IMG/VR virus record: IMGVR_UViG_3300046513_000221
Location: 186,001 to 250,000 of that record
Direction: 5' to 3' (one strand)
DNA: 64,000 nt
The notes beneath the pieces were generated by a model. The model did not search any database and was not told where the DNA came from. It saw nothing but the letters and a program-made list of their open reading frames with translations. How positions within the stretch are numbered: position 1 is the first letter of the stretch; each line of letters starts with the position of its first letter. Of this stretch, positions 1 to 64,000 are shown piece after piece. The translations under genes were made by a program, and so were the position numbers.

Positions 1-2
1 CT

Positions 3-329
3 GTGGTTCCCGGCAATCCGTATTACAACCCGACGATTCCGGGTACCTCGAACTACAATCCGACGATTCCGGGTACTGCGAACTACAACCCTGTGGTTCC
101 CGGCACCTCGAACTACAACCCTGTGGTTCCCGGCACCTCGAACTACAACCCTGTGTCTCCGGGCACTCCAGTCGGCAGCAACTCGGCCCTTGGTGTGTCG
201 TTCCCCGGTGGCGCTGGCGACTCGCTGGCTCCGGTGGTCGGTGATACGATCGTACGTGTAGCATACGCGGCGGTTGGTGTTCCCGTCAGTGTTCCATCCG
301 GTGGCTTCGTGACGGTGAAAGAGAAGTAA
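3..329 (+). CDS. Pro/Gly/Asn/Thr-repeat fibre-like protein, 3' part (5' end outside window); paralog of 419-1654
   Basis: 10-aa repeats YNP(T/V)(I/V)PGT(S/A)N; C-terminus LGVSFPGG...VSVPSGGFVTVKEK nearly identical to that of the next gene. Confidence 0.7.
   Translation: MVPGNPYYNPTIPGTSNYNPTIPGTANYNPVVPGTSNYNPVVPGTSNYNPVSPGTPVGSNSALGVSFPGGAGDSLAPVVGDTIVRVAYAAVGVPVSVPSGGFVTVKEK
81..155 (+). repeat. Exact 30-nt coding tandem repeat (2.5 copies) within a longer degenerate 30-nt array (about 20-160)
   Basis: aactacaaccctgtggttcccggcacctcg at 81-110 and 111-140, partial copy 141-155. Confidence 0.95.
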
Positions 330-349
330 CCGTAGAGAAGTAAAAAGTC

Positions 350-380
350 TCCCGAAGAGGTCTACACGATCTCTTCGGGA
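350..380. terminator. Hairpin, probable terminator
   Basis: TCCCGAAGAG (350-359) / CTCTTCGGGA (371-380), preceded by an A-rich tract. Confidence 0.6.
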
Positions 381-393
381 AACACATAAATAA
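381..393 (+). promoter_or_regulatory. Putative late promoter AACA-N6-TAA
   Basis: AACA CATAAA TAA, 26 nt upstream of ATG 419. Confidence 0.65.
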
Positions 394-418
394 CGATTAA
401 CCTTCCTCGGAATTTATT

Positions 419-1654
419 ATGGGCATGCTTCATAACAAACTTCGTCGGGAGCGCACCAATGCAGCCGTTAAAGTAGCAACGCAGACATTCAACGCTCCAG
501 GCGTGTACAAACCTCCTTTCGGAAAAGCCGTTCTGACCATTTCTGGTCGCGGTGCTTCTGGAAACCCCACGACCGGTGGCGGTATCGATGGCTATAATCC
601 CGATTCTCCCGGCACTGTCAGCGGCAGTAACCCTTTGGTACCCGGCACTGTCAGCGGCTATGGTACTCCAGTTACTGGTAATGCATCGTACAACCCGACA
701 ATCCCCGGCAATGTTTCTGGTACGAACCCTAGTACCGGTGGCAACTACGCCAACACGAACCCGACAATCCCCGGCAATGTCGCTGGCACGAACCCGACAA
801 CTGGCCACACGGTGAGCGGGTACAACCCGACAACTGGCGGTAACACCTCATACAACCCTGTAACTTCTGTTCCGGGTAATACCAACCCTACCACCTACAA
901 TCCTGCGTACACGAACCCGCCAACAACGGTTCCCGGCACCACGAACCCCGGCACGTACGTTGCAGCTTATACGAACCCCGGCTGGTGGGATGAGAGTCTA
1001 TTCTACAACAGCCAGCTCCAGTGTCCGTACGGCTGGACATTTGAAGGATATGAGGACACCGTGCCTACTTCGGTTCGCTGTTCTACTGTGCATCCGGGTA
1101 ACACGGTTCCGGCATCATTTACTCCGGGCAACACGAATTCTAGCACCACCACTCCGGGTAACGCAGTGCCATCGACGGCTGTCCCCGGCACCACGAACCC
1201 TACCACCTATACTCCGGGCAACGCGTACACTAACCCGACATCGGGTGGCAATCCGATCTACAATCCGACGATCCCCGGCAATCCGTACTACAACCCAACA
1301 ACCGGTGGCAATTCGAACTACAACGCTGTAATTCCGGGCAATTCGATCTACAACCCAACCACCGGTGGCAATGTCTTCTACAACCCACCTACTCCGGGTC
1401 CAGCACAGTACAACCCGACGATCCCATCGACGTCTAACTACAACCCGACGATCCCCGGTAATGCTAACTACGGTCCTATGACTCCGGGCAATGCGGCGGC
1501 TCCAACTGTTGTACTTGGCATCACCTTTCCCGGTGGAGCGGCCGACACGGTTGCTGGTGCTGTTGCAGACACGCAGGTTCGCCTCTCGTATTCGGAGATC
1601 GGCACACCGATCTCGGTGCCATCAGGTGGCTTCGTGACCATCAAGGAGAAATAG
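419..1654 (+). CDS. Pro/Gly/Asn/Thr-repeat fibre/adhesin-like virion protein with glycine-rich-domain-like termini
   Basis: N-terminal TQTFNAPGVY..PFG..LTISGRGASG; many 10-aa YNPTxPGN repeats; central unique Cys-containing loop; C-terminus shared with the upstream paralog. Confidence 0.65.
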   Translation: MGMLHNKLRRERTNAAVKVATQTFNAPGVYKPPFGKAVLTISGRGASGNPTTGGGIDGYNPDSPGTVSGSNPLVPGTVSGYGTPVTGNASYNPTIPGNVSGTNPSTGGNYANTNPTIPGNVAGTNPTTGHTVSGYNPTTGGNTSYNPVTSVPGNTNPTTYNPAYTNPPTTVPGTTNPGTYVAAYTNPGWWDESLFYNSQLQCPYGWTFEGYEDTVPTSVRCSTVHPGNTVPASFTPGNTNSSTTTPGNAVPSTAVPGTTNPTTYTPGNAYTNPTSGGNPIYNPTIPGNPYYNPTTGGNSNYNAVIPGNSIYNPTTGGNVFYNPPTPGPAQYNPTIPSTSNYNPTIPGNANYGPMTPGNAAAPTVVLGITFPGGAADTVAGAVADTQVRLSYSEIGTPISVPSGGFVTIKEK

Positions 1655-1684
1655 ACTGAGTGCGTTCCTCTAGGAATAGCATGG

Positions 1685-1716
1685 GCCTTCCCCGGTATCG
1701 GACGCTCGGGGAAGGC
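1685..1716. terminator. GC-rich hairpin
   Basis: GCCTTCCCCG / CGGGGAAGGC inverted repeat. Confidence 0.55.
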
Positions 1717-1790
1717 AACAGTGTATTTAGATAAAACTAGAATCGCGGTAATCCCGCCGCGATTCGTCGAACTTGAAAAGAGAAATCATC

Positions 1791-2381
1791 ATGCATTACC
1801 CAATTCCGCAGTTCATTCCTCCTACCGAGAACTTCCGTTTCTGGGAAGGTGGCTTCAGTCCCGAAGAGCTGGACCGCATCATCGAGATCGCGGAGCGATT
1901 CGACTTCACGCCGGGTTCGGTTGGCAACGGCATGATCAACGAAGAAGTTCGTGATTCCAAAATCACGTGGATCCATCTGGAGGAAGAGACTCGCTGGATC
2001 CACGATCGCCTTGCCGCGATCTCCTCGAAGATCAACTTCTACCACTTCGGTTTCGATCTGGACGTGGTTGACGGTCTGCAGTACACCAAATACAATTCGG
2101 ACAAGAAGCAGCACTACCGCTGGCACACCGACAACTATATCGGTCGCGAGGGCTACCAGCGCAAGCTGTCCTGCACGCTGATGCTGACCGAACCTGACCA
2201 GTACGAAGGCGGCGAGCTGCTGCTGAACACCAACGGCAATCAGGACCAGCCGGATTCCTTCAAGCCGAAGCGCGGCGACATCATCTTCTTCCGCTCGCAT
2301 CTGCCGCATCAGGTATCTCCTGTCACCGCTGGCGAGCGCGTAAGCCTCGTGACGTGGTTCCTCGGTCCACGTACTCGCTAA
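1791..2381 (+). CDS. 2OG-Fe(II) oxygenase (prolyl-hydroxylase/PKHD-like)
   Basis: HxD (WHTD), distal His (LPHQV), RxS (ERVS), RKLS and YEGGEL motifs; ATG 1791 preferred over TTG 1773. Confidence 0.9.
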   Translation: MHYPIPQFIPPTENFRFWEGGFSPEELDRIIEIAERFDFTPGSVGNGMINEEVRDSKITWIHLEEETRWIHDRLAAISSKINFYHFGFDLDVVDGLQYTKYNSDKKQHYRWHTDNYIGREGYQRKLSCTLMLTEPDQYEGGELLLNTNGNQDQPDSFKPKRGDIIFFRSHLPHQVSPVTAGERVSLVTWFLGPRTR

Positions 2382-2394
2382 GAAGGAGAGCAGT

Positions 2395-3162
2395 ATGATT
2401 CGCGAAATTATGGATCGTCTGGCCTTCATTGCGAAGCGCAACAAAGACGAAGACGCACCGATTATCGAGTTCCTGTGCGACCCGAACGACTGGGGCGTCC
2501 TCCCCGAACCCGTACCGGCGATCAAAATGATTCCGGACTGGTTCAAGAAGATCAAGCCGAATGCGCCCGACAGCGCCGGTCGCGACCAGTTCAACGGCAA
2601 GGTGATGACCGCCAAGAAGTGCATGCCACTGCTGGACGGCATGGCCGCTGGCTACATCATGCCACTATTCGGCGATCTGCATGTCACGACCAACGAGAAC
2701 AACCGCATCATCAAGCTGCATAACAACATGTACGGTCATGCTGGCGACCTGCACTCGTTGGACCAGCTGGGCGGCAAGACCAGCCCGACCTATCCGGGTC
2801 CGGCAGTGAAGTTCATCAACCGCTGGGTCATCAAGACCAAGCCGGGTTACTCGACATTGTTCATCCCACCGATGAACCACATCGAGAAGCGCTTCACCTG
2901 TCTGGCCGCGATCGTGGACACCGACACGTATCCGAAGAAGGTCAACTTCCCGGCTGTGTGGCACGCTGCCGACTACGACGGCTTCGTCGAGGCCGGTACG
3001 CCGCTGGTGACCGCCATCCCCGTCCGTCGCGCCGATCTGGCTAAGGCAGGTATCATCCGCAAGATGACTCCAGCCGAGATGGCCGAGGAACATCGCATCG
3101 AGAAGTGCCAGCATGCGCAGTTGCACTACTACACCGACCATCTGCGGGAACCTCGCAAATGA
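2395..3162 (+). CDS. Conserved phage protein with degenerate dUTPase-like beta fold; paralog of 3159-3917
   Basis: PDWFKK..KKCMPLLDGMAAGY, TKPGYSTL, IVDTDTY..VNFP, AGTPLVTAIP; RBS AAGGAG. Confidence 0.55.
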   Translation: MIREIMDRLAFIAKRNKDEDAPIIEFLCDPNDWGVLPEPVPAIKMIPDWFKKIKPNAPDSAGRDQFNGKVMTAKKCMPLLDGMAAGYIMPLFGDLHVTTNENNRIIKLHNNMYGHAGDLHSLDQLGGKTSPTYPGPAVKFINRWVIKTKPGYSTLFIPPMNHIEKRFTCLAAIVDTDTYPKKVNFPAVWHAADYDGFVEAGTPLVTAIPVRRADLAKAGIIRKMTPAEMAEEHRIEKCQHAQLHYYTDHLREPRK

Positions 3163-3917
3163 GTATCCTCGACAGCCTGAAGAAGCTGGCGAAGGGGCTG
3201 AAGAAGCCCCACATCCGCTTCAAGTGCCACACAGGTGGCTACTACACGTCGCAGCCGGTGGTACTGGCACGATCGATTCTTCCCTACTGGCTGAAGAAGC
3301 AGATTCAGGCCAAGGAAGTGAAGTTCGTCCGGTGTCCGGGGATGCATGACCTTGCACAGCAGGGTTACCTCATCGTCGCACATGCAGACATTCACATCAA
3401 GGCCAACCGTCAGGTGACGCTGGTCGATGTACACGGCATTCCGGACAGCCTGAAGCCGCAGCCTATGGGCTACGATGTCGTGGACGGGCTTGCCCCGATC
3501 CGTGGCAACGTCGCAAAGAAAGTCACGAAGATCCCACTTCCGTGGTGCATCTTCACCGCTCCGGGTTATTCGGCTCACGTTCTCCCGGCGGTAAAGCACT
3601 CCCCATTCCTCGACAAGCTGTTCGTGTACGGAGGCGAGGTTGACTACGAGGGCTTCCACGTAGTCAACTTCATCTTCACCGCGATGGAGGAATGCGAGTT
3701 CACGATCCCTGCAGGAACCCCGCTGCTTCAGGTAATCCCCTTCAAGCGCGAGGACTTCCATGCCGAGGTCGGGAAGGCAACCGAGCTGGAACACGACCAG
3801 CATCGCTTCGCCTTCACATCCCGTGTGGTAGGTGCGTACCGTCGCATGTACCATGTCAAGAAACTTTTCACTATCAGGAACCAAAATGAGCGTGCTTTTC
3901 CACGTAAACAAAGCTGA
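3159..3917 (+). CDS. Paralog of 2395-3162 (degenerate dUTPase-like fold)
   Basis: ATGA overlap with previous stop; PYWLKK..RCPGMHD..GY, TAPGYSA, EVDYEGF..VNF, AGTPLLQVIPFKR. Confidence 0.55.
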   Translation: MSILDSLKKLAKGLKKPHIRFKCHTGGYYTSQPVVLARSILPYWLKKQIQAKEVKFVRCPGMHDLAQQGYLIVAHADIHIKANRQVTLVDVHGIPDSLKPQPMGYDVVDGLAPIRGNVAKKVTKIPLPWCIFTAPGYSAHVLPAVKHSPFLDKLFVYGGEVDYEGFHVVNFIFTAMEECEFTIPAGTPLLQVIPFKREDFHAEVGKATELEHDQHRFAFTSRVVGAYRRMYHVKKLFTIRNQNERAFPRKQS

Positions 3918-4335
3918 CAAGACCGTCTTCTTCGCAGGTCGTCAGCCAGAGACTGTCGGTACCACTATCACCGGCTTCAAGGACATGCCTTACGCGGAGA
4001 TCATGGATCTCGGCTATCTGGGTCTGCCCAACGAGGGCTTCCTGACCGAACAGGACGCACTGACCGCTGGCATCCCGGCGTCGGAAGTCCAGCGCATGAA
4101 GGATCTGGCCTACGAACTGGAGTGGACTCGCTTCAGCGAGCAGCGCGAGACGCTGATCACCGCCGTCCGCTGGCGCACCGACCGCCACAACGACGAAATC
4201 GCTCTGGACCGCGAGCCGAGCGAGGACATCACCCCTGTCCTGAACTACATTCAGGCACTGCGTGACCTGACCACGGCCTTCACCGATCCGTTCGAGATCG
4301 TGTGGCCGCAGGTACCGGCACTGCCGACCGCGTAA
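3886..4335 (+). CDS. Tail fibre assembly chaperone
   Basis: C-terminal YIQALRDL...IVWPQVP signature of phage tail-fibre chaperones; ATG 3886 with AGGA RBS. Confidence 0.75.
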   Translation: MSVLFHVNKADKTVFFAGRQPETVGTTITGFKDMPYAEIMDLGYLGLPNEGFLTEQDALTAGIPASEVQRMKDLAYELEWTRFSEQRETLITAVRWRTDRHNDEIALDREPSEDITPVLNYIQALRDLTTAFTDPFEIVWPQVPALPTA

Positions 4336-4341
4336 TATGAT

Positions 4342-4380
4342 ACCCATTGGACGTTCATTCGTCCAATGGGTCTTCTTATT
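4342..4380 (+). terminator. Rho-independent terminator
   Basis: 12-bp stem ACCCATTGGACG / CGTCCAATGGGT followed by a T-rich tract. Confidence 0.8.
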
Positions 4381-4384
4381 TGCC

Positions 4385-4397
4385 AACAGGGAAATAG
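4385..4397 (+). promoter_or_regulatory. Putative late promoter AACA-N6-TAG
   Basis: AACA GGGAAA TAG upstream of ATG 4413. Confidence 0.65.
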
Positions 4398-4412
4398 AAT
4401 CCGCCCCAAACA

Positions 4413-4934
4413 ATGGAGGAAAAATTGGCTGATAAACAAGTGAAAATATTCGTAGTCTTTAACCATGACTACATTCTCGGTAAGCTCACAAAATTCTTCA
4501 CCGGCTGCTATGCATATCACGCCGGATTTGTGGTGTTGGAAAGCGATGCTATCTATGACATGGGATGGCTGTGGCGAAAGATCAAGTACAGCGGCAAGTA
4601 CACCGACAAGCAGATCGTACTGTTCGATTTACCGGAAGGTGTTATCTTGACCGAGCAGGATTTGCTGGATGAAGTGATCAAGGGTGTTGCTGAGTTCAGT
4701 AACAACCAATTCAGTAACAGCCTCTACGGCTTCATGGACTACGTCGGCTTCCTGCTGCGTCCGTTCTACCACCTCGTAGGCAAGCCAACCCGCAACTTCG
4801 GCGGTAAGATCTGCACCGAGAAGATGAATGATATCCTTGTGGCCCACGGCTGGAAGGATTCGCCGTTCAATGAGGAAGTGCCTAGCCCGTGTGACTACGT
4901 GCGAGCCTTCAACATAGCGGATCCAAGCAACTAA
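4413..4934 (+). CDS. Permuted papain-like (YiiX/YaeF-type NlpC/P60) hydrolase-like protein
   Basis: His before Cys: YHAGFV ... YGF ... ICTEK ... PSPCD. Confidence 0.5.
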   Translation: MEEKLADKQVKIFVVFNHDYILGKLTKFFTGCYAYHAGFVVLESDAIYDMGWLWRKIKYSGKYTDKQIVLFDLPEGVILTEQDLLDEVIKGVAEFSNNQFSNSLYGFMDYVGFLLRPFYHLVGKPTRNFGGKICTEKMNDILVAHGWKDSPFNEEVPSPCDYVRAFNIADPSN

Positions 4935-4943
4935 GGAATCAAA

Positions 4944-5183
4944 ATGTACTCAAACGTAAAAATGAAGATGAGCGATGTACCGGGAAAGGTTCCAACTCTG
5001 GAAGACCTTGACTTCGGTGAGATCGCTATCAACACTAGCGATGGATTGATGTTCTTCCGTCGTCGCGACGTCAATGGCGTCGATACAATCGTGATCGTCG
5101 GAGGTGCCAATCGTGGTGCTTCCGGCGACCTCAACACGACGAGCGACTCGATGGTCGCTCTGATCTACACCGGTTTGCAATAA
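4944..5183 (+). CDS. Stand-alone tail-fibre N-terminal attachment-like module
   Basis: SDVPGKVPTLEDLDFGEIAINTSDGLMF resembles the conserved N-terminus of many phage fibres (P....L..GE.A.NT.DG..F). Confidence 0.55.
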   Translation: MYSNVKMKMSDVPGKVPTLEDLDFGEIAINTSDGLMFFRRRDVNGVDTIVIVGGANRGASGDLNTTSDSMVALIYTGLQ

Positions 5184-5196
5184 GAAAGGAATCAAT

Positions 5197-6825
5197 ATGG
5201 CACTCCCAACCACTATCGGTCAGGCCCGTAACGGCAACTTGACCGCGATGAAGGCTCAGATCTTGCAGATCGATCCTACCACTGCCGGTCCTACCGAGCT
5301 GGTCAATCAGGCATCCCTGATGGCTCTGTACGGTCGTATTCAAGACTCCCTCTTCATCGATCTCGGTGACCCGACTTCGCTTGGCGATATCTCCAGTGGC
5401 GACTTGTCGTCCTTCCTGTCGAATATTAATAGCCTCGCAGACTTCAACGCACGCCTGAGCGACCAGACATGGTGCAACCTGCTGACCGGCAACGTCGGAG
5501 CTATGGCTACCGTATCCGGTTCCGTTACCGCTGTGACTGCATTGATCGCTGCACCAAAGGCTCTTACCGCCGCTTTAGCATCTAACGTCGCAATGACTGC
5601 GCTTATGGCTTCCAACGTATCCGTTTCGGTATTCGTTGGATCGTCGTCAGCTATGTCTTCGCTTGCAGCTTCGGTCACCGCATCGAACGCGATGGTAGCA
5701 TCGGTTACCATGATGAATGCTGTTGCAACTTCTGCGGTCTCCCGTACCGCGATCGGCAACGGTAGCGTCCAAAATGCTGGTTTCACGGCTATTGCCGCCT
5801 CTTCAATGGCTCTAGCTAAGTACGCCATTGGTCAAGCCGCTAATGCGTCCGGCGTTACCGATCCTTCGGCGTATGCCGATCTGACGGCTGTAACTGCATT
5901 GAGTTCGAGCCAGCATACGACATTCGCAACTAGCTATAGCGCTATCTACACCGTTCTCTCTAACTCGGCAGTTGGTATGGCCGCGTTGGTTGCATCGGTG
6001 GGCTTCATCACTTACGCCGGATCTCTGAGTGTTGCAAACAGCGTTAACAACGCTATGACTGCCTCGCAGTACAAAGTGGGTGCGTATCTGGACAAGATTC
6101 GCACTCAGATCGGCGGAGTGGGTAGCAACGCGAACCTCGCGGCTGCGAACACTGTAGCTCAGATCTCGGCGCTTGCGGCGGCTGATCTTACTGCCCTCTT
6201 CAGTGTAACTCAGGCTCGCCTGAACGTTCTGATCTCAGTCAGTGCGATGACAACTTTAGCAGCATCCGCTAACGCGATGGCAGTTCTGACCGCCAATTCT
6301 TCCTACATGACCACTGTGTGGAGTGTGGTTTCTGCAGCAACCATCATGTTCCAGAATACTGCTTCTCGCCAAGCAATGTGGACCAACGATCTGGCTTCGC
6401 TTGCTACTCTGCAAGCAAATCCAGCCACGGTCCAAGCTCTAATCAGTGCTAACGTATTCTCCAAGTTCATCTCGACCACTATCCCTCAGAAGATGACTGC
6501 CACGGGAGTCAAGACGATCCTGATCCGTCGATTCTACGGTACGAACGCAGGTGCGAGCGGTGATGAGTACGAATACATCAGCTACAAAAAGACTGGTGAT
6601 GGCGTAACCACAGGTGTGGGTAACGGGGTCTTCTCTCCGGATGGAACCCGTGGTCTCGCCCCCGGCAATTTAAGCACCGGTACTGTCGCCGGTGTTTATA
6701 CCAGTAATGGTGTTCGCCCCATTACTGACGATACCAGTGCAAATTTCGTCGCAGCGGCAAACGGTCTGGAACGTACTTCGTGGGCATACGGCCAGAACAT
6801 GACTGTCTACTACATCGCAGCATAA
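5197..6825 (+). CDS. Ala/Ser-rich helical-repeat tail fibre / receptor-binding protein candidate
   Basis: About 11-aa pseudo-repeats (ASxxAMxAL), beta-rich C-terminal tip, flanked by fibre chaperones; third-position GC visibly lower than core genes. Confidence 0.55.
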   Translation: MALPTTIGQARNGNLTAMKAQILQIDPTTAGPTELVNQASLMALYGRIQDSLFIDLGDPTSLGDISSGDLSSFLSNINSLADFNARLSDQTWCNLLTGNVGAMATVSGSVTAVTALIAAPKALTAALASNVAMTALMASNVSVSVFVGSSSAMSSLAASVTASNAMVASVTMMNAVATSAVSRTAIGNGSVQNAGFTAIAASSMALAKYAIGQAANASGVTDPSAYADLTAVTALSSSQHTTFATSYSAIYTVLSNSAVGMAALVASVGFITYAGSLSVANSVNNAMTASQYKVGAYLDKIRTQIGGVGSNANLAAANTVAQISALAAADLTALFSVTQARLNVLISVSAMTTLAASANAMAVLTANSSYMTTVWSVVSAATIMFQNTASRQAMWTNDLASLATLQANPATVQALISANVFSKFISTTIPQKMTATGVKTILIRRFYGTNAGASGDEYEYISYKKTGDGVTTGVGNGVFSPDGTRGLAPGNLSTGTVAGVYTSNGVRPITDDTSANFVAAANGLERTSWAYGQNMTVYYIAA

Positions 6826-6837
6826 CGAAAGAGAAAT

Positions 6838-7491
6838 ATGAAAATTGTAATCGACAAACTGACTAACAAAATCGTCGGTCTGACCTCCGCAGAGTTCGTT
6901 ACCGATGATCACAAGCTGATGGAATACCCTGCCAATTTCATCGAGTCCGAGCTGGATCTCTGGTACTTCGATGGTGAGAACTTGCTGCGTGACGCCAGTA
7001 AGGTACTGGTAATCGCCAAGGCGGAACGCAAGATCATCGTCAAGAAGGAAGCGGCGCAGCTGATTGCCGCCACTGACTGGAAGCTGTCGCGTGCCAAGGA
7101 ACGCCAGACTGCCGGGTGGGGATCCCTCGCCGAGATCGATGCGGTTCTGACCGAACGCGAGGCCATTCGTCGCTCCAGCGATATCGCAGAGCATGCCATC
7201 GATGCTCTGGAAACGGCATATCAGGCCGAGATGTTCCAGTGGAGTGTCACCGTCGCCGTCGCCGCCCCGAAGCGTCTGACCCACGTTGACTTCATGAAGC
7301 GCTTCTCCGACGACGAGATCGAGTCCGTTCTGGAAGCCGCCAAGACCAACGCGGCGTTGAACGCCTTCTGGGAGAAGTTCCGTCTGGCCGGTGACGTCAA
7401 CCTGCTGGATCCGATGACCATCGCCGGTGTTCAGGCTCTGGAGATCGCCACCATCCTGAATCCGGGACGTGCGGAAGAGATCCTCGCCTAA
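6838..7491 (+). CDS. Tail fibre assembly protein-like
   Basis: IAATDWK...R.AIR.S and C-terminal F..RFSDDE...VNLLDP.T.AGVQAL......GRAEEIL, typical of fibre-associated chaperones. Confidence 0.6.
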   Translation: MKIVIDKLTNKIVGLTSAEFVTDDHKLMEYPANFIESELDLWYFDGENLLRDASKVLVIAKAERKIIVKKEAAQLIAATDWKLSRAKERQTAGWGSLAEIDAVLTEREAIRRSSDIAEHAIDALETAYQAEMFQWSVTVAVAAPKRLTHVDFMKRFSDDEIESVLEAAKTNAALNAFWEKFRLAGDVNLLDPMTIAGVQALEIATILNPGRAEEILA

Positions 7492-7538
7492 AAAAAAAAG
7501 AACCCCTAGTGACCGTGAAGGCCACTAGGGGATTTCTT
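7491..7538. terminator. Bidirectional terminator
   Basis: A-run, CCCCTAGTG / CACTAGGGG stem, then ATTTCTTT, between convergent genes. Confidence 0.85.
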
Positions 7539-7843
7539 TAGACTGCTGCATGGTTCGCTGAGCTTGTCAGTTCGAGCTGACCAGTACGGCAGTCGAGGTT
7601 GAGGTGGCTCTTCGCCATCTTTCTCATGACTCCGGGTTCCGTGTAACCGGTCTCCCAGATGGAAAGCGAATCGTAGAATACAAACGAGTTCGTCACATGA
7701 ACCACACGAATCGAGAACCCGACAGGCTTTGCCACTCGGGTTCCCCTATCTGTGCGGATAGGATAAGGATTTATGTACTCTTCGGGGAGTGGAGCACTGT
7801 AGGTGTCTCCGATCCTCGGCTCCCTACATCCGCATGGTTGCAT
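7538..7843 (-). CDS. Hypothetical protein
   Basis: GGAGG RBS before ATG; ends at the terminator; no motif recognised. Confidence 0.45.
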   Translation of the reverse strand: MQPCGCREPRIGDTYSAPLPEEYINPYPIRTDRGTRVAKPVGFSIRVVHVTNSFVFYDSLSIWETGYTEPGVMRKMAKSHLNLDCRTGQLELTSSANHAAV

Positions 7844-7948
7844 GGCCCCTCCGTTCAGGGTTTCCGAGCAGCCAGCGACGAGTTAGCGACGTGGTTCACG
7901 CCAAAAATCATATACTTCCTGCTGGTTGTAGTTGAGAAATGGTCCAGA

Positions 7949-9136
7949 CTAGTCTGGCCTCGCTAGGATCAGTTTTCTCTCGGCACGCGTGACGGCTGTG
8001 TAAAGCCATTTACGGTGTACCTTTCGATCTCTAGTCAGATGTTCCTCGATGATGATAGGCTTGTCGTATGAGCTACCTTGACTCTTGTGGCAGGAGATCG
8101 CCTCGGAGAAGTCCACCTTCAGCAGTCCGTGACTCTTCAGGTAATGGCGCTCCTCGTTGGCGTTGTTGAACGCCATGGAACCATCGAAGTAGAGCTTAAG
8201 ATCGATCGCGTTCGGGTTGTCAGTGCTACTGCCAGTGATCGTCGAGATCGGGATGCCGTCCGGACGGATGCAGCGATGCATCAGGCCGACCGAGTCCTTC
8301 AGCGCGAAGGTGTTCTGGTCCTCAGCGCTGGTCATCACCATGCCGTTGAACAGACCACGCTCGTGATCGTTCGCCAGAACCATGACGCGCTCACCCTCGC
8401 CGGGGTAGTTCTTGAACTTGAAGCCCTTCAACTTGCGCATCAGCTTGTTGAAGTAGTGACGCGTCTCGTTCTTACCTGTGATGATCTGGTCTGTCATCAT
8501 CAACAGGTCATCCGTCAGCTCCTCCTCGCGCACCACCAGAACACCGGCACCATACCTGCCGTAGCTGATATTCTTACCTAGCCTGATGTCGTGAGCGAGT
8601 CGGATGATCGGACTGTCCTCCGCCTGACGGTGGATCTTGATCAGAGCGGACTCCGCGTTCTCCATGAACTCCGCATCGCCATCGTCGCCGATAGGAGGCA
8701 GCTGACCGGAGTCGCCGACGTACAGTACCGGGACGCCAAAGCTCTCGATGTCCTGACGCATCGCCTTGGAGACCATCGAGGCCTCATCGACGATGATCAG
8801 GCTGTACAGATCGGCCACTTGGCTCTTGGAGCGACGGTTGAAGACGTAGTCTCCGTTCGGCAATTCCTCGGCCTCGTAGCAGAGGCTGTGGATGGTACCA
8901 GCCTGTGGAACACCCTTCTTGCGTAGTTCGCCAGCGGCCTTGTGGGTGTATGCCACGACCGCGATCTGTTTGTTGGTTCGGAAGTCGTCACACGCGATGA
9001 GAAACTTCATCAGCGCCGTCTTCCCGGTACCGGCGTAGCCCTTCAGCCTCCATGTAGGCTTGAGCTTGTCCGTGTACCACGTTCGTATCTCGAACAGAGC
9101 AATCTCTTGCTCCTGAGTTAAAACGATATCTGCCAT
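7949..9136 (-). CDS. SF1B ATP-dependent DNA helicase (Dda/RecD2-like)
   Basis: Walker A GYAGTGKT, TIHS, IIVDEASMV, GDSGQLPP, IHRQ, CHKSQGSSY, LYTAVTRA. Confidence 0.95.
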   Translation of the reverse strand: MADIVLTQEQEIALFEIRTWYTDKLKPTWRLKGYAGTGKTALMKFLIACDDFRTNKQIAVVAYTHKAAGELRKKGVPQAGTIHSLCYEAEELPNGDYVFNRRSKSQVADLYSLIIVDEASMVSKAMRQDIESFGVPVLYVGDSGQLPPIGDDGDAEFMENAESALIKIHRQAEDSPIIRLAHDIRLGKNISYGRYGAGVLVVREEELTDDLLMMTDQIITGKNETRHYFNKLMRKLKGFKFKNYPGEGERVMVLANDHERGLFNGMVMTSAEDQNTFALKDSVGLMHRCIRPDGIPISTITGSSTDNPNAIDLKLYFDGSMAFNNANEERHYLKSHGLLKVDFSEAISCHKSQGSSYDKPIIIEEHLTRDRKVHRKWLYTAVTRAERKLILARPD

Positions 9137-9226
9137 TTAAGTTCTTTCACCAGTTGCTGGGTGTTGAATCCTCAATTCCTTCGACGCGCTGCGACCAGCG
9201 CCGGATGATTTTGTCGTCAACGTTTA

Positions 9227-9237
9227 TATAATATATG
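9227..9237 (-). promoter_or_regulatory. Putative early promoter CATATATTATA
   Basis: + strand TATAATATATG, oriented toward the helicase; same motif at 11363, 33280, 53659, 63865. Confidence 0.65.
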
Positions 9238-9256
9238 TCCAAAACACGGTTACAAA

Positions 9257-10171
9257 ATGAGCCTAAAATCCATATCAGAAATCTCACGCGACGGTGTGAT
9301 GCGCGGCGTGGTCGTGAGTGTCAACGACCTCCAGCTTGAGGGCCGCGTGGCCCTCCACGTTCCGAAGATGGTCACCAAGTACGATCCGAAGAACGTACAG
9401 GTGCAGTCGCGTAAGAACTCCATCAACACCGACATCATCGCCAACGATGACTTCAAGGATCTTCTATCAGACTCCGTGGAGACGGTCAACTACATCTGGT
9501 TCCGCCCCCTCTTCCGGAGCAGCTTCATGGTGCCGTACGTCGGCATGACGGTACAGTGCTTCTTCGAGGACGGTGATCCAAACAAACCGTACTACTACCC
9601 GCACAACACGACGCTGAACGGCGAGGTCATCCCAATGACCAAGCTCAAAGCGACCGCCGACAAGTACGACGCGGCGACGAAGCCGCTCGTGCATGTGATG
9701 AACGAGTTCCAAGACGGTACCATTGTATACCACAACGAGAACAAGGCGAACAAGCGGTTCGCCGTCACGTTCCAGAACAACCACTCGTTCAGCATCAACG
9801 AGAACGAGAAGGAAAACAGCATTCAACTGATAACGGAGTCCGGCCACGAGCTGGTGCTGGATCAGAAGAATAAGCACATCACGGCCACGTCTGCCGGTCT
9901 GCACATGATCAAGATGGACGACGTGACTAGCACCATCACCGTCAAGACCACCGAGGGCCACACGGTCATCATGGACGATAAGGCAAGCTCGATCGTGGTG
10001 AAGACGATCAAGGGTCACACCATCAGCATGGATGATAAGGGAAAGAATATCCTCATCCAGACCACTGGCGGTCACAAGATCAACATGGACGACGGGGGCG
10101 CGACGATCACCGCCGAGGCAAGCTCCGGAGGCAAGGTGGTCATCGGCAACGGCAAAGTGATGATCAACTAG
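9257..10171 (+). CDS. Baseplate central spike (gp5/VgrG-like OB fold plus beta-helix, no lysozyme domain)
   Basis: RGVVVSVND...GRVALHVP...W..P...PYVG..V.CFFEDGDPNKPYY; 19-aa repeats IxxKTxxGHxIxMDD; ends VMIN. Confidence 0.85.
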   Translation: MSLKSISEISRDGVMRGVVVSVNDLQLEGRVALHVPKMVTKYDPKNVQVQSRKNSINTDIIANDDFKDLLSDSVETVNYIWFRPLFRSSFMVPYVGMTVQCFFEDGDPNKPYYYPHNTTLNGEVIPMTKLKATADKYDAATKPLVHVMNEFQDGTIVYHNENKANKRFAVTFQNNHSFSINENEKENSIQLITESGHELVLDQKNKHITATSAGLHMIKMDDVTSTITVKTTEGHTVIMDDKASSIVVKTIKGHTISMDDKGKNILIQTTGGHKINMDDGGATITAEASSGGKVVIGNGKVMIN

Positions 10172-10223
10172 AAAAAAAAAAGATATCCCATAAGACCTCA
10201 TGAGGTCTTATGGGATGGTTCTT
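10172..10223. terminator. Bidirectional terminator with a perfect 32-bp palindrome
   Basis: ATCCCATAAGACCTCATGAGGTCTTATGGGAT at 10185-10216, flanked by an A-run and TTCTTT. Confidence 0.85.
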
Positions 10224-10268
10224 TCACGACTGGGATCTATCGGTAATTCCTGTACCTTGCGGCAGGAG

Positions 10269-11288
10269 TTACGCTTTACTGAACGCGGAGGTCAGCTCCT
10301 GCAGCTTCTCAGCGGAAGCAGGTGCCGTGCTCTTGCGTTTGTGTTCTGTAGACTTCGGAGTTTTGGTTTGGTCTTTCTTCTGCGACGCGGCTGCGTCTTT
10401 CTGATTGCCAATACCGTCGGTTACCGCAGCTGGGAGGCGGTTCGAAGGAGCCTTGGTCGGCTCCTTTTTCTCTTTTGTCTCGGGGGCTTCAATTTTACTT
10501 GCGACCACCGCTTCCTGGACTTCTTTCGCTTCCGGGAAGTTGAAACGTTTCTGCTTCGGGAAGATCTTGCTGAAGATCTTGGTCAAATCGTCGCCGAACA
10601 GGTCGGCGTGTTGTACGACTACCAGCTCGCCACCGATTTCTTCACACACTTTGATCATGTTGATGAAATGGTACAGAGCGAGGATCTGACGCTTGCGCAT
10701 CCAATCCTTCGGTTGGTCGTTCTCGTCGAGGATAACCTCTTCGATGTACGCTGGGATAACGAAGTGCTGGTTCGGCACGAAGCATTTCACTTCAGGTACG
10801 AACTTGTCTTCGATCAGGTCGGGAGTGGCAGCGCTATGGAAAACGTGAATCGTCACGGCTGACTTCGTGACTACGTGATCCTTGAGGACTGGCCATTCGG
10901 CCTCGTCAAATTCGTGGTAACGAACGTTGACGCCCAACTTGTTGAACTGCTGCAGCAGGAAGGTGCCGATCAACGAACCATGTTGGACATAGATTTCAGT
11001 CGCTTTGGTCAATTGTATCAGTGCATCCATACGGCTGTACGCCTCGTAGAAACGAGCCGCACGGCGACGTTGAGTTTCGCTGAGCGCAGGACGGTTGAAC
11101 TGTTTTTCACCATTGTCCTTCTGGTGACCGCGCTGTTCAGACGCTTTGTTAGCTGGCTTGCCAGCGATGACAGCTTTCATGAAAACAGGAATTGCAGCAC
11201 GTTCGCCGCGCCGGAAAGGGGTGAGGACAACATCCGCTTTCGCGTGCTGACTATCAGGTGCTTGTTTCCAGAAAGTGTTGATTTTCAT
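10269..11288 (-). CDS. Hypothetical protein (likely early), Lys-rich C-terminal tail
   Basis: Long ORF; ATG 11288 with AAGGGA RBS (ORF extends to GTG 11339); early motif upstream. Confidence 0.7.
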   Translation of the reverse strand: MKINTFWKQAPDSQHAKADVVLTPFRRGERAAIPVFMKAVIAGKPANKASEQRGHQKDNGEKQFNRPALSETQRRRAARFYEAYSRMDALIQLTKATEIYVQHGSLIGTFLLQQFNKLGVNVRYHEFDEAEWPVLKDHVVTKSAVTIHVFHSAATPDLIEDKFVPEVKCFVPNQHFVIPAYIEEVILDENDQPKDWMRKRQILALYHFINMIKVCEEIGGELVVVQHADLFGDDLTKIFSKIFPKQKRFNFPEAKEVQEAVVASKIEAPETKEKKEPTKAPSNRLPAAVTDGIGNQKDAAASQKKDQTKTPKSTEHKRKSTAPASAEKLQELTSAFSKA

Positions 11289-11361
11289 GAGGTAGATCCC
11301 TTCTTTGTATTGTTCCCAGTTTTGGTGTAGCGATATCACTATCTCTGCATGATACCGTCAA

Positions 11362-11371
11362 TATAATATAT
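11362..11371 (-). promoter_or_regulatory. Putative early promoter
   Basis: + strand TATAATATAT. Confidence 0.6.
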
Positions 11372-11441
11372 CAGCGATTCGACCGTAGATTCGAAATGTG
11401 AACTTCTCTATAGTCGATCACTAAAATTGCTGTTGGAAAAC

Positions 11442-12197
11442 ATGAAAAAACTCAAACAGAAAAAGATAACAGTCGTCAACGACGACGCCGAAGAGCCGGT
11501 CGAGGTAGTGACCCCTAAGGCGAAACCCACCAAAGCGAAGTCAGTAAAGATGGACATCGAGAACATCGATGCACCGGATGACAACGTGGAGATCCTTGGC
11601 AAGAGCCAAGCGTACTCGCTCGCGATGTACGTGGACAAGCAGATGGACCCGAAGCTGTTCATCAAGTTCATCAAGCGTGTCGAGCGCCTCGTCCGTGGCA
11701 ACGTGGACTACAAGCTCTACCTCGACTACCTCCGCGAGGAGCGCGGTCTGAACAAGTGCGCTATCTTCCACAACGTCACATCGCAGCGCGCCGAGATCCA
11801 GCTGCACCATGTCCTGAGTAACCTGTACACCATCTGCATCACGGTGTGCAACCGCCTACTCAGCACCGAAAAGAAGGTCTCGTCCTTCATTCTCGCCGAT
11901 GAGGTCATCCGTCTGCACCTTGAGGACAAGATCGCACTGGTTCCTCTGAGCACCACCGTCCACGAACTCGTACACGCCGAGAAGATCCAGATCCCCAAGT
12001 CCCAGATCTACGGCAACTACGCCGCGTACTACGAACAGCACGAAGCCTTCATGGATGACTATGAGAAGGCCATCTATTCGAACAACGAGAAGCTACTGAT
12101 CATCGACCGCGAGGTCGTTTCCGAGCTTGAATATAAACCATCCGGCTCATCCGCAGCCGCCAACGAAGTAGAGGAAGCCGAAGATGAATCTGAATGA
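11442..12197 (+). CDS. Conserved jumbo-phage protein with His-rich HNH-like motif; paralog of 13305-14039
   Basis: YL.YL..E..L..C.....IQLHH...LY.I......EV..LH....VPL.TTVHELVH. Confidence 0.55.
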   Translation: MKKLKQKKITVVNDDAEEPVEVVTPKAKPTKAKSVKMDIENIDAPDDNVEILGKSQAYSLAMYVDKQMDPKLFIKFIKRVERLVRGNVDYKLYLDYLREERGLNKCAIFHNVTSQRAEIQLHHVLSNLYTICITVCNRLLSTEKKVSSFILADEVIRLHLEDKIALVPLSTTVHELVHAEKIQIPKSQIYGNYAAYYEQHEAFMDDYEKAIYSNNEKLLIIDREVVSELEYKPSGSSAAANEVEEAEDESE

Positions 12198-12504
12198 AAT
12201 GATCCAGTACCTGCTGCTCGACGAGCAGTACGATCTGCTGAATGAGAAGGCTAAGAGCGACTTCGAGAAGCTCAAGGACAACAAGGTTGCTCTGACTGAC
12301 GATGAACGCGCACAGTGCATGAGCTCCAAGGCTGTCTGGCACTTCCACCCTTCCAAGAAAGCTACCCCGGCTGTGTGGAAGTCGGTTCATCCGGAGACGA
12401 AGAAGGTGACTTTCGTTACCAACACTCATCGCGCTTACAACACGGCACCGACTCTGAAGGGAGCGATCAGTCGCTTCCACAGCTTCATCAAGAGCACTGC
12501 CTAA
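12184..12504 (+). CDS. Conserved small phage protein of unknown function
   Basis: Strong codon bias; PAVWKS...FVTNTHRAYN.APTLKGAI.RFH.FIKSTA. Confidence 0.75.
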   Translation: MNLNEMIQYLLLDEQYDLLNEKAKSDFEKLKDNKVALTDDERAQCMSSKAVWHFHPSKKATPAVWKSVHPETKKVTFVTNTHRAYNTAPTLKGAISRFHSFIKSTA

Positions 12505-12515
12505 AAGGAACTGCT

Positions 12516-12656
12516 ATGAAATCCGTCCAAGAGTTCATGAAGGAGCTGGAGTACGAAGAGGTCAACAACAACCTCAACGAGCGCTACATCGGTATGGACG
12601 TCGGCACTATGCTGTCCCATCTGGTCAGCGACGATTCCGCGAAGCAAGAGAAATAA
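12516..12656 (+). CDS. Small hypothetical protein (46 aa)
   Basis: AAGGA RBS, ATG 12516, phage-like codon usage, ends at terminator. Confidence 0.6.
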   Translation: MKSVQEFMKELEYEEVNNNLNERYIGMDVGTMLSHLVSDDSAKQEK

Positions 12657-12696
12657 AAAAAGATTGGAACTACCCCACGCAGGGGTAGTTCCGCTT
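12657..12696. terminator. Bidirectional terminator
   Basis: GGAACTACCCC / GGGGTAGTTCC with A- and T-tracts. Confidence 0.8.
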
Positions 12697-13220
12697 TATA
12701 CCCAATCACGCAGCAGCGCCACGGCGTGCTTCAGTGGGACGAAGCTGAAGAGCTTCATGATCGAGACATTGATGCCGTTGGTGTTCCGGCGCGACTTGAG
12801 TTCTTCCAGATACGTCCTGTGTCCTCCGGGGAAGTGTCCGTTGTAGCCGGTGAAGCCGCGCCCCATACCTCCCGGAACGTTGGAGTTGTAAGAGGAATGG
12901 TTGGACGGAGCCGGGTTGTTGTACATACTGTAGCTTTGGCTCTGTCCCATTCCGCGCTGGACGATCTTCTCGTTCTCCTCCTCGGCCTCGATCTGCCTCT
13001 CCAGCTCCTTGTCCTTCAGGTAGACCGTGGTCAGCAGGTGGCTGTTCCGCACCACGTACTCCGTGTTGGCGATCAGCCAGCGGTACAGCTCGCCACGGCT
13101 GCGGAAGACTACTCCATTCTTCGGATTGACCGGCAAGCGGGTGAAGTCCTTGGTCTGGACGTATTCGTACCCGCAGTCGTACGTCAGGTTCATTCGACTA
13201 CTGAGTTCTTTGGAGTTCAT
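12696..13220 (-). CDS. Hypothetical protein
   Basis: AAGGA RBS, codon bias; low-complexity S/N/G segment. Confidence 0.7.
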   Translation of the reverse strand: MNSKELSSRMNLTYDCGYEYVQTKDFTRLPVNPKNGVVFRSRGELYRWLIANTEYVVRNSHLLTTVYLKDKELERQIEAEEENEKIVQRGMGQSQSYSMYNNPAPSNHSSYNSNVPGGMGRGFTGYNGHFPGGHRTYLEELKSRRNTNGINVSIMKLFSFVPLKHAVALLRDWV

Positions 13221-13265
13221 ATGCACTTCCTTTAGAGTTTACTGTTTAAACGGTACCTTAAGGAT

Positions 13266-13288
13266 AACAATCCTATATTATATATTAA
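13266..13288 (+). promoter_or_regulatory. Overlapping late-type (AACA-N6-TA) and early-type (TATATTAT) motifs
   Basis: AACAATCCTATATTATATATTAA upstream of ATG 13305. Confidence 0.5.
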
Positions 13289-13304
13289 TTTATTCTTCTG
13301 CGCC

Positions 13305-14039
13305 ATGAAAAAAGACGAAGACCAACCCATGAGTGCCGATCATTTCTCTCTATACGGCACATCTGGATTTTACGCGACATACAACTTGGTGGAGAACGAG
13401 AAGGCTCGCACCCGCTTCATCCAAGGCGTCGAGCAGATCGTCCGTGGATCCTTCGAGTACTCGAATTTCATCAAGTACCTGAAGACCGAGGCCAAGCTCA
13501 CGTACTGCGATGTGCTGACGGGCCTGAACGAGGACATCATGAAGGATCTCAGCCTTGAGATGCATCACTACCCGTTCACCCTGTACGACATCACAGAGAC
13601 GGTGCTGATGAAGCACCTGCTGAACAACATGGACTTCACCCGGCTGAGTATCGCCAACGAGGTGATGGACCTACACTTCTCCTTGCAGGTCGGGATCATT
13701 CCCCTGACTCTGACCGTCCACCAGCTGGCGCACAGCGGCGGGATCATCGCGGATCTGGACAACATCTTCGGCAACTACACGAAGTTCGCCGAGGACTACG
13801 AGCTTTTCATCCCCGAACCTGCAATGACGAGGCTGAAGGTCTACGAGTCCAAGAGCAAGAACAAGGCTCTGCTCAAGAACACCAATCGCAACACGCTGGA
13901 ATTCAACCCAGGCCTGTTCGTCATCGACTACGAGCCTACCTCCGGCGATCCGGAAGTTGACCAGTGGGAGAAGGGCAAAAAGCCGCCACCTTGGGATCCA
14001 GTAGCGGCCTTCGGTGAAGACACATCCTATGGAGATTGA
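13305..14039 (+). CDS. Conserved jumbo-phage protein with His-rich HNH-like motif; paralog of 11442-12197
   Basis: FIKYLKTE.KL.YC...LEMHH.PF.LYDI...EVMDLH....IIPLTLTVHQLAH. Confidence 0.55.
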   Translation: MKKDEDQPMSADHFSLYGTSGFYATYNLVENEKARTRFIQGVEQIVRGSFEYSNFIKYLKTEAKLTYCDVLTGLNEDIMKDLSLEMHHYPFTLYDITETVLMKHLLNNMDFTRLSIANEVMDLHFSLQVGIIPLTLTVHQLAHSGGIIADLDNIFGNYTKFAEDYELFIPEPAMTRLKVYESKSKNKALLKNTNRNTLEFNPGLFVIDYEPTSGDPEVDQWEKGKKPPPWDPVAAFGEDTSYGD

Positions 14040-14040
14040 T

Positions 14041-14283
14041 ATGAACGAACAGCAAGTACGAAGGGAATTGGCGGCACAGGTCGCCGCCGGGACCATCAGC
14101 GCGTGCGCCTGTATGGGTGCCGTGTACGGGGAACCGCACTGCCCTTGCAAAATGAAGCAACTCGGTCTCCCCAGCTCACCGGCGCACATCGCCGCCAACG
14201 AGAAGGCGAACGAAGACCTCAAGAAGCTCTTCGGCCCCGGTGGCGTATTTCATCGACCCGCTCCCGCTCCAGAAAGTACTTGA
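14041..14283 (+). CDS. Small Cys-containing hypothetical protein
   Basis: GGAG RBS; CACMG...HCPC; 3' end overlaps the convergent glycosylase gene. Confidence 0.6.
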   Translation: MNEQQVRRELAAQVAAGTISACACMGAVYGEPHCPCKMKQLGLPSSPAHIAANEKANEDLKKLFGPGGVFHRPAPAPEST

Positions 14284-14689
14284 GCATGTGGTCCTCCGGA
14301 GCGATTTCCTGATACCGCATCCCGAGAACGAAGATGCAGTAGGACTCCATAGCGTAGTTGCCGACCTGCGGTAGCTTCATGACGGACTCGAACGAGTGCC
14401 AATCCTCTGCTTCCGAATAGGCTCTCGACAGGGTTCTGATAGCCTGAGTCCTGACCACTCCGAAACCCAGCGGCTTGAGCAGGGTGTAGACCTCCTCGTC
14501 GGAGGCCAGTACAAGAAAGTCCTCCGGACTGGGGAACCTTCTGAATAACTCGACAGCGATAGGCTTCGCCACGCTGCCTCTTGCCCGGCGCACTAGAGTG
14601 GCGCAGACGAGAACCTTCCAAGGATCGTTTGCGTACTCCTCCTGAACCAGCCGGTAACCTTCAGGTACGATATCAGTTCTAGTTGACAT
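14219..14689 (-). CDS. MBD4-like HhH-GPD mismatch DNA glycosylase
   Basis: QE..DPWK.L.....RR.RG, FPSP, LKPLGF..R, HhH LPQVGNYA.ESY.IF, catalytic PEDH, all matching the MBD4 glycosylase domain. Confidence 0.85.
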   Translation of the reverse strand: MSTRTDIVPEGYRLVQEEYANDPWKVLVCATLVRRARGSVAKPIAVELFRRFPSPEDFLVLASDEEVYTLLKPLGFGVVRTQAIRTLSRAYSEAEDWHSFESVMKLPQVGNYAMESYCIFVLGMRYQEIAPEDHMLKYFLERERVDEIRHRGRRAS

Positions 14690-14704
14690 GGCATCGAATC
14701 CTCC

Positions 14705-14717
14705 AACAGTAGCATAG
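14705..14717 (+). promoter_or_regulatory. Putative late promoter AACA-N6-TAG
   Basis: AACA GTAGCA TAG upstream of the 14743-acb2-tRNA-like operon. Confidence 0.6.
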
Positions 14718-14742
14718 CAATTTCATATTTGGATCACACAAA

Positions 14743-15078
14743 ATGTTCGGATTCCTCAAACGTAAGCCGGTAGCTCCACCTCCGCTTCCAACCTTCGACT
14801 TCGAGAAAGATACCCAGTATCTCTTCTCGATGATCGCGACCTACATTGAGAGCGAGAAGTTCAAGCTCCGGATTCACCAGAAGACCCTGATGACGGACAA
14901 CGACATCACGGAGATCTCCGTGGCGCTGCTCACCAGCGTCATCGAGTCCATCGCGGAGCCGTATCGCCGCATGCTCACCAAGTACATTCCCGATGAGAAG
15001 ATCGACGACTTCATCGCCGAGATCATCATCCGCAACATGGTGGAGGCAGGTATCACCATCAACCAATCGACAGTGTAA
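14743..15078 (+). CDS. Hypothetical protein with amphipathic N-terminus MFGFLKRKP
   Basis: Strong codon bias; first gene of the acb2 operon. Confidence 0.75.
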   Translation: MFGFLKRKPVAPPPLPTFDFEKDTQYLFSMIATYIESEKFKLRIHQKTLMTDNDITEISVALLTSVIESIAEPYRRMLTKYIPDEKIDDFIAEIIIRNMVEAGITINQSTV

Positions 15079-15087
15079 GGAGAAAGC

Positions 15088-15396
15088 ATGGACAACCAGC
15101 ATCAAAAGATTTCGGGTTACAGGGACTTCGGTCAGGAGACCATCGATAAGATCAACGAGATCAAGGGTCTGGGCAACGGCCAACTGAAGCCCCTGATCGA
15201 CCGTCTGATAGCCGACCACGGCGCAGAGCTGCACCAGACGATCGGTATGCAGACCTCGATGACCGAGGAAGAGTACCTCGCCAAGATGGCCGAATTGGCC
15301 GACGCAAGCAAAAACATGGGAACGGCACAGGAACATCTGCGTATCGGTTTCATGATGCTGATCCGGGTGGTCGCCCGTCCGAAGACCGAGTACTAA
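15088..15396 (+). CDS. acb2: Anti-CBASS protein Acb2 (cyclic-oligonucleotide sponge)
   Basis: MDNQHQKISGYRDFGQETIDKINEIK...GFMMLIRVVARP closely matches Acb2 (MDNQH.KI.GYRD..Q..ID..N..K ... G.M..IR..A.P); Y11 and K26 present. Confidence 0.9.
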   Translation: MDNQHQKISGYRDFGQETIDKINEIKGLGNGQLKPLIDRLIADHGAELHQTIGMQTSMTEEEYLAKMAELADASKNMGTAQEHLRIGFMMLIRVVARPKTEY

Positions 15397-15403
15397 GATC
15401 AAC

Positions 15404-15479
15404 GGGGCGTAACTGTCACATACGGGAGACAGCGGGTGAAATACTCGGGCGCAGGGTTAAACTCCCTCACGCTCCACCA
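15404..15479 (+). ncRNA. 76-nt tRNA-like RNA with alanine acceptor identity (G3:U70, A73, encoded CCA) and atypical anticodon arm
   Basis: GGGGCGT / ACGCTCC-ACCA acceptor; CTGTC/GACAG D-stem; CGGGT/ACTCG anticodon stem; AGGG-TTAAACT-CCCT T-arm. Confidence 0.65.
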
Positions 15480-15526
15480 AAAAAGAAAGCACCTTGACAC
15501 CGAAATGGCGTCAAGGTGCGTTTCTT
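15480..15526. terminator. Bidirectional terminator
   Basis: GCACCTTGAC / GTCAAGGTGC with flanking A/T tracts. Confidence 0.8.
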
Positions 15527-16292
15527 ACACCAGCAGCTGAATAAGCGGCTGAAGGAAGTTCTCGTAGTTGTAGCTGATGTCCAGCTCCTCAAGCTGATCA
15601 TCCTGAATGTACTCGAAGTACACGTCGTTGCTCGCCAGCCGCAGCTTGAGCTTGTACTGGTAGATGGCGTTCAGTTCCCGGTAGTAGTCGTGAGCCAGCT
15701 CCAGACTGACGTAGCAGTGACGTAATTCTTGGAGATAGTCGAAGATGAACTGCTTGTCCTTGTACTCGTAGAACTTCATGAGAATCTTGATCTCTTCGAT
15801 CAGATTGTCCTTGGCCTCCACGTCGTGATCCAGCCCCTTGAACCAGAACCTGTCGGTCTTGGCGTGCAGGAAGAACTCCTTCTTCCGCAGGAGCATGTAT
15901 GACGATGCCGTCTCCCGGAGCGTGAAGACCACGTTGTCGAACTCCAGCACGGTCGGCTTCTGGTCGTACATCGTGATCGAGTCCTTCTTGACGCTGAGGA
16001 TCCGGTCCTCGTCGATCTCGTTGTGCTCCCTGAAGAGCCTCATGTGCTCGATGAATCCGTCGTTCAGCTGCTTGACGAACTCCTTGTTGTCCCTCGCGTA
16101 CTTACCGATCTCGATGTGACGCTGCTTCTTGGTCATCCCGGATATCTGCTTGACGAACTTCTCGGGCAGCAGTCCGTTGTTCTTCGATATCGACCAGCCC
16201 CCCTCGATGATGTCGTACTCCTGAATGCTCTTGTTCTTCAGAACGAGAATGTCCTCGTTCAGGTAGACGAGTGAGTTCACGCTTCCAGACAT
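15525..16292 (-). CDS. Conserved jumbo-phage protein, possibly a split family-B DNA polymerase-related subunit
   Basis: EYDI...R.IEIG...F...N.I....ILSVKKDSI recalls palm-like fragments of phiKZ-group split polymerases; not verified. Confidence 0.4.
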   Translation of the reverse strand: MSGSVNSLVYLNEDILVLKNKSIQEYDIIEGGWSISKNNGLLPEKFVKQISGMTKKQRHIEIGKYARDNKEFVKQLNDGFIEHMRLFREHNEIDEDRILSVKKDSITMYDQKPTVLEFDNVVFTLRETASSYMLLRKKEFFLHAKTDRFWFKGLDHDVEAKDNLIEEIKILMKFYEYKDKQFIFDYLQELRHCYVSLELAHDYYRELNAIYQYKLKLRLASNDVYFEYIQDDQLEELDISYNYENFLQPLIQLLV

Positions 16293-16453
16293 AGTGTCTC
16301 CTCGTACAGTTGATCTTTAGGTTTGTTTTGCGAATATATAATTCTCATGATTGCACTTGGGATGCGCATTGACATCCTTCAACATATAAATTATATATTT
16401 GTAATCGATTTCTCAATTTCCCGCACGGCGGGAGATGAATATCTGGAGAGTAA

Positions 16454-16966
16454 ATGAGTATTGCTTACTTCACGGTGCCGAACGATCAGCACCAAGTAAC
16501 CAACATTGCGGCCGCGATGGATTCCCGTGATCTCGACGATCACGATATCATCAACATCGAAACGGTCAACGCCAACACTCTCGTGAAGGTATGGTTCCGC
16601 CAAGTTAAGATGGTTCCTTCCGGCGTCAAGGTCGCCGAGATTGATGTCTCGAAGGCTATGGCGTCCAACATGATCACCAATGCCGGTCAGCTGGTTGCCG
16701 CATTCGGCGCACCGCAGACCCGCTATGAGCCGCCTCCTAACCCGGACGCTCATCCGGAGACGAGCTACGACCCGGCAGGATGGACTCCGGGCGTCAAGTA
16801 CGAGAAGGGTGATAAGGTCACCCTCAACGGTGAAGTCAAGGTAATCGGCAATAGCGGTACCTCCGCAGATCTGGATCCGAAGCCAACCGTCCCAGCAACT
16901 GATGTAAATCAAGCCAAAAGCAAGATCGCACTGAAGTCGCTCCCGAACAGTAAGCACCGCCGCTAA
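16454..16966 (+). CDS. Hypothetical protein with a CBM5/12-like motif
   Basis: GWTPGVKYEKGDKVTLNG matches W....Y..GD.V..NG; GGAG RBS. Confidence 0.5.
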   Translation: MSIAYFTVPNDQHQVTNIAAAMDSRDLDDHDIINIETVNANTLVKVWFRQVKMVPSGVKVAEIDVSKAMASNMITNAGQLVAAFGAPQTRYEPPPNPDAHPETSYDPAGWTPGVKYEKGDKVTLNGEVKVIGNSGTSADLDPKPTVPATDVNQAKSKIALKSLPNSKHRR

Positions 16967-17053
16967 ACGAAAAATGCTATATGGGTCAACAGATTCATAT
17001 AGCATTTTTATCGATTTCGCGTTATAATGCAAAGATGTGGCCGAGGGTGCAAA

Positions 17054-17434
17054 ATGAGTAAACGTAAACAGAGTAAGCAAGATAAAGAAGCCTTGGAGTT
17101 GGAGCGCAAGCTCGGCGGTCTCTTGGGCTGGGTTAACATCGAGCAATCATTGGCAGTTGATGGTACCGTCATCTTCACGGGGATTGCACCGAAGAGCAGT
17201 AAGGTCAGCGTCCTCCCGCAATGGGTACGCGACTGGCGCGACTGCGGTCCTCTGCTGACTCAGGTCAGTATGATCGCGATCTACATCGACAAGGACGCCG
17301 ACGAGATCGAGTGTCATGTCAATTCTCCAAACATGTCGAAGTACAATGACTTGGCACTGCGCATGGGGATCGTCGAATCCTTTATTGACGACATCGAAGA
17401 ACAGAAAGAAGAAGAACCTGTATGCTCCAGCTAA
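17054..17434 (+). CDS. Phage ABA-sandwich-like protein
   Basis: LGW...PQWVRDWRDCGPLL motif; ATG 17054 after GAGGG. Confidence 0.45.
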   Translation: MSKRKQSKQDKEALELERKLGGLLGWVNIEQSLAVDGTVIFTGIAPKSSKVSVLPQWVRDWRDCGPLLTQVSMIAIYIDKDADEIECHVNSPNMSKYNDLALRMGIVESFIDDIEEQKEEEPVCSS

Positions 17435-18780
17435 AACCACGTAACATCGACGATGCATTCGTCGAAGCAAATCTGATCACCAATCACGAGCCACTGAGCA
17501 GCGATGCCAAGTTCACCCTCGACGGCGTCTTCTCCGAGAAGATCTTCGGCACGATGGCGAACGGCATCGACTACTCCTGCACCTGCGGGTGCTATCAAGG
17601 CGAGTTCAACAAGGGCTACGAGTGCGAGATCTGCAACGACCCTGTCGTGTTCAAGGGTCTGGCGCTGAAGAAGGAAGGCTGGATCGATCTGGAGTACCCG
17701 ATCATCCACCCGGTCTTCTACCGCTACCTGAAGAAGATCATCGGTGCGACCAATCTGCAGTCGATCATCAACTACAAGGGCAAGATCAAAGTGTCCGGCC
17801 AGCTGGACGAGGCTCCGCTGGAGTACCCGTTCCACGAGATCGGCATGATGCGTTTCATCGAGAACTTCGAGACCATCGTGGACAGCTACATCAGCCAGAA
17901 GTCCGAGAAGGCCGTCAAGCACGCCAAGGATATCGCCTTCATCGTCGAGCATCAGGAGCTTGTGTTCATCACCAAGTACCCGATCATCAACAGCCGCCTC
18001 CGTCCGGCGACCATCCTGAACGGCGAGTTCAGCTTCGACGCGATCAACAACCTGTACAACGGCATCATCCGTGGCTCCGGTCTGCTGCGCGATCTGACCG
18101 AGATCGAGAAGAACGACATGAACATCCTGTCTCTGGTCTACAAGAACCAGATGCTGGTGAACGAGTTGTTCGATACCGTCATCGACACGCTGTCCAACAA
18201 GGACGGCTACATCCGTGGCTCCCTGATGGGATGCCGCCTGAACTGGTCGAGCCGCAACGTCATCACGCCGCTGACCGGCAAGTACGGTATGGACCAGTGC
18301 GTCATGCCTTACCTGACCGCGATCGAGCTGCTGAAGCCGCTGATCATGCGCAAGCTGCAGAAGCTGAAGAAGATCAGCATCGCGGCGGCGCACAAGATCT
18401 GGTTCGAGGCCAATCTGGTCTACAACAAGCTCGTGCACAGCATCATGCGCGAGCTGGTGAAAGAAAACAACATCCGGATCCTGCTGAACCGTAATCCGAC
18501 GATCTCGGTAGGCTCTATCCTGATGCTGGAGGTAGCCGATATCAAGGAGGACATGGAAGACGTCACCTTGAGCATCTCCAACCTGATCCTGCCGTCCATC
18601 TCCGGCGACTACGACGGAGACGTTCTGAACATCGTCATGCTGTTCTCCAAGGCGTTCGTCGATCTGTTCCGTCCATTCATGCCGAGCAACCTCGTCATCG
18701 ACACCGACAGCGGCGAGTTCAACGGCAATTTCGCACCGTTCAAGGACGTGGCTATCGGCCTCCAGTCCATCGTGAACTAG
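17422..18780 (+). CDS. rpoC: Non-virion RNA polymerase beta' subunit, N-terminal part (catalytic)
   Basis: DGVFSEKIFG, Zn-binding CTCG...CEIC, G.L.G.R..WS.R.VITP, RNPT, catalytic GDYDGD. Confidence 0.93.
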   Translation: MLQLKPRNIDDAFVEANLITNHEPLSSDAKFTLDGVFSEKIFGTMANGIDYSCTCGCYQGEFNKGYECEICNDPVVFKGLALKKEGWIDLEYPIIHPVFYRYLKKIIGATNLQSIINYKGKIKVSGQLDEAPLEYPFHEIGMMRFIENFETIVDSYISQKSEKAVKHAKDIAFIVEHQELVFITKYPIINSRLRPATILNGEFSFDAINNLYNGIIRGSGLLRDLTEIEKNDMNILSLVYKNQMLVNELFDTVIDTLSNKDGYIRGSLMGCRLNWSSRNVITPLTGKYGMDQCVMPYLTAIELLKPLIMRKLQKLKKISIAAAHKIWFEANLVYNKLVHSIMRELVKENNIRILLNRNPTISVGSILMLEVADIKEDMEDVTLSISNLILPSISGDYDGDVLNIVMLFSKAFVDLFRPFMPSNLVIDTDSGEFNGNFAPFKDVAIGLQSIVN

Positions 18781-18788
18781 GAGGTAAA

Positions 18789-19064
18789 ATGTGCCCTCTG
18801 CCAACAAAGCGTGAACACGTCTTTCTGGCCGGGGCGCTCCTCTTCGCTATTCTGTACTCGACTGCGATCGAGGCTATGGCGGGGTGGAGCGCCGAAGTGG
18901 ATATCCTGAAAACCGCGTGTAACGATAACGACGGTCTGAAGGAGATCTACCGAGACTGGAAGAACAAAGGTCGTCCGATCGTCGCCGAGTGCTACGACGG
19001 TACGAAGTGGCGAATATTCAATGGGAAGGTAGTACCGTATGCCAAGCAAGAAAAAACTCCGTAG
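18789..19064 (+). CDS. Hypothetical protein with N-terminal hydrophobic segment
   Basis: GGAGG RBS; hydrophobic residues 11-30. Confidence 0.65.
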   Translation: MCPLPTKREHVFLAGALLFAILYSTAIEAMAGWSAEVDILKTACNDNDGLKEIYRDWKNKGRPIVAECYDGTKWRIFNGKVVPYAKQEKTP

Positions 19065-19350
19065 CATCACGGACATCGAGTGGCTGCAGCTCAAGACCGG
19101 GCGCGGTCAGGATGCCACCGGCTATCCATGTCACGACTACGGTGACGGCGGGTTCTTCTACTTCTGGCCGTGGGGAACCCAACCCGAGATCAACATTATC
19201 CACAAGATTGGTGCGAGCTGTCCTGTCAAAGCAGCTAAGGCGTTCCTGGAACACTACGTCAAGAACCCGTCCGGTGACATGACGACGCACTACCCACCAG
19301 TAAAGAAATCCAAGAATGCAAATCAAGGGAAAACCAAAAAAGGTCGTTGA
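19039..19350 (+). CDS. Hypothetical protein
   Basis: Co-oriented, overlapping operon arrangement, codon bias. Confidence 0.65.
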   Translation: MPSKKKLRSITDIEWLQLKTGRGQDATGYPCHDYGDGGFFYFWPWGTQPEINIIHKIGASCPVKAAKAFLEHYVKNPSGDMTTHYPPVKKSKNANQGKTKKGR

Positions 19351-19543
19351 CTGGCTCCTGAAGCACTTCGACCTGAAGGACGTGATCGTTATCGGCGCGA
19401 TCGCGTTTGTCTACATCAATGGCATCTACGTCCAGAAGCAACAGAGACTGGAGATGGAGGAAAGCTACCTGCGCGGCTATGCCGATGGCGTGAAGTTCTC
19501 CCTCAACCCCGGCACGGATAACCAACCGAAAGGAAAGAAATAG
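19316..19543 (+). CDS. Small single-TM membrane protein
   Basis: VIVIGAIAFVYINGIYV hydrophobic helix. Confidence 0.6.
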   Translation: MQIKGKPKKVVDWLLKHFDLKDVIVIGAIAFVYINGIYVQKQQRLEMEESYLRGYADGVKFSLNPGTDNQPKGKK

Positions 19544-19777
19544 ATGTGTCTCCCATATCAGATCGAATTCTCGATGTCTAACGGCATCAACGGCAAAGCC
19601 AATATCTACAATCACGTCGATGCTCGCACCCGTATGAAGGAGATCTGTAGGGATCCCAAGACGGTCAGCGCCGTCCTCTGGACGACCAACGACGATGAGG
19701 GCGAACCATCCAGCCCGACTGTCATCAGCCGCCGTAACAAGACCGATCTCGCTTCCTTTGAGATCATTCCAATGTAA
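19544..19777 (+). CDS. Hypothetical protein
   Basis: Starts immediately after previous stop. Confidence 0.6.
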   Translation: MCLPYQIEFSMSNGINGKANIYNHVDARTRMKEICRDPKTVSAVLWTTNDDEGEPSSPTVISRRNKTDLASFEIIPM

Positions 19778-19795
19778 GTCAACCAAGGAGGTAGC

Positions 19796-20074
19796 ATGAA
19801 GAAGTCCCTCGTAATTCACGTCAAGAGCGATTTTGACGTGACAGCTTTTGTCAGCCGTGCGTGCAAGGACCACGAGCTGGATCCACCGATCCTGATCAAG
19901 CGCGAGAACAAGATCTCCGAGTACAAACTCGTAGGTCCGGAGCAGAAGCTGGCACAGGCCGTGTGCGCCCACTTCCTCGACGACGATGCTCACGACTTCA
20001 CCGAGGCATCGATGATCGCTGCGACCGAGAAGATGATGGCGTCGGCCATCGAACACGCCGAAGCATCGGTCTGA
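19796..20074 (+). CDS. Hypothetical protein
   Basis: AAGGAGGT RBS, codon bias. Confidence 0.75.
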   Translation: MKKSLVIHVKSDFDVTAFVSRACKDHELDPPILIKRENKISEYKLVGPEQKLAQAVCAHFLDDDAHDFTEASMIAATEKMMASAIEHAEASV

Positions 20075-20119
20075 CCCAGCGGCCCTACCCTTACCGGGTA
20101 GGGTCAACAAGGAGTCAAG

Positions 20120-20440
20120 ATGGCTACAAAGAAGAAGCCCCAATCGACTGTTGTCGTGGACACATCCAAGGAAGTGGACGACGATAAACTCTCGAACCAG
20201 CAGCTCGCCGACCTGTACGGTGCGCTCACAACCCGCGTGCAGAGGATGCTAGCGGATCCAGTCTTCAAGCGTCAGCAAGAAATAGAGGACGCGCTGCGAC
20301 TCAGGGTGTACGAAACCAAGAAGCACACTGAGAAGGTCGAACTCAAGGGCAAGGAGTGGATAGTCACCCTTCCGTCAGTGAAGAAAGAGCTAGACATGCG
20401 TGACATCAGACACAGAAAGATCAAGAAAAGGAACACATGA
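20120..20440 (+). CDS. Hypothetical basic protein
   Basis: AAGGAG RBS. Confidence 0.7.
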   Translation: MATKKKPQSTVVVDTSKEVDDDKLSNQQLADLYGALTTRVQRMLADPVFKRQQEIEDALRLRVYETKKHTEKVELKGKEWIVTLPSVKKELDMRDIRHRKIKKRNT

Positions 20441-21132
20441 ACTCGTTACTAATGGTACTCTTCGGTGCCCTCCTGCTGTTCGCAGGTATGGCGGTGGTAC
20501 TGGAACTGAAGCGGAGCCGGACCGATCTCGACTCCGTCATTCTCTACAACATCTCGGCCAACTTCTTTGGGTTGGCGTTCATTCTGTATCCCAGCCTGTC
20601 CACAATCCACATGATCATCTGCGCGATGATCATCACCGTGATCGAGCTGGGTATCATGCAGATCATCATCAGCGGCAGGGCTTTCGGCATCGAATGCTCA
20701 CGCATGAAGATCTACCGTCGTTGGAAGGGCGGTATATGGGTAGTCATGTACGATGACGACAAGTGGCACCATGCCAATGCCAAGGGCTTCGTTAGTGGTG
20801 GCGGTTGCCATTACACCTTCTTGGGCAACAAGAAGGTCGAGATCTACGACCCGATCGTCGATCAGGAGAAGTTCGCCAAGGTGGCGGAAGAGGGCGTACC
20901 TCAGATCGTGACTTGGAACGTCCGCGAGATGCCGGTGGTCGGCGGTATCACTGCGAGCTGGGTTCCTCCGAGCCGGATCTCGTTCTTCGCCGACGGCATT
21001 GACCTCGTGATCAACGGCGACGGTACGATCACATGGAACGAGGAGAAGGCCAGCAGCGACGAGGCCGCTCTGGCATTCCTGGAATCGCTCAAGAAGCTGG
21101 CTCCGGAATTCTTCCGTCAGTCGAAACTGTAA
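20437..21132 (+). CDS. Membrane protein (about 3 N-terminal TM helices) with soluble C-terminal domain
   Basis: ATGA overlap; three hydrophobic segments in the first 80 aa. Confidence 0.65.
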   Translation: MNSLLMVLFGALLLFAGMAVVLELKRSRTDLDSVILYNISANFFGLAFILYPSLSTIHMIICAMIITVIELGIMQIIISGRAFGIECSRMKIYRRWKGGIWVVMYDDDKWHHANAKGFVSGGGCHYTFLGNKKVEIYDPIVDQEKFAKVAEEGVPQIVTWNVREMPVVGGITASWVPPSRISFFADGIDLVINGDGTITWNEEKASSDEAALAFLESLKKLAPEFFRQSKL

Positions 21133-21187
21133 GCGGGATGGGTGCGAGGGCGAGAGCCTTCCACCCTTCTTTTTTTTTTGTAAGCGC

Positions 21188-21200
21188 AACAACAGAATAA
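21188..21200 (+). promoter_or_regulatory. Putative late promoter AACA-N6-TAA
   Basis: AACA ACAGAA TAA, just after a terminator T-run and upstream of ATG 21224. Confidence 0.65.
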
Positions 21201-21223
21201 TCAAATATCGCTTTAGGATCATC

Positions 21224-22519
21224 ATGGCTAAGCTGCAAGCAACCACATTCCCGATGATCGGCTCCGGCACGATGCTGAGTAGCATCACGGGTCTGATCAA
21301 GAACCATATCCTTGCGCGGCTCCCCAAGAACTACATCAAGTACGTCTACATCAAGAACTCGATCGCCAGTGTGACCGAGCGCAACCGCGATGAAGAGATG
21401 AAGCTCATCAAGGAGAAGCCGTCGCTCTCCCTCGGCCTGAACTACGCCTATAACGAGCCTGTCTCGTTCGGCGACCAGATGCCTTGGGGTATGAGCCGCA
21501 TTCCCGTCCGTGCCTATCAACGCACCTCGATCTACCGTCCGGTGCTGCTGAACGACATCGACAACATGTACATCTCCACCATCGACGAGCGCATCAAGTT
21601 GAACTTTGATGTCGGCATCCGTGTCGATTCGGAGACGCAAGCGTACAATCTCCTGATGTACATGAAATCGTACATCGGTGTCAACCGACCCTACTACCTT
21701 AACCGGGCGAACCTTGAGGTTCCGATGCCGATCAATGCTCTGAACCTGATCATCAAGAGCAAGGGCTTCGACATCTCGACTCCGCAGGGTCTGATGGATT
21801 TCCATGATTACCTGACGAAATGGTCCGGTGGTCAGATTACCTACAAGAAGAACCTCGGAAGTGGCAACATGAACTACTTCATGAAGTTCTCCTCCAACGT
21901 CCTCTGCAAGATCACGGACATGCCGACGATCGACAAGACGATGGAGGGCAAATCGGTTCTGGACGCCATCGTCCGGTACAACATCGAGGTCGAGCTGGTC
22001 AACTTCACCAACTTCATCTCGGAGCACGAGGAGCTTCAGCCCCTGCCGGAGCCGCCGCTGCTGATCGGTGAGACCGGTAACACGATGGTCTACAACTTCA
22101 CCGCCAAGATGCCGTTCACCCGGCAGCTGGACGACGGTAAGGTTCTGGCAGTCACGCTGGACTTCATCACCGACCTCAACTCCGCGATCGACATCACATC
22201 GTTCGACGATGCGCTGCGCCCGGACGTGCGATACTTCATCGAGCACCAGCTCGGCCTGATCCCGGATGAAGCTAACGCCATCTTGGATCACACAAAAATC
22301 CGGGTACTGCGAGATCACGAGGATCTGATCGAGGATGATGACTTCACCGTGGACTGGTCGAAGAAGGAGGTATCGATCCTCCATCCTCGAACGAACTACG
22401 TGTACACCCTCGCCCTGTACCTCGACCTGACCCTGTACAACTCGGTCGTCCGCGAACGCGACAGGATCAACCGTGGCGGTGAGGACGGCAGCAATGTCGT
22501 CGAGATCCCCAAGGAGTAA
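21224..22519 (+). CDS. Probable virion structural protein (neck/tail-completion-like)
   Basis: 431-aa beta-rich ORF, strong codon bias, late promoter motif. Confidence 0.5.
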   Translation: MAKLQATTFPMIGSGTMLSSITGLIKNHILARLPKNYIKYVYIKNSIASVTERNRDEEMKLIKEKPSLSLGLNYAYNEPVSFGDQMPWGMSRIPVRAYQRTSIYRPVLLNDIDNMYISTIDERIKLNFDVGIRVDSETQAYNLLMYMKSYIGVNRPYYLNRANLEVPMPINALNLIIKSKGFDISTPQGLMDFHDYLTKWSGGQITYKKNLGSGNMNYFMKFSSNVLCKITDMPTIDKTMEGKSVLDAIVRYNIEVELVNFTNFISEHEELQPLPEPPLLIGETGNTMVYNFTAKMPFTRQLDDGKVLAVTLDFITDLNSAIDITSFDDALRPDVRYFIEHQLGLIPDEANAILDHTKIRVLRDHEDLIEDDDFTVDWSKKEVSILHPRTNYVYTLALYLDLTLYNSVVRERDRINRGGEDGSNVVEIPKE

Positions 22520-22568
22520 AAAAAAAGATGAACGTAAGGATCCCATCGTGGGATCCTTACGTCTCTTT
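22520..22568. terminator. Bidirectional terminator
   Basis: 14-bp stem ACGTAAGGATCCCA / TGGGATCCTTACGT. Confidence 0.85.
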
Positions 22569-22576
22569 ACTTCAAG

Positions 22577-22951
22577 TTACTTCTGCTTCTTCTTGGTAGC
22601 GAAGCGCATGATGTCGTGCATGTCGCACTTCACCAAGCTGAAGATCTGCTTGAAGGTCACTACCATAGGCAGCATGATCTTCATCACACGGATGTACGTG
22701 TTGGTGAACATGAAGAAGATCTCATCGTTGATCTCGATGATGATCTCCTTGTCGTCACGGGTGATGGTCACGTTCTCGTTATCTTTCGTGTGAGCGATGA
22801 TCTGGTCCATACCTTCGATGGTTTCTTCAGCGGTCGGTACGTTCATCTTGCGGAACTTCTCGCTGAAGACCATGGCGATTTCCTGACCCAACTCTGCGTT
22901 AGCGATGGCATTGGTTTGTACGACGGTATCTACGCTGATGATGATTTTCAT
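22577..22951 (-). CDS. Hypothetical protein
   Basis: GGAG RBS, codon bias. Confidence 0.7.
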   Translation of the reverse strand: MKIIISVDTVVQTNAIANAELGQEIAMVFSEKFRKMNVPTAEETIEGMDQIIAHTKDNENVTITRDDKEIIIEINDEIFFMFTNTYIRVMKIMLPMVVTFKQIFSLVKCDMHDIMRFATKKKQK

Positions 22952-23084
22952 ATGGACTCCATTTAGTTAGTTTGATTTAAGGTACTTCGGTACTAGATAT
23001 CCCTTCTAGACCATCCTAATCATATCTCTTTGACTCTACAGTAGATTCGGTTTTTTGAAGGTTTGCCGGAAGGTGTCTATTCCA

Positions 23085-23097
23085 AACACTTTATTAG
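23085..23097 (+). promoter_or_regulatory. Putative late promoter AACA-N6-TAG
   Basis: AACA CTTTAT TAG upstream of ATG 23132. Confidence 0.65.
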
Positions 23098-23131
23098 CGA
23101 AATACGAAGTTCCACCAGAAAGAGGAATACT

Positions 23132-25051
23132 ATGTCTTTACCAATCAACTATCGCCGCGACCTCGCAGGGAAGGTGTACCAGCTCACGCAGTACTCCCCT
23201 CTGCAGCCGATCGCGGACAAGAACTACGACATCGTGAAGCTGAACGAGCGTCTGATCAAGATCAACCACGCCGTCCGTGTCTGCTTCGACGCGATCGCGG
23301 ACTTGGCCACTCGCGACTCCTCGTTCCTTCCGTCGTTCTTCCAAGGCTTCGTGAACCCGGTGTATGTGAAGTCCCGCACCTATGAGGATCTCACGAACCA
23401 CCTGTTCATCAACGGCTTCAACAGCAACGGCACCCCGATGTCGTTCAGCGAGAGCCGCGTGGTGTACTCGTACGCCGATCTGGGTGATATCACGAACGAG
23501 GACTACGACTTCGTGCTGTACAAGAACGGTGAGATGATGCAGCGCGACGACTTCGACGTGAGCAACACCGCTTACGGCGTCAAAGCCTACGTGAAGCAGG
23601 ACAAGCTGATCAACAACGACAACGTGACGATGGCGGTTTACCGCATCTTCAACGCCAAGTACCAGATGTACAAGGACACGATCCAAGCCCCTCAGACGGG
23701 CTACAACGCGATCGTGGACGTCAACATCAGCTTCCCGAGTTTCTACAGCGTCGAGTACCTGCAAGTGGCCGTGCGCCACGTCAACCAGCCTCACTACGAG
23801 GTACTGGATCCGGCTACCTGCTCGATCACCTTCGACAGCGCCAACCGCAAGCTGCGCGTCTTCGTGCGTGGTGTCCAGCTGGCAAAGTTCGACACCGTGA
23901 TCGTGTACGATACCACCAGCTACTTCCGTACCCGCATCTTCGGCTCCAACCATGACGGCGCTCGTTCGTCAATCCATCCGGTCGCGCTGATCCAGAAGAC
24001 CGATTCCGGCGAGAACGTCCCGGTGGCCTTCTCGAACTACCGCGACTTCGACATCTGGTTGAACGGTCGTCACCTGATCCCCGGTAAGCACTTCGTCGTG
24101 ACTCCCGGTCATCAGCTGGGTCTGGACGACAAGATCAACTACATCGAATTCCTGATCCAGCAGCCGTCCGAGTCGTCGTACTGGGTCGAGATCATGAAGA
24201 ACGTCCCTTACAAGGACAACAACACCACGTACCTGTCCAAGGACAAGCTGGATGTGCGCGGCGTTGAGTTCGTCAACACGAACCTGTTCCCGATCATGAA
24301 GAACATGGGCGAGTGCTTCATCAACGGTCGCTTCGTCAACCCGGCCAAGCTCTCGACCGTACACCGTCAGGTGCTGGTCGTGGACAACGTGGACGACACC
24401 ACGGACTTCTTCTACAAGTTCAACCCGCCGATCAACGACGCTACCAATGCGATGATCGAAGAGGCCGTTCTGGCTTCGACCGACTTCGACAAGTTCGTCA
24501 ATCTGACGGGCGGTATCAACAACCTGATCTCGGTGACGAAGAACCAGCGCGATCCGTTCCCGGTCAAGGCTTATCCAGACGTGGTCGAGTCCTACAACGG
24601 CTTCGTGATTCCGATCGTGACGAACTACCTGCGCTGGGCGCTGGCTGCGGTTCCGGACATCGGCAACTTCGTCCTCGACCAGAACGACGCCCTCGCCACA
24701 AGCCTGTGGGATCTGTCCTTCTGGGACCAGCAGTACGTCAAGGACGCAATCATCGATTGCAACCGTCTGCTCTCGCTGGACATCAACATCGACTGCAACT
24801 ACGGCGACTTCCGTGGTGCGGACTCGCGTGCGGCCCTCATCAGCAAGCATGCTCCGATCATCTCCAACTTCGGAGCGTACGCTCTGGAGACGGCTGCGGA
24901 TACCCTGTCCGACTTCACCGTTGACAGCAACATCCCGGTCATTCCGGAGCTGTGGAACCTGACCGGCTGGAACGAGCCAAACATCCACGACGTCAACCTC
25001 GACGCTAACCTGCAACTGAACGACCCGGTAGAAATGTCGGGTAGCGTGTGA
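23132..25051 (+). CDS. Probable virion structural protein (baseplate/tail-associated)
   Basis: 640-aa beta-rich ORF, GAGG RBS at ATG 23132, late promoter. Confidence 0.55.
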   Translation: MSLPINYRRDLAGKVYQLTQYSPLQPIADKNYDIVKLNERLIKINHAVRVCFDAIADLATRDSSFLPSFFQGFVNPVYVKSRTYEDLTNHLFINGFNSNGTPMSFSESRVVYSYADLGDITNEDYDFVLYKNGEMMQRDDFDVSNTAYGVKAYVKQDKLINNDNVTMAVYRIFNAKYQMYKDTIQAPQTGYNAIVDVNISFPSFYSVEYLQVAVRHVNQPHYEVLDPATCSITFDSANRKLRVFVRGVQLAKFDTVIVYDTTSYFRTRIFGSNHDGARSSIHPVALIQKTDSGENVPVAFSNYRDFDIWLNGRHLIPGKHFVVTPGHQLGLDDKINYIEFLIQQPSESSYWVEIMKNVPYKDNNTTYLSKDKLDVRGVEFVNTNLFPIMKNMGECFINGRFVNPAKLSTVHRQVLVVDNVDDTTDFFYKFNPPINDATNAMIEEAVLASTDFDKFVNLTGGINNLISVTKNQRDPFPVKAYPDVVESYNGFVIPIVTNYLRWALAAVPDIGNFVLDQNDALATSLWDLSFWDQQYVKDAIIDCNRLLSLDINIDCNYGDFRGADSRAALISKHAPIISNFGAYALETAADTLSDFTVDSNIPVIPELWNLTGWNEPNIHDVNLDANLQLNDPVEMSGSV

Positions 25052-25052
25052 T

Positions 25053-26030
25053 ATGAAGAAAACACTTAAAGACACCTACGTCTACAAGGTGCTGGGCCTC
25101 GACAACACCGTCGCGGCTTGCGCCAAGATCAACGCCGAGTTGGACTCCCGCCGCGTCACCGGCGACCGACTCGATGCGATCCTGAACGACATCAAGTTCA
25201 AGATCAACTACCCGACCAAGATCCGCATCATGGACGAACTGAAGAACGGCACCATCGTCTTCGTCGATGAGCCGGAAGCCAATGCCCTCCCGGCATGGCT
25301 CTACGGCAGTGCGGGTGGTCAGGTGCGCGCCGTGGTCAACCTGTTCGGCAAGGTCCGCACCGGACGCGACGGCCAGATGCAGTTCAACGTGCGCGAGGTC
25401 TTCGCTCTGGCGCAGATCGGCTTCACCATCAAGGAGTTCTACCTGAAGGAGAAGGCGGTCACCCAAAACATGATGATGTCGAAGCTGGCAGTGGTCATCT
25501 ACGAGCGCATGATCTACCGCGTTCTGGACACTCTGTACTCGCTGGACATCGGCCCCGCGTGGCTGCGCACTCAGGTCAAGCTGGAGATCCGCTTCTTCGC
25601 AACGCAGTACCTGCTGGAGAAGCCGGACGACGACGCGATCTACAAGTTCGTGGCGATGGACCTCGCCAAGGCGCTGGGTACCTCCCCTGAGCAGCTGATC
25701 GCACAGGTCGCGTCCAGCAAGACCGAAGGCGATCCGGTCGATCCGGCAACCGGCATGTTCGTGAAGTACTCCAGCATCCCGAACCTGATCAAGCACCTGC
25801 AGAACGCCAATCCGATCCTGAAGGATCTGGATACGACGACCTTCCTGCGCAAGTACATCATGATGTATGGCGAGAAGGCTCTGCTGATGCTGGAGAGCTA
25901 CTCGTACTTCTTGGCACTCATCATGAGCGTCACGCTGTCGGGTAACATCGTCAAGGACTTCGGTCTGGAGGCGGTGGTCGGTAAGGAGGGCGTGTCGATG
26001 TACAACACGTTCTTCGATCTGACTCGATAA
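25053..26030 (+). CDS. Conserved jumbo-phage protein, probably virion-associated
   Basis: Co-transcribed with 23132; strong codon bias. Confidence 0.55.
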   Translation: MKKTLKDTYVYKVLGLDNTVAACAKINAELDSRRVTGDRLDAILNDIKFKINYPTKIRIMDELKNGTIVFVDEPEANALPAWLYGSAGGQVRAVVNLFGKVRTGRDGQMQFNVREVFALAQIGFTIKEFYLKEKAVTQNMMMSKLAVVIYERMIYRVLDTLYSLDIGPAWLRTQVKLEIRFFATQYLLEKPDDDAIYKFVAMDLAKALGTSPEQLIAQVASSKTEGDPVDPATGMFVKYSSIPNLIKHLQNANPILKDLDTTTFLRKYIMMYGEKALLMLESYSYFLALIMSVTLSGNIVKDFGLEAVVGKEGVSMYNTFFDLTR

Positions 26031-26070
26031 AAGAAACCCCATACCCTTTGCGGGGTATGGGGATCTTCTT
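26030..26070. terminator. Bidirectional terminator
   Basis: CCCCATACCC / GGGTATGGGG; loop region CCCTTTGCGGGG shared with 27829 (reverse) and 50113. Confidence 0.8.
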
Positions 26071-26257
26071 ACTTCTTCTCGGTGACGGCAGCGCCTTCGC
26101 CCTTTTTCACCTTCTCGGCGTCGGTGGCGTTTTTGCTCGCATCGGTCTCGCCCTTCTTGAACTTGTCGTCCTTCAAGGCATCTGGCAGCTTCCCTTCGGA
26201 CAGCAGCTCTTCCATCAACAGTTTAACAGACATCATTTCCTCGCGGGGTGGTTTCAA
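26069..26257 (-). CDS. Small charged hypothetical protein
   Basis: Likely starts at MSVKLLMEE after GAGGA; contains LSE. Confidence 0.5.
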   Translation of the reverse strand: MKPPREEMMSVKLLMEELLSEGKLPDALKDDKFKKGETDASKNATDAEKVKKGEGAAVTEKK

Positions 26258-26334
26258 CTAACGTCGTGTTCTCACGAAAAAAAAAAGAAGGTGCCCGTAC
26301 CCCTCGTGAGGGTACGGAGCCTTATTCAGTGGTG

Positions 26335-26664
26335 CTACACCGAGTGCATGCGATGTTCGTCTTCTTGGGCGCGTTTCTCAAGGTGTCTGGTGAACTTGTG
26401 CGCGGTGCGGATCTCGATCTTCTGGAAGAACGGAGTCTTACGCAGCTTGCGGTTCAGTAGTACGGAGAGGATCAAGGCGATCAGCATCAGAGGGATGCCG
26501 ATGCACGCGGATATCGTTGCCCACATGATAACCGCGAAGAGGCTGTTGGCGATGTTGAACGAGTTGATCGACGTAATCAGCCTCGGGAAAACCGACACCA
26601 TTATGGATGGTACACCGAAAGCGCCAATGATGGCGATCACCACAGAAATGATAATACCTTGCAT
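26335..26664 (-). CDS. Small membrane protein
   Basis: AGGAG RBS; 2-3 hydrophobic helices, basic C-terminus. Confidence 0.7.
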   Translation of the reverse strand: MQGIIISVVIAIIGAFGVPSIMVSVFPRLITSINSFNIANSLFAVIMWATISACIGIPLMLIALILSVLLNRKLRKTPFFQKIEIRTAHKFTRHLEKRAQEDEHRMHSV

Positions 26665-26771
26665 TTGAAGCTCCTATCGATAGTTTGAATGAAGACTAAA
26701 TGAGGGACGATTCCCTCTTCAGTTCACAAGAATCATATATCCTTGAGCAGGATTCAGATTCGATTTTCGCC

Positions 26772-26784
26772 AACACTCACATAG
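26772..26784 (+). promoter_or_regulatory. Putative late promoter AACA-N6-TAG
   Basis: AACA CTCACA TAG upstream of the 26805-PAAR operon. Confidence 0.65.
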
Positions 26785-26804
26785 TCAAACACACAGGAGT
26801 GCGC

Positions 26805-27335
26805 ATGAAGCAACTCGTAACCAAAGCGGCCCTCTGGCTGCAGCGGATGATCATCAAATCCAAGATGCGGATCAACCAGAGCCTCTCTATCTCGGACTTC
26901 CTCGTGGCGATCTCGGACCACCGGCTCGCCAAGGCCATGACCGAGCGGAACGAGCTTATCATTGTCGAGGTACCCCGTAACGTGGTATTTCGTGGGGTAA
27001 ACAACATAGTTTTCGAGGATAACGTCCGGATCCATTCGGAGGCCAACATGGTCGTCACCGCCTTCGAAAAGATCAGCATTAATCCACCAGAGCTGAGGGG
27101 TGACACCTTCTTCACTCAGGAGCAGCTGGGCGATTACTTCAAGGAACTGACTGCCAAGGTGAAGGCTCTTGAGCACGCTCTGGCCAACCAGCCTAAGCAC
27201 CAGTGCTGCGCTCCTCCCAAGGCTCCGGCCCTTCCGATCCCGGCAGTGAAACCTTTCAAGCCGAAGCACAAGCAGAAGGTGAAATCGCGGTATTCCCACT
27301 CAGCAGAGTACCCAAAACAACGTCAAGGAGCTTAA
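26805..27335 (+). CDS. Hypothetical protein upstream of PAAR (spike-associated?)
   Basis: AGGAG RBS at ATG 26805; short beta-strand repeats. Confidence 0.6.
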   Translation: MKQLVTKAALWLQRMIIKSKMRINQSLSISDFLVAISDHRLAKAMTERNELIIVEVPRNVVFRGVNNIVFEDNVRIHSEANMVVTAFEKISINPPELRGDTFFTQEQLGDYFKELTAKVKALEHALANQPKHQCCAPPKAPALPIPAVKPFKPKHKQKVKSRYSHSAEYPKQRQGA

Positions 27336-27608
27336 ATGTCAGCAGCAGCAGTAAGACTTGGCGACAAGTGCAGCGGCCACGGCCCGTTCTCCCCTCGCCC
27401 ATCGACCGAGGGAAGTCCCAAGACGATAGTCAACAACAAGCCGGTGGTCCGCGTTGGTGATGCTTGGGCCAACCACCCACACCCCGGAAAGCAAGCCTCC
27501 GGATCCCCGACTGTCTTCGCTGAAGGAAAGGCGATAGCCCGTGTTGGCGATAACATCGACTGCGGCTCCAAGTCCTCCAACGGAAGCCCGGACGTATTCA
27601 TAGGATAG
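27336..27608 (+). CDS. PAAR spike-tip protein (T4 gp5.4-like)
   Basis: AAVRLGD.CSGHG..PRP..EGSP...N.KPV.RVGD...H...GSPTVF.EGK.IARVGD.IDCG...GSPDVFIG. Confidence 0.95.
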   Translation: MSAAAVRLGDKCSGHGPFSPRPSTEGSPKTIVNNKPVVRVGDAWANHPHPGKQASGSPTVFAEGKAIARVGDNIDCGSKSSNGSPDVFIG

Positions 27609-27611
27609 ACC

Positions 27612-27812
27612 ATGTACAAAAACGAAGAGGGACACGTAGTCCAGTGGACAAAGTTCAGCGAATCCAAGCCCGAAGAGGGACAACACATCCTCTTCCGGGA
27701 GGAGCGCGAACGCTGCGAGATGTACCCCGATGGCTGGGCCAAAGGGACTGGTCACTACTACGCTGAAGACGCCTCCGATTGGAATGGCGAGTGGATGGAG
27801 TGGCCTCGGTAA
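27612..27812 (+). CDS. Small Trp-rich hypothetical protein
   Basis: AGGA RBS; W...SE..P motif. Confidence 0.6.
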   Translation: MYKNEEGHVVQWTKFSESKPEEGQHILFREERERCEMYPDGWAKGTGHYYAEDASDWNGEWMEWPR

Positions 27813-27856
27813 AAAAAAAGATCCATAGCCCCGCAAAGGGCTATGGATTCTTCATT
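27812..27856. terminator. Bidirectional terminator
   Basis: ATCCATAGCCC / GGGCTATGGAT. Confidence 0.8.
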
Positions 27857-28203
27857 TACTTCGCGTTGCGACGAGCGGAAATGCACATGATGCTGCGGAC
27901 ATCGAACTCAGCGCCGTGCTTCCAGTGACGGAACTCGGCTGGAACGTCCTCCATGATCTCGTAGACACGCTTGATGTCGTTGTTCACCATGTAGTAGCGC
28001 ACCAGAGCAATCACCTTTGGCGTGCCGGACAGACGACTGTACATGATCTCCATGTCATTGTGACGCGCCTCGGTCTGGTAGGTGTGGTAATCGCTGGTGA
28101 AGTCTGCCCACTCCTCGCTGCTCACCACCTTGAAGCCGCCGTGCATCAGCGTCTTCTTCGATTGCTCTTCAAAATTTACCGGGCTGGTTGGATCGATGTT
28201 CAT
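27856..28203 (-). CDS. Hypothetical protein
   Basis: AAGGAG RBS. Confidence 0.7.
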   Translation of the reverse strand: MNIDPTSPVNFEEQSKKTLMHGGFKVVSSEEWADFTSDYHTYQTEARHNDMEIMYSRLSGTPKVIALVRYYMVNNDIKRVYEIMEDVPAEFRHWKHGAEFDVRSIMCISARRNAK

Positions 28204-28212
28204 TGTAACTCC

Positions 28213-29463
28213 TTATGCAAGCATGAGACGCAGCTTCTTACGCTGGTCGATATCGAGGAACTTGTTTGCTTCAGTCAGATTGGCTATCATCTTGGCACGA
28301 TAGTCATCTGCGTTCTTCCCCGCTCGAACTTTATTCTTTGGAACCAGACCATACAACTCGTACAGCTCGTCCTCATCGTCCGAGTAGACGAAACTGAACG
28401 CAACGGTAAGGTGCTGCAGGAAGTTCAGGTGATCCAGATTGGCACCGGACTCGGTCAGGAGTTGAACGACGATGTCGAGATTCTTGCGAGCGTCCGACTT
28501 CAGTTCAGTCTTCATTCCCGAGAAGAATGCTCTGAAGTGGTCTGGACCCGGATCATTCATCGAATTAGATCCGAAGGAGAAGTATGCTGGCAGCACCCCA
28601 GCCTCCGCGATCGCATAGACGCCGTAGGTCTTTACGACCGACGTCATCATGTATTTGCGAGTATGGCGGCTCTTGACACTCGAAACGTTCTTCAGAGTGA
28701 AAGACTCCAATGGGATCTCGCGGACGTACATACTGAGGTAAGTCTCCAGCATCTGGACAGCTACCGCGTGCGAATGCTTGCCGTCCTTATTGAAGTCATT
28801 GCAATCCTTGAAGAAAGTCTCGGCGTCCATGTCAAGACGCTTTGGACCCTCGATGATTGGATCCATCAAAAGCTGCGGTGCAACTATGTCGATCACATCG
28901 TCCTGAAAGCCGCTCTCCCGGAGGAACGCATTCTCCTCGACCATCATCTTCTTGGTGAAGCTGTTGGGGAAAGAATCTCCGTATCCGGGTCTCGTGGCAC
29001 TGCCGACGATGACCATGTCCTTCCAATCTACAATGAGTTTGTCCAGCCGGATGTATCCTTCGGCATCCTCAAATACCACATGTTTGAGAAACTTGAAGGA
29101 GCTCATGACGCTGCTCGTGTCGCACAGCCTGTTACCCTTCATGTCCGGGATCAAGATCTCCTCGAAGATGTGCTCGATCACCATGCTGTTTGTCAGCGCC
29201 TTCTCGTAGACTTTCGATGAAAGCTTCGCGAACAGAGCCTGCACCGGATCGATAGGGGTGTAGTACCGCTTGTGATCGGAGGTCGGAGGGAACTTGGCCT
29301 CCATGACGAGACGAATGATGTCGTGTTCCACCAGCGTCTCCACCGAAAAGGAGCGCACCGCGCTCTCCAGCACAGCCAGTCGCTTCCAACCGCTGTCGCC
29401 AAACAGCTCGACACACGCAGCGACTTCTTCAGGCTTGCATGGAAGTTTTTTGCGAGGCTTCAA
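28213..29463 (-). CDS. Hypothetical protein
   Basis: 416-aa ORF (TTG start), no motif recognised. Confidence 0.7.
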   Translation of the reverse strand: MKPRKKLPCKPEEVAACVELFGDSGWKRLAVLESAVRSFSVETLVEHDIIRLVMEAKFPPTSDHKRYYTPIDPVQALFAKLSSKVYEKALTNSMVIEHIFEEILIPDMKGNRLCDTSSVMSSFKFLKHVVFEDAEGYIRLDKLIVDWKDMVIVGSATRPGYGDSFPNSFTKKMMVEENAFLRESGFQDDVIDIVAPQLLMDPIIEGPKRLDMDAETFFKDCNDFNKDGKHSHAVAVQMLETYLSMYVREIPLESFTLKNVSSVKSRHTRKYMMTSVVKTYGVYAIAEAGVLPAYFSFGSNSMNDPGPDHFRAFFSGMKTELKSDARKNLDIVVQLLTESGANLDHLNFLQHLTVAFSFVYSDDEDELYELYGLVPKNKVRAGKNADDYRAKMIANLTEANKFLDIDQRKKLRLMLA

Positions 29464-29579
29464 GGCGAGGACAGTCAGGTTCTTACTGATTTCTTTTCAT
29501 CTTCAATGAATTTTGCGGTATTCATAGTCCGTTCAATCAAAAATAACCCATAGACCTTTTGGCCTATGGGTTGGTTACA

Positions 29580-31646
29580 TTACTCTTCGTCGCCGCGTTC
29601 ATCCTGCAGCGTTTCGAGGGCTTCTTCCTCCATCCCCTCGTTCTCCATCGTGATACCGATACCAGAGAAGTACGAGCGAATCACCTGTGCGGCATTCGTG
29701 ATCGTGTTCTCGGTGTCGGTGCCGATGTTGACGCGGTTGATGTTCTGGATGTCGTTGCGCAGCAGCTTGACGATCTGGTTCCGGCGCTCCACGTTGTGCG
29801 AGGAGTAGTGACGCAGGAAGTTCACGATCGGCTTGGAACCTTCTGGGCCGTTGGACAGCATCAGCATGTTGAACGTCTCCTGCTCGCCGAAGCGGATCGG
29901 AGACGAGTTGTTCATCGCGGTACCCTTCTTGTACTGCTCGTTGCTCTTGAACGGAACGTTGAGCAGACTGATCTGACCAGCCGAGCGAACGGAGAACTTC
30001 GACGCGGCCTCGTGCTTCAGCTGAATGAAGTACATGTCGCCGAGGATCTGCGCCTGAAGCAAGCCCTCGAATTTGAGCTTGTTGATGCCGAAGTGGTTAT
30101 ACAGGTTCGACATGATCTGCGGCGTGGCGTTCTCGAAGAAGGGAGGCTGATGGATGTACAGACCCTTCTCGAAGACGGCCTCGCAGTAAGCGTCGATGAA
30201 CTCGTCGGAGTCCGGCTGCGTATCGGCGAACTCCAGCAGCTCGGTACGCTGCAGCGGGTTCAGGATCTCGAAGAACTCCAGAATCGCGTTGAAGAGCCAG
30301 TAATTGCGCTCCAATACCACGCTCTTCGCCTTGAGGATGATCTCGTTGGCGATGAAGTTCAGCTCCTGCTCGAACAGCTGTGCGATGTTCATACGCCCGG
30401 TGACGCCGAGCGGATTCAGCACCACATCCGGGATGCGACCGTCTGCCGTGCGCGGCATCTGGTCATCCGGGATGATGGCGGAGATAACGCCCTTGTTGCC
30501 GTAGCGACCGGTGATCTTCGAACCGATGTAGATGCCGTGGTCCTTGCGGATTTTGAAGCGCAGCACAGCACCCTCGAACTCGGAGCGATCCTGACTGAAC
30601 TTGATGCCCGAGTTGTAGTCCTTGGCCTTCTGGAACAGGAAGCCGACATCGTCGCGCAGGGTCCAGCCGTTCTCTTTGAACTGAGTGATCATGTCCTCCA
30701 GTTCCTGATACTTGGCCTTGTTGTGCTCGATCAGGACGCGGATCGGCTCGTTGAAGGTGTAAGCCAGATCCTTCTCAGCGAAGTTGCTGAAGACCTCGAT
30801 GTCCTCGATGACGCCGTCGAAGAAGAAGCAGGTGTCGGTGCGCTCGATGGTCGCGCCGTTCTCCTTGAAGTCGTTCAGGATCGAACTGTAGTTGATCCGG
30901 CGACGGGCCGCGAGGATGCCGCCCTTGATCTTCTGACCGACCGTCGGGAACGGCTGGTGACGACCCTTGTCGCCGTACAGGTTCAGCAGAACGTCGTTGT
31001 TGTTGACGACGATGTCGGCTTCGGTCACGGAGGTGTGACTGAACTTTTTAGCACCCGACGCACTGAGTGGGATGCCGTCTTCGAAGGTCAGACCGTCTTT
31101 CGCGAGAAACAGCACGTTCAGGTTGACGCCGTACTTCAGATTCAGGCCGTCGTCGTACATGTTGGTGCGCTCCAGCAGCGTTCCGGCCTCCAGAGTATCC
31201 CCGAACTCCATCTCGGGCATTTTCCGTACGTTTTTGTGCCCATAGTTCTCGGTCAGGCGCGACACGGAGGTGTGGTGGAAGACGCCCACGGACTCGTCGC
31301 CGTACAGGAAGAAGTGGTACGCGTTGTTCTCGTTGAACTCCACGGTGCCAATGAAGGTGGCGTCCTCGGTCAACTGGGTGTAGCCCATGCCGTGCGAGTA
31401 CTTACCGACCTGATTCTCGAAGCGGCTGAAGACCTTCGGGATCTCTCCCTCGTTCAGCGTCAGTGCCTGACCGATCTGGCCGGTGAACATGTTCAGGCGC
31501 GAGCCATCACATTTGTTGACGTTTGGAGTGAGGACGTCCTCACCCAAGAAGTAATGGGGTGGTCTTTCCGTCACCACCTCGACGGCCTTAGCGGTTGCGG
31601 TCTTCTTGATGACCTTGGCTGCTTCGGTTGGTTTCTTCTTTGCCAT
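29580..31646 (-). CDS. rpoB: Non-virion RNA polymerase beta subunit, C-terminal part
   Basis: SR..MF, FEDGI, GILAARR, IGSKITGRYGNKGVIS, LNPLGV.GRMN, YF.QLKH, PIRFGEQE. Confidence 0.93.
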   Translation of the reverse strand: MAKKKPTEAAKVIKKTATAKAVEVVTERPPHYFLGEDVLTPNVNKCDGSRLNMFTGQIGQALTLNEGEIPKVFSRFENQVGKYSHGMGYTQLTEDATFIGTVEFNENNAYHFFLYGDESVGVFHHTSVSRLTENYGHKNVRKMPEMEFGDTLEAGTLLERTNMYDDGLNLKYGVNLNVLFLAKDGLTFEDGIPLSASGAKKFSHTSVTEADIVVNNNDVLLNLYGDKGRHQPFPTVGQKIKGGILAARRRINYSSILNDFKENGATIERTDTCFFFDGVIEDIEVFSNFAEKDLAYTFNEPIRVLIEHNKAKYQELEDMITQFKENGWTLRDDVGFLFQKAKDYNSGIKFSQDRSEFEGAVLRFKIRKDHGIYIGSKITGRYGNKGVISAIIPDDQMPRTADGRIPDVVLNPLGVTGRMNIAQLFEQELNFIANEIILKAKSVVLERNYWLFNAILEFFEILNPLQRTELLEFADTQPDSDEFIDAYCEAVFEKGLYIHQPPFFENATPQIMSNLYNHFGINKLKFEGLLQAQILGDMYFIQLKHEAASKFSVRSAGQISLLNVPFKSNEQYKKGTAMNNSSPIRFGEQETFNMLMLSNGPEGSKPIVNFLRHYSSHNVERRNQIVKLLRNDIQNINRVNIGTDTENTITNAAQVIRSYFSGIGITMENEGMEEEALETLQDERGDEE

Positions 31647-31655
31647 GTGTGTTTC

Positions 31656-31952
31656 CTAGATGCGAAGCGATTTTGGTGGCAGCACCATGAGTGCCTCTGC
31701 CTTGAACGTGGTAGCGAACTCGGCGTACGGCTCTCCGCGCCGGTGCTTGCTGTCCTTCTTCCAGTAGATGATGCGATCCCTGTGCTCTGTCGGCGAGAAC
31801 CCCTTGATGCGGAAAGTGACGTTCTCGCGAGTGACGTAGTACTTCTCGGTCTCGCGGATGATGTCCGCTATGAAGACCTTAGGGGTACCGTCTACCGGCG
31901 AGTTGTACTCAGTGATCTTGAGGAACCGAGCTTTTTGTTGTTGTTGGACCAT
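31656..31952 (-). CDS. Hypothetical protein
   Basis: Co-oriented between recA and rpoB. Confidence 0.65.
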   Translation of the reverse strand: MVQQQQKARFLKITEYNSPVDGTPKVFIADIIRETEKYYVTRENVTFRIKGFSPTEHRDRIIYWKKDSKHRRGEPYAEFATTFKAEALMVLPPKSLRI

Positions 31953-32008
31953 ACAAAATTTCCCAAATGAAATGGGGTACGACCGTTGTGATCGTACCCC
32001 AGTTTACG

Positions 32009-33229
32009 TTACTCTTCGAACTCTTCGGTCAAGCTGTTGCGGTCAACCGCTTCGGCGGTCGAGGCACCATTCTTGGCTTCGAGGATCGTGCCCATTTTCT
32101 CGGCGATGTAGGTGTTCCAGCTTTCTTGGAAGTCACCGTCGCCGTTGTACAGGGTCAGGAAGTCCTTCTGAGCGAAGGTGTGTTCCGGTGCCGGAGCGAT
32201 GTAGAACTTCTGACCCTGCTTCTTCAGCACACCCAGCGTGTCCTTGATGTGGTAGTAGTTCGTCAGCGCGTTGTGGAAGCCCAGCTTGCCGTGGTAGAAC
32301 AGCGGGGCCGACAGCTTGTTGTAGCCCGAGCGGGTCTTCAGGAAGTTGCAATAGACCAGACGGCCTTGGATGCCCAGATCCTTGTCGTCCTTATACTCCT
32401 TACCGGCCTTCAGCTTGAAGACGAACGACGCCATGTAGACGAACTTGTTACCGCCCGAGATGTTCTCGTCCTCGCCCAGACCCGGCAGCTGGATCTTCTT
32501 CTCGGCGTACGGGTTGATGGTGATCTTGGTCGTGATGTGACCGATCGCCATGATGGTGATGTTGTAAGCTTCCAGCAGGTGCTCGACGCCCATCAGGAAC
32601 GCGGAGTTGCCCTTGGCGATCGTTGCTGCGACCATGTTGGAGTCCATGTCGGCCTTCTCCAGCAGCTCTTTGTTGCGCATCGCGGCGACGGAGTCGATGA
32701 TCAGGATGGTCGGCGGATAGATCTTGCAAGGCTTGCCTTCCAGCGTGTACCAGTCCAGCAGCTCGCTCGGCGGGAGGTTGCGCTTGTGCTCGGCGATCTC
32801 GAACAGCTGCTTCTTCAGGAACTCGACGGTCATGTCTTCTTGGTTGAAGACGGTGAAGGTGTTGTCGTATTCTTCGTCCGTGCAGCCGGTCAGGTTCTTG
32901 ACGCGGGAGCGTGGATCGGTCGATGAACGCTCGAAGTCGGCGAGGATCACGTCGCCGTTCATCGGGTGCGCCATGTTCCATGCTGCTTGGATCAGAATGG
33001 TGGTCTTACCGGACTGCGAGTGGCCGACTGCCATGTGGATCTTGCCCATCGGCAGACCGATGTTGTAGAACTCTTCGTTGTCAGCGAGGTTGGTCGCGAC
33101 GGTACCGCAGTTGTAGTCGATCAGGTCGATGCCGGTGGCGACGAACATGGTTTCGGACACGGAACCCGGAGCCTGTTTCTTGATGATGTCGGCCTTGGTA
33201 CCTTTGATTTGCTTGTTCAGAATGCCCAT
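32009..33229 (-). CDS. recA: RecA/UvsX-like recombinase
   Basis: TGIDLIDY, Walker A GHSQSGKTT, DFE, IIDSVAAM, GG..FVYMAS, KTRSG. Confidence 0.9.
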   Translation of the reverse strand: MGILNKQIKGTKADIIKKQAPGSVSETMFVATGIDLIDYNCGTVATNLADNEEFYNIGLPMGKIHMAVGHSQSGKTTILIQAAWNMAHPMNGDVILADFERSSTDPRSRVKNLTGCTDEEYDNTFTVFNQEDMTVEFLKKQLFEIAEHKRNLPPSELLDWYTLEGKPCKIYPPTILIIDSVAAMRNKELLEKADMDSNMVAATIAKGNSAFLMGVEHLLEAYNITIMAIGHITTKITINPYAEKKIQLPGLGEDENISGGNKFVYMASFVFKLKAGKEYKDDKDLGIQGRLVYCNFLKTRSGYNKLSAPLFYHGKLGFHNALTNYYHIKDTLGVLKKQGQKFYIAPAPEHTFAQKDFLTLYNGDGDFQESWNTYIAEKMGTILEAKNGASTAEAVDRNSLTEEFEE

Positions 33230-33278
33230 TGATTACTTTCAAACTTGAGGTTGCTGGGAGTCGGATGATTCCCGTAAA

Positions 33279-33289
33279 GATAATATATT
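33279..33289 (-). promoter_or_regulatory. Putative early promoter for the recA-rpoB operon
   Basis: + strand GATAATATATT. Confidence 0.6.
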
Positions 33290-33308
33290 CACTACCGACC
33301 GGCTGAAG

Positions 33309-33818
33309 TTAGCCGATGATGCGGGTAGCGGACCAGCGGGTGGCGCTGCGCAGCGAGATCTCGAAGATCGGTTGCTGCAGGAAGCGATCCTGCGTCTCGT
33401 TGAAGATCTGGATGCCCATCAGGAATGAAAGGTTCGGCTGCTTGCCGATCTTCTCCAGATTACCCTTCAGGAAGGTCAGAACCGGATTCATCAGGTAATC
33501 CGCCTCGGCGTCACGGATGTCACCGTTGGCGGCAGCGGTGGTGCGGTTCACGCAGCGTTGCGGCTGGTTGTTGGAACCGTCCCACGCCGCCACGAAGGAG
33601 ACGTGAGCAGCGATCAGGTCGCCGCGCTCGGTGATGAAGCGTTTGAAGACTTCCGGGTCACCGAAGGCCGTCATCACGACATCCGAGTTGATGTCGTGGA
33701 CGTAGCGACCGAGCGCGCTGTGGTCACCGAACAGGGCGTTCTGCGCCTTGCAGTAGCCGTCCAGCACTTTACTTGCTGCCACGGAAGCGTTCGATGCGTT
33801 TGCCTTTGATTGGTCCAT
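33309..33818 (-). CDS. Hypothetical protein
   Basis: Codon bias; ATG 33818 chosen. Confidence 0.65.
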   Translation of the reverse strand: MDQSKANASNASVAASKVLDGYCKAQNALFGDHSALGRYVHDINSDVVMTAFGDPEVFKRFITERGDLIAAHVSFVAAWDGSNNQPQRCVNRTTAAANGDIRDAEADYLMNPVLTFLKGNLEKIGKQPNLSFLMGIQIFNETQDRFLQQPIFEISLRSATRWSATRIIG

Positions 33819-34743
33819 TGTCGTCTTTCCAGAAGAGGTGTTTATTGGTGTTTCCACCGGCTGCAGCCTTGTGACCACCGCCGTTGAAGTGCTTTTCTGC
33901 AATCTTTGCTACATCCACCGGACCATCTTTGAGGGTACGCAGACTCAGGTAGTAGCGCTCCTTGTCAGTGTCGTAAACCCAGATGATCGCGAGGTCGTAC
34001 TTTGCGCAGAGTCGATTGCCCAGCTCAGACGCAAACATGTTGTCGGCACCTACCGTCGCAACGGTGAAGCCGTCGATCTCGCCGACGACCAGTGTCTTGT
34101 TGTTCAGCAGCTCTTCGATCTGGTTGTTGAAGAGACGCAGTTGAGCCTCACCCTCGCGAATGAACTCTTTGTAGAAGTCATCGATGTTGAAAGACTCGAC
34201 GAGTCTGTCCCAGCAGTCGAAGTCCATTGGCTGCGAGGCGATGTTGATCATGAATTTCTTAGTATCTTCCAGATGGAAGTTCCAAAGGTCACGATCCTGA
34301 ACGTGGTCCACCAGACGCTTCAGACCCACCAGTGTCGCCGCGACTGCGGGACTGTGAGCAATGAAGCGATCCCAAGACAGACCGGCACCGGACTTCTTGC
34401 CGTCCAGACGCAGGTACAGCTTGCCGACGATGTCGTTCTCTTCAGCCAGTAGCCTCTGCACACCAGCCATGCGCTTGAACGCTGGCTCGTGGTGGTCGAT
34501 GACATGCACTTCGGCACCGAGTGCCGCCGTCATCCAGAGCAGTTGTTCGTCGTTGTACGAGAAGTCGAGGACATAGACCGTGGTGTCCTTGTCGATCTTG
34601 TCGTACGGCGGAGGATGCCCGTAGAAGACTGGCAGGATCGTGACGTTGTCGATTTGGCCGCAATTCTTCAGGCCTTGTCTGGCAACATACGCTGAACAGA
34701 AACCGTCGAAGCAGTTTCCATGGTACAGTATGAGGTATTTCAT
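33769..34743 (-). CDS. DHH/DHHA1 family phosphoesterase (NrnA-like)
   Basis: YH.NC.DG, LDFS, IDHH, SGAGLSW, DRDLW, GGGHKAAAG. Confidence 0.9.
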   Translation of the reverse strand: MKYLILYHGNCFDGFCSAYVARQGLKNCGQIDNVTILPVFYGHPPPYDKIDKDTTVYVLDFSYNDEQLLWMTAALGAEVHVIDHHEPAFKRMAGVQRLLAEENDIVGKLYLRLDGKKSGAGLSWDRFIAHSPAVAATLVGLKRLVDHVQDRDLWNFHLEDTKKFMINIASQPMDFDCWDRLVESFNIDDFYKEFIREGEAQLRLFNNQIEELLNNKTLVVGEIDGFTVATVGADNMFASELGNRLCAKYDLAIIWVYDTDKERYYLSLRTLKDGPVDVAKIAEKHFNGGGHKAAAGGNTNKHLFWKDDNGPIKGKRIERFRGSK

Positions 34744-34806
34744 GATGTCAGTAATGAAAAGTTACGATTTTCAGGAGGATCGCATTTTCGTGATCCTTGG
34801 ATTTTC

Positions 34807-35343
34807 TTACTCGGGGATCAGCTCGGCGATGCGTGCTGCAACTGCATCGCGAACCAGCTTGTCCACGGCGTTGTTGTACTCGCTGTCCTTGTGCGACTTG
34901 ACATGGATGTACTTGATCTTGATGCTCTCGGTCTTTTCCAGGATCTCTTTGTAGATGTCCTGATGGGCCACCGGCTTGCCGTTGGTCGAGCGCCACTCGC
35001 CCTTGGTGCGGATCGATGCCTTGATCCACTTCGAGATGTAGTCGTTGAAGGCGTCGGTCGCGGTCTTGCTGTCGGAGTACACCTCGATCGTCAGCTCGTG
35101 CTTGGCACCGAACTTCTTGGTCGCGAAGATCGCTGCGCTGAGGATGCCACGCAGTTCCATTTCGGTGATGGTCGAGTTCTCGACGACGGTCACGGCACGG
35201 CCCAGCTCGTCATCGATGCCGGTCGATTGGTCGCGGGTCATGGCGATGAAGCCGTAGGCGGCGACGTTGTCGATGCCGTCCACGTTCTTCACGGTGTTGA
35301 TACTGCCATCGGTGTAAACCTTGATCTTCAGCTTGGTCTTCAT
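34807..35343 (-). CDS. rnhA: Ribonuclease HI
   Basis: VYTDGS, TITEMELRG, YSDS, W....G.PV.HQD, HVKSH..SEYNNAVDKL. Confidence 0.92.
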   Translation of the reverse strand: MKTKLKIKVYTDGSINTVKNVDGIDNVAAYGFIAMTRDQSTGIDDELGRAVTVVENSTITEMELRGILSAAIFATKKFGAKHELTIEVYSDSKTATDAFNDYISKWIKASIRTKGEWRSTNGKPVAHQDIYKEILEKTESIKIKYIHVKSHKDSEYNNAVDKLVRDAVAARIAELIPE

Positions 35344-35402
35344 GTGTCTCTTTTCTTGAATCTAGATGAAAGGCCGCTACCCTGAGGTAGCGGCTACTTT
35401 GA

Positions 35403-36125
35403 TTACTGCGCGGCGTCCAGATTGATCACGCTGCCGCTGACGGCGACGATGCCATCGGGCAGAACCAACGAGACGCCCTGACCTTCAGCCTTCGCCAGTG
35501 CGTCGTACTGGTCCATGATCTGCTTGCTCACCGGCTGCGGATTCGCTTCCACCATGTCGGTGCAGGTGGCGTCGGCCACGACGTAGTAGGTCGGTTGCAG
35601 GGTAGCGGAACCTGCAATCAGCTCTTCGGCGTTGACGTGCAGCAGCGGCTGCGGATCGGCTGCGGTGTACGAGTCGTCCGGATGCTTGACGAAGAAGGCC
35701 GGGATCGGCACGCCGCTGTCTTCAGGCAGCATGAACGAGGTGTCCGGCGCACCATCGGTCGAGTCGTCCGGGAGCGCGAAGCCGCGCTCTTCGTCGGTCA
35801 CGTAGCGGTCCAGTGCGGTAGGGATCTGATCGATCTCGGCCCACTGCTCCTCGGCCTGTACGCGGCAGAACTCCAGCCACTCTTCCTTGGTCGAGACAGG
35901 GATCTCGGTGACGACCTGAATGCCCTGCTCCGCCAGAATCGACGGGTGGGCGAACACGGCCAGCTGCGAGGTCGGAACCCACTCGGGGATATTGCTCTCG
36001 GCGTTGACGCGGGATTCGCGTTGCACCAGCTTGATCAGCTCTTCTTCCGAGGTTGCACGGAAGATGTTGACTGGCTGTTGCGGTTTAGCCAGCAGGCACG
36101 AGGTCAGGAAGAACAGTTTGCTCAT
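35403..36125 (-). CDS. Acidic hypothetical protein
   Basis: Strong codon bias; start 36125 or 36143. Confidence 0.7.
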   Translation of the reverse strand: MSKLFFLTSCLLAKPQQPVNIFRATSEEELIKLVQRESRVNAESNIPEWVPTSQLAVFAHPSILAEQGIQVVTEIPVSTKEEWLEFCRVQAEEQWAEIDQIPTALDRYVTDEERGFALPDDSTDGAPDTSFMLPEDSGVPIPAFFVKHPDDSYTAADPQPLLHVNAEELIAGSATLQPTYYVVADATCTDMVEANPQPVSKQIMDQYDALAKAEGQGVSLVLPDGIVAVSGSVINLDAAQ

Positions 36126-36146
36126 TTTGGTATTCTCTTTCATGGG

Positions 36147-37169
36147 TTATTTAAGTCTGAATGTCTTTGGCAGGATCAGTTCCGGCCGGACTCCGAAATC
36201 CTTTTGAGACTCGAATTTATTGTACACGATCTTGACCGATTTGTATCGAGGCAGCATGAGGATGCGCTCGAAGTCCTTCAGCGAGATGTCGTTGTCGGCG
36301 TAGATGGTCAGGTTCTGCGTCAGGAAGCCCATGCGCATCAGCGTCGCTGGCAGCAGGTTGAAGCCCTTGCCGTTGATCGCTGTGAACACGCGGTTCAGGT
36401 TGTCCTTGTCGCTGTAATAGTTGTTGTAGACCGATGCGAGGTCGAAGAAGCCCTCCGACATCACCACATCGATCTCAGGTGCCATCTTCTCCACTCGGGA
36501 GGTCATGGTGTAGATCTTGCTGCCCTCGCCGTACTTGTCGAAGCCGATCGTCTTGAACCGCTTCGAGAAGCTGCCGTCGTAGAAGCGGAAGCTCGCGTAG
36601 GTGTTGTCCTGAGACAGCCAGCCAACGGCGTGCTTATCAACCAGCCAACACTCCTTGGCGAACTGCTCGTCGTCCAGCAGGTGCTCCAGCCCGTTCAGGA
36701 TCACGAAATCCTCAAGGGAGTTGATGATCTTGTACTGACGCAGGAGGGTGCGGTCGCAGTCGATGCCGAGGCGGCTGTCGATGTACTCCTTCTTGGGCTT
36801 GAACTTGCCCTTGAAGTCGTACTTCGGGAACTTCGCATTCGCCATCCGCAGGACGCCACGGCTACCCTCCCGTACCACCGTATTCCTACGGAAAGCACGG
36901 TATTCCCTGTGGATATTCGTCGACAGCTCGTCGTCGAATACACTGAGGTCATCGAGAGTGCCGCCGCTGAGAATCCCAGAGCTTTCGCAACGTTGGCAGA
37001 AGAACCAGTACGGCACCTGATTCGTGATGTACAGGTGAGCGTGTGTCCTGTCCTTGGAGCTATCTCCGCAGTACGGACACCGCACCTGAAGCTCGGTCCT
37101 CCGAGCGTTGAAGTAAGCGACCTGCTTACTCTGCGTCATCACGCGGTACAGATCATCCAGAATCGTCAC
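36147..37169 (-). CDS. DNA primase (Zn finger plus TOPRIM)
   Basis: RCPYCGDS...H...CQRC zinc finger; SEGFFD, AING, YADND TOPRIM. Confidence 0.85.
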   Translation of the reverse strand: MTILDDLYRVMTQSKQVAYFNARRTELQVRCPYCGDSSKDRTHAHLYITNQVPYWFFCQRCESSGILSGGTLDDLSVFDDELSTNIHREYRAFRRNTVVREGSRGVLRMANAKFPKYDFKGKFKPKKEYIDSRLGIDCDRTLLRQYKIINSLEDFVILNGLEHLLDDEQFAKECWLVDKHAVGWLSQDNTYASFRFYDGSFSKRFKTIGFDKYGEGSKIYTMTSRVEKMAPEIDVVMSEGFFDLASVYNNYYSDKDNLNRVFTAINGKGFNLLPATLMRMGFLTQNLTIYADNDISLKDFERILMLPRYKSVKIVYNKFESQKDFGVRPELILPKTFRLK

Positions 37170-37172
37170 GGG

Positions 37173-37538
37173 TTACTTCCCCGTAGTGATCCAGTCCGGG
37201 CCGGGAGGCGTGTCCCAGCCGGTATCTGCAACGGTATAGCCCATCGTGGACGAGTAGAAGGTCAGCTTGCCACCGCGATCGCTGATCGAGCGGATGCCCC
37301 ACGTATCCTTTCCGTTCTCCGCAGAGTCCGGGTCGTCGTAGACGTTCACGTCACGGTGCGTGCCCTTCTCAGTCACGTACTGCGTGATGATCTCGCCGTG
37401 ACCGGCTGCGTTGTAGAAGACCTCGACCTTCTTGACGCTGAGCATCGCGACGTACAGCGGATCATCGGCGGTGTTCATGCCAGCGACGACGAAGATGCGG
37501 TCGCCGATGTCGTGGATTTGTTGGTCCAGAGTTTTCAT
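37173..37538 (-). CDS. Hypothetical protein
   Basis: Operon position, codon bias. Confidence 0.65.
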   Translation of the reverse strand: MKTLDQQIHDIGDRIFVVAGMNTADDPLYVAMLSVKKVEVFYNAAGHGEIITQYVTEKGTHRDVNVYDDPDSAENGKDTWGIRSISDRGGKLTFYSSTMGYTVADTGWDTPPGPDWITTGK

Positions 37539-37804
37539 TACTTCTTCTCGCTTTCCTTCTTGACGTACTCCACGCCGTCGATGACAACGGCGGTCGCCAG
37601 CGATTTACCTTCCGGGACCGTCGCGGAAGTGATACTGTTCGGGCAACGCATGACGGTCAGGCGCTGTCCGTCAGTATTCGTGAGGTAGAAGGTTTTGCAG
37701 TCCTTCAGTTCGGACGGCATCGAAGCGAAGTAGAGGGTCTTGGCGCTGTCTACGCAGCCGGTCAGAGCCAGCATCGATGCCAGCAGAATTGCGATACGCT
37801 TCAT
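37538..37804 (-). CDS. Small lipoprotein (88 aa)
   Basis: Signal peptide II with lipobox LTGC; LKDCK...RCPNS disulfide motif; TAATG coupling to the upstream gene. Confidence 0.8.
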   Translation of the reverse strand: MKRIAILLASMLALTGCVDSAKTLYFASMPSELKDCKTFYLTNTDGQRLTVMRCPNSITSATVPEGKSLATAVVIDGVEYVKKESEKK

Positions 37805-39288
37805 TACATACGCTCCAGGAAAGAAAGAACCTCGCTGATGAGAGGCTTCGGGTTCTCCTCGATTGCTTCGAGGTAGGACGACAGGTCGTTCGACTCGTCG
37901 TGGCTTGGCAGGTACTCGAACTCGGTACTCATGATGTCGCCGATGAACACGATGATCGACTTGTTCTCTTCGATCTTCTCGCGGATGAGCGAGTACTTCG
38001 AGAGGATGTTGTGGTAGGACTTGGACTGCACGATCTCGGTGACCAGCTTGCCCTTGTGCAGGTTGCGACGGCCACCCTTCGGACGGATCTGCGCCGTGAG
38101 GATCGCCGCCAGCGTGTAGTACTTTTGATCGAGCAGCCACTGGCGGAAGATCATCAGCATGTACAGGTATTCCTCGCGGTTGCACAACTGGACGTTGATC
38201 TTGTCCTGTGCGCCGAGATAGTGCGTCATCAGGCGCACCTGCATCTGGTTGGGCTGCACCTTGCGGGTGTTGTACGCCAGCTCCTCCGGCGAGAACCGCA
38301 TCTTGCGGCGATCGATGAAGTTCTTGATGTTCTCCTTGTCGATCGTGTACTGCATCTCGTTGGAGTTCACCAGACGCATCTCGACGCGTTGGAACGGGCT
38401 GACGTTGCTCTCGTTGCTGTCGGTGCGGATCTGGCTGATCGGCTTGAAGTTGATCTTGATGTTCTGCGTGAACTGGTACATGATCTGCTGCTTGATCACG
38501 ACGTGCAGGAAAGAGACGATCGACTTGTTGATGTCGAGCTTCGGTATCGTGTCCCGTACGATCTTGCGGAACAGGTCAAGCGACATGACGTGTTCGTCCA
38601 CCGAGATGTTCTTCAGGTACTCCCACATGACGCGGTCGGAGTACAGGGTGTTGTTGACGGAGGACTTAATGAACTTCGTGATCTTCTGCGGCAGGTCCAG
38701 CTCCACGCCGTGCTCGTCGATGTTGAACACACCGAAGATGCGATTGAACACGTTGATCGTGATGTCCTGCTCCTTCTTGATCTGCATCACGTCCATATAG
38801 GAGCAGATCAGAGGGATGACGATTCTCGACATGATCGAGATGCAGATCACCATCTTGGCGTAGGAGTCCTTGAACTGTAGTTCCTCCTCGCCGGTGCGGG
38901 TCTCGATCGAGATCGTGTACTCCGCATTCACCTTCTCGCGGATGGCCGTTTGCAGGATCTCGTCGCTGATCAGCTGCTCGAACAGGAAGTCGATGAACAG
39001 ATTCACGTCGCCGAATGGCACACCTTCCTCGGTATGACCCTCGATGAAGGTACCGTCCTGGATGTTCATCATCACAGTCAGGTAGCTCTCCGGCAGGTCG
39101 TCGTAGAGGTCGAAGAAGTACTTCAGATCCTCGACGATCTTACCGATGATCGAGTTGTACACTCGCTTTCGGTTGATGGGAAAGAGGCAGTACTTGGCCT
39201 CCTCCCCGATGTTAAACAGCTGGGTGAAATCGAAGGTGAAGTCCTTCTCGTTCACACCAAACAGACTATCAATATTCGTGATCGTCAT
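37804..39288 (-). CDS. Sigma-like promoter-specificity subunit of the non-virion RNAP (AR9 gp226 / phiKZ gp68 type)
   Basis: RI.IP..C, YSDRVMWEYLKN, PKL..N.S..SFL.VVIKQ, F..N..I.FKP resemble AR9 gp226 as recalled; two genes from a chaperonin as in AR9 (g226/g228). Confidence 0.8.
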   Translation of the reverse strand: MTITNIDSLFGVNEKDFTFDFTQLFNIGEEAKYCLFPINRKRVYNSIIGKIVEDLKYFFDLYDDLPESYLTVMMNIQDGTFIEGHTEEGVPFGDVNLFIDFLFEQLISDEILQTAIREKVNAEYTISIETRTGEEELQFKDSYAKMVICISIMSRIVIPLICSYMDVMQIKKEQDITINVFNRIFGVFNIDEHGVELDLPQKITKFIKSSVNNTLYSDRVMWEYLKNISVDEHVMSLDLFRKIVRDTIPKLDINKSIVSFLHVVIKQQIMYQFTQNIKINFKPISQIRTDSNESNVSPFQRVEMRLVNSNEMQYTIDKENIKNFIDRRKMRFSPEELAYNTRKVQPNQMQVRLMTHYLGAQDKINVQLCNREEYLYMLMIFRQWLLDQKYYTLAAILTAQIRPKGGRRNLHKGKLVTEIVQSKSYHNILSKYSLIREKIEENKSIIVFIGDIMSTEFEYLPSHDESNDLSSYLEAIEENPKPLISEVLSFLERM

Positions 39289-39362
39289 GCGGTACCCTTT
39301 TCATTTTTTGGTGTTTCTTGACTACGCGCTAATTATATATGCACAATTGGCGATTTATGGTT

Positions 39363-40250
39363 TCAACGACGCACCTTGCTGTCCACTTTGTTGTCGACTT
39401 TCGTGTTCAATTTGCTCAGAACACGGGCCTTGCGATCGACCGTTTCCTTCTCACTCTTGTCGATCCGGGCCTTACCGCGTGCGGCGTTCACCGACTTCAC
39501 GACCTTCTTCTCCACCTTCGGAGCGGCCTGTTTAGGCGCTTTCATCTGCATCTTCTTGTGCATCTTGTAGTCTTGATCCACCTCGGCGAAGCTGCGGACG
39601 GCGTTCTTGATGCTGAACTTCGTCGCGTTGATGATGGCCGGGGCGTAGTTGGAGTACTCGTTCAGGCCCAACTGCCGGATGAACATCATGGCGAACATGA
39701 TGGACTTCTCGTAGTTGACGATCTCGTCCGGGTTGCGACTCGTCGGCGCATGGGTCAGACTCATCTCAGGCAGTTTGCTCTTGAAGTACGGGATCAGGAG
39801 CTCTTGCTTGTTGAACACGTACGCGTACGTGAAGGCAAATGCCGAGTTGTTACTGAATATTCGGATGTTTTTGCCGAGCAGATTAGTGCTTTTCGCATTA
39901 ACCTCAAGGAATTCTACCGCTACGTCGTACGTAACGCCAGACACCGTCTCAGATGGGACGCGCACGATGATGAACACGCTGTCCTGAACCTTGTAGACAT
40001 TGTACTTGAAGGATCCGTTCTCCTTCAGCACATGCTGGTACTTGCCGGTGATCTGCGCGAGCAGCTTCTTGCGCTTCTCGGTCGCGGCTGCGCCCTTCGT
40101 ACCGAACGGGTCGTTGATGAAGGACTGGATCGTGTACTTGATCCCGCTGAAGAGAGACCCGATGACGGATTGGTCAGCGGGTTTCGGAGCATGGGTGGGA
40201 TCCTTGATGTATGAAGGGAGAGTGTGGGTACTCTTCGTGGTTTCGGCCAT
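39363..40250 (-). CDS. Conserved jumbo-phage hypothetical protein
   Basis: VPSET...YDV.VEF...IFSNN.AF.FTYAYVFNK...NP..IVNYEKS. Confidence 0.7.
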   Translation of the reverse strand: MAETTKSTHTLPSYIKDPTHAPKPADQSVIGSLFSGIKYTIQSFINDPFGTKGAAATEKRKKLLAQITGKYQHVLKENGSFKYNVYKVQDSVFIIVRVPSETVSGVTYDVAVEFLEVNAKSTNLLGKNIRIFSNNSAFAFTYAYVFNKQELLIPYFKSKLPEMSLTHAPTSRNPDEIVNYEKSIMFAMMFIRQLGLNEYSNYAPAIINATKFSIKNAVRSFAEVDQDYKMHKKMQMKAPKQAAPKVEKKVVKSVNAARGKARIDKSEKETVDRKARVLSKLNTKVDNKVDSKVRR

Positions 40251-40304
40251 GTGGCACCTCAAAATTTTGAATTATAACACGAAATTTCTATTACGGGCAT
40301 AAAA

Positions 40305-40340
40305 TTTTCGGGATGGACTTGTTAGGATCCATCCCGAAAA
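40305..40340. terminator. Terminator of the chaperonin operon
   Basis: TTTTCGGGATGGA / TCCATCCCGAAAA. Confidence 0.75.
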
Positions 40341-40349
40341 CGGGTCAGC

Positions 40350-42050
40350 TTAGATCAGCTGGTTGATACTCAGGAGCATGCCCACGATCGAGACGGACGC
40401 CTTGAGGATCTGGACGTCGGTGTCGATAGGCGCGAGGACTTGTGTTTCCTCGATGCTCTGGAACTGGCGCTCCAGTACGTCGTACATGCGCGAGTCATTC
40501 ATGTGCAGCGCCTCGCGGATCATCTCCAACGCCTCCGGTTGGGAGCGCAGGACAGGATCCTTGCTGATGATGCAGTAGAACGTGTTGTAGTACACGTCGC
40601 GCAGACGGTCGATGACCTGACGCGTGAACTCCAAGTCGAACTGCTTCAGCACCGCGTCGTCCGCATGGATCTCGTCCCAGCGGTTGGCGATAGAATTGGC
40701 CGCAAAGAACAGCGAGATGTTGCCGCCGAATCCGAAGCCCTTCAGCAGGGCCGATTTACAGGCCAATACGGCATCCTCCACGAGGAATCGACGCGTCTGC
40801 TTCTCTTCGGCGGTGATGCCGCCCACCAGAATGCGAACGGACACGCCGTTCAGCTTGGACAGACGGATGCGCAGGTTACCGCGTACCGAAGGCTGGCTGA
40901 TGGGAGTCTCATCGAACTCCTTCTGCAGAACCTGCAGACGCTCGCCGTAGAACGGGGTGTTCAGGGTCATGCCCTGACCTGCGAGGAAGACCGATTTGGT
41001 TCCGGTCAGTTCGAGGCTGCTCGCCGCACCGAGTTGCTTCAGGTCGAAGGTCGCCGGGTCGCGGATGATGTCGGAGTCCAGATAGATTGCCAGATCGAGG
41101 AACTCGTCGTGCTGCAGCTGGCTCGACAGATCGTACGTCTTGACGATGTAGATCTTGTTCTGCTTGCGCAGGAAGTCTGCCATGCAGGTGTTCAGAACGT
41201 CCTGATGGGTCTGGTCGGTGATGACGACGATGTTGCGCGCCGGGTTCGCCTGTTGGACCTTCTTCAGCAGCTCATAGTGCTCGCCGAAGAACTCGTAGCT
41301 CATGAACACGATCGGCTTGTCTACCGTGATGGTGGACTTGTCGCCGAAGTACATGTTGTGCGCCGGACCACGATCGAACGTGAAGCCGTAACGCATGGTG
41401 TGTGACACAGGTGTCAGCGAATCGCGTGGATCCTCTTCGATGCGCACATCCGACAGATAGGACAGACCGGAGAAGACGTTGGCGATGTACTCACCGATGC
41501 GTACATCGTTGTTGTTCGAGATCTGGCTGATGGCCGTCAGCACGCGCTTGCGGTTGTCGCCATTCACCTGATGGGTGTACTTATTCTCGATCTCGCGTTC
41601 GAGATAGAACACCACGCGGTCCAGCAGATCCAGCAGCTGCTTGCGGGTGTACTTCCGGTCGCGCAGGTCCATCAGGGCTTCATACATGAAGCTCGCCGAC
41701 AGAACGGCACTGGTGGAGCCGTCGCCGACGGTCTTGACCAGATTGTAGGACACCTTCTTCAGCAGCTGGTGGACGGCGACGTCCTGCGCAGCAGCATACT
41801 TCAGGTTCTCCAGAATGGTGTAACCATCCTTGGTGATGATCGGAACACCACCATCATTCTCGATCATGGTGTTCGAGCCCAGCGGACCATAGCTCTTCGC
41901 CAGAACGCTGACCAGCGAGGTCAGGAACTTCAGCGTATCACTGTGGAACTGAGCGTCATCCTTGATGACACCTTGGAAAGGCGACGGCGAACCCATTTGC
42001 TGGGCCACAGTCGTCTCGGCAGGTTTCTTTCTTTTCAAAAATTCGAACAT
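40350..42050 (-). CDS. groEL: Phage GroEL-like chaperonin
   Basis: SYGPLGSNTMI, ITKDGYTI, VGDGSTSA, ISNND..IG, VGG.T..E....R..VEDAV.ACKSA..GF..GG. Confidence 0.93.
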   Translation of the reverse strand: MFEFLKRKKPAETTVAQQMGSPSPFQGVIKDDAQFHSDTLKFLTSLVSVLAKSYGPLGSNTMIENDGGVPIITKDGYTILENLKYAAAQDVAVHQLLKKVSYNLVKTVGDGSTSAVLSASFMYEALMDLRDRKYTRKQLLDLLDRVVFYLEREIENKYTHQVNGDNRKRVLTAISQISNNNDVRIGEYIANVFSGLSYLSDVRIEEDPRDSLTPVSHTMRYGFTFDRGPAHNMYFGDKSTITVDKPIVFMSYEFFGEHYELLKKVQQANPARNIVVITDQTHQDVLNTCMADFLRKQNKIYIVKTYDLSSQLQHDEFLDLAIYLDSDIIRDPATFDLKQLGAASSLELTGTKSVFLAGQGMTLNTPFYGERLQVLQKEFDETPISQPSVRGNLRIRLSKLNGVSVRILVGGITAEEKQTRRFLVEDAVLACKSALLKGFGFGGNISLFFAANSIANRWDEIHADDAVLKQFDLEFTRQVIDRLRDVYYNTFYCIISKDPVLRSQPEALEMIREALHMNDSRMYDVLERQFQSIEETQVLAPIDTDVQILKASVSIVGMLLSINQLI

Positions 42051-42062
42051 TGCGGTTCCTAA

Positions 42063-42266
42063 TTATTTCTTGGCCTTAGGCCGGGGTTTGCTTGCAGCTT
42101 CGGCCTTGGCCTTTTCCATCTCTCGTGCTTCGATCTTGCGCTTGTCCTCGACGAATCTAGCCCTTGCGTCGTAGAGGCTGGATAGCATGGGAAGCTCACA
42201 TTCCATGACGTCCTCCAGAGTCAGCTGCCCCTTGAAGATATCCAAGGTGGCAGCTATCTGGTACAT
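42063..42266 (-). CDS. Small tail/baseplate assembly chaperone-like ORF (T4 gp51 / lambda T-like); frame open upstream to about 42385
   Basis: LTLEDVME.ELP.L..LYD.R pattern; weak RBS; reading frame overlaps the end of the upstream gene in the -1 frame. Confidence 0.55.
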   Translation of the reverse strand: MYQIAATLDIFKGQLTLEDVMECELPMLSSLYDARARFVEDKRKIEAREMEKAKAEAASKPRPKAKK

Positions 42267-42319
42267 GATGTTGTCCAGAGACTTCTGTACTTCGTCATGC
42301 GGGCGTACATCTATGAGCT

Positions 42320-43492
42320 TTACTGAACCCTTGCTATACTTTGAAAAAGCGTGTTGGTCAGATCGACGGTGATGTCGGTGATCATCTCACCGCAGTGGCC
42401 GCACTTCAGGTTAGGCAGCTTGTACGAAACCTTGAACGCGTCCATCTTGGCGCTGATCTCCTTGTCGAGGAACGCCTTGTCTTCCGGATCGATGTCGATG
42501 ATCACGCGGATCTTGTCCTGAATCGTCTCCAGTTCGATGAACTCCAGACGGCCCTCGGACAGAGCCTGAATGTGAGGAATCGCCATGGTGCCGATGTGCT
42601 TCAGGTAGCCGAAGATCTCCGGCTCGACGGCGGGGTGCTGCTCGGCGCGGTTCAGCGTGCGGATGTAGTCGTGCAGGGTCGGCGTGGTCAGGTCCAGAAC
42701 GGTTTTGCTGACCGGCAGGATGATGCGACGGGTGTTGTTTACGACCGACGACTTCACCAGCTCGTTTGCTGGCAGGTTCTTGGACAGCAGGTCGCGAATG
42801 TAGCTGCCAACCTCGTTCTCGTCCTTGGCCTGAATCAGCAGTTCCTTGCTGATCTTCGCCTTGTTGGTCTTCTCGCACGAGCCGCAGATGACGTTGTAGT
42901 CGCCTTCTTCCGGGAAGGTGGCGCAGTAGATGCCGTAGATCAGGGTCTCGAAGTCGGCCTCGGACGTGATCTTCAGCCACAGGTCGAAGTCGATCTTACC
43001 GAAGTTGGCGTTAACCATCTTCGAGTAGGTGAAGTTGAACAGCTTCAGGTTCTGTTCCTTCTCGGTGCCGGTGAACTTGCGCACCTTGATCATGTCGTCG
43101 TTGTTCAGTGCGCGGAAGGCGGCACGGTAGCCCGACTGCAGGGCGACGATCTCGAAGGAAGGCTTCAGGAACAGCGTGTCCATTTCCTGATGGGTGCCCA
43201 GCGGGTTATCCGACTTACGGATGTTGATCGCGGACAGGTCGATGTTCAGCGCGGCCAGAACCTTGCGAGCAGCGCTCTGCGCGGTTTCCTTGGCCGGGGC
43301 CGGTGCTGCCGGTGCCTCGGGAGCCACTGGAGCAGGGGATTGCTCGACAGCGGTCTGTACCGGGGCTTCGCCAGCGATTGCGGTCGAAACTTCCGCTTCC
43401 GCTACGGGAGCAGCCTGTTGACCCAGATCTTCTTGCGAAACGCCCTGCTCCGCCAGCATGCTATGCAGATCGTCGATGTTGTTGATTTCCAT
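42320..43492 (-). CDS. Baseplate hub / tail assembly chaperone (T4 gp26-like) with acidic N-terminal extension
   Basis: Two CxxC motifs (ICGSC, KCGHC), C-terminal I.VD...LF; AGGA RBS at ATG 43492. Confidence 0.6.
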   Translation of the reverse strand: MEINNIDDLHSMLAEQGVSQEDLGQQAAPVAEAEVSTAIAGEAPVQTAVEQSPAPVAPEAPAAPAPAKETAQSAARKVLAALNIDLSAINIRKSDNPLGTHQEMDTLFLKPSFEIVALQSGYRAAFRALNNDDMIKVRKFTGTEKEQNLKLFNFTYSKMVNANFGKIDFDLWLKITSEADFETLIYGIYCATFPEEGDYNVICGSCEKTNKAKISKELLIQAKDENEVGSYIRDLLSKNLPANELVKSSVVNNTRRIILPVSKTVLDLTTPTLHDYIRTLNRAEQHPAVEPEIFGYLKHIGTMAIPHIQALSEGRLEFIELETIQDKIRVIIDIDPEDKAFLDKEISAKMDAFKVSYKLPNLKCGHCGEMITDITVDLTNTLFQSIARVQ

Positions 43493-43542
43493 GTCTGTTT
43501 TCCTATTCAGGTTTAGTGTCGGAGTGAAATACTCCTGATGGT

Positions 43543-43555
43543 CTAACCCCATGTT
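43543..43555 (-). promoter_or_regulatory. Putative late promoter AACA-N6-TAG
   Basis: Minus strand AACA TGGGGT TAG upstream of 43492. Confidence 0.65.
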
Positions 43556-43651
43556 GACCCTTAGGCCATTTTACGATGGCATTTCGTCATAAAAAATATA
43601 TGCGAAACAGAAATTCCCCTAAGCACGAATTATCGGCTTAGGGGATTGCTG

Positions 43652-44086
43652 TCAGAAGTAGAAGTCAGAGACCACATTGTCCTTGACCGGGAGATTCGGA
43701 TCGCGCTTGAACGTCAGTGCGAAGACATCCTTGGCGTCCACCAAGATCGTCAGCCTGAATATGCAAGCCAGAATCGTTTGACCCGACTGCTTATCGGTGG
43801 TGAACTGGATGGTCGCGTCCGAGACCTGATCGCTCGGCAGGTACTTGGATATCTGCGAGTTGATCCTATCTGTGAGGTCGATCAGCGTGGAGTTGTCTGC
43901 GAACTCTTGCAGGTACGTTCCGATACCGATCCCGGCTCCCACGCAGTTCGGGATGGTTCCCGGTTCCATGATAAGGAGGGTCTGGATACGCTTCGCCAAC
44001 GCCTTCAGGTCTGTCTCGACGTGCGATGACCTGAAGGGACTCGGCAGAAGGGTCGCCTCTCCCTTGAGGGTAGCATCGACGGCCAT
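43652..44086 (-). CDS. Baseplate wedge protein, gp25/GPW-like
   Basis: I.TLL.MEPG.IP...G.GIGI..YL.E. Confidence 0.75.
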   Translation of the reverse strand: MAVDATLKGEATLLPSPFRSSHVETDLKALAKRIQTLLIMEPGTIPNCVGAGIGIGTYLQEFADNSTLIDLTDRINSQISKYLPSDQVSDATIQFTTDKQSGQTILACIFRLTILVDAKDVFALTFKRDPNLPVKDNVVSDFYF

Positions 44087-44096
44087 GAGCTACCCC

Positions 44097-44552
44097 TTAG
44101 GTGTTGTTGTTGATGTTGAAGACCTTCTTCTTGTCTTCCGGGGTCGGAGCGGGGTTCGCCTTCTCGTGGTCCAGATGGGCGAGGATGTTGAAGCCCTGAG
44201 CGCGGGACAGCAGCTGGTTCAGAACCTCCAGATGCTCCTTCATGTAAACCAGCTTCTGGTTGTCCTCTTCCTTCTTCTTGTCCATCTTGGACTCGAATTG
44301 GGACATCTTCTCGCGTGCCTCGCGCAGAGCCTGCTGGATGCGAGCGATGCAGTCGGTCTTCTCCTCGTGGGTCTTGATGTTGACCACGCGGCGAGCCAGA
44401 TGGTCGATCTCGGCCACGGAGTAGCCCTTCAGCTTGCGGGTAGCCCACGTCATGAAGCTCTCGACGCTGAACTCTTCGTTCATCATCTTCTGTTCCTCCA
44501 GTGCCAGAACGGCAGTTTCGGTCAGGAAGATCGGTTGCAGATTGAGTGCCAT
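44097..44552 (-). CDS. Hypothetical, probable virion protein
   Basis: Late operon; N-terminal ALE/SVE motifs resembling prohead-protease sites. Confidence 0.6.
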   Translation of the reverse strand: MALNLQPIFLTETAVLALEEQKMMNEEFSVESFMTWATRKLKGYSVAEIDHLARRVVNIKTHEEKTDCIARIQQALREAREKMSQFESKMDKKKEEDNQKLVYMKEHLEVLNQLLSRAQGFNILAHLDHEKANPAPTPEDKKKVFNINNNT

Positions 44553-44562
44553 TTCGGTTTCC

Positions 44563-45063
44563 TTATATCATTGCCACGAAGTACAACTTAGCTACGTGGT
44601 GATCATTCGGTACCTTGGATACGGAATGATCGGTGTTGGTGATGAGGATCTCCTTCAGGGGGCGATCCTTGATGTTGATCAGGTTTTGCCCGACCAGATG
44701 GAACCCTGCGGCGATCATCTCGTCGGAGAGCTCCACCAGAGCCCAGATATTCTTATCGGTACTGCCGATGCTTTCGAGGAGCCTGATCTTCTCGATCTCT
44801 CCCCGGCGGCAGACGTACTGCCCACGAATGGTGTGGTACAGGCTCGGATTGATGACGCTGTGCAGACTGACGTCCCGAGTGGTTGCGAAATCGGGGCGCG
44901 CTTCTATGTAATTGTCCCGGAAGCTCCTGTCCTTCAGAGCGTGATCGGTCTCGACAATCCCTTTCTGCGTGTCCTTTCCAACGAAGACTCTCTCATCGAG
45001 ATCCACCCGAATGACCTCATCTTCAAGAAGTTTGAATACATCTGGGTAAGTCAAAATTTTCAT
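44563..45063 (-). CDS. Hypothetical protein, possible degenerate dUTPase/dCTP-deaminase fold
   Basis: GGGAG RBS at 45063; C-terminal spacing G....G..LI.....KEILITN......P.D..VAKLYF parallels dUTPase motifs 2-4 without catalytic residues. Confidence 0.45.
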   Translation of the reverse strand: MKILTYPDVFKLLEDEVIRVDLDERVFVGKDTQKGIVETDHALKDRSFRDNYIEARPDFATTRDVSLHSVINPSLYHTIRGQYVCRRGEIEKIRLLESIGSTDKNIWALVELSDEMIAAGFHLVGQNLINIKDRPLKEILITNTDHSVSKVPNDHHVAKLYFVAMI

Positions 45064-45140
45064 GAACAACTCCCTCGCGTATGCGCGCATTACGCGATTT
45101 TAAATAATTATAAATAATAAATAAAAAAGAAACCAGTTTT

Positions 45141-45881
45141 TTACTGGTTTTCTATCACCTTTCTGTGAAAGTACACATTGAAAGGTGTGTAGAACTTATC
45201 TTCTACTTGAATGTATTGGAAACCCTCGGCGATGGTTGCGTCACGCTTGAGGATCTCTTTTGCAGCGTCGCGCTGCTGGTAGTGCGGGTTACTACCCTTG
45301 ATCTCGACGATCAGGTTGAGCGATGGAATGTAGAAGTCCGGTAGGTAGAACCGAACCTGACCCTCCGCATCCTTGTAGTAGATCGTAGGAGGCTTGGTGA
45401 GCATCGACGAGGTGAAGTGATAAACACTTTCGAGGAAGTGCAGGAAGTGCTCCTCGTAGGTGCCAGTGACTTCGGTCTTCGTCCCGTCCATCCATGTGTA
45501 CTCGGAACCAATCTGGCGGTTCCCGAGCATCAGGCGCTGGTGCTCCGGATCATCGGTCAGATGGGTCTTACCGTACTTCGCCATCATTTTCCTTTTGAAG
45601 TCCTCGCGGTACTCCTGCTTCTCGACCTCATCGGCGAAGCGCTCATAGCGTTCCGTCACCGGATTCCAGGCAGTCGGCTTCCCGCTGATCACCGAGCGTC
45701 CCTCGGTCTTCTTGTACTTGAGGTTGAAGTAGAGTCGTGCTGCTGGCATCTCGTCACTCAGCATTTGAGGATACTTCGTCTCGATATGCTGGTACAGAGC
45801 AGGTTTACTGGAGAAAGTCGCCCCATCCAAGGGAAACTTAAACGAGTTATTGGTAGGCATGTAATCCTCAGCAAGTTTCAA
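45141..45881 (-). CDS. PD-(D/E)XK nuclease-domain protein
   Basis: YLPDFYIPSLNLIVEIKG; degenerate zinc-finger-like N-terminus. Confidence 0.7.
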   Translation of the reverse strand: MKLAEDYMPTNNSFKFPLDGATFSSKPALYQHIETKYPQMLSDEMPAARLYFNLKYKKTEGRSVISGKPTAWNPVTERYERFADEVEKQEYREDFKRKMMAKYGKTHLTDDPEHQRLMLGNRQIGSEYTWMDGTKTEVTGTYEEHFLHFLESVYHFTSSMLTKPPTIYYKDAEGQVRFYLPDFYIPSLNLIVEIKGSNPHYQQRDAAKEILKRDATIAEGFQYIQVEDKFYTPFNVYFHRKVIENQ

Positions 45882-45883
45882 TA

Positions 45884-45896
45884 TTAGCTATTTGTT
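45884..45896 (-). promoter_or_regulatory. Putative late promoter AACA-N6-TAA
   Basis: Minus strand AACA AATAGC TAA; back-to-back with the plus-strand copy at 45914. Confidence 0.65.
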
Positions 45897-45913
45897 GAAC
45901 AAAATCCTGATGA

Positions 45914-45926
45914 AACATAAGGTTAA
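45914..45926 (+). promoter_or_regulatory. Putative late promoter AACA-N6-TAA
   Basis: AACA TAAGGT TAA upstream of the spanin genes. Confidence 0.65.
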
Positions 45927-45957
45927 CTATAGTAACTTCTTCAACCGGAGAGCAATC

Positions 45958-46440
45958 ATGTTTAAAGCATTAACTGCAGGTGCAAAACCGTACATCGCCC
46001 TCGCCGTGGTGATCGCTATCGCGGTGCTGTTCGCACTGTGGCAGCACTCCAAGGCAGACCTCGCCACCGTCAAAGCTGACGCCAAGGTAATGGAGGTCCA
46101 AAAGAATGCCGTTATCGAACACAATGGCGAACAGATCACCAAGGCCGTAGAGGTCAACAAAGCCAATGACGAGACCCTCAAAACGGTTGTCAAGGCGCAG
46201 GAAACAATCAAGAAGAGCTCGGAGAAGATCACCAAGATCATCGACGACAACAATCAGGTCAAGAACGATCTCCTCATCGAGATCCAGAAGAATGTTGACG
46301 AGGAACGCTATGTGAGTCCAGAGACCGCATCCTCGATCCAGAAGGTACTGGATGAGATCGAACCCCTCGTTTACCCTCCTCAAGGAGAGCCGATTACCAC
46401 TGTGTACTCCGGCGAACAACTCGATGTCACACTTACGTAA
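45958..46440 (+). CDS. Inner-membrane spanin (Rz-like)
   Basis: Single N-terminal TM helix then coiled coil; GGAG RBS; followed by a lipoprotein. Confidence 0.75.
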   Translation: MFKALTAGAKPYIALAVVIAIAVLFALWQHSKADLATVKADAKVMEVQKNAVIEHNGEQITKAVEVNKANDETLKTVVKAQETIKKSSEKITKIIDDNNQVKNDLLIEIQKNVDEERYVSPETASSIQKVLDEIEPLVYPPQGEPITTVYSGEQLDVTLT

Positions 46441-46450
46441 GGAGCACGAA

Positions 46451-46813
46451 ATGAGCACCAACATCAAGAAAATAATGATCGTCTGCCTCACTCTCTTCAT
46501 GACCTGCATCCTTGCTGGATGTGGTACGATGAACCCGGAGGCCGGTAAGATCGACGTGACCGTCGCGAAACAAGAGGCAGTTTTCATCGAGATCCCACAG
46601 GAAACCCTCGACAAGTGCAAGAAGCCTCGCAAGCAAGATACCGTCTTCTTCCAGCACCTCAAGGAGGGGAAGATCAAAGAGAAGGAACTCGCTGCCGCCT
46701 ACGTGGAGAGCTACACCGGCCACGTCAACTGCTATCTGTCCAAGGAAGAGGCAGTTTTCCTCCAGCAGAAGCTGAAGGAACAAACTAAAACGGTGAAGAA
46801 AGATGGCAATTAA
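46451..46813 (+). CDS. Outer-membrane spanin (Rz1-like lipoprotein)
   Basis: Lipobox LAGC; IP..TL..C.KP motif; AAGGAG RBS. Confidence 0.75.
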   Translation: MSTNIKKIMIVCLTLFMTCILAGCGTMNPEAGKIDVTVAKQEAVFIEIPQETLDKCKKPRKQDTVFFQHLKEGKIKEKELAAAYVESYTGHVNCYLSKEEAVFLQQKLKEQTKTVKKDGN

Positions 46814-49304
46814 CCCATTAGACCAGTTAAAGATCATCGCTAGCAGGGAGATTGATGTACTCACATCTCACTGCGTGAAGGTGGTGATCAAGGATCAGGA
46901 TGAGGCCGATGTATTCGAGACCCAAGAGAGTCTCCGTCAGGCCTCCCTGTACCTCGACGTGTACTACCAGCTGGACAAGTACCCGACGCATGACATCCTG
47001 CGGACGCTCATTCGAGCAGCCGCTACACAAGACAGTCCTGATGCCGCTACGGTCGAGGCCGTGCAGACGCAGATCGATCTGAACTACAGTAACGCCCCGG
47101 TGACCCGGACAGCGCTGATCGCGCTCAAGGACAAGATTGCCCGGAACGGCTTCATCTCGATCACTCTGGTGGACAACAACATCACCGAGGAACGCACGCA
47201 CTTCCTTGAGAGCTTCATCGATCTGAACAAGTACTACCAGAATCTCAAGGAGACCTACGGCATCCCGATCTGGAAGAGCCGCAAGGCATATGACTTCGAT
47301 CTGCTGTTGGAGCCTAAGAAGGAGGATGACCTCATTCTGGCTAACTTCAGTGAGAACTACGCCGAGTGCCAGCGCTACTTCGTTTCCGTGATGTTCACCA
47401 AGTCGATGGCCAAGGATATGGTCGGCACGACCTCCACCGGCAGCTACATCAACTACTACAAGGCCTTCGGTCGCTTCTTCATCTGCTTCATGGTGATGAT
47501 CAAGACGATCAACGAGAAGCTCAAGAACCCGCTGGACGCTAACTCGATGGATGAGTACATCCTCGACAACATGCTCTTCTCCTTCGGGTTCACGGACTTC
47601 AAGAACTTCCCTGTAGACTACAAGCGGAAGATCGTCCAGAACATCAACGAGTTGATTCGACACAAGGGTACTGACCGTATCTTTACCGACATCCTCCAGA
47701 TCTTCGGTTTCAAGGACATCAACATCTTTAAGTACTACCTCGTCAAGCACCAGTCGTTCAACGATGACAAGAGCATGGCCGGGGTTGACGACAAGATCCG
47801 CTTCGTCTCACACAACGTGACCATCCCGTCCCTTCAGGAGGCGGTGAAGCGCAAGGAGTACCTGACCCACTCGTTCGAGAGCGTGACCGACAGCGATCCG
47901 TACTGGCAAGCGTCCAAGCTGGAGATCGGGAAGAAGGACTTCAACTACGTCAACAGTAAGTACTTCTCCATCGAGAGTAGCTTCGACCTCTTCAAGGAGA
48001 CCTCGAACATCGCATACTTCATCAATCTGGTGAAGACCCTGCGTGACGAGTACCCGGAAGCCGACAACGCCCTGACCCTCACGGCGACCAAGATCTCCGA
48101 TCGTCCGATCGAGCTGGTCGATCTGCTGGTCGCAGCGCAGATCATCGTCTCGAACTACTACGGTATCGACGACACGATTGATTTCTCGCAAGAGAGCATC
48201 TACAATGTGTTGAGCTTCGACCCGGAGGATGAGACCCCGCTGAACAAGCTGGTCACCTCCGACGAACACGACATCAACAACCCCGACACGCAGCGGTACG
48301 TGCTGGATCATATCTCGGACTACGACGATGTGAGCAAGAGCGAGCTGGAGACCATCTTCAAGTCCGACAAGGGCAAGATGGCCAACATGATCGCGCTCAT
48401 CAAGAGCCAACAGCACACGATCGGTGATGTGCGCGACTTCAAGAAACTCCAGGCACTCTACGAGTCGAAGTTCCTCGCGAAGTTCAACCTCCGCGAATAC
48501 GAAGGTTTCATTGGCTACAACCAGTACCTTCGCACTCGGAACCTCGATCTGCACACCTACATCGACACGATCGTGACCTCGTCCACGCAGGACGAGAAGA
48601 AGGTGGAAGTCCTGTACATCCTTAGCGCTCTGACCGAGTATGCGAAGAACCTCGATGTGCAGTTCGACAACCGCTTCTCGGACGTTATCACGTCATACAT
48701 CAACCGGATGGTATCGATCTTCAAGGCGTACACTGTGACGCTGAAGGACTTCACCATCTTCTACTCGTACGACGACAGTCTCTTCTTCACGTACTTCGAT
48801 GAGGCATTCGTCTCCACGAAGAACACCTTCGACGATGATCTGATCCAGATCAACGACCACGTTGGTGCAAGCCGGGGGAGCGAAGTCCTGCATGATGTCA
48901 AGATGCATCTGCTGGACCGGGCTGAGGGAATGACGACCATCATCCGCAATCATGCGAATGAGGACCACCTGTATCTCGTGGACCGACACAGTGAGCGGAC
49001 GCTTCTCACGATCGAAGACAGGTTCAGCATGGAGGATTCGATCCATTCCATGCGTACCAAGAAAGAGGATAGAGAGACCACCCTCCGGTACAGGGACTTC
49101 ATCGAGTATGACAAGGAGGAACCTTCCGAATTTAACCTCGCGATCGAAAAGGCGTGGTTCGCCGACAGGACGCGCCCTACGTCCGTCCTCTCTCCGGAGG
49201 ATCACATGCCGATACATGACCGAACGGGCATGCGCAGCATCGGTGCTAACATTTCAGACCGCGTCAGGTTCTCGGACAGCTTCGAGATACGAGTAATCGA
49301 ATAA
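46803..49304 (+). CDS. Large baseplate wedge-like structural protein
   Basis: 833 aa; LIRHKGT....DIL..FG resembles the gp7/P2-gpI wedge KGT motif. Confidence 0.55.
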   Translation: MAINPLDQLKIIASREIDVLTSHCVKVVIKDQDEADVFETQESLRQASLYLDVYYQLDKYPTHDILRTLIRAAATQDSPDAATVEAVQTQIDLNYSNAPVTRTALIALKDKIARNGFISITLVDNNITEERTHFLESFIDLNKYYQNLKETYGIPIWKSRKAYDFDLLLEPKKEDDLILANFSENYAECQRYFVSVMFTKSMAKDMVGTTSTGSYINYYKAFGRFFICFMVMIKTINEKLKNPLDANSMDEYILDNMLFSFGFTDFKNFPVDYKRKIVQNINELIRHKGTDRIFTDILQIFGFKDINIFKYYLVKHQSFNDDKSMAGVDDKIRFVSHNVTIPSLQEAVKRKEYLTHSFESVTDSDPYWQASKLEIGKKDFNYVNSKYFSIESSFDLFKETSNIAYFINLVKTLRDEYPEADNALTLTATKISDRPIELVDLLVAAQIIVSNYYGIDDTIDFSQESIYNVLSFDPEDETPLNKLVTSDEHDINNPDTQRYVLDHISDYDDVSKSELETIFKSDKGKMANMIALIKSQQHTIGDVRDFKKLQALYESKFLAKFNLREYEGFIGYNQYLRTRNLDLHTYIDTIVTSSTQDEKKVEVLYILSALTEYAKNLDVQFDNRFSDVITSYINRMVSIFKAYTVTLKDFTIFYSYDDSLFFTYFDEAFVSTKNTFDDDLIQINDHVGASRGSEVLHDVKMHLLDRAEGMTTIIRNHANEDHLYLVDRHSERTLLTIEDRFSMEDSIHSMRTKKEDRETTLRYRDFIEYDKEEPSEFNLAIEKAWFADRTRPTSVLSPEDHMPIHDRTGMRSIGANISDRVRFSDSFEIRVIE

Positions 49305-49315
49305 CAGTTATCTAG
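49303..49315 (+). promoter_or_regulatory. Putative late promoter AACA-N6-TAG
   Basis: AACA GTTATC TAG upstream of ATG 49344. Confidence 0.65.
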
Positions 49316-49343
49316 TCAACTTTTCTACCTAGAAAGAGAAATC

Positions 49344-50063
49344 ATGCACCAATCCAATGTGAAACAACTGAGTTTCGAAGAGCAGATGATGTTCCGTGAC
49401 ATCCGTCCGGATCGTCTGAAGTCGAAGCTGCAAGGCATCGTCGTGGTCAAGGACGCCGAAGACGGCAAGATCCTGCAGGTCAAGCCAAATCTGGTCGTGC
49501 GCGACGGTCGCGAGATGACCCTGCGCAAGGTCTTCAACCTGCCGGGCGCTGTTCCGGGCGAGAGCGAGTCCGCTCTGGGTTCCAAGTCGGTCCTGCTGTT
49601 CGGCATCGGCACCGGTGGCACCCCGAACAACGATCCGTTCAACCCGTTCCAGCCGACCCCTTCGGATCACGATCTGTCTTCGGCGATCTCGTTCCGCACC
49701 TCCAGCAACGCCGACCCGCTGCCGGACGCCGATGCACTGAAGTACTCGGACGGTCGCTCCGTCTCGGGCGGCAACATCGAGTGGTACAAAAAGCTCTTCA
49801 GCAACGGTCACGGCGAGATCACCGTCGATCCGGTCGCCGACATGGTGTACAACAAGCTGTCGCTGCAGATCAGCCCACAGGATGCTCGTGACAAGTTCGT
49901 CAACGAGCTGGCACTGTACTGGGCGCAATACAACGCGTCGGCGCTGGACATGAACTCGAAGTTCAGCAACTACTTCATGTTCAGCCGCATCACCTTCCTG
50001 ACCGAACCACTGCCGTCCACGACCAATAAGGCCTTGGATATTGATTACTACGTCTACCTGTAA
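49344..50063 (+). CDS. Baseplate/tail-collar structural protein
   Basis: NLVV.DGR...FGIGTGG...NELAL motif; very strong codon bias. Confidence 0.5.
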   Translation: MHQSNVKQLSFEEQMMFRDIRPDRLKSKLQGIVVVKDAEDGKILQVKPNLVVRDGREMTLRKVFNLPGAVPGESESALGSKSVLLFGIGTGGTPNNDPFNPFQPTPSDHDLSSAISFRTSSNADPLPDADALKYSDGRSVSGGNIEWYKKLFSNGHGEITVDPVADMVYNKLSLQISPQDARDKFVNELALYWAQYNASALDMNSKFSNYFMFSRITFLTEPLPSTTNKALDIDYYVYL

Positions 50064-50089
50064 GGGTAGCTGAAGAAATCTGGATCACA

Positions 50090-50140
50090 GGAAAAAAAAA
50101 GAACCGGAGCTACCCTTTGCGGGGTAGCTCCGATTTTTAC
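50090..50140. terminator. Bidirectional terminator
   Basis: CGGAGCTACCC / GGGTAGCTCCG. Confidence 0.85.
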
Positions 50141-50143
50141 GCT

Positions 50144-51076
50144 TTAGCCTTTGACAGCTTCAGCTTCGACTGGTGCGTCGTGGTTCAGCTTGTAGCCGTC
50201 GGTCGCTGGTGCATCGACGCAACCGCTGACGGTGGCTGCGAATGCTTCTTCAGCCGGGGCATCAGCAGCGGCTTCGCTCTTGCAGTGCTCGCAGTCGGAG
50301 TGGTCCATGCTCTGACCGGTCACCATACCGTGCTTCTGCATGAAGCCGACGATGTAGTCGATGCCAGCAGCTTCGACGGTCTTCTCTTCTTCACCCACGA
50401 CATGCGCCTTACCATTGAAGGTCTTGGCATTCAGATCCGCGTCGTCGATGGTCAGCGTAGCGCCGTCGTTGAAGGTCACCACGTTACCGGCGACCATGTT
50501 GATGCGGATCAGCGAGACCTTCGGCATCTGGATCGGTTCAGGCTTCTCGATGTGGAAGCGACCCTCGATGATCAGGTCGCGGATTTCCTGCTCCGACATG
50601 TCGAAGTCATCGTTCTTCGAGCCGTCTTCCCACTTGACGGCGACGGTGAAGTGGCCCGGTTCGTATTCCTTCTCGATCGTGGCGGTGCCGACGCTCATGC
50701 TGCTGATGTACAGAACCAGACCGGCTTCGATCTTCAGGTCTTTGGCCGACTTGATCAGCTTGAAGTTCTGGACGGCGTACTCGATCACTTCCGGCAGGAT
50801 CTTCGTGACTTCGGCGGAGACGTTCGCCAGCAAGCCCTTCAGACGCGGCAGGACGCAGTCGTCCAGACTGGTGTCGAAGGTGGCCGGGTCGTCGCCGGAC
50901 TGGTTGTCCACAGCGTTCTTCAGGATGTCGGCGGCGACGAGTTGCGCCAGTGCCTTGACGACGCCTTCTTCGTTACCGTTGATCAGGTTGTCGTCGATCA
51001 TTCCCGTGAACAGCGTCTGGTCTTCAGCTGGCAGGTTGGCGGTCAGGGCGGCGAATGCGTTGGTCTTGGTGTTCAT
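50144..51076 (-). CDS. Acidic hypothetical protein
   Basis: Strong codon bias, AAGG RBS. Confidence 0.75.
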   Translation of the reverse strand: MNTKTNAFAALTANLPAEDQTLFTGMIDDNLINGNEEGVVKALAQLVAADILKNAVDNQSGDDPATFDTSLDDCVLPRLKGLLANVSAEVTKILPEVIEYAVQNFKLIKSAKDLKIEAGLVLYISSMSVGTATIEKEYEPGHFTVAVKWEDGSKNDDFDMSEQEIRDLIIEGRFHIEKPEPIQMPKVSLIRINMVAGNVVTFNDGATLTIDDADLNAKTFNGKAHVVGEEEKTVEAAGIDYIVGFMQKHGMVTGQSMDHSDCEHCKSEAAADAPAEEAFAATVSGCVDAPATDGYKLNHDAPVEAEAVKG

Positions 51077-51091
51077 ACTGTAGTGCCTTTC

Positions 51092-51304
51092 TTAGTTACC
51101 GGTATCGGTGTAGGTGCTGAGAATGATGGAGAAAGCGGAGTTGTCTACAGTCCACTTCCGAAGTACGGGGTCATGCGTTTGCGGGAAGAAGGCGTCGAGA
51201 AATGCCTCGCCGAGGTTCTTCGTTCCCTGAATGGTCGTCATGAAGGTTTCATGATACCATTTGATGAATTGTTGTTTTGGGATTCTGACTATCCCGGTAC
51301 TCAT
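51092..51304 (-). CDS. Small hypothetical protein
   Basis: ATGA overlap with upstream gene. Confidence 0.6.
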   Translation of the reverse strand: MSTGIVRIPKQQFIKWYHETFMTTIQGTKNLGEAFLDAFFPQTHDPVLRKWTVDNSAFSIILSTYTDTGN

Positions 51305-51666
51305 TTCATCTCGTCCATCTGGAGGATGAAGCGCACCTGCTTCTTCAGTTCCTCGACTTCCGGCTTGAAGCGCATCTCGGATGGCTCAGCGCAGTAGTTG
51401 AAGTTCTTCAGACCGGTGATGTCCGGGTGCTTGATGCTAGCCACGGTGTTCCACTTGAGACCCTGTTGGTCCCAGACCTCTACCTTCGCAACGCTCTGGA
51501 AGTCGTAGGTGTCGAGGTAGATGTACACACGAACGCGGTATGCGCTCGGATCACCTGCAAAGACCGAGATGCCGAAGATCTCCTCGTAGGTATGACCCTG
51601 ACGCATCCGCGTTATCTTCTTCGAGAACGGAACCTCGGGATTCACGTACTTTTTCTTAGCTGCCAT
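51301..51666 (-). CDS. Hypothetical protein
   Basis: GGGAG RBS at 51666. Confidence 0.7.
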   Translation of the reverse strand: MAAKKKYVNPEVPFSKKITRMRQGHTYEEIFGISVFAGDPSAYRVRVYIYLDTYDFQSVAKVEVWDQQGLKWNTVASIKHPDITGLKNFNYCAEPSEMRFKPEVEELKKQVRFILQMDEMK

Positions 51667-51718
51667 AAGTGCTCCCAAATTGAAACTGATGGGGAGGATC
51701 GGAACCCTCCCCGTATTA

Positions 51719-52777
51719 TTACGCCATCTCGACTGCCTCGTGGGCCATCGCGTTCAGTACGCCGAACAGCGAGCTATTCGAGCCGCTTACAACCTTGAAA
51801 TCAATGTTGGCCTTGATCAACACGTCACGATGAGCGTGGTCGACCCAGTCCTTCATCAGGATTACTTCACCGACCTTCTCTGCACGACTGCGGAGCATGG
51901 TCATCGCCTCGTTGGCTTCGTGGAAACGAAGGTCAAAGAAGCGGTCATACTTGTGCTTGACTTCCGCGATCTGTTTGGGGATGAGTCCGATGATCAGGAT
52001 ACTCGGTTTCCGTACAGCTGCTTCTGCGCTTTTCGGCATACGGGGGTCGTGACGACGGTCCACAGGAGGCTCCTCGACCGAACGGGCGAAGGTCTCCATC
52101 GGCTCACCACCCATCGTGTGGGCAACTTCCTGGAACACACCAGTGAGGATCATTTTCCGTACCACGGCTGTCATGAAGTGAGCAGCTTCGGTGCAGCTGA
52201 CACCATTGAGGAAAACCTCTGGTGCCTCAACAAACACCTTCGCGATGACCGGAGCGATGGCCTTCACCGGTTCCGGCAGAGACCGCACCAGCTCATCCAG
52301 CCACATCAGGTCTTCACGGCGCTGCAGACCCTTGCGCTGCTTCGGATCGAGGATCTCCTCGGCCTTCACAACCGCGTCGGTGAGCGGTATGTGAGGACAT
52401 TCGGAGCGCAGACGCTTGACCTCGACGGCCACCTGCATACGGATCTTACCACCCCAGCGGATGACGCGTGGTCCGGAACCCTCGACAACACTAGGGATGC
52501 TCTTGGTCGTCTTGGAATGCTTCTTCAGGTACTCTTGCGTTACCTGATACTCGAACATCGCTGCCGGATTCTCCGGCTGGATGCGCTCTACATCGCCGCG
52601 ATTCATCAGGAAGGAGATGATCGCGTACATGCGCTTCTCGGGTGTGACCTCGTCACCGCCGATCGCCTCGTGGATCTGCTTCAGGGTCATGCGATGACCG
52701 CCCATGGTTGCGTTGGCAATTACTTCAACGGTCACGGCACGTACTTCTGCTACGGAAACTTTGCTGGACGAATTCAT
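51719..52777 (-). CDS. Hypothetical protein, possible N-terminal winged-helix
   Basis: GGGAG RBS at 52777; MTLKQIHEAI...L.NRG.VE.I pattern. Confidence 0.65.
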   Translation of the reverse strand: MNSSSKVSVAEVRAVTVEVIANATMGGHRMTLKQIHEAIGGDEVTPEKRMYAIISFLMNRGDVERIQPENPAAMFEYQVTQEYLKKHSKTTKSIPSVVEGSGPRVIRWGGKIRMQVAVEVKRLRSECPHIPLTDAVVKAEEILDPKQRKGLQRREDLMWLDELVRSLPEPVKAIAPVIAKVFVEAPEVFLNGVSCTEAAHFMTAVVRKMILTGVFQEVAHTMGGEPMETFARSVEEPPVDRRHDPRMPKSAEAAVRKPSILIIGLIPKQIAEVKHKYDRFFDLRFHEANEAMTMLRSRAEKVGEVILMKDWVDHAHRDVLIKANIDFKVVSGSNSSLFGVLNAMAHEAVEMA

Positions 52778-52843
52778 TTTTATATTTCTCCCAAAGTATA
52801 TATGTAAATTGGAGGGGAATCCCATCCCCTCCGGTGATGCAGG

Positions 52844-53386
52844 TTAAACCTTGTCGATCTTGACTTTCTCGATCAGGTCGAGGTAGTCTGCGTCGGTCAG
52901 TACGCCTTCAAGGCGCTCGCCGAGCCAGTCCATGCCGTGCTCGATGTGCTCACGGATGGTAGGGTACTTGTCCATCAGGTCTTTCGTGATGATGAACAGT
53001 GCGCCGCCACCGTTATTGGTAGCCACGCCCACCCCGGCCAGAGTCTTCTCGCGGTTCAGGTTCTGCGCGAAGTCGAAGCCGGTATTCTTGTCGCCAGCAC
53101 GATCGCCTTCGGGGAAGACGTGGTCGAGCGGCAGACGGATGTCTGGATTCATGTGGCTGATCATGAATTGGAAGTCAGCCTCGTTGTCGGTGACGAGATA
53201 GATATTGCCGCCCGTGGTCTCCATGAAGTCCCACGTCAGGCGCTCGTCGTCGGCAGCAACTTCACCTTCCATATCGGAAGCGAGGAAGACGTTGCGGAGG
53301 ATAGCCAGCTTGTCAACTTCGCTCAGTGCAGCGTTTGCACGCAGGTTCTCGCGAAGGTTGTTGATAGATGTTCCCAGTGCTTGCAT
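52844..53386 (-). CDS. Hypothetical protein
   Basis: GGAG RBS at 53386. Confidence 0.7.
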   Translation of the reverse strand: MQALGTSINNLRENLRANAALSEVDKLAILRNVFLASDMEGEVAADDERLTWDFMETTGGNIYLVTDNEADFQFMISHMNPDIRLPLDHVFPEGDRAGDKNTGFDFAQNLNREKTLAGVGVATNNGGGALFIITKDLMDKYPTIREHIEHGMDWLGERLEGVLTDADYLDLIEKVKIDKV

Positions 53387-53519
53387 TTGCTTCTCCAAAG
53401 GGTATGCTTAATTGATTTCTGTGCGCTTTTGTACAGGGACGCGCTTCCCTAAGATGTATTGAGACATGGAGAGGTGAATCCTTTGAGGCTTCTCCATGAA
53501 TTTCAGCTAACTACCGCAA

Positions 53520-53615
53520 TCACTTACCACGACGCCATTTCGCCCAGTCGCCTGGGAAAACGCCGTCACGTTCGGATTGATTTGCAGTGTTGTAGTTGAA
53601 ATTGTACATCGACAT
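53520..53615 (-). CDS. 31-aa peptide MSMYNFNYNTANQSERDGVFPGDWAKWRRGK (not in ORF track)
   Basis: First ORF after the early motif at 53656-53668; followed by a hairpin at 53466-53498. Confidence 0.4.
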   Translation of the reverse strand: MSMYNFNYNTANQSERDGVFPGDWAKWRRGK

Positions 53616-53655
53616 AAAACAGGATCTCTACTAAGGTTATGGCACGAATACCATA

Positions 53656-53668
53656 GCTATAATATATG
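53656..53668 (-). promoter_or_regulatory. Putative early promoter
   Basis: + strand GCTATAATATATG, identical 13-mer at 63862-63874. Confidence 0.65.
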
Positions 53669-53696
53669 CCGAATGGCCTAGACGATTCGGTTTATC

Positions 53697-53709
53697 AACA
53701 AACCTATAA
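53697..53709 (+). promoter_or_regulatory. Putative late promoter AACA-N6-TAA
   Basis: AACA AACCTA TAA upstream of the virion RNAP beta' gene. Confidence 0.65.
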
Positions 53710-53733
53710 TAGACACCAAGCAAAGGTTTCATA

Positions 53734-55044
53734 ATGGATATCGAATCGAAGCTCTTCTCCTTGAAGGGTAGCGCTATCGACCTCAAGCTGCTGCATGAGC
53801 TCCTCGCCATAAACGAGAACGGCAAGCAGGTGGTCCACCAAAACACCAAGTTCGTACTAGACAAGGCCAAGCTCGAAGCGGCCGGATCGGAGATCCTCCT
53901 CCACAAGGACTTTGATAAGGAACTGGGCAAGGAGACGACCGTTGGCCGCTTCCTGTTCAATCTGCGCCTCTATGCCCTCTACGACCTCATGTACGAGGAT
54001 GTGGAACGGAGGAACAACCCGAAGCAGGTCGATGTGCGCAACAAATTCACTTACAAGAACATCACGCTTACCGCTAGCGCGATGGATGTACTGTATAAGG
54101 AGCTGACCGGGATGATGATCACCTCGGAGATCACTCCCCAAGTGTCGGCCCAGTTCATCGACAACCTGAACTGGATCGGCTTCGTGCTGGTACCCTACCT
54201 CAATCCTTCCCTCGACATCAAGTCGGTCAACGCCGGTCCCGAGATCCGCAAGATCAAGGCACAGGTGCTGGAGGAGCACAAGGACATCATCATCAACAAC
54301 GATGTGAAGAACTTCAACAGCGTGATCGAGGCCAAGGTGCTGAAGTCCGCTGCGGAGATCCTCGACAGGCAGCAGTCCACCGGTAAGATGATCTACGACT
54401 CCGGCGTCAATGGTACTTTCTCGAACAACTACAAGCTGACGGCCCTGTTCCGTGGCGTGGTTCCAAAGAGCGATGACCCGACGCAGTACAAGATCGGACT
54501 GTCGTCCCTGACAGACGGTGTGAGCAAGGACGAGATCGCCCTCGCGGGTGACATCGCGGTGCAAGGCTCCATCGGTCGTGCCATCTCGACGCGTCAAGGC
54601 GGTTACCTCGTCAAGCAGTTCAACTCGGCGTTCCAGTCCCTCGTGGTCGATGATCCCGGCACTAACTGCGGCTCCGTCCGCACGATCACCGTCGAGCTGG
54701 ACGACAAGAACTTCGGCCAGTACCTCTACCGCTACATCATCGACGGCGGTGTGGTCGTCCAACTGTCGCAGGACAACAAGTCGAAGTATGTCGGCAAGAA
54801 GGTCAAGCTGCGTACCCCGTTCTACTGCCGCACCGTCAAGATCTGCAACACCTGCGCCGGTGACATGCTCTACCGCCTCGGCATCAAGAACATCGGTCTG
54901 ACGACCTCCAACATCGGTTCCGCCCTGATGAATGCAGCGCTCAAGGCGTTCCACTCACTGGCCGTGAAGACCGCAAGCTACAACATCGAGGACTTCATGA
55001 GTGAAGTCAAACCATTCAACGGCAACAACAACGGAAAACAATAA
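53734..55044 (+). CDS. rpoC: Virion RNA polymerase beta' subunit, middle/C-terminal part
   Basis: TTVGRFLFN, SG..G, T..GGYL.KQ (bridge helix), NCG, LRTPFYC...ICNTCAG, NIG, LK.FH. Confidence 0.85.
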   Translation: MDIESKLFSLKGSAIDLKLLHELLAINENGKQVVHQNTKFVLDKAKLEAAGSEILLHKDFDKELGKETTVGRFLFNLRLYALYDLMYEDVERRNNPKQVDVRNKFTYKNITLTASAMDVLYKELTGMMITSEITPQVSAQFIDNLNWIGFVLVPYLNPSLDIKSVNAGPEIRKIKAQVLEEHKDIIINNDVKNFNSVIEAKVLKSAAEILDRQQSTGKMIYDSGVNGTFSNNYKLTALFRGVVPKSDDPTQYKIGLSSLTDGVSKDEIALAGDIAVQGSIGRAISTRQGGYLVKQFNSAFQSLVVDDPGTNCGSVRTITVELDDKNFGQYLYRYIIDGGVVVQLSQDNKSKYVGKKVKLRTPFYCRTVKICNTCAGDMLYRLGIKNIGLTTSNIGSALMNAALKAFHSLAVKTASYNIEDFMSEVKPFNGNNNGKQ

Positions 55045-55745
55045 TGGCACTATTCCTTCAAGTCCCGGCTGTGCCGGAAGAGATTCCCGTGGAGATCAAG
55101 AGCTTCGGCGAGGCCATGCTCTCCCTGTACAACACTACGTCCGAGTTCCACACCGACCTCCTGAGTGAGGGCGTCGTGGGCGATATCTTCGAATCGGTGA
55201 AGAAGCTGATCATGTCGATCATCAACACTGTCATGAAGGTTCTGCGCTTCCTGCGCGAGAAGCTGACCGCCGCGTTGAGCTGGATCGTAGGAAAATCCGT
55301 GTCGGTGCCTGTGGCCGTGATCGCTTACTGGCAGAACACCCTGTCAGCGTGCGATGCGGCGCTGTTGGACCTCACCAGTAACATCCACGGTGACTGGGCC
55401 GACTTCAACACACTCCGTAACATCCACGATCAGAAGATCCGGGAACCGTTTAATGCCATCCCGAAGAGCGGTGGTGCGACCAAGATCTTCAGCAAGGACG
55501 ATATGTCCAAGCTGATCAATCTGGCATCGGAGACGGTGGACCTGTCCAAACAAGCCGCTGAGATCTACAAGAACGAGCTGCAGGAACTGGAAGCCGCCAA
55601 GGGCAAAATCCCCGACGACGAGTATCAGACCGAATTCAAGGTACTGCACGCCAAGTGCATCTTCATGCAGTTCATCGTCACGAATTGCGTAGGCGTGATC
55701 CAGTCGATCGCGCACCACGGCAAACAGACCGTGGAAGCGTTCTAA
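55044..55745 (+). CDS. Probable internal head (ejected) protein, phiKZ inner-head type
   Basis: LLSEG..DIFESVKKLI..I..V.K.L amphipathic pattern after an S-x-E cleavage-like site; translationally coupled to the vRNAP gene. Confidence 0.5.
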   Translation: MALFLQVPAVPEEIPVEIKSFGEAMLSLYNTTSEFHTDLLSEGVVGDIFESVKKLIMSIINTVMKVLRFLREKLTAALSWIVGKSVSVPVAVIAYWQNTLSACDAALLDLTSNIHGDWADFNTLRNIHDQKIREPFNAIPKSGGATKIFSKDDMSKLINLASETVDLSKQAAEIYKNELQELEAAKGKIPDDEYQTEFKVLHAKCIFMQFIVTNCVGVIQSIAHHGKQTVEAF

Positions 55746-55790
55746 AGAAATAACCCCATAGGCCCGTAAAGGGTCTATGGGGGTTTCTTA
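55746..55790. terminator. Bidirectional terminator
   Basis: CCCCATAG / CTATGGGG family hairpin. Confidence 0.8.
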
Positions 55791-56609
55791 CTGCTGTATG
55801 TTACCTCTGTTCATCAAGCCCTGCTTGGTGACAAGCGAGCCGGTGATCAGGTTCGATTTTAGACCAGCGCCGATGAAGAACACATCGAGCGTGTTCAGTG
55901 CCTGACCGGAGTGCAGGACGCTGTTCTTGTAGGTCGAGATCGATGCGGTGCCGAGTGCGGAGATCTCCGCTTGCATCTGCATCTTGTGGTTGATGTTGTC
56001 GGCGCGAGCACCCAGCAGCTCCTTGATGATGTAGTTGTCACCGGTCTTGCCTTCCAGCTTGTTGGCGACGTCGGTCATCCAGTTGAACTGGTCGCTGACG
56101 TTGTTGGTCACCGCCAGCAGAGCCGTGGTGTCACCGTCCGTCAGGCGTCCGGTACGCTCGGTCGTGGACAGGGAGCCGGTCAGCTTGGAACGAGCACCCG
56201 CCTTCATGATGTCGGTGTTCATCATGTTCTTCTTGGACAGGATCTGCTGCATCCGCTTGAGGTGGATGTACATCACCGGAACCTTGAATGGCGTGCGGAC
56301 GACCTGACCGTCAGGCGTGGTGTGCCGGACGTACACGAACTCCTCCAGAGGCAGCTTCAGATACTTCGCAGCGGCCTCCACGGTGTCCATGTTGATCTTC
56401 TTCTTCTCGTAGAGGTCCATCTCGACGTAGAAGTTGTTGTTGTCGCTCGAAGCCATCTTGCGGAAGTACGCCATGAACTGGGCGTCCGACATCTTGTCGA
56501 ACTGGGCTTTGTACTTGGCGGCATTCTTGCCGGAAGGATCGAGAATCTTCAGGGTAGTGAGGATTTTATCCTCAACCTGTTTTCTTTTCTGAGGTGTGAT
56601 CGATGCCAT
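55788..56609 (-). CDS. rpoB: Virion RNA polymerase beta subunit, C-terminal fragment
   Basis: VPVMYIHLKRMQQILSKKN, R..LTG, L.D.D..ALLA, KELLGAR.D, LDVFF.G.GL. Confidence 0.75.
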   Translation of the reverse strand: MASITPQKRKQVEDKILTTLKILDPSGKNAAKYKAQFDKMSDAQFMAYFRKMASSDNNNFYVEMDLYEKKKINMDTVEAAAKYLKLPLEEFVYVRHTTPDGQVVRTPFKVPVMYIHLKRMQQILSKKNMMNTDIMKAGARSKLTGSLSTTERTGRLTDGDTTALLAVTNNVSDQFNWMTDVANKLEGKTGDNYIIKELLGARADNINHKMQMQAEISALGTASISTYKNSVLHSGQALNTLDVFFIGAGLKSNLITGSLVTKQGLMNRGNIQQ

Positions 56610-56617
56610 TGAATTTC

Positions 56618-57109
56618 CTATTTCAGTTCAAGCGTATACTGTCCGAGAAACGCCTTAGCGTCTATGGTTTCTACCCGGATGATCTCACGCTTAGGGATAT
56701 GCTGGTCCGTCTTGTACTCATCGACGGCATTGTTGAACTTGTTATTCACCGGGATGAATCTATCCGGAGCGATACAGTACACGTAGAACTGCTTGACTCG
56801 CTCAATATCGGTCGTCGATATCGGTGAATAGCCCTCGATGGTCATGATGCCCTTCTCAGTCTTAAATCGCCTGACTTCCAGACCGATTTGTGTCAGAGAC
56901 GAGGCAAAGCCCATCTCAGCGGCTAGCTGGCGTCCCGCAGATGCATACAAGAACTTGTTGCTCTCAGTCTCGTCCCACTGTATCTCTGCCTTGGTATGAT
57001 CGATTCCCGGTTTGAGGGTGTCGGTCAAATAGTACGATCCATGGTAGAGAACGAGTGGATTGACTTTCTCGCTAAGCAAAAACCTGATCATATGGTCGGT
57101 ATTCATCAT
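56618..57109 (-). CDS. ADP-ribosyltransferase-fold protein (H-Y-E type) candidate
   Basis: LYHGS...LKPG...LYAS...A...G...YVY.I....F...DEY; N-terminal LSE. Confidence 0.5.
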   Translation of the reverse strand: MMNTDHMIRFLLSEKVNPLVLYHGSYYLTDTLKPGIDHTKAEIQWDETESNKFLYASAGRQLAAEMGFASSLTQIGLEVRRFKTEKGIMTIEGYSPISTTDIERVKQFYVYCIAPDRFIPVNNKFNNAVDEYKTDQHIPKREIIRVETIDAKAFLGQYTLELK

Positions 57110-57112
57110 AGA

Positions 57113-58303
57113 TCACCGGCATTTGTGGAGCACTATGAGATAAACAAAGTAGGAATACACCGCGTTGCGGTAGGCCATCTTCGTCGGGATGCGGTTCGTG
57201 GCAGCGTACTTACTGCAGTGCAGCATCAGGAACTTATCGAGGATCACCTTGATCTGGATCAGATCCTGATTCGTGGTGTTCGAGATCGAGATCTGGCGCA
57301 GGGCCATGGTGATGAAGTCCGAGCTACAGACCTTCTCGAACGCCTGTGGATCGGCATCGGAGATGATGTTGAAGAGCATACGGAGCATGCTGTCCAGTGT
57401 CTCAGGGTTCTCCTTGATGCGGATCTCGTTGAGCGCCTGATAGACCGTCATGAACGGCAGATTGTTCTTGTTGCTGACCAGCTTCGTCAGACCCATGTTG
57501 ATCTTCATCGACACGTAGTCGTGGACGACGGACTGCGCCAGCTGGTGGATGGTGTCGGACAGGTTGGTCTTATCGACCATCTCGTCCTTGTCATCGAACG
57601 ACTTCTCGGTGTTCAGGTAGTTCTTCTTGTCGCGGTTGTCGTAGTACTCCTCCGCGATGCCGTTGATGATCTTACCGATCCGGTTCTCCATCTGAGGGAT
57701 GTACGTCAGGTACGCCTCGTCGGTGCCGTCGGTCAGGATGCGCTTGTACGTCTCGTGGGACGTCATCACCGTGTCCTTGATCACGTTGTAGTTGTTCTGC
57801 AGCTGCTTGTACTTGAACTTGTTGCTCAAGTTGTTCATGGTATACGCCATGATCTGCGGGTTCGGCGGGAACTGCCAGCTGCGGCGCTGGCGTGAGGAGA
57901 AGAACTTCATCGACAGGTACATGATGAAGAGCTGGGCTTCAGTATCCTTCTTTTGGATCGTCAGTTCGCGGATCACGAGCCACGACAGCATGGTGAACGG
58001 GTCGTTCAGCAGCACGAATGCCTCGCCACGCTTGTTCACATAGCCGAATTCCTTGACGTTATCCTTGAGTGTGGACACGATGTAGCCCGACACCTCCTCC
58101 GGCGCGATGTCCGTGAGATCGAACACCACGTTCTGGTCTTTCACCGCGAAGATGAGACGCTGGGCCGGGGAGCTGTCGAAGATGATTGCGTGGTTGGCAT
58201 CGAAGTACTTCTGGATGCTGAGAACGGCGGCGCGCAGCTTGGCCTTGTCGTTCACTGCTTCCTTGATGCGTTCTTCAAAACCTTTGATGATGTAGGAAGA
58301 CAT
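57113..58303 (-). CDS. Conserved jumbo-phage hypothetical protein (late)
   Basis: About 396 aa, strong codon bias, late promoter. Confidence 0.7.
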   Translation of the reverse strand: MSSYIIKGFEERIKEAVNDKAKLRAAVLSIQKYFDANHAIIFDSSPAQRLIFAVKDQNVVFDLTDIAPEEVSGYIVSTLKDNVKEFGYVNKRGEAFVLLNDPFTMLSWLVIRELTIQKKDTEAQLFIMYLSMKFFSSRQRRSWQFPPNPQIMAYTMNNLSNKFKYKQLQNNYNVIKDTVMTSHETYKRILTDGTDEAYLTYIPQMENRIGKIINGIAEEYYDNRDKKNYLNTEKSFDDKDEMVDKTNLSDTIHQLAQSVVHDYVSMKINMGLTKLVSNKNNLPFMTVYQALNEIRIKENPETLDSMLRMLFNIISDADPQAFEKVCSSDFITMALRQISISNTTNQDLIQIKVILDKFLMLHCSKYAATNRIPTKMAYRNAVYSYFVYLIVLHKCR

Positions 58304-58344
58304 ATTTCTTCTTTCGGAAAAGTGTTGCCGCACAATGGTGCTTA

Positions 58345-58357
58345 CTAGTCTATTGTT
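58345..58357 (-). promoter_or_regulatory. Putative late promoter AACA-N6-TAG
   Basis: Minus strand AACA ATAGAC TAG upstream of the 58303-ART-vRNAP operon. Confidence 0.65.
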
Positions 58358-58434
58358 AACCAGAAAGCTGTTTTCCTTTAGAAGTAAAGAAAAAAAGAAG
58401 CGCCAACGCCCGGATGTGGACGTTGGCGGTTTTC

Positions 58435-59043
58435 TTAGATCGACAGCATGTTGATCAGGCGGGTCAGGGTCTCGTTGTCACGGGACGCTGCGATCAGCTC
58501 GGCGTCGATGTTCTGGTGCAGCGAGGAACGGTTCTCGTTCGCCGGGATCGAGTCCTGCAGGGTGCGTTCGTGAGCGGCCAGAACCGGCGTCAGGCGCTTC
58601 TCCAGTTCCACCAGCAGTTCAGCACGGCGCTGGGTCTGCTCGCCCAGAGCTTGAACTGCGATGGAGATGCCGGAGCTGGCGTGCGATGCACGGACGATGC
58701 TGGTGGTGTTGACTGCGGATGCCTTGATACCGAAGGTCTTCGGGGTTGCAGCATCTGCGAGCAGCTGCATCTGCTTACCCAGATCCATTGGATCCCGGAC
58801 GGTATCGCGGTCGCTCGTCGGCGATGCTTCCGTCACACCGTCGCTCAGATCCTGAATCGAGCGTGCGGCGCGGCGCGGCTTGATAGCTACGGATACAGCG
58901 ATGCCGCCGATGTGGCGGGTACGTGGCTTCTTCGGTGTAGTTTCCACTTGGGCAGCTGCCTTGGCGGCGCGGCGGGTGGCGACAGTTTCCGGAGTCTTCG
59001 CCTTCGGGATACGACGGGTGGTAGTTGCTTGTTGCTTAGGCAT
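58435..59043 (-). CDS. Hypothetical protein with basic low-complexity N-terminus
   Basis: GGAGG RBS; K/R/T/A-rich N-terminus, coiled-coil C-terminus. Confidence 0.7.
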   Translation of the reverse strand: MPKQQATTTRRIPKAKTPETVATRRAAKAAAQVETTPKKPRTRHIGGIAVSVAIKPRRAARSIQDLSDGVTEASPTSDRDTVRDPMDLGKQMQLLADAATPKTFGIKASAVNTTSIVRASHASSGISIAVQALGEQTQRRAELLVELEKRLTPVLAAHERTLQDSIPANENRSSLHQNIDAELIAASRDNETLTRLINMLSI

Positions 59044-59098
59044 GGTATTCCTCCTGTTTCAGATTGGGGTGTGCCACCAATAAGACGGTGGCAGTTCT

Positions 59099-59500
59099 TT
59101 ACACTGGTGCTGCGACGACGTGGGTCGGCTTCTTCGGGTCGATGTAGACCTCGCGGCACAGGTCGGCGAAGTCGGACTCGGTGAAGCCGCGATCCAGCAT
59201 CACTTTCTTGACGCGGTTGAGGAATTTACCTTCCTCTTCCACTTTCTTGCGGTTAGCTTCCTCGCGACGATCGGCTTCATCGCGAGCGCTCATTTCCTTG
59301 AACATCTGGTCGGGACTACGGCGGTAGGTCTCCAGATCGTTACGGTCCAGCATATCGCCTTCGGTCAGACGAACCTCACCGACAGTACTCTTCGGATCCG
59401 CCAGATCGTAGCGACGAATCTCGGTGGTCCCGCCAGAGGCGGTGATGGTCAACAGGTGGGCCTTCTTTGGACCGCTGTCGCTACGCAGACTGCTATTCAT
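59099..59500 (-). CDS. Hypothetical protein
   Basis: AAGGA RBS at 59500. Confidence 0.7.
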   Translation of the reverse strand: MNSSLRSDSGPKKAHLLTITASGGTTEIRRYDLADPKSTVGEVRLTEGDMLDRNDLETYRRSPDQMFKEMSARDEADRREEANRKKVEEEGKFLNRVKKVMLDRGFTESDFADLCREVYIDPKKPTHVVAAPV

Positions 59501-59564
59501 GTTTGATTCCTTCAGGTTAAGAGGGAGGAGTGCCCAGACAACAGGCACTCCTCTCACTCAGGTT

Positions 59565-62408
59565 TTACTGACAGGCTTCGCATTCCTCGAAGCCGGGGTC
59601 GCCCGGACGCATGTAGCATGCGGCACCGGCGTCAGCCTCACCTGCACCCGGAACAGCGACAGGAGCCGCTGCGACAGGTACATTGGACTGTACCGCGTTC
59701 AGTTCACCGCCCCGGCCAGTCGATTTCTCGGCGGAGGTAGCGGAGGTGGTACGCAGGTAGTAGGTGGTCTTCAGACCGCGCTGCCATGCCAGCTTGTAGG
59801 TGGCATCCAGCTTCTTGCCGGAAGCACCGGCCATGTAGATGTTGAGGCTCTGCGCCTGATCGATCCACTTCTGACGGCGAGCTGCCGCCTCGATCAACCA
59901 TTCCGGAGCGATCTCGAACGCCGTTGCATAGACGTCCTTGATGCTCTGTGGGATGCGGCTGATCTTCTGGATCGAACCGTCGTAGAACTTGATGTCCGAG
60001 ATCATGACCTCGTCCCACAGGCCCAATTCTTTCAGGTCGGCAACCAGATAGCGGTTGATGATCGTGAACTCGCCGGACAGGTTCGACTTGACGAACAGGT
60101 TCTGGAAGGTCGGCTCGATGCACGCCGATACGTCGATGATGTTACTGATCGTCGCGGTCGGAGCGATAGCGAGGCAGTTCGAGTTGCGCATGCCGTGGTA
60201 CTTGATGCGCTGACGCAGCTCGTCCCACACCGATTCGCCGTAGAAGCTGTCGGTGTTGATGGTCAGGTACTCGGCACCGCGCTCTTCGGCCAGCAGACGC
60301 TGGGAGTCCTGCGGCAGAATGCCCTTGGACCACAGCGAGCCTTCGAACGTGAAGTAGCGACCGCGCTCGATAGCCATGTCGCACGACGACGAGTAGGCGT
60401 GGTACGCGATCATTTCAGTCGATTTGTCCGCGAACAGGACGGCATCTTCCGAAGCGTACGGGACGTGCATCATCTGCAAGCAGTCCTGGAAACCCATCAT
60501 GCCCAGACCGACAGGGCGGTGGCGCATGTTGGAGTTCTTTGCCTTCTCGACCGAGTAGAAGTTCAGGTCGATGACGTTGTCCAGAATGCGCATTGCAGTC
60601 TTGACGGTCTTCGCCAGTTTCGACTCGTCGATGTCGTACACCGGTGCGCCGGTGATGGCATCGTTGCCGATCTTGATCATGTGAGCGACCAGATTGACGG
60701 AGCCAATGTTGCATACGGCGATCTCGTCGGCGCTGGTGTTCAGGGTGATCTCGGTACACAGGTTCGAGCTGTGAACGACGCCCATGTGCTGCTGCGGCGA
60801 ACGGATGTTGCACGGATCCTTGAAGGTGATCCATGGGTGGCCGGTCTCGAACAGCATCGACAGCATCTTGCGCCACAGATCGACGGCCTTGACGGTCTTG
60901 AACAGCTTGATCTCGCCGGTCTGCGTCTTGCGCTCGGCGTTGGTGTAGGCGGTCTCGAATGCGCGACCGAACAGATCGTGCAGGTCGGTGACGTCGGAAG
61001 GCGAGAACAGGGTCCATTCACCCTTCTCCATGACACGCTTCATGAACAGATCGGGGATCCAGTTCGCGGTGTTCATGTCGTGAGTACGACGGCGCTCATC
61101 GCCGGTGTTCTTACGCAGGTCGAGGAATTCCTCGATGTCGAGGTGCCACGTTTCCAGATAGGCGCAGACAGCGCCCTTGCGCTTGCCGCCTTGGTTCACG
61201 GCGACGGCGGTGTCGTTCACCACCTTCAGGAACGGTACGACGCCTTGCGACTTGCCGTTCGTTCCCTTGATGCGAGCGCCCAGCGAACGAACTGGAGTCC
61301 AGTCGTTGCCCAGACCGCCAGCCCACTTCTGCAAGCGAGCGTTGTCGTGGATACCGTCGTAGATGCCGTCCAGATCATCGCTGATCGTGGTCAGGAAGCA
61401 CGATGCCAGCTGCGGACGCGTAGTACCGGAGTTGAACAGCGTTGGGGTGGAATTCATGTACTCGAACTGCGACAGCAGGTCGTAGAACTCGATGGCGCGA
61501 GCTTCGCGGTCGGACTCGTTCAGGGCCAGACCCATAGCCACGCGCATCCAGAAGATCTGCGAGGACTCGTAACGAACTTCTTCCTGATGCAGGAAGTAGC
61601 GGTCGTACAGGGTTTGCAGACCGATGAAGCTGAACTGCGCATCGCGTTCCCACTTCAGGGCCGCTTGCAGACGGTCCAGATCGTAGGTTGCCATTGCCGG
61701 TTGCAGCATTTCCAGCTTGACGCCCAGCTCGATCGATGCGCGCAGCACCTGATCGCGTTCCGGTTTGTTCAGGTGGAAGAAGACTTCCTTGTGGATGTCA
61801 TCGGCCAGCAGACGTGCAGTCACTTGATTGTACTGCGGCTCGGTCTCGATGAAGCCACGAGCGGCCATCAGGACAGCCTTGTCGATCTCGGCTTCGGTGA
61901 CGCCGTTGTACAGCTGCTGGTACATCACATCGAAGATGGCGTCCGGGTTAACGTTGTCCAGACCCTTGCAAGCGTCCTTGATGCGGATGCGCAGGTAAGC
62001 GGTCGATACGATACCCTCGGTACCGTCGGTGTTGATCATGCGCATCTTGATTGCGCCGCCGTTGTCGTGGCCCACTTCGCGCTCGGCGCGGTGGCGGTTG
62101 CGGTAGATGACGTAGTCACGTGCCACATCGTGCAATGCGGAGCGCATCATGTACAGTTCGACGGTGTCCTGCACGGTCTCGATGTTGACGGCGGTCAGGC
62201 CGGAGCGTTCGCAGGAGGCTTCCAGATGTTTGACGATGTCGATGGTCAGGGTAGCTGCCAGTTCGCGCTCGCCTTGCGACAGGACGCCAGCGCTGTTGCG
62301 CAGTTGACCATCGGCATCCTTCAGCATTGCTTGCAGGATTGCGTTGGTGATCTTTTCCGCTGCGAAAGGCACTACGTTACCATCGCGTTTGATAATCTTA
62401 TCCAGCAT
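59565..62408 (-). CDS. nrdA: Ribonucleotide reductase class Ia alpha subunit with two ATP cones
   Basis: IKRDG ATP cone, STPTLFNSG, QLASC, GGLG, NLCTEI, CNIGS, APTATIS, TTYYLR. Confidence 0.98.
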   Translation of the reverse strand: MLDKIIKRDGNVVPFAAEKITNAILQAMLKDADGQLRNSAGVLSQGERELAATLTIDIVKHLEASCERSGLTAVNIETVQDTVELYMMRSALHDVARDYVIYRNRHRAEREVGHDNGGAIKMRMINTDGTEGIVSTAYLRIRIKDACKGLDNVNPDAIFDVMYQQLYNGVTEAEIDKAVLMAARGFIETEPQYNQVTARLLADDIHKEVFFHLNKPERDQVLRASIELGVKLEMLQPAMATYDLDRLQAALKWERDAQFSFIGLQTLYDRYFLHQEEVRYESSQIFWMRVAMGLALNESDREARAIEFYDLLSQFEYMNSTPTLFNSGTTRPQLASCFLTTISDDLDGIYDGIHDNARLQKWAGGLGNDWTPVRSLGARIKGTNGKSQGVVPFLKVVNDTAVAVNQGGKRKGAVCAYLETWHLDIEEFLDLRKNTGDERRRTHDMNTANWIPDLFMKRVMEKGEWTLFSPSDVTDLHDLFGRAFETAYTNAERKTQTGEIKLFKTVKAVDLWRKMLSMLFETGHPWITFKDPCNIRSPQQHMGVVHSSNLCTEITLNTSADEIAVCNIGSVNLVAHMIKIGNDAITGAPVYDIDESKLAKTVKTAMRILDNVIDLNFYSVEKAKNSNMRHRPVGLGMMGFQDCLQMMHVPYASEDAVLFADKSTEMIAYHAYSSSCDMAIERGRYFTFEGSLWSKGILPQDSQRLLAEERGAEYLTINTDSFYGESVWDELRQRIKYHGMRNSNCLAIAPTATISNIIDVSACIEPTFQNLFVKSNLSGEFTIINRYLVADLKELGLWDEVMISDIKFYDGSIQKISRIPQSIKDVYATAFEIAPEWLIEAAARRQKWIDQAQSLNIYMAGASGKKLDATYKLAWQRGLKTTYYLRTTSATSAEKSTGRGGELNAVQSNVPVAAAPVAVPGAGEADAGAACYMRPGDPGFEECEACQ

Positions 62409-62495
62409 GTCTTATTCCTTCAGAATTGGAAGAGGAGAGCCGACAACCGGCCCTCCATTACTACGGGTACTATCTTGTTACGGTGATACGGGATA

Positions 62496-63536
62496 TCAGT
62501 CGTCCCAGTCGTCCAGCTTACCGCCGACCTGATAGTCAACGACGCGGGTCTCGAAGAAGTTCTTCTCCTTCTTCAGGTCGATCATCTCCGACATCCACGG
62601 GAACGGGTTCTCCTCGCCGGGGAACATCGGGTCCAGACCGATCTGCAGCAGACGGCGATTGGCGATGAAGCGCAGATAGCCTTTGAACATGCTAGCGTTC
62701 AGGCCCAGCACGCCGTTCGGCATGGTGTCCTCGGCGTACGCGTACTCCAGATCGACCGCCTTGGTAAACAGGGTGCGGATCTCGGCGACGAACTCGGCGG
62801 TCCACAGGTGCGGATTCTCCATCTTGATCGTGTTGATCAGGTCGATGCCGAAGTTGCAGTGCATGGACTCGTCGCGGAGGATGTACTGGTACTGCTCGGC
62901 AGCGCCAGTCATCTTGTTCTGGCGACCCATCGACAGGATCTGCGCGAAGCCGACGTAGAAGAACAGGCCTTCCATGATGCATGCGAAGACGATCAGCGAC
63001 TTCAGCAGCTTCTGGTCGTTCTCCATTGTACCGGTCTTGAAGGCCGGGTCAGTCAGGGTGTCGATGAACGGGATCAGGAACTGGTCCTTGTCGCGGATCG
63101 ACTTGACTTCGTTGTAGGCGTTGAACAGCTCGCCTTCGTCCATGCCGAGCGACTCGACGATGTACTGGTAGGCGTGGGTGTGAATTGCTTCCTCGAACGC
63201 TTGGCGCAGGAGGTATTGGCGACATTCAGGGGCCGTGATGTGACGGTAGGTACCGAGCACGATGTTGTTTGCTGCCAGCGAGTCGGCGGTGACGAAGAAG
63301 CCGAGGTTGCGCTTGATGATACGGCGCTCGTCGTCGGACAGGCCGTCCTTGCTCTTCCACAGCTCGATGTCGCGCTGCATGCTGATCTCTTGCGGCATCC
63401 AGTGGTTCGCGCAGCCGTTCAGGTACTTATCCCATGCCCACTTGTACTTGAAAGGTACCAGTTGGTTGACATCGGTCTGACCATTGATGATGCGCTTGTC
63501 AGCGGCGTTCACTCGCCCCAAGTTGCTAGTTTCCAT
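62496..63536 (-). CDS. nrdB: Ribonucleotide reductase class I beta subunit
   Basis: [38 protein letters not shown]. Confidence 0.97.
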
Positions 63537-63861
63537 ATTGCTTCCTACGGATGGAGGGACAACAAACTCCCTCCTGTTGATAAAAGAAATAGACCCATAC
63601 GGCCTAGGGTATTGCTAGGCGGCATGGGTCTGTGTGGGTTCCCGGATGAAGATCCAGGAGATTTATCTTGTGTCTAAATAGTAGTTTGGATCGTCCATCC
63701 CACTGCCAGACACCGAATGCTTGAAATTCATCATCGCTGGTAAAGGACTTTCTCCTTCCAGCGTATTCTTTGTATGTCTGGAACTGTCTCTCCGTTAGTA
63801 ATTTTACTATATATTATATAATAAAATTTAATTACAACCTTAGTGTAATTTATTGTACACT

Positions 63862-63874
63862 GCTATAATATATG
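63862..63874 (-). promoter_or_regulatory. Putative early promoter for nrdB-nrdA
   Basis: + strand GCTATAATATATG. Confidence 0.6.
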
Positions 63875-63892
63875 AATGATGAATTTGTTAAA

Positions 63893-63940
63893 TAAAAAAC
63901 CTCGGTAGTGGATTATTCTCCACTACCGAGTTTATTTTTC
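63893..63940. terminator. Bidirectional terminator
   Basis: CTCGGTAGTGGA / TCCACTACCGAG with A/T tracts. Confidence 0.85.
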
Positions 63941-64000
63941 TTACGCTACTGCCTTCAACTGGTCGAAGCAGCTCATGTGATACAGCTTTGCGACCACCTG
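63941..64000 (-). CDS. 3' end of a gene starting beyond the window (...QVVAKLYHMSCFDQLKAVA*)
   Basis: Open frame ending in TAA just before the terminator. Confidence 0.55.
   Translation of the reverse strand, partial: QVVAKLYHMSCFDQLKAVA

What the first reader, a model, noticed from the sequence alone, without database searches (positions are those of the whole stretch)
42063..42390. Candidate programmed -1 frameshift joining the gp26-like chaperone to the downstream ORF
Seen: near its end the upstream gene reads ACG CTT TTT CAA AGT ATA GCA AGG GTT CAG TAA (T-run at 42344-42348 on minus), switching to rare codons. The -1 frame is open from about 12 codons before the T-run through SKYSKGSVKLIDVRPHDEVQKSLDNI into MYQIAATL..., whose ATG has only a weak RBS. 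Established: tail assembly chaperones (lambda G/GT, P2 E/E' on a T-run) use -1 frameshifts. Inference: a G/GT-like pair exists in this jumbo lineage via P-site UUU slippage. The site is not a canonical X XXY YYZ heptamer.
Basis: partly seen in the sequence, partly recalled or inferred. Interest (0 to 1): 0.62.

Follow-up and report, generated by a model that had tools for sequence, protein, structure and literature searches.

The report
Conserved frameshift in jumbo-phage baseplate chaperone
A baseplate-assembly gene of this 263-kb phage, and of its relatives including Bacillus phages AR9/PBS1, Yersinia phage phiR1-37 and Staphylococcus phage S6, almost certainly makes a second, roughly 90-residue-longer protein when ribosomes slip back one base on a short run of T, a recoding event that public annotations miss.

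Summary
The comparative evidence strongly supports a programmed -1 frameshift.

**The site.** The 410-codon gene (43552..42320, minus strand) ends 7 codons after CTT TTT (Leu402-Phe403). The -1 frame is open from 13 codons before the T-run through a 93-residue extension that ends at 42066.

**Conservation.** I examined 18 loci from at least 7 deep lineages.
- Each has a Phe codon preceded by T at the same place (U_UUY), including AR9, BpSp, phiR1-37, S6 and metagenomic relatives. Three have canonical U_UUU_UUN heptamers.
- In each, the homologous downstream domain lies in the -1 frame, and that frame is open from the T-run to the domain.
- Linker length varies from 25 to 37 codons in the 16 tabulated loci.
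- Two loci have no ATG, GTG or TTG in the linker.

**Coding signal.** In close relatives, the stretch that looks intergenic evolves like coding sequence in the -1 frame.

**Codon choice.** CTT and TTT are each used once in this GC3-rich gene. The T5 is the gene's only run of four or more T.

**Sequence reliability.** Three metagenome assemblies show no indel at the site.

**The protein.** The core has the fold of T4 gp26/gp51 hub-assembly chaperones. The extension weakly resembles the C-terminal domain of gp51 (P about 0.005).

**Limits.** No conserved stimulatory RNA structure was found, the efficiency is unknown, and no protein data exist. The mechanism resembles lambda G/GT, but membership of the tail-assembly-chaperone family is not shown.

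The parts
42320..43552 (-). 0-frame gene of 410 aa. It is a gp26/gp51-like baseplate hub assembly chaperone with a disordered N-terminal ~95 aa, two Cys pairs, and stop TAA at 42322..42320.
   Evidence: ORF list. phrog_18873 at E 3e-72. Weak PF12322 hits in 8 of 12 relatives. AlphaFold model with pLDDT 81. Foldseek/BFVD matches to T4-like 'baseplate hub assembly protein' with probability 1.0. Only copy in the 263-kb genome.
42344..42349 (-). Slip site CTT TTT (Leu402 at 42349..42347, Phe403 at 42346..42344). The U_UUU tetramer is 42347..42344. After the shift the next codon read is TCA (42344..42342).
   Evidence: Sequence. Leu-Phe is invariant in the first six-sequence family alignment and nearly so in the 12-sequence one (one metagenomic relative, L024, has Asp-Phe). 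The codon pair is conserved across lineages. Codon-usage outlier.
42066..42386 (-). Open -1 frame from stop to stop. It starts 13 codons before the T-run and covers the 93 codons translated after the shift.
   Evidence: Translation. No ATG, GTG or TTG before 42266.
42267..42344 (-). Linker of the frameshift product (26 codons, starting SKYSKG...). It overlaps the last 7 sense codons of the 0 frame and the apparent intergenic gap.
   Evidence: In four relatives at 53-57% identity, differences fall 25/22/58 on -1-frame codon positions 1/2/3. Synonymous differing codons number 31 in the -1 frame against 7 and 7 in the other two frames.
42066..42266 (-). Conserved helical C-terminal domain (LD-x-F-x-G-K... 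motif) plus a Lys/Glu-rich tail. This is the 67-aa ORF of the finding. It is possibly related to the C-terminal domain of T4 gp51.
   Evidence: Alignments A1, A4 and A5. 188 clusters in the 1.8-billion-protein library. Model with helices 17-37, 44-49 and 52-85 at pLDDT 69. hhalign against gp51 gives P 0.0016-0.0057, and 1 of 200 permutations reaches the observed score. Atlas lead to PF28602 Gp51_C.
43652..44086 (-). Upstream neighbour: gp25-like baseplate wedge subunit (conserved synteny).
   Evidence: phrog_261. Same gene order in AR9, BpSp, S6 and SA1.
40350..42050 (-). Downstream neighbour: phage GroEL-like chaperonin (conserved synteny).
   Evidence: PF00118 and phrog_5725. Same gene order in AR9, phiR1-37, S6 and metagenomic contigs.

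Best explanation
The gene at 43552..42320 encodes a baseplate-hub assembly chaperone of the T4 gp26/gp51 fold. Most ribosomes terminate at TAA 42322..42320 and give a 410-aa protein. A fraction slip one base backwards while tRNA-Phe decodes UUU (42346..42344) preceded by U. The tRNA re-pairs with the overlapping UUU and translation continues in the -1 frame. The result is a protein of about 496 aa: residues 1-403, then a 26-residue flexible linker, then a conserved helical domain of about 40 residues, then a basic tail. The two forms share the chaperone core and differ by the C-terminal module. This is the logic of lambda G/GT or dnaX tau/gamma. The extra module probably corresponds to the C-terminal domain that T4 gp51 carries in frame. 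Shown here: the sequence features, their conservation, the -1-frame coding signature, and the fold of the core. Inferred: that the shift is ribosomal, that both products are made and needed, and that the extension supplies an additional binding function during hub or tail assembly.
For: (1) All 18 loci examined carry U_UUY, with the Phe codon in the 0 frame, 6-13 codons before the 0-frame stop. They are the window, 11 IMG/VR or metagenome loci, AR9, BpSp, phiR1-37, S6, AH12 and SA1. L032 and BpSp have CTT TTT TTT and L033 has ATT TTT TTG, which are canonical heptamers. (2) The homologous downstream domain is always in the -1 frame, although the linker length is 25, 26, 27, 32, 34 or 37 codons. 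(3) The -1 frame is always open across the linker. For 7 deep lineages the joint probability is 5e-5 from shuffles of the intergenic part alone, and 2e-14 from the -1 stop density of the gene body. In four loci the -1 frame opens only 2 codons before the Phe codon. (4) L021 and SA1 have no ATG, GTG or TTG in the linker. GenBank annotators had to use CTG (AR9) or TTG (phiR1-37, S6) as starts. (5) The linker upstream of the window's ATG shows a coding signature in the -1 frame. In the overlap, substitutions fall mostly on 0-frame second positions, so the -1 frame is the more constrained one. (6) The codon choice is unusual: CTT is 1 of 39 Leu codons, TTT is 1 of 16 Phe codons, and this is the only T-run in the gene. 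CTT is the only Leu codon that ends in T. (7) There is no indel in three assemblies. (8) The ATG at 42266 lacks an RBS. (9) U_UU.Y tetramers are documented -1 motifs used by IS1 and IS3 elements (PMC4066793). (10) The core has the gp26/gp51 fold and is the only such gene in the genome. The frameshift product is collinear with full-length T4 gp51.
Against: No protein or RNA data exist; no RNA run holds this phage. No conserved downstream hairpin or pseudoknot and no upstream Shine-Dalgarno-like stimulator was found. Fold z-scores range from -2.7 to +1.4 with different structures in each lineage. In E. coli, tetramer motifs without a stimulator shift at about background level, so the efficiency may be very low or depend on an unrecognised signal. 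In the window's own sub-clade the ATG is conserved, so some independent initiation is possible. The similarity to gp51's C-terminus is weak: P is 0.002-0.02, and a deeper profile did not improve it.
Confidence: 0.85

Rival explanations
1. There are two ordinary genes. The small ORF is translated on its own, from ATG 42266 here and from TTG or CTG starts or by termination-reinitiation in relatives. The T-run only reflects a conserved Leu-Phe.
For: Public records annotate separate small genes. The ATG is conserved in the window's sub-clade. Gene callers list 188 clusters of small ORFs. No frameshift stimulator was found.
Against: This does not explain several things: the frame being -1 in 18 of 18 loci despite six linker lengths; the stop-free linker in AT-rich genomes whose -1 frames carry 13-24% stops elsewhere; the coding-type substitution pattern upstream of the ATG; the loci without any start codon; the CTT TTT choice in GC3-rich genes; or the missing RBS.
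Confidence: 0.06
2. The same fusion protein is made, but by transcriptional slippage. The phage RNA polymerase adds one extra U on the T-run, so part of the mRNA carries the two parts in one frame.
For: The product would be identical, so the conservation data do not discriminate. This clade encodes unusual multisubunit RNA polymerases; a subunit gene lies at 37804..39288. BpSp, L032 and L033 have T7-T8 runs.
Against: Most lineages have only T5, and three have T4 (L015, L024, AH12). From general knowledge, productive transcriptional slippage usually needs runs of about 7-9 or more. The strict phase of the run relative to the Phe codon (U_UUY) fits ribosomal re-pairing, which polymerase slippage would not require.
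Confidence: 0.07
3. It is a sequencing or assembly error, or a recent frameshift mutation, in what is really a single continuous gene.
For: A T5 homopolymer is a typical place for an indel error. One library protein (P0015, PBS1-like fragment) and one GC-rich protein (P0097) read through in one frame.
Against: Three assemblies including a strain variant agree. The same arrangement occurs in all 18 independently sequenced genomes. P0015 switches frame six codons before the slip site, and P0097 contains a long wrong-frame stretch, so both look like indels or artefacts.
Confidence: 0.01

Closest known systems
Lambda G/GT and the conserved -1 frameshift of tail assembly chaperones (P2 E/E+E', HK97 gp10/gp10-11; Xu, Hendrix and Duda 2004, as cited in PMC5009743)
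   Same: A morphogenetic helper gene with a slip site a few codons before its stop, and a -1 ORF that adds a C-terminal module of about 90 residues. The two products share the N-terminal part. The arrangement is conserved across very divergent phages even though the sequence is not. phiR1-37 g241 and g242 lack the 'phage structural protein' note that their neighbours carry, as expected for a chaperone.
   Different: The protein family is different (gp26/gp51 fold, two Cys pairs, about 400 aa against about 130 aa). The gene lies between a gp25-like wedge gene and a chaperonin gene, not between tube and tape-measure genes. The slip motif is mostly a tetramer rather than a heptamer. The resemblance of the N-domain to TAC structures is below the noise level: Z 5.8 to 3klu and Z 4.6 to 2ob9.
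T4 gp26 and gp51, hub assembly chaperones (PF12322; Leiman et al. 2010, PMC3004832)
   Same: The predicted fold of the core matches T4-like 'baseplate hub assembly protein' models. The gene is adjacent to the gp25-like gene, as gene 26 is in T4. Cys pairs are present. gp51 is required for assembly but absent from the particle. The frameshift product is collinear with gp51 including its C-terminal domain.
   Different: The sequence match to PF12322 is below the curated threshold (about 14-15 bits against 24.5). T4 has two separate paralogous genes and no frameshift; gene 26 has an internal in-frame start, 26'. The jumbo-phage protein is about twice as long, with a disordered N-terminus.
Tetramer (Z_ZZ.N) -1 frameshift sites of IS1/IS3 transposases and dnaX-type recoding (Sharma et al. 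2014, PMC4066793)
   Same: A U_UU.Y motif in the correct phase, with cognate re-pairing of tRNA-Phe on UUU. The shift produces a C-terminally different or extended product.
   Different: Those sites depend on a downstream pseudoknot or hairpin or an upstream SD-like element. No conserved stimulator was detected here.

Membership tests
Programmed -1 ribosomal frameshift site (bacterial/phage type) | Slippery motif (Z_ZZ.N tetramer or X_XXY_YYZ heptamer) in the correct phase with the 0 frame | tested here: met
   The window has U_UUU, with UUU as the Phe403 codon. All 18 loci have U_UUY. L032, L033 and BpSp have U_UUU_UUN. The motif class is documented in PMC4066793.
Programmed -1 ribosomal frameshift site (bacterial/phage type) | Overlapping -1 ORF, open from the slip site, conserved in relatives and under coding constraint | tested here: met
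   The frame is open in 18 of 18 loci. The joint probability is 5e-5 to 2e-14. Codon-position differences are 25/22/58. Synonymous differing codons are 31 against 7 and 7.
Programmed -1 ribosomal frameshift site (bacterial/phage type) | Stimulatory element (downstream hairpin or pseudoknot, or upstream SD-like sequence) | tested here: inconclusive
   The 75 nt downstream were folded in 16 loci. Z-scores run from -2.7 to +1.4 and no structure is shared. No consistent upstream SD was seen by eye.
Programmed -1 ribosomal frameshift site (bacterial/phage type) | Trans-frame protein actually produced | not testable with these tools
   No RNA or proteome data exist for this phage. Mass spectrometry, western blot or a reporter assay is needed.
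Lambda G/GT-type tail assembly chaperones | [quoted passage not shown] | tested here: met
   Met at the level of gene architecture and conservation. The products themselves were not observed.
Lambda G/GT-type tail assembly chaperones | Gene pair placed between the tail tube gene and the tape-measure gene | tested here: not met
   The neighbours are a gp25-like wedge gene upstream and a GroEL-like gene downstream. The same holds in AR9, phiR1-37 and S6.
Lambda G/GT-type tail assembly chaperones | Tail-assembly-chaperone fold or Pfam TAC family | tested here: inconclusive
   There are no Pfam TAC hits. The best solved-structure matches of the N-domain are 3klu (Z 5.8), 5ir0 (4.7), 2ob9 HK97 TAC (4.6) and 3fgx (4.2). 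The theme is coherent, but the values lie under the tool's noise level of about 7-8. Foldseek against PDB gave nothing.
T4 gp26/gp51 hub assembly chaperones (PF12322 T4_baseplate) | Match to PF12322 above the gathering score | tested here: not met
   The score is 13.8-14.9 bits against a cut-off of 24.5. Eight of 12 relatives give weak hits, the best at E 1e-3. T4 gp26 and gp51 score 216 and 178 bits.
T4 gp26/gp51 hub assembly chaperones (PF12322 T4_baseplate) | Shared fold with T4-like hub assembly proteins | tested here: met
   Foldseek/BFVD gives probability 1.0, E 1e-8 to 1e-5, and TM by target 0.55-0.67 to several proteins of about 250 aa named 'Baseplate hub assembly protein, T4-like', 'hub subunit' or 'hub assembly chaperone'. 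Twenty-eight of the 30 listed named atlas clusters carry PF12322.
T4 gp26/gp51 hub assembly chaperones (PF12322 T4_baseplate) | gp51-type C-terminal domain (Pfam Gp51_C) | tested here: inconclusive
   Present only in the -1 extension, if at all. hhalign gives P 0.0057 (A4 against gp51 alignment A6) and 0.0016 with the fused alignment. One of 200 column permutations reaches the observed score. A deeper profile gives P 0.022 over 12 columns. The atlas lead is at rank 16 with score 0.90. PF28602 does not appear to be in the local Pfam copy, since T4 gp51 itself matched only PF12322.
T4 gp26/gp51 hub assembly chaperones (PF12322 T4_baseplate) | Required for hub assembly but absent from the virion | not testable with these tools
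   The only hint is indirect. The phiR1-37 record marks neighbouring genes as 'phage structural protein', but not g241 or g242.

The most novel reading that the evidence does not exclude
In the AR9/PBS1/phiR1-37/S6-type jumbo phages, one gene makes two forms of the hub assembly chaperone by a conserved -1 frameshift: a short core-only form, and a long form equivalent to full-length T4 gp51 (core plus a Gp51_C-like domain). If so, the gp26/gp51 family would be the counterpart in T4-type and jumbo myoviruses of the G/GT tail assembly chaperones, possibly even sharing their fold. T4 would achieve with two paralogous genes what these phages achieve by recoding. That would give gp51, described as 'essential, function unknown', a testable role: ratio-controlled chaperoning of the hub or tape-measure complex.
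Probability: 0.35. Interest if true: 0.78.

Novelty: new variant of a known kind. Interest (0 to 1): 0.64.

Why it matters
Programmed frameshifting in tail assembly genes is a classic finding, but it is known for the G/GT-type chaperones placed next to the tape-measure gene. T4-like phages and jumbo phages have seemed to lack it.

Here the same recoding logic appears in a different protein family, the gp26/gp51 hub-assembly chaperones. It is conserved across a whole clade of giant phages that infect Bacillus, Staphylococcus, Yersinia and soil bacteria, with 188 sequence clusters of the extension domain.

Four consequences follow.
- The annotation of AR9, PBS1, phiR1-37, S6 and related genomes needs correcting, because the 'hypothetical' small ORFs with CTG or TTG starts are probably not free-standing genes.
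- It adds a well-conserved natural example of a minimal U_UUY slip site without an obvious stimulator.
- AR9/PBS1 in B. subtilis offers a tractable system to ask why hub assembly needs two forms of the chaperone.
- It gives a hypothesis for the long-unknown role of T4 gp51.

Tried and rejected
**Searches that found nothing**
- DNA-level search of the locus against the phage collection: no match.
- tblastn of the 95-aa -1 ORF against phages: no match. It is too short and divergent; homology was instead shown by alignment and profile search.
- Pfam and PHROG scans of the small ORF and of the extension: nothing significant.
- Foldseek of the core against PDB: no match with E at or below 0.001.
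- Profile search of the core against PDB sequences: only one chance hit.
- Foldseek (BFVD) and atlas shape searches with the extension model: only its own family of tiny viral proteins.
- tblastn of the long-linker subfamily member P0082 against phages: no match.

**Tests that did not support the idea being tested**
- Stimulatory RNA structure: none is conserved.
- Natural in-frame fusions of core and extension: the two long proteins found (P0015, P0097) look like indels or wrong-frame calls, not clean fusions.
- Extending the pattern to phiKZ, RSF1, phiEaH2 and Ea35-70: no sequence match to either the core or the extension profile. BFVD shows fold-level core look-alikes in RSF1, phiEaH2 and the Ea35-70-like phage Special G, so this remains open.
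- A deeper extension profile against gp51: no better than the small one.

**Literature**
- No description of this frameshift was found in the open library. Searches covered AR9, phiR1-37, gp26/gp51, baseplate hub, PRFect and the recoding review. Subscription-only papers are not covered.

**Not used**
- Complex prediction: no specific binding partner is claimed.
- The frameshift fusion protein could not be handed to the fold tools because it is not a letter-for-letter translation. It was built only inside scripts for alignment.
Full report
**1. The observation**

On the minus strand a 410-codon ORF (43552..42320) ends ACG CTT TTT CAA AGT ATA GCA AGG GTT CAG TAA. The five T lie at 42348..42344. 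The -1 frame is open for 13 codons before the T-run. It continues through the apparent 53-nt gap after the stop into the 67-codon ORF that starts at ATG 42266 and ends at 42066.

The ATG has no Shine-Dalgarno-like element. Neighbouring genes with a clear start carry TAAGGG or TAGGA at -12..-6.

The window is part of a complete 263,413-bp virus record with terminal repeats. Its genes have GC3 of 0.70-0.88, and 0.80 in this gene. In the region CTT is 4.8% of Leu codons and TTT 7.3% of Phe codons. Within this gene each is used exactly once, side by side, and they form the gene's only run of four or more T.

Contigs of three rhizosphere metagenome runs cover the site without any insertion or deletion. 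One run may be the source, and one is a strain variant with 16 SNPs in 2.4 kb. The T5 is therefore real.

**2. What the genes are**

The 410-aa protein matches phrog_18873 (E 3e-72) and only weakly matches Pfam PF12322 'T4_baseplate'. By tblastn its relatives, at about 25-31% identity, are unnamed proteins of the giant phages AR9/PBS1, BpSp, phiR1-37 and the Staphylococcus S6/Machias/AH12 group. There are also closer metagenomic viruses at 41-62% identity.

Gene order is conserved: gp25-like baseplate wedge (in phiR1-37 an unnamed structural-protein gene sits there), then this gene, then a small ORF, sometimes a second small ORF, then a GroEL-like chaperonin.

An AlphaFold model of residues 95-410 has pLDDT 81 and pTM 0.75. 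It has no clear match among solved structures by Foldseek. In BFVD it matches, with probability 1.0, its own family and many proteins of about 250 aa named 'baseplate hub assembly protein, T4-like', 'hub subunit' or 'hub assembly chaperone'. It also matches 490-690-aa proteins of other jumbo phages.

T4 gp26 and gp51 are both strong PF12322 members. Both are listed as hub assembly chaperones, and gp51 is essential, of unknown function and absent from the particle (PMC3004832). The core is therefore a distant relative of gp26/gp51 at fold level. It is the only such gene detectable in this genome.

**3. Comparative test of the frameshift**

I examined 18 loci: the window, L005, L007, L012, L015, L016, L017, L019, L021, L024, L032, L033, AR9, phiR1-37, S6, BpSp, AH12 and SA1. 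Near-duplicates were ignored. These features are common to all of them.

- **(a) Slip motif.** A Leu-Phe pair, invariant in the first six-sequence alignment and nearly so in the 12-sequence one (L024 has Asp-Phe), lies 6-13 codons before the 0-frame stop. The Phe codon is always preceded by T.
  - It is usually CTT TTT.
  - Variants are CTT TTC (L015, AH12), GAT TTT (L024) and CTT TTT T (L019).
  - L032 and BpSp have CTT TTT TTT and L033 has ATT TTT TTG, which are canonical U_UUU_UUN heptamers.
  - CTT is the only Leu codon ending in T, so the conserved Leu plus the need for U_UUY explains the fixed codon.
- **(b) Frame.** A homologous domain of about 40 residues (LD-x-F-x-G-K...; alignments A1, A4, A5) always lies downstream in the -1 frame. 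The distance from Phe to that motif is 25, 26, 27, 32, 34 or 37 codons (longer in the L032/L033 subfamily). Repeated indels have therefore preserved the frame.
- **(c) Openness.** The -1 frame is stop-free from the T-run to the domain in every locus.
  - For seven deep lineages the joint probability is 5e-5 when only the part after the 0-frame stop is shuffled.
  - It is 2e-14 when the -1 stop density of each gene body is used; in the AT-rich genomes that density is 13-24%.
  - In L005, L007, S6 and SA1 the -1 frame opens only two codons before the Phe codon. The slip window is then about nine codons and contains the T-run.
- **(d) Start codons.** L021 and SA1 have no ATG, GTG or TTG anywhere in the linker. 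GenBank annotators resorted to CTG (AR9) or TTG (phiR1-37, S6) starts.
- **(e) Coding signature.** Four relatives of the window (53-57% identical in the core by tblastn) were compared over the 18 codons between the 0-frame stop and the ATG.
  - Differences fall 25/22/58 on -1-frame codon positions 1/2/3.
  - Synonymous codon differences number 31 in the -1 frame against 7 and 7 in the other frames.
  - In the overlap, changes fall mostly on 0-frame second positions, so the -1 reading is the more constrained one.

A profile of the extension domain finds 188 clusters in a library of 1.8 billion proteins. Nearly all are ORFs of 41-145 aa whose called starts are scattered. The two long hits are a PBS1-like fragment that changes frame six codons early and a GC-rich ORF with a long wrong-frame stretch. 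Both look like indels or artefacts.

**4. Mechanism**

The best reading is a programmed -1 ribosomal frameshift on U_UUY. tRNA-Phe re-pairs from UUU (or UUC) to the overlapping UUU, and the next codon read is UCA. The result is a protein of about 496 aa with the junction ...Thr-Leu-Phe then Ser-Lys-Tyr....

U_UU.C and U_UU.U rank second and third among tetramer motifs in E. coli. They give 0.26-5.6% shifting with a pseudoknot, and they are used by IS1 and IS3 elements (PMC4066793). The site is therefore a recognised class, not an oddity. Sequence cannot say whether the slip happens with tRNA-Phe in the A site or the P site.

I found no conserved downstream structure and no upstream SD-like element. 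The efficiency is unknown and may be low, as for lambda GT. Transcriptional slippage would give the same protein. It is less likely because most lineages have T5 and three have T4, and because the run keeps a strict phase with the Phe codon.

**5. What the extension may be**

The extension has three parts: a variable Gly/Ser/Lys-rich linker, a conserved helical module (model pLDDT 69; helices 17-37, 44-49 and 52-85) and a basic tail.

An atlas look-alike search gave only tiny viral proteins. One cluster, at rank 16 with score 0.90, carries Pfam Gp51_C. T4 gp51 is 249 aa, PF12322 covers residues 1-201, and about 48 residues remain.

- Profile-profile comparison aligns the extension module with that C-terminal stretch at P = 0.0057.
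- With core and extension joined in a script, the best local match to the gp51 alignment is again the C-terminal domain, at P = 0.0016. A greedy alignment is collinear: first CxxC, second Cys pair, the Leu-Phe of the slip site opposite the conserved hydrophobic-Phe pair (V/I/L, then F) of gp51, then the C-terminal module.
- Only 1 of 200 column-permuted gp51 alignments reached the observed score.
- A deeper profile did not improve the score, giving P 0.022.

I treat this homology as probable but unproven. If true, the long form is the full gp51 equivalent and the short form lacks its C-terminal module.

**6. Relation to G/GT**

The architecture and the logic are the same: a slip site near the 3' end of an assembly-helper gene, an extension of about 90 residues, and deep conservation. 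phiR1-37 g241 and g242 lack the 'structural protein' note that their neighbours carry.

Membership in the tail-assembly-chaperone family is not shown. The gene is not next to a tape-measure gene and there are no Pfam TAC hits. The four best solved-structure matches of the N-domain are 3klu YqbN (Z 5.8), 5ir0 (4.7), 2ob9 HK97 tail assembly chaperone (4.6) and 3fgx (4.2). They form a suggestive theme, but all lie below the aligner's stated noise level. From memory only, 3klu is an XkdN-type TAC; this was not verified here.

**7. Novelty and verdict**

None of the public records examined joins the two ORFs. No paper in the open library describes this frameshift.

I rate it a new variant of a known kind. 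It is a conserved -1 frameshift of the tail-assembly type, but it sits in the gp26/gp51 hub-chaperone family of AR9-like jumbo phages, and it uses a minimal U_UUY site.

- Confidence that a trans-frame product is made by recoding at this site: about 0.85 for ribosomal slippage, plus 0.07 for transcriptional slippage.
- Confidence in the gp51-equivalence and G/GT-counterpart reading: about 0.35.

Noticed in passing
window 40350-42050 (-); L001 4605-6293; L002 4270-5994; L003 4479-6221: A phage GroEL-like chaperonin gene (PF00118) always follows the frameshift pair, directly here and after one more small ORF of about 100 aa in AR9, BpSp and S6-like phages. Whether the chaperonin and the hub chaperone work together is unknown.
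   Followed up: partly
L001 3978-4178 (AR9 gp229), L002 4038-4205 (phiR1-37 g242), L003 3939-4139 (S6_1160), L028 2547-2687, L029 2586-2738, L030 2487-2645: The small 'hypothetical protein' CDSs annotated downstream of the core gene in public records use CTG or TTG starts, or start inside the conserved domain. They are probably mis-annotated parts of the -1 extension.
   Followed up: yes
protein P0015 (313 aa, PBS1/AR9-like contig fragment from the protein library): This variant reads from the core into the -1 extension in one frame because of a frame change six codons before the slip site. It is either a natural constitutive-fusion mutant or an assembly error.
   Followed up: partly
window 42066-42347 (-): The extension has lower GC3 (0.64) than the surrounding genes (0.70-0.88). 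Its linker is rich in A/T-ending codons such as TCA, TAT, GTA and ATA. The reason is unknown; slower translation or less mRNA structure are possibilities.
   Followed up: no
window 41706-42632: The strain variant in run X3 has 16 SNPs over 41647-44100 but none in the roughly 900 bases around the slip site and extension.
   Followed up: no
window 37804-39288 (-): This ORF matches a phage RNA polymerase subunit family (phrog_25005). Together with the AR9/phiR1-37-like synteny, it suggests this uncultured rhizosphere phage belongs to the clade with multisubunit viral RNA polymerases. From memory, the isolates in that clade have uracil-containing DNA.
   Followed up: no
L024 132-1378 (GC-rich metagenome contig): The -1 frame of the whole core gene is stop-free (0 stops in 337 codons). 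In such GC-rich relatives openness alone is uninformative, and gene callers can produce long false ORFs like P0097.
   Followed up: partly
BFVD hits: Distant core look-alikes of 489-669 aa in other jumbo phages (I1VX76, A0A7G8AM66, A0A8S5TGZ1) sit, judging by accession order or shared virus name, next to small proteins (I1VX77, A0A7G8AM65, A0A8S5TIA1). Those small proteins appear among the weak structural matches of the extension, so the two-part arrangement may reach beyond the AR9-like clade.
   Followed up: partly
H52, Acinetobacter phage Berthold (MN709128.1 119798-120547): This record names its gp51 homolog 'tape measure protein assembly chaperone', which shows that some annotators already treat gp51 as a TAC analogue.
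   Followed up: no

Follow-up and report, generated by a model that had tools for sequence, protein, structure and literature searches.

A Predicted ADP-Ribosyltransferase-Fold Accessory Protein Encoded within a Virion-Gene Operon of a Soil Jumbo Phage

Results

Organization of the Locus

The window, which is the whole stretch of 64,000 nucleotides analysed from the genome of a soil jumbo phage, contains on its minus strand an open reading frame (ORF) of 163 amino acid residues (P0001, positions 56618–57109). The gene upstream of it (57113–58303, minus strand, phrog_2921) encodes 396 residues from the ATG at 58303, its ORF being open from a GTG at 58333, and is a homologue of the structural protein g205 of phiR1-37. 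The gene downstream (55788–56609, minus strand, 273 residues, phrog_3233) is a homologue of phiR1-37 g203, annotated as RNA polymerase (RNAP) beta, and of the RNAP part of AR9 gp077, annotated as 'virion RNAP subunit'. Both g205 and g203 of phiR1-37 are structural proteins verified by mass spectrometry. P0001 is separated from its upstream partner by 3 nt and from its downstream partner by 8 nt, in agreement with an earlier note on this DNA which had placed it directly upstream of the virion RNAP beta-C gene. A plus-strand gene converging on these three (53734–55044, 436 residues) is a homologue of phiR1-37 g231, an RNAP beta subunit and structural protein.

The three minus-strand genes form an operon lying between terminators and behind an AR9-type late-promoter-like motif. 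A terminator-like hairpin at 58401–58428 (minus strand) closes the preceding unit, and a bidirectional terminator-like hairpin at 55754–55782 closes both the operon and the convergent plus-strand unit. Two matches to the AR9 late-promoter consensus AACA-N6-T[A/G] (PMC5312081) were located on the minus strand at 58346–58357 (AACAATAGACTA) and 58361–58372 (AACAGCTTTCTG). This motif is short, and its matches upstream of genes across the genome are only 2.5-fold enriched (48 sense versus 19 antisense). No promoter-like motif was found in the 120 nt upstream of P0001 itself. The late, virion-linked character previously ascribed to the operon was supported by its partners, both homologues of phiR1-37 structural proteins, and by the AR9-type AACA-N6-TA motif upstream. 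With the g205-like protein as query, no related locus was found among viral contigs. The assignment of phiR1-37 g207 and its homologue in this phage as helicases was rejected, since no helicase Pfam match was obtained; the gene adjoins a tail-tube-like gene.

Automatic gene callers placed the start of P0001 at Met7. A start at Met1/Met2 was preferred because the sequence GGTGATC stands shortly before it and Met7 has no similar sequence ahead of it. The GC pattern of the frame is gene-like (GC3 0.64 > GC1 0.48 > GC2 0.34), and its GC3 corresponds to the 10th percentile of the genome, the values for the operon partners being 0.86 and 0.82. A related strain from an independent metagenome (run X3) skips the stretch 56616–57119, with 7 other letters in between; by homology the difference comprises the P0001 ORF plus 5 flanking bases (56616–57112), and both flanking genes are kept intact. 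P0001 is regarded as a real, dispensable accessory gene. In phiR1-37 the same slot is occupied by an unrelated 505-aa structural protein with a HEIGH motif, and in AR9 an enzymatic HD hydrolase part, which according to its annotation is removed by cleavage and missing from virions, is fused to the RNAP part of gp077. A Macro-domain gene is present elsewhere in the genome encoding P0001.

Sequence Family

The sole profile match of P0001 was phrog_13483, annotated as of unknown function (E 1.1e-18, residues 17–157). Gene product gp282 of phiKZ shares 30% identity with it over 91% of the length of P0001 (E 4e-11), and an exhaustive profile search brought the family to 188 clusters at 50% identity, including phiKZ gp282 and genes from cultured jumbo phages of Pseudomonas and Erwinia. 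The family has been found so far only in jumbo phages. A scan of genome contigs with the signature WD[EVK]TESN[KR][FY] matched no cellular genome; this pattern is narrow, and the null result is therefore only weak evidence for a phage-only family.

No Pfam, NCBIfam or PADLOC family was matched by P0001 or the scanned members, and among the first 25 families listed no Pfam ADP-ribosyltransferase (ART) model was matched by these members at E ≤ 1. Neither the single sequence nor the family profiles A1/A2 gave a PDB sequence match. Matches to cystatin, Hox and sidekick in the family searches were discarded as chance hits. DUF6886 (PF21820) had no Pfam match in P0001 or elsewhere in its genome, and one of 133 relatives matched it at E 0.028; compared with P0001, DUF6886 clusters gave a language-model feature score of 0.96 and structure TM values of 0.54–0.58. 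No published function was found for any member of the phrog_13483/gp282 family, which, judged from sequence and models, would represent a new sequence family of ART-fold enzymes.

The phiKZ gene gp282 sits among small genes, in a block whose members gp280 and gp287 have been reported to be early or rapidly produced, and no publication was found naming gp282 as a virion protein. In about 10 phiKZ-like loci the family gene is a lone plus-strand gene amid small minus-strand genes.

Predicted Fold and Putative Active Site

The AlphaFold2 model of P0001 showed a pLDDT of 90.9 and a pTM of 0.82, the pLDDT falling to 72 across residues 121–130 within a less confident loop (114–130). Foldseek against the PDB gave top rows consisting of Rhs ART toxins, cholera/LT, pertussis S1, Tpt1, Arr, CC0527 and RES, with E-values no better than 6.5e-3. 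In a VIA-align comparison covering 48,161 representative chains, ARTs made up all of the first 11 rows (Z 7.8 to 5.4). A second structure search gave A. pernix Tpt1 as the best match (Z 8.4, rmsd 2.2 Å, 83 residues, 18–21% identity) and Arr-2 at Z 7.7, with 106 residues aligned spanning residues 16–163 of P0001, scores that are middling, Z 7–8 being often reached by models without a true match according to the search tool's own note. There were 87 chains at Z ≥ 5 in this search, and 50 of 50 among the matches listed were ARTs. Scabin and DarT were also among the fold matches, and in a viral structure library P0001 matched its own family first, followed by DarT-like and Arr-like phage proteins. 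AcrIF11 did not appear in the matches listed by Foldseek, VIA-align or the second structure search. Fold scores being middling, it is because all the top matches are ARTs and the triad described below is conserved that the modelled P0001 very probably has an ART fold, with its core of a split beta-sheet, as the earlier note had suggested.

The candidate catalytic residues were followed through 133 aligned standalone relatives, one for each 50%-identity cluster. The stretch LYHGS (residues 21–25; 57035–57049, minus strand), predicted as strand 1, contains H23-x-S25 at the position of ART motif 1 (H-x-S/T); H23 is kept in 128 of the 129 aligned sequences with a residue at that position, and S25 in 125, with T in 2 more. 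Motif 2 would be provided by Y55 in LYAS (residues 54–57; 56939–56950, minus strand; predicted strand 2), which is invariant (133/133), and motif 3 by E131 in EYKT (residues 131–134; 56708–56719, minus strand), the putative catalytic Glu, kept in 130/133. Around E131, K is found in 122 and T in 124 sequences. The loop WDETESN (residues 45–51; 56957–56977, minus strand) is the signature of the family (W in 125, D in 125, E49 in 129 and N51 in 132 of 133). All three triad residues fall on predicted strands (21–25, 54–57 and 131–134), E131 being the first residue of its strand, directly after the lower-confidence loop 114–130.

When offsets are counted from the alignment starts, H23 would fall on R9 in pertussis S1, on R7 in LT and on H862 in PARP1, and LYHGS was paired by hhalign, with low probability, to the LYHGT of E. 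coli KptA. No conserved Arg was found among the near-invariant columns of the alignment. Conservation of the putative triad among the relatives is far beyond chance, and the H-Y-E assignment proposed earlier is upheld by this near-invariance and by the placement of the residues as ART motifs 1–3 in the predicted secondary structure. P0001 is probably a minimal single-domain enzyme with a His-Tyr-Glu site of the diphtheria-toxin/PARP type, using NAD+ for catalysis, as suggested by model and alignment.

N-Terminal Region

The strings YHGS, LYAS, DEY and LLSE quoted in the earlier note were all read in the ORF, DEY within DEYKT (residues 130–134; 56708–56722) and LLSE as residues 11–14. The N-terminal 14 residues (MMNTDHMIRFLLSE; 57068–57109, minus strand), for which a short helix was predicted with middling confidence, had been proposed as a propeptide removed by the prohead protease. 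This proposal was not sustained. The leader is not conserved: in the median relative only 5 residues precede the LYHGS strand, and 97 of 153 relatives have at most 10 residues before the core. Sites of phiKZ-type proteases follow the rule S/A/G-x-E (PMC5694885, PMC10052503), whereas L12-S13-E14 fits L/I-x-E, and P0001 has neither S/A/G-x-E propeptide sites nor an internal-head-protein domain. An L-x-E rule for the AR9/phiR1-37 clade was deduced from two sites only. By chance L-x-E occurs in about 1 protein in 7, being found within residues 5–25 of 14% of the proteins of this phage ([LI]-x-E in 23%). The closest leader-bearing relative, P0132, has QLALE|EK. Cleavage of P0001 after E14 is accordingly improbable on sequence grounds.

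The phiR1-37 record gives 'Asp56' as the first residue of mature sp24, but the deposited ORF has Glu at position 56; only the position was used. A 233-aa protein of the window (55044–55745) was considered as a homologue of the processed phiR1-37 sp24/g199, which was unsupported (BLASTP E 0.44).

Fused and Adjacent Domains in Relatives

In 7 clusters the ART-like domain is fused to a ResIII/SNF2/Helicase_C helicase, and in 1 cluster to YAcAr. The fused helicase is the conserved phiKZ-like one, present in 206 phage records. The gene for this SF2 helicase also adjoins the family gene in one locus (L016) and lies on the same strand within 6 kb in 8 more loci. No copy of the fused-type helicase was detectable in the genome encoding P0001. 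A metagenomic protein, P0157, known from one 4.4-kb contig, joins the ART-like domain to an RNAP subunit (phrog_2962, 1e-89) homologous to the 436-aa neighbour of P0001. In P0044, P0065, P0079 and P0084 a leader with SLE/ALE/AME motifs, which conform to S/A/G-x-E, precedes the ART-like domain, which is followed by a further domain with weak PHROG matches to virion or internal-head proteins, and a phiKZ_IP gene (PF12699) follows P0084.

Discussion

The explanation preferred here, with a probability of roughly 0.55, is that P0001 is an accessory H-Y-E enzyme of ART fold that is made late, carried by the virion and active early in the next infection. In such an enzyme H23 and S25 would hold the NAD+ ribose, Y55 would stack on the nicotinamide side, and E131 would drive cleavage of the nicotinamide–ribose bond, the ADP-ribose then going to an acceptor. 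P0001 would be translated off a late message of three genes that also encodes a virion structural protein and a virion RNAP piece, and it is because of this co-translation that a late, virion-carried protein is proposed. Most likely it would enter the next cell with the virion RNAP or other head contents and act at the very start of infection. A cleaved propeptide, of which there is no indication, would not be required for this delivery.

Packaging of P0001 in the virion, taken by itself, is plausible, if somewhat short of an even chance. It is favoured by relatives in which the domain shares a chain with a virion RNAP subunit, or with head-protein-like domains behind leaders that bear protease motifs; as a family-wide rule it is disfavoured because gp282 of phiKZ is placed among early genes and most relatives are leaderless. 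The HD part of AR9, joined to the same RNAP subunit and yet annotated as missing from virions, also counts against packaging. The phiKZ phage might reach the same timing by early synthesis of its copy, and some uncultured phages by fusion to head-protein-like domains with cleavable leaders or to the virion RNAP subunit.

The best guesses for a target are the end of a nucleic acid or a host protein linked to transcription, because of the helicase fusions and adjacency, the RNAP-subunit fusion and the closest folds (Tpt1/KptA, Arr and Scabin). Since jumbo phages transcribe with their own polymerases, retargeting of the host RNAP in the manner of T4 Alt is not an obvious use.

P0001 might instead be an unpackaged, cytoplasmic accessory ART with a counter-defence or host-takeover role similar to that of AcrIF11, its place in the operon being an accident of landing. 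Accessory or anti-defence cassettes typically show such a presence/absence polymorphism and an atypical GC3, and the early-gene block around the phiKZ homologue, the lone plus-strand gene of the roughly 10 phiKZ-like loci and the lack of a leader in most relatives point the same way; AcrIF11 is itself listed as a phage ART (PMC8120803). However, with structural neighbours 3 and 8 nt away and no promoter-like motif of its own within 120 nt, P0001 should be made only together with those neighbours. The relatives fused to head-protein-like domains and to the virion RNAP subunit, the lack of a PADLOC or anti-defence family match and the absence of AcrIF11 from the listed fold matches also speak against this alternative, which is considered rather unlikely.

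Still less probable is an ART directed to nucleic acid that works with the transcription and helicase machinery of the phage and, like Tpt1/KptA, DarT and Scabin, ADP-ribosylates a base or a 5'-phosphorylated end of RNA or DNA in place of a host protein. The NAD lobe of Tpt1/KptA is the closest fold (Z 8.4), with Scabin and DarT also matched; SF2 helicase fusion or adjacency recurs, and one fusion to an RNAP subunit is known. Bacterial Tpt1 modifies 5'-P RNA in vitro (PMC8120803), and a jumbo-phage SF2 helicase, not necessarily the fused one, has been linked to RNAP genes by Iyer et al. (PMC7824862). Against this, P0001 lacks the N-terminal winged-helix lobe and, having no conserved Arg, the Arg-His-Arg-Arg tetrad of Tpt1, and the fused-type helicase was not detectable in its phage. 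In injected polyvalent proteins, moreover, co-delivery and not a common substrate is the reason for linking helicase with ART domains (PMC7824862), so that a fusion by itself does not identify the substrate.

A joint reading, held to be of low probability, would make the slot a swappable cargo position and the ART-fold family an early-acting, transcription-coupled modifier of nucleic acid or RNAP. The slot may hold an ART-fold protein here, a HEIGH-motif protein in phiR1-37, an HD part in AR9 and nothing in the sister strain, and the ART-fold protein may accompany the virion RNAP or the SF2 helicase of the phage and be active within seconds of the start of infection. If true, this would be a new use of NAD+ chemistry by RNAP-autonomous jumbo phages.

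Operon and fusion ties to virion RNAP pieces could also suit a non-catalytic ART-fold module, either a binder of NAD+ or ADP-ribose, the triad serving for binding, or an adaptor for virion-RNAP assembly or packaging, and roles are unclear for the minimal Tpt1-like and CC0527-like ART domains (PMC8120803). Retention of the motif-3 Glu in 130/133 diverged sequences, alongside that of H and Y, is nevertheless the pattern of an active enzyme, and the related strain, which lacks P0001 and has its RNAP-operon neighbours intact, indicates that the protein is not needed for assembly; this possibility is very unlikely. That P0001 is no gene but a chance frame in a GC3-skewed genome rich in long spurious ORFs, of which the window holds many in antisense, is already refuted by 188 homologous clusters, a confident fold, a gene-like GC pattern and a frame that exactly fills the space between two genes.

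A testable function, NAD+-dependent ADP-ribosylation through H23/Y55/E131, is proposed for an unnamed family of about 190 clusters. The fusions to helicase, virion RNAP and head-protein-like domains would point to a new class of target or a new route of delivery, and the presence/absence polymorphism in soil populations offers a natural comparison of the benefit of the gene to the phage. Should P0001 be just another host-modifying ART, the annotation would be useful and unsurprising.

Comparison with Known Systems

The phiKZ gp282 family and P0001 belong to one true sequence family, of equal size and with shared conserved motifs. In phiKZ, Noxifer, Phabio and pPa_SNUABM_DT01, however, the homologue does not stand beside RNAP or structural genes, whereas P0001 lies inside a virion-gene operon.

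The C-terminal NAD+ lobe of the RNA 2'-phosphotransferase Tpt1/KptA is the best structural match, and a LYHG[ST] strand is common to both. Tpt1 is defined by a winged helix forming its N-terminal lobe, by an H-H-h motif and by the Arg-His-Arg-Arg tetrad (PMC8120803), in contrast to P0001, a single 163-aa domain with H-Y-E and none of these three features.

Arr resembles P0001 in its minimal size (about 140 aa), in the match over the whole domain and in an H-Y-D triad near to H-Y-E; there is no sequence similarity, and motif 3 is Asp in Arr and Glu in P0001. The substrate of Arr is an antibiotic, a small molecule, and its gene is a resistance determinant of bacteria and not of phages. Its motif has been given as H-Y-D (PMC8120803).

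The comparison with T4 Alt concerns the ART fold and the proposed course of late synthesis, carriage in the head and action on arrival. T4 Alt is a packaged, protease-processed and injected ART. It is much larger than P0001, for which there is no evidence of a capsid-targeting sequence or cleavage as in Alt, and no T4-like phage was among 65 tblastn hits of P0001. Alt, ModA and ModB are R-S-E enzymes of the cholera-toxin type (PMC8120803), unlike the H-Y-E of P0001, and there is neither homology nor sequence similarity; the earlier note had set the protein apart from Alt by its size.

AcrIF11 shares with P0001 the character of a small, stand-alone phage accessory ART of a divergent H-type (H-H-D), and differs from it in motifs 2 and 3. 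It ADP-ribosylates Cas8f and is known from prophages, not from virion operons. It is listed as a phage ART with H-H-D (PMC8120803).

According to Iyer, Burroughs and Aravind, phages join ART, SF2 helicase and Zn-peptidase domains in polyvalent proteins and deliver them with their DNA (PMC7824862). The family of P0001 recalls these injected proteins in the helicase fusions of its relatives and in the HEIGH-motif protein that fills the phiR1-37 slot, P0001 itself being, unlike their ART modules, a free-standing small protein.

Predicted Fold and Active Site

The ORF P0001 (56618–57109, minus strand) encodes 163 residues, in which all the motif strings quoted in the earlier note were found. Automatic gene callers start it at Met7; Met1 or Met2 was preferred because GGTGATC lies just 5′ of these codons and nothing similar precedes Met7. 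No match was obtained in any curated sequence library searched, and the only sequence match was phrog_13483 (function not assigned), its own family, which includes phiKZ gp282. The AlphaFold2 model built with 19 relatives (pLDDT 90.9, pTM 0.82) gave, in a Foldseek search against the PDB, weak E-values (best 6.5e-3) and a list almost purely of ADP-ribosyltransferases (ARTs): Rhs ART toxins, cholera/LT, pertussis S1, Tpt1, Arr, CC0527 and RES. In an independent all-against-representatives structure search rows 1–11 were all ARTs (Z 7.8–5.4). The second structure search gave 87 chains at Z ≥ 5, with Aeropyrum pernix Tpt1 as the best match (Z 8.4, rmsd 2.2 Å over 83 residues), Arr-2 aligned over 106 residues spanning the whole domain (Z 7.7), and ARTs in 50 of the 50 matches listed, Z values that fall in the range where the search tool warns of a common arrangement. 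The ART assignment is thus based on the unanimity of the matches together with the active-site evidence, not on scores alone.

The family came to 188 clusters when its profile was searched exhaustively against 1.84 billion representatives. Y55 was invariant among 133 standalone members, H23 was conserved in 128 of 129, S25 in 125 (Thr in two more) and E131 in 130 (two Gln, one Leu); W45, D46, E49, N51, Y111, N126, K133 and T134 form a near-invariant family signature. In the model H23 and S25 are borne by strand 21–25 and Y55 by strand 54–57, and E131 begins strand 131–134, directly after the sole less confident loop. The H-Y-E triad proposed from the sequence was supported, its near-invariant residues being laid out like ART motifs 1, 2 and 3, and in the model they are predicted to be grouped in space. 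H-x-S/T is the ribose-contacting motif of H-type ARTs (PMC8120803). H23 aligns to R9 of pertussis S1, R7 of LT and H862 of PARP1 (offsets counted from the printed alignment starts), and hhalign paired, with low probability, LYHGS of P0001 with LYHGT of E. coli KptA. P0001 is a real gene with a confident ART-like model and a conserved H-x-S...Y...E pattern.

Operon and Neighbouring Genes

The virus record is complete (263,413 bp, direct terminal repeats, 55% G+C), and DNA of the window is present in rhizosphere metagenomes of three studies. To judge from its operon neighbours, the phage groups with Yersinia phage phiR1-37 and, more remotely, with AR9/PBS1. Upstream of P0001, a g205-like gene (57113–58303 from the ATG, or to 58333; minus strand; 41% identity to phiR1-37 g205) ends 3 nt before the P0001 ATG, and 8 nt separate the P0001 stop from the ATG of a g203-like gene (55788–56609, minus strand; 49% identity to phiR1-37 g203); both phiR1-37 proteins are flagged as structural. 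The AR9 counterpart of g203 is the RNAP part of gp077, annotated as 'proteolysed protein, only RNAP domain is found in virions, virion RNAP subunit; HD family phosphohydrolase'. A convergent gene (53734–55044) encodes a 436-residue homologue of phiR1-37 g231, 'RNA polymerase beta subunit, phage structural protein'.

Terminator-like hairpins at 58401–58428 and 55754–55782 flank the three-gene unit. The AR9 late-promoter consensus, AACA-N6-T[A/G] (PMC5312081), is matched twice, 42 and 57 nt 5′ of the g205-like ATG, and not within the 120 nt 5′ of P0001 itself. Genome-wide, the motif occurs within 120 nt 5′ of genes 48 times in sense and 19 times in antisense, and is twice as dense in intergenic as in intragenic DNA. 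The earlier placement of P0001 in a late operon beside a virion RNAP gene is borne out by the g203/g205 homology, the hairpins and these matches, the promoter itself being putative.

Real and false frames in the window were told apart by their GC1/GC2/GC3 pattern. Very long antisense ORFs (up to 1020 residues), e.g., at 59424–62486 (plus) and 56996–57895 (plus), are spurious, a consequence of the strong GC3 skew of the real genes (about 0.8). The 12-mers CGAACTACAACC and GGGTTCGTGCCA, with their neighbours, occur in 7–10 copies genome-wide. Genes for the large and small subunits of class I ribonucleotide reductase (59565–63536, minus) lie between structural-gene blocks, with the virion RNAP operon on one side and tail sheath-like and tail tube-like genes on the other, just past the window end; the ORFs between them and the operon, 58435–59043 (202 residues) and 59099–59557 (152 residues), both minus, gave no PHROG match.

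Leader and Proposed Cleavage

The 14-residue propeptide claimed for P0001 was not upheld: the leader is not family-wide, with at most 10 residues before the core in 97 of 153 relatives, and LLSE does not follow the phiKZ-type rule because P3 is Leu, not Ser, Ala or Gly. L-x-E is also common by chance, occurring within residues 5–25 in 14% of the proteins of this phage. Two sites suggest that in the AR9/phiR1-37 clade the cut may fall after L-x-E, as opposed to S/A/G-x-E in phiKZ. The N-terminal HD-like part of AR9 gp077 (L032:1679-4774; weak Pfam HD match) is annotated as cleaved off, and the boundary QLLE/ATPK is the exact start of the free-standing g203-like protein. The mature N-terminus of phiR1-37 sp24 (g199, L003:8737-9516) is annotated at residue 56 (Asp per the record, Glu in the ORF), right after L-T-E. 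LLSE/K of P0001 would satisfy such a rule, and its closest leader-bearing relative, P0132, has QLALE/EK. Cleavage of P0001 after E14 is nevertheless improbable. Since the majority of SPN3US head proteins stay uncleaved (PMC5694885), packaging needs no propeptide.

A 233-residue protein (55044–55745, plus) also has LLSE, at residues 39–42; its sole PHROG match is a weak one to tape-measure (E 0.006), and kinship with sp24 was undetectable (BLASTP E 0.44).

A Variable Slot

With a GC3 of 0.64, P0001 ranks in the bottom tenth of the 298 called genes, whose median is 0.75; the two partner genes in the operon reach 0.86 and 0.82. The slot between these partners varies (window 56616–57119 versus L003:5487-7004): in phiR1-37 it holds g204, a 505-residue structural protein with a HEIGH motif, unrelated to P0001 and with no counterpart in the genome of our phage. 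In run X3, from an independent rhizosphere study, one contig has the P0001 gene (depth 27.9), and a 151-nt contig of a strain about 92% alike (depth 18.1) connects 56615 to 57120 via seven other letters. Read on the minus strand, the last codons of the g205-like gene there, for Cys and Arg, are synonymous and are followed by TAG and then by the g203-like start; because one gene runs straight into the other, the difference amounts to the P0001 ORF plus five bases. P0001 belongs to an operon with homologues of virion genes and shows a natural presence/absence polymorphism. Given the variable slot and the strain without the ORF, the virion and its polymerase can be built without the gene.

Relatives and Proposed Role

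All 65 annotated matches to P0001 are from Pseudomonas or Erwinia jumbo phages, and the contigs of 20 IMG/VR loci with relatives are nearly all 250–320 kb. No cellular genome with the family was found by a scan with a narrow signature, and on this measure the family appears phage-only. In seven clusters the domain is fused to a ResIII/SNF2/Helicase_C helicase, the conserved 'DEAD-like helicase' of phiKZ-like phages (206 records), whose gene adjoins the family gene in locus L016 and ends at most 6 kb away on the same strand in eight other loci. The 266-kb jumbo-phage contig IMGVR_UViG_3300037721_000031 (L016 and L019) carries two paralogues, one directly 3′ of the SF2 helicase gene.

In another relative, P0157, the domain is fused to a homologue of this window's 436-residue virion RNAP subunit (phrog_2962, 1e-89). 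P0037 has a SLOG domain of the YAcAr family, whose members are predicted to use nucleotides derived from NAD+ (PMC7824862). In P0044, P0065, P0079 and P0084 a leader of 34–58 residues, rich in SLE/ALE/AME, the phiKZ/SPN3US protease motif (PMC5694885, PMC10052503), precedes the ART-like domain and then a domain of about 300 residues with weak matches to virion/internal-head-protein PHROGs; the P0084 gene is followed by a phiKZ_IP gene. phiKZ gp282 is a counter-example, lying in a small-gene neighbourhood in which gp280 and gp287 were reported to be early or rapidly made. The thread common to the relatives would be a protein needed at the start of infection, through early synthesis or virion carriage.

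P0001 would accordingly be expected to perform NAD+-dependent ADP-ribosyl transfer, to be expressed late, to be carried along with either the virion RNAP or the contents of the head, and to act at the onset of infection. Outside the window, the same phage has a 164-residue ORF with a Macro domain (PF01661; G000:C1:144673-144999, minus, locus L035), scoring just above the cut-off (23.2 bits, E 1.1e-5) and without NADAR or ADP-ribosylglycohydrolase match; it might read or erase the ADP-ribose mark. P0001 would matter more if its acceptor proved to be nucleic acid or the transcription apparatus of the phage itself. Its family is a new sequence family inside the well-known ART superfamily.
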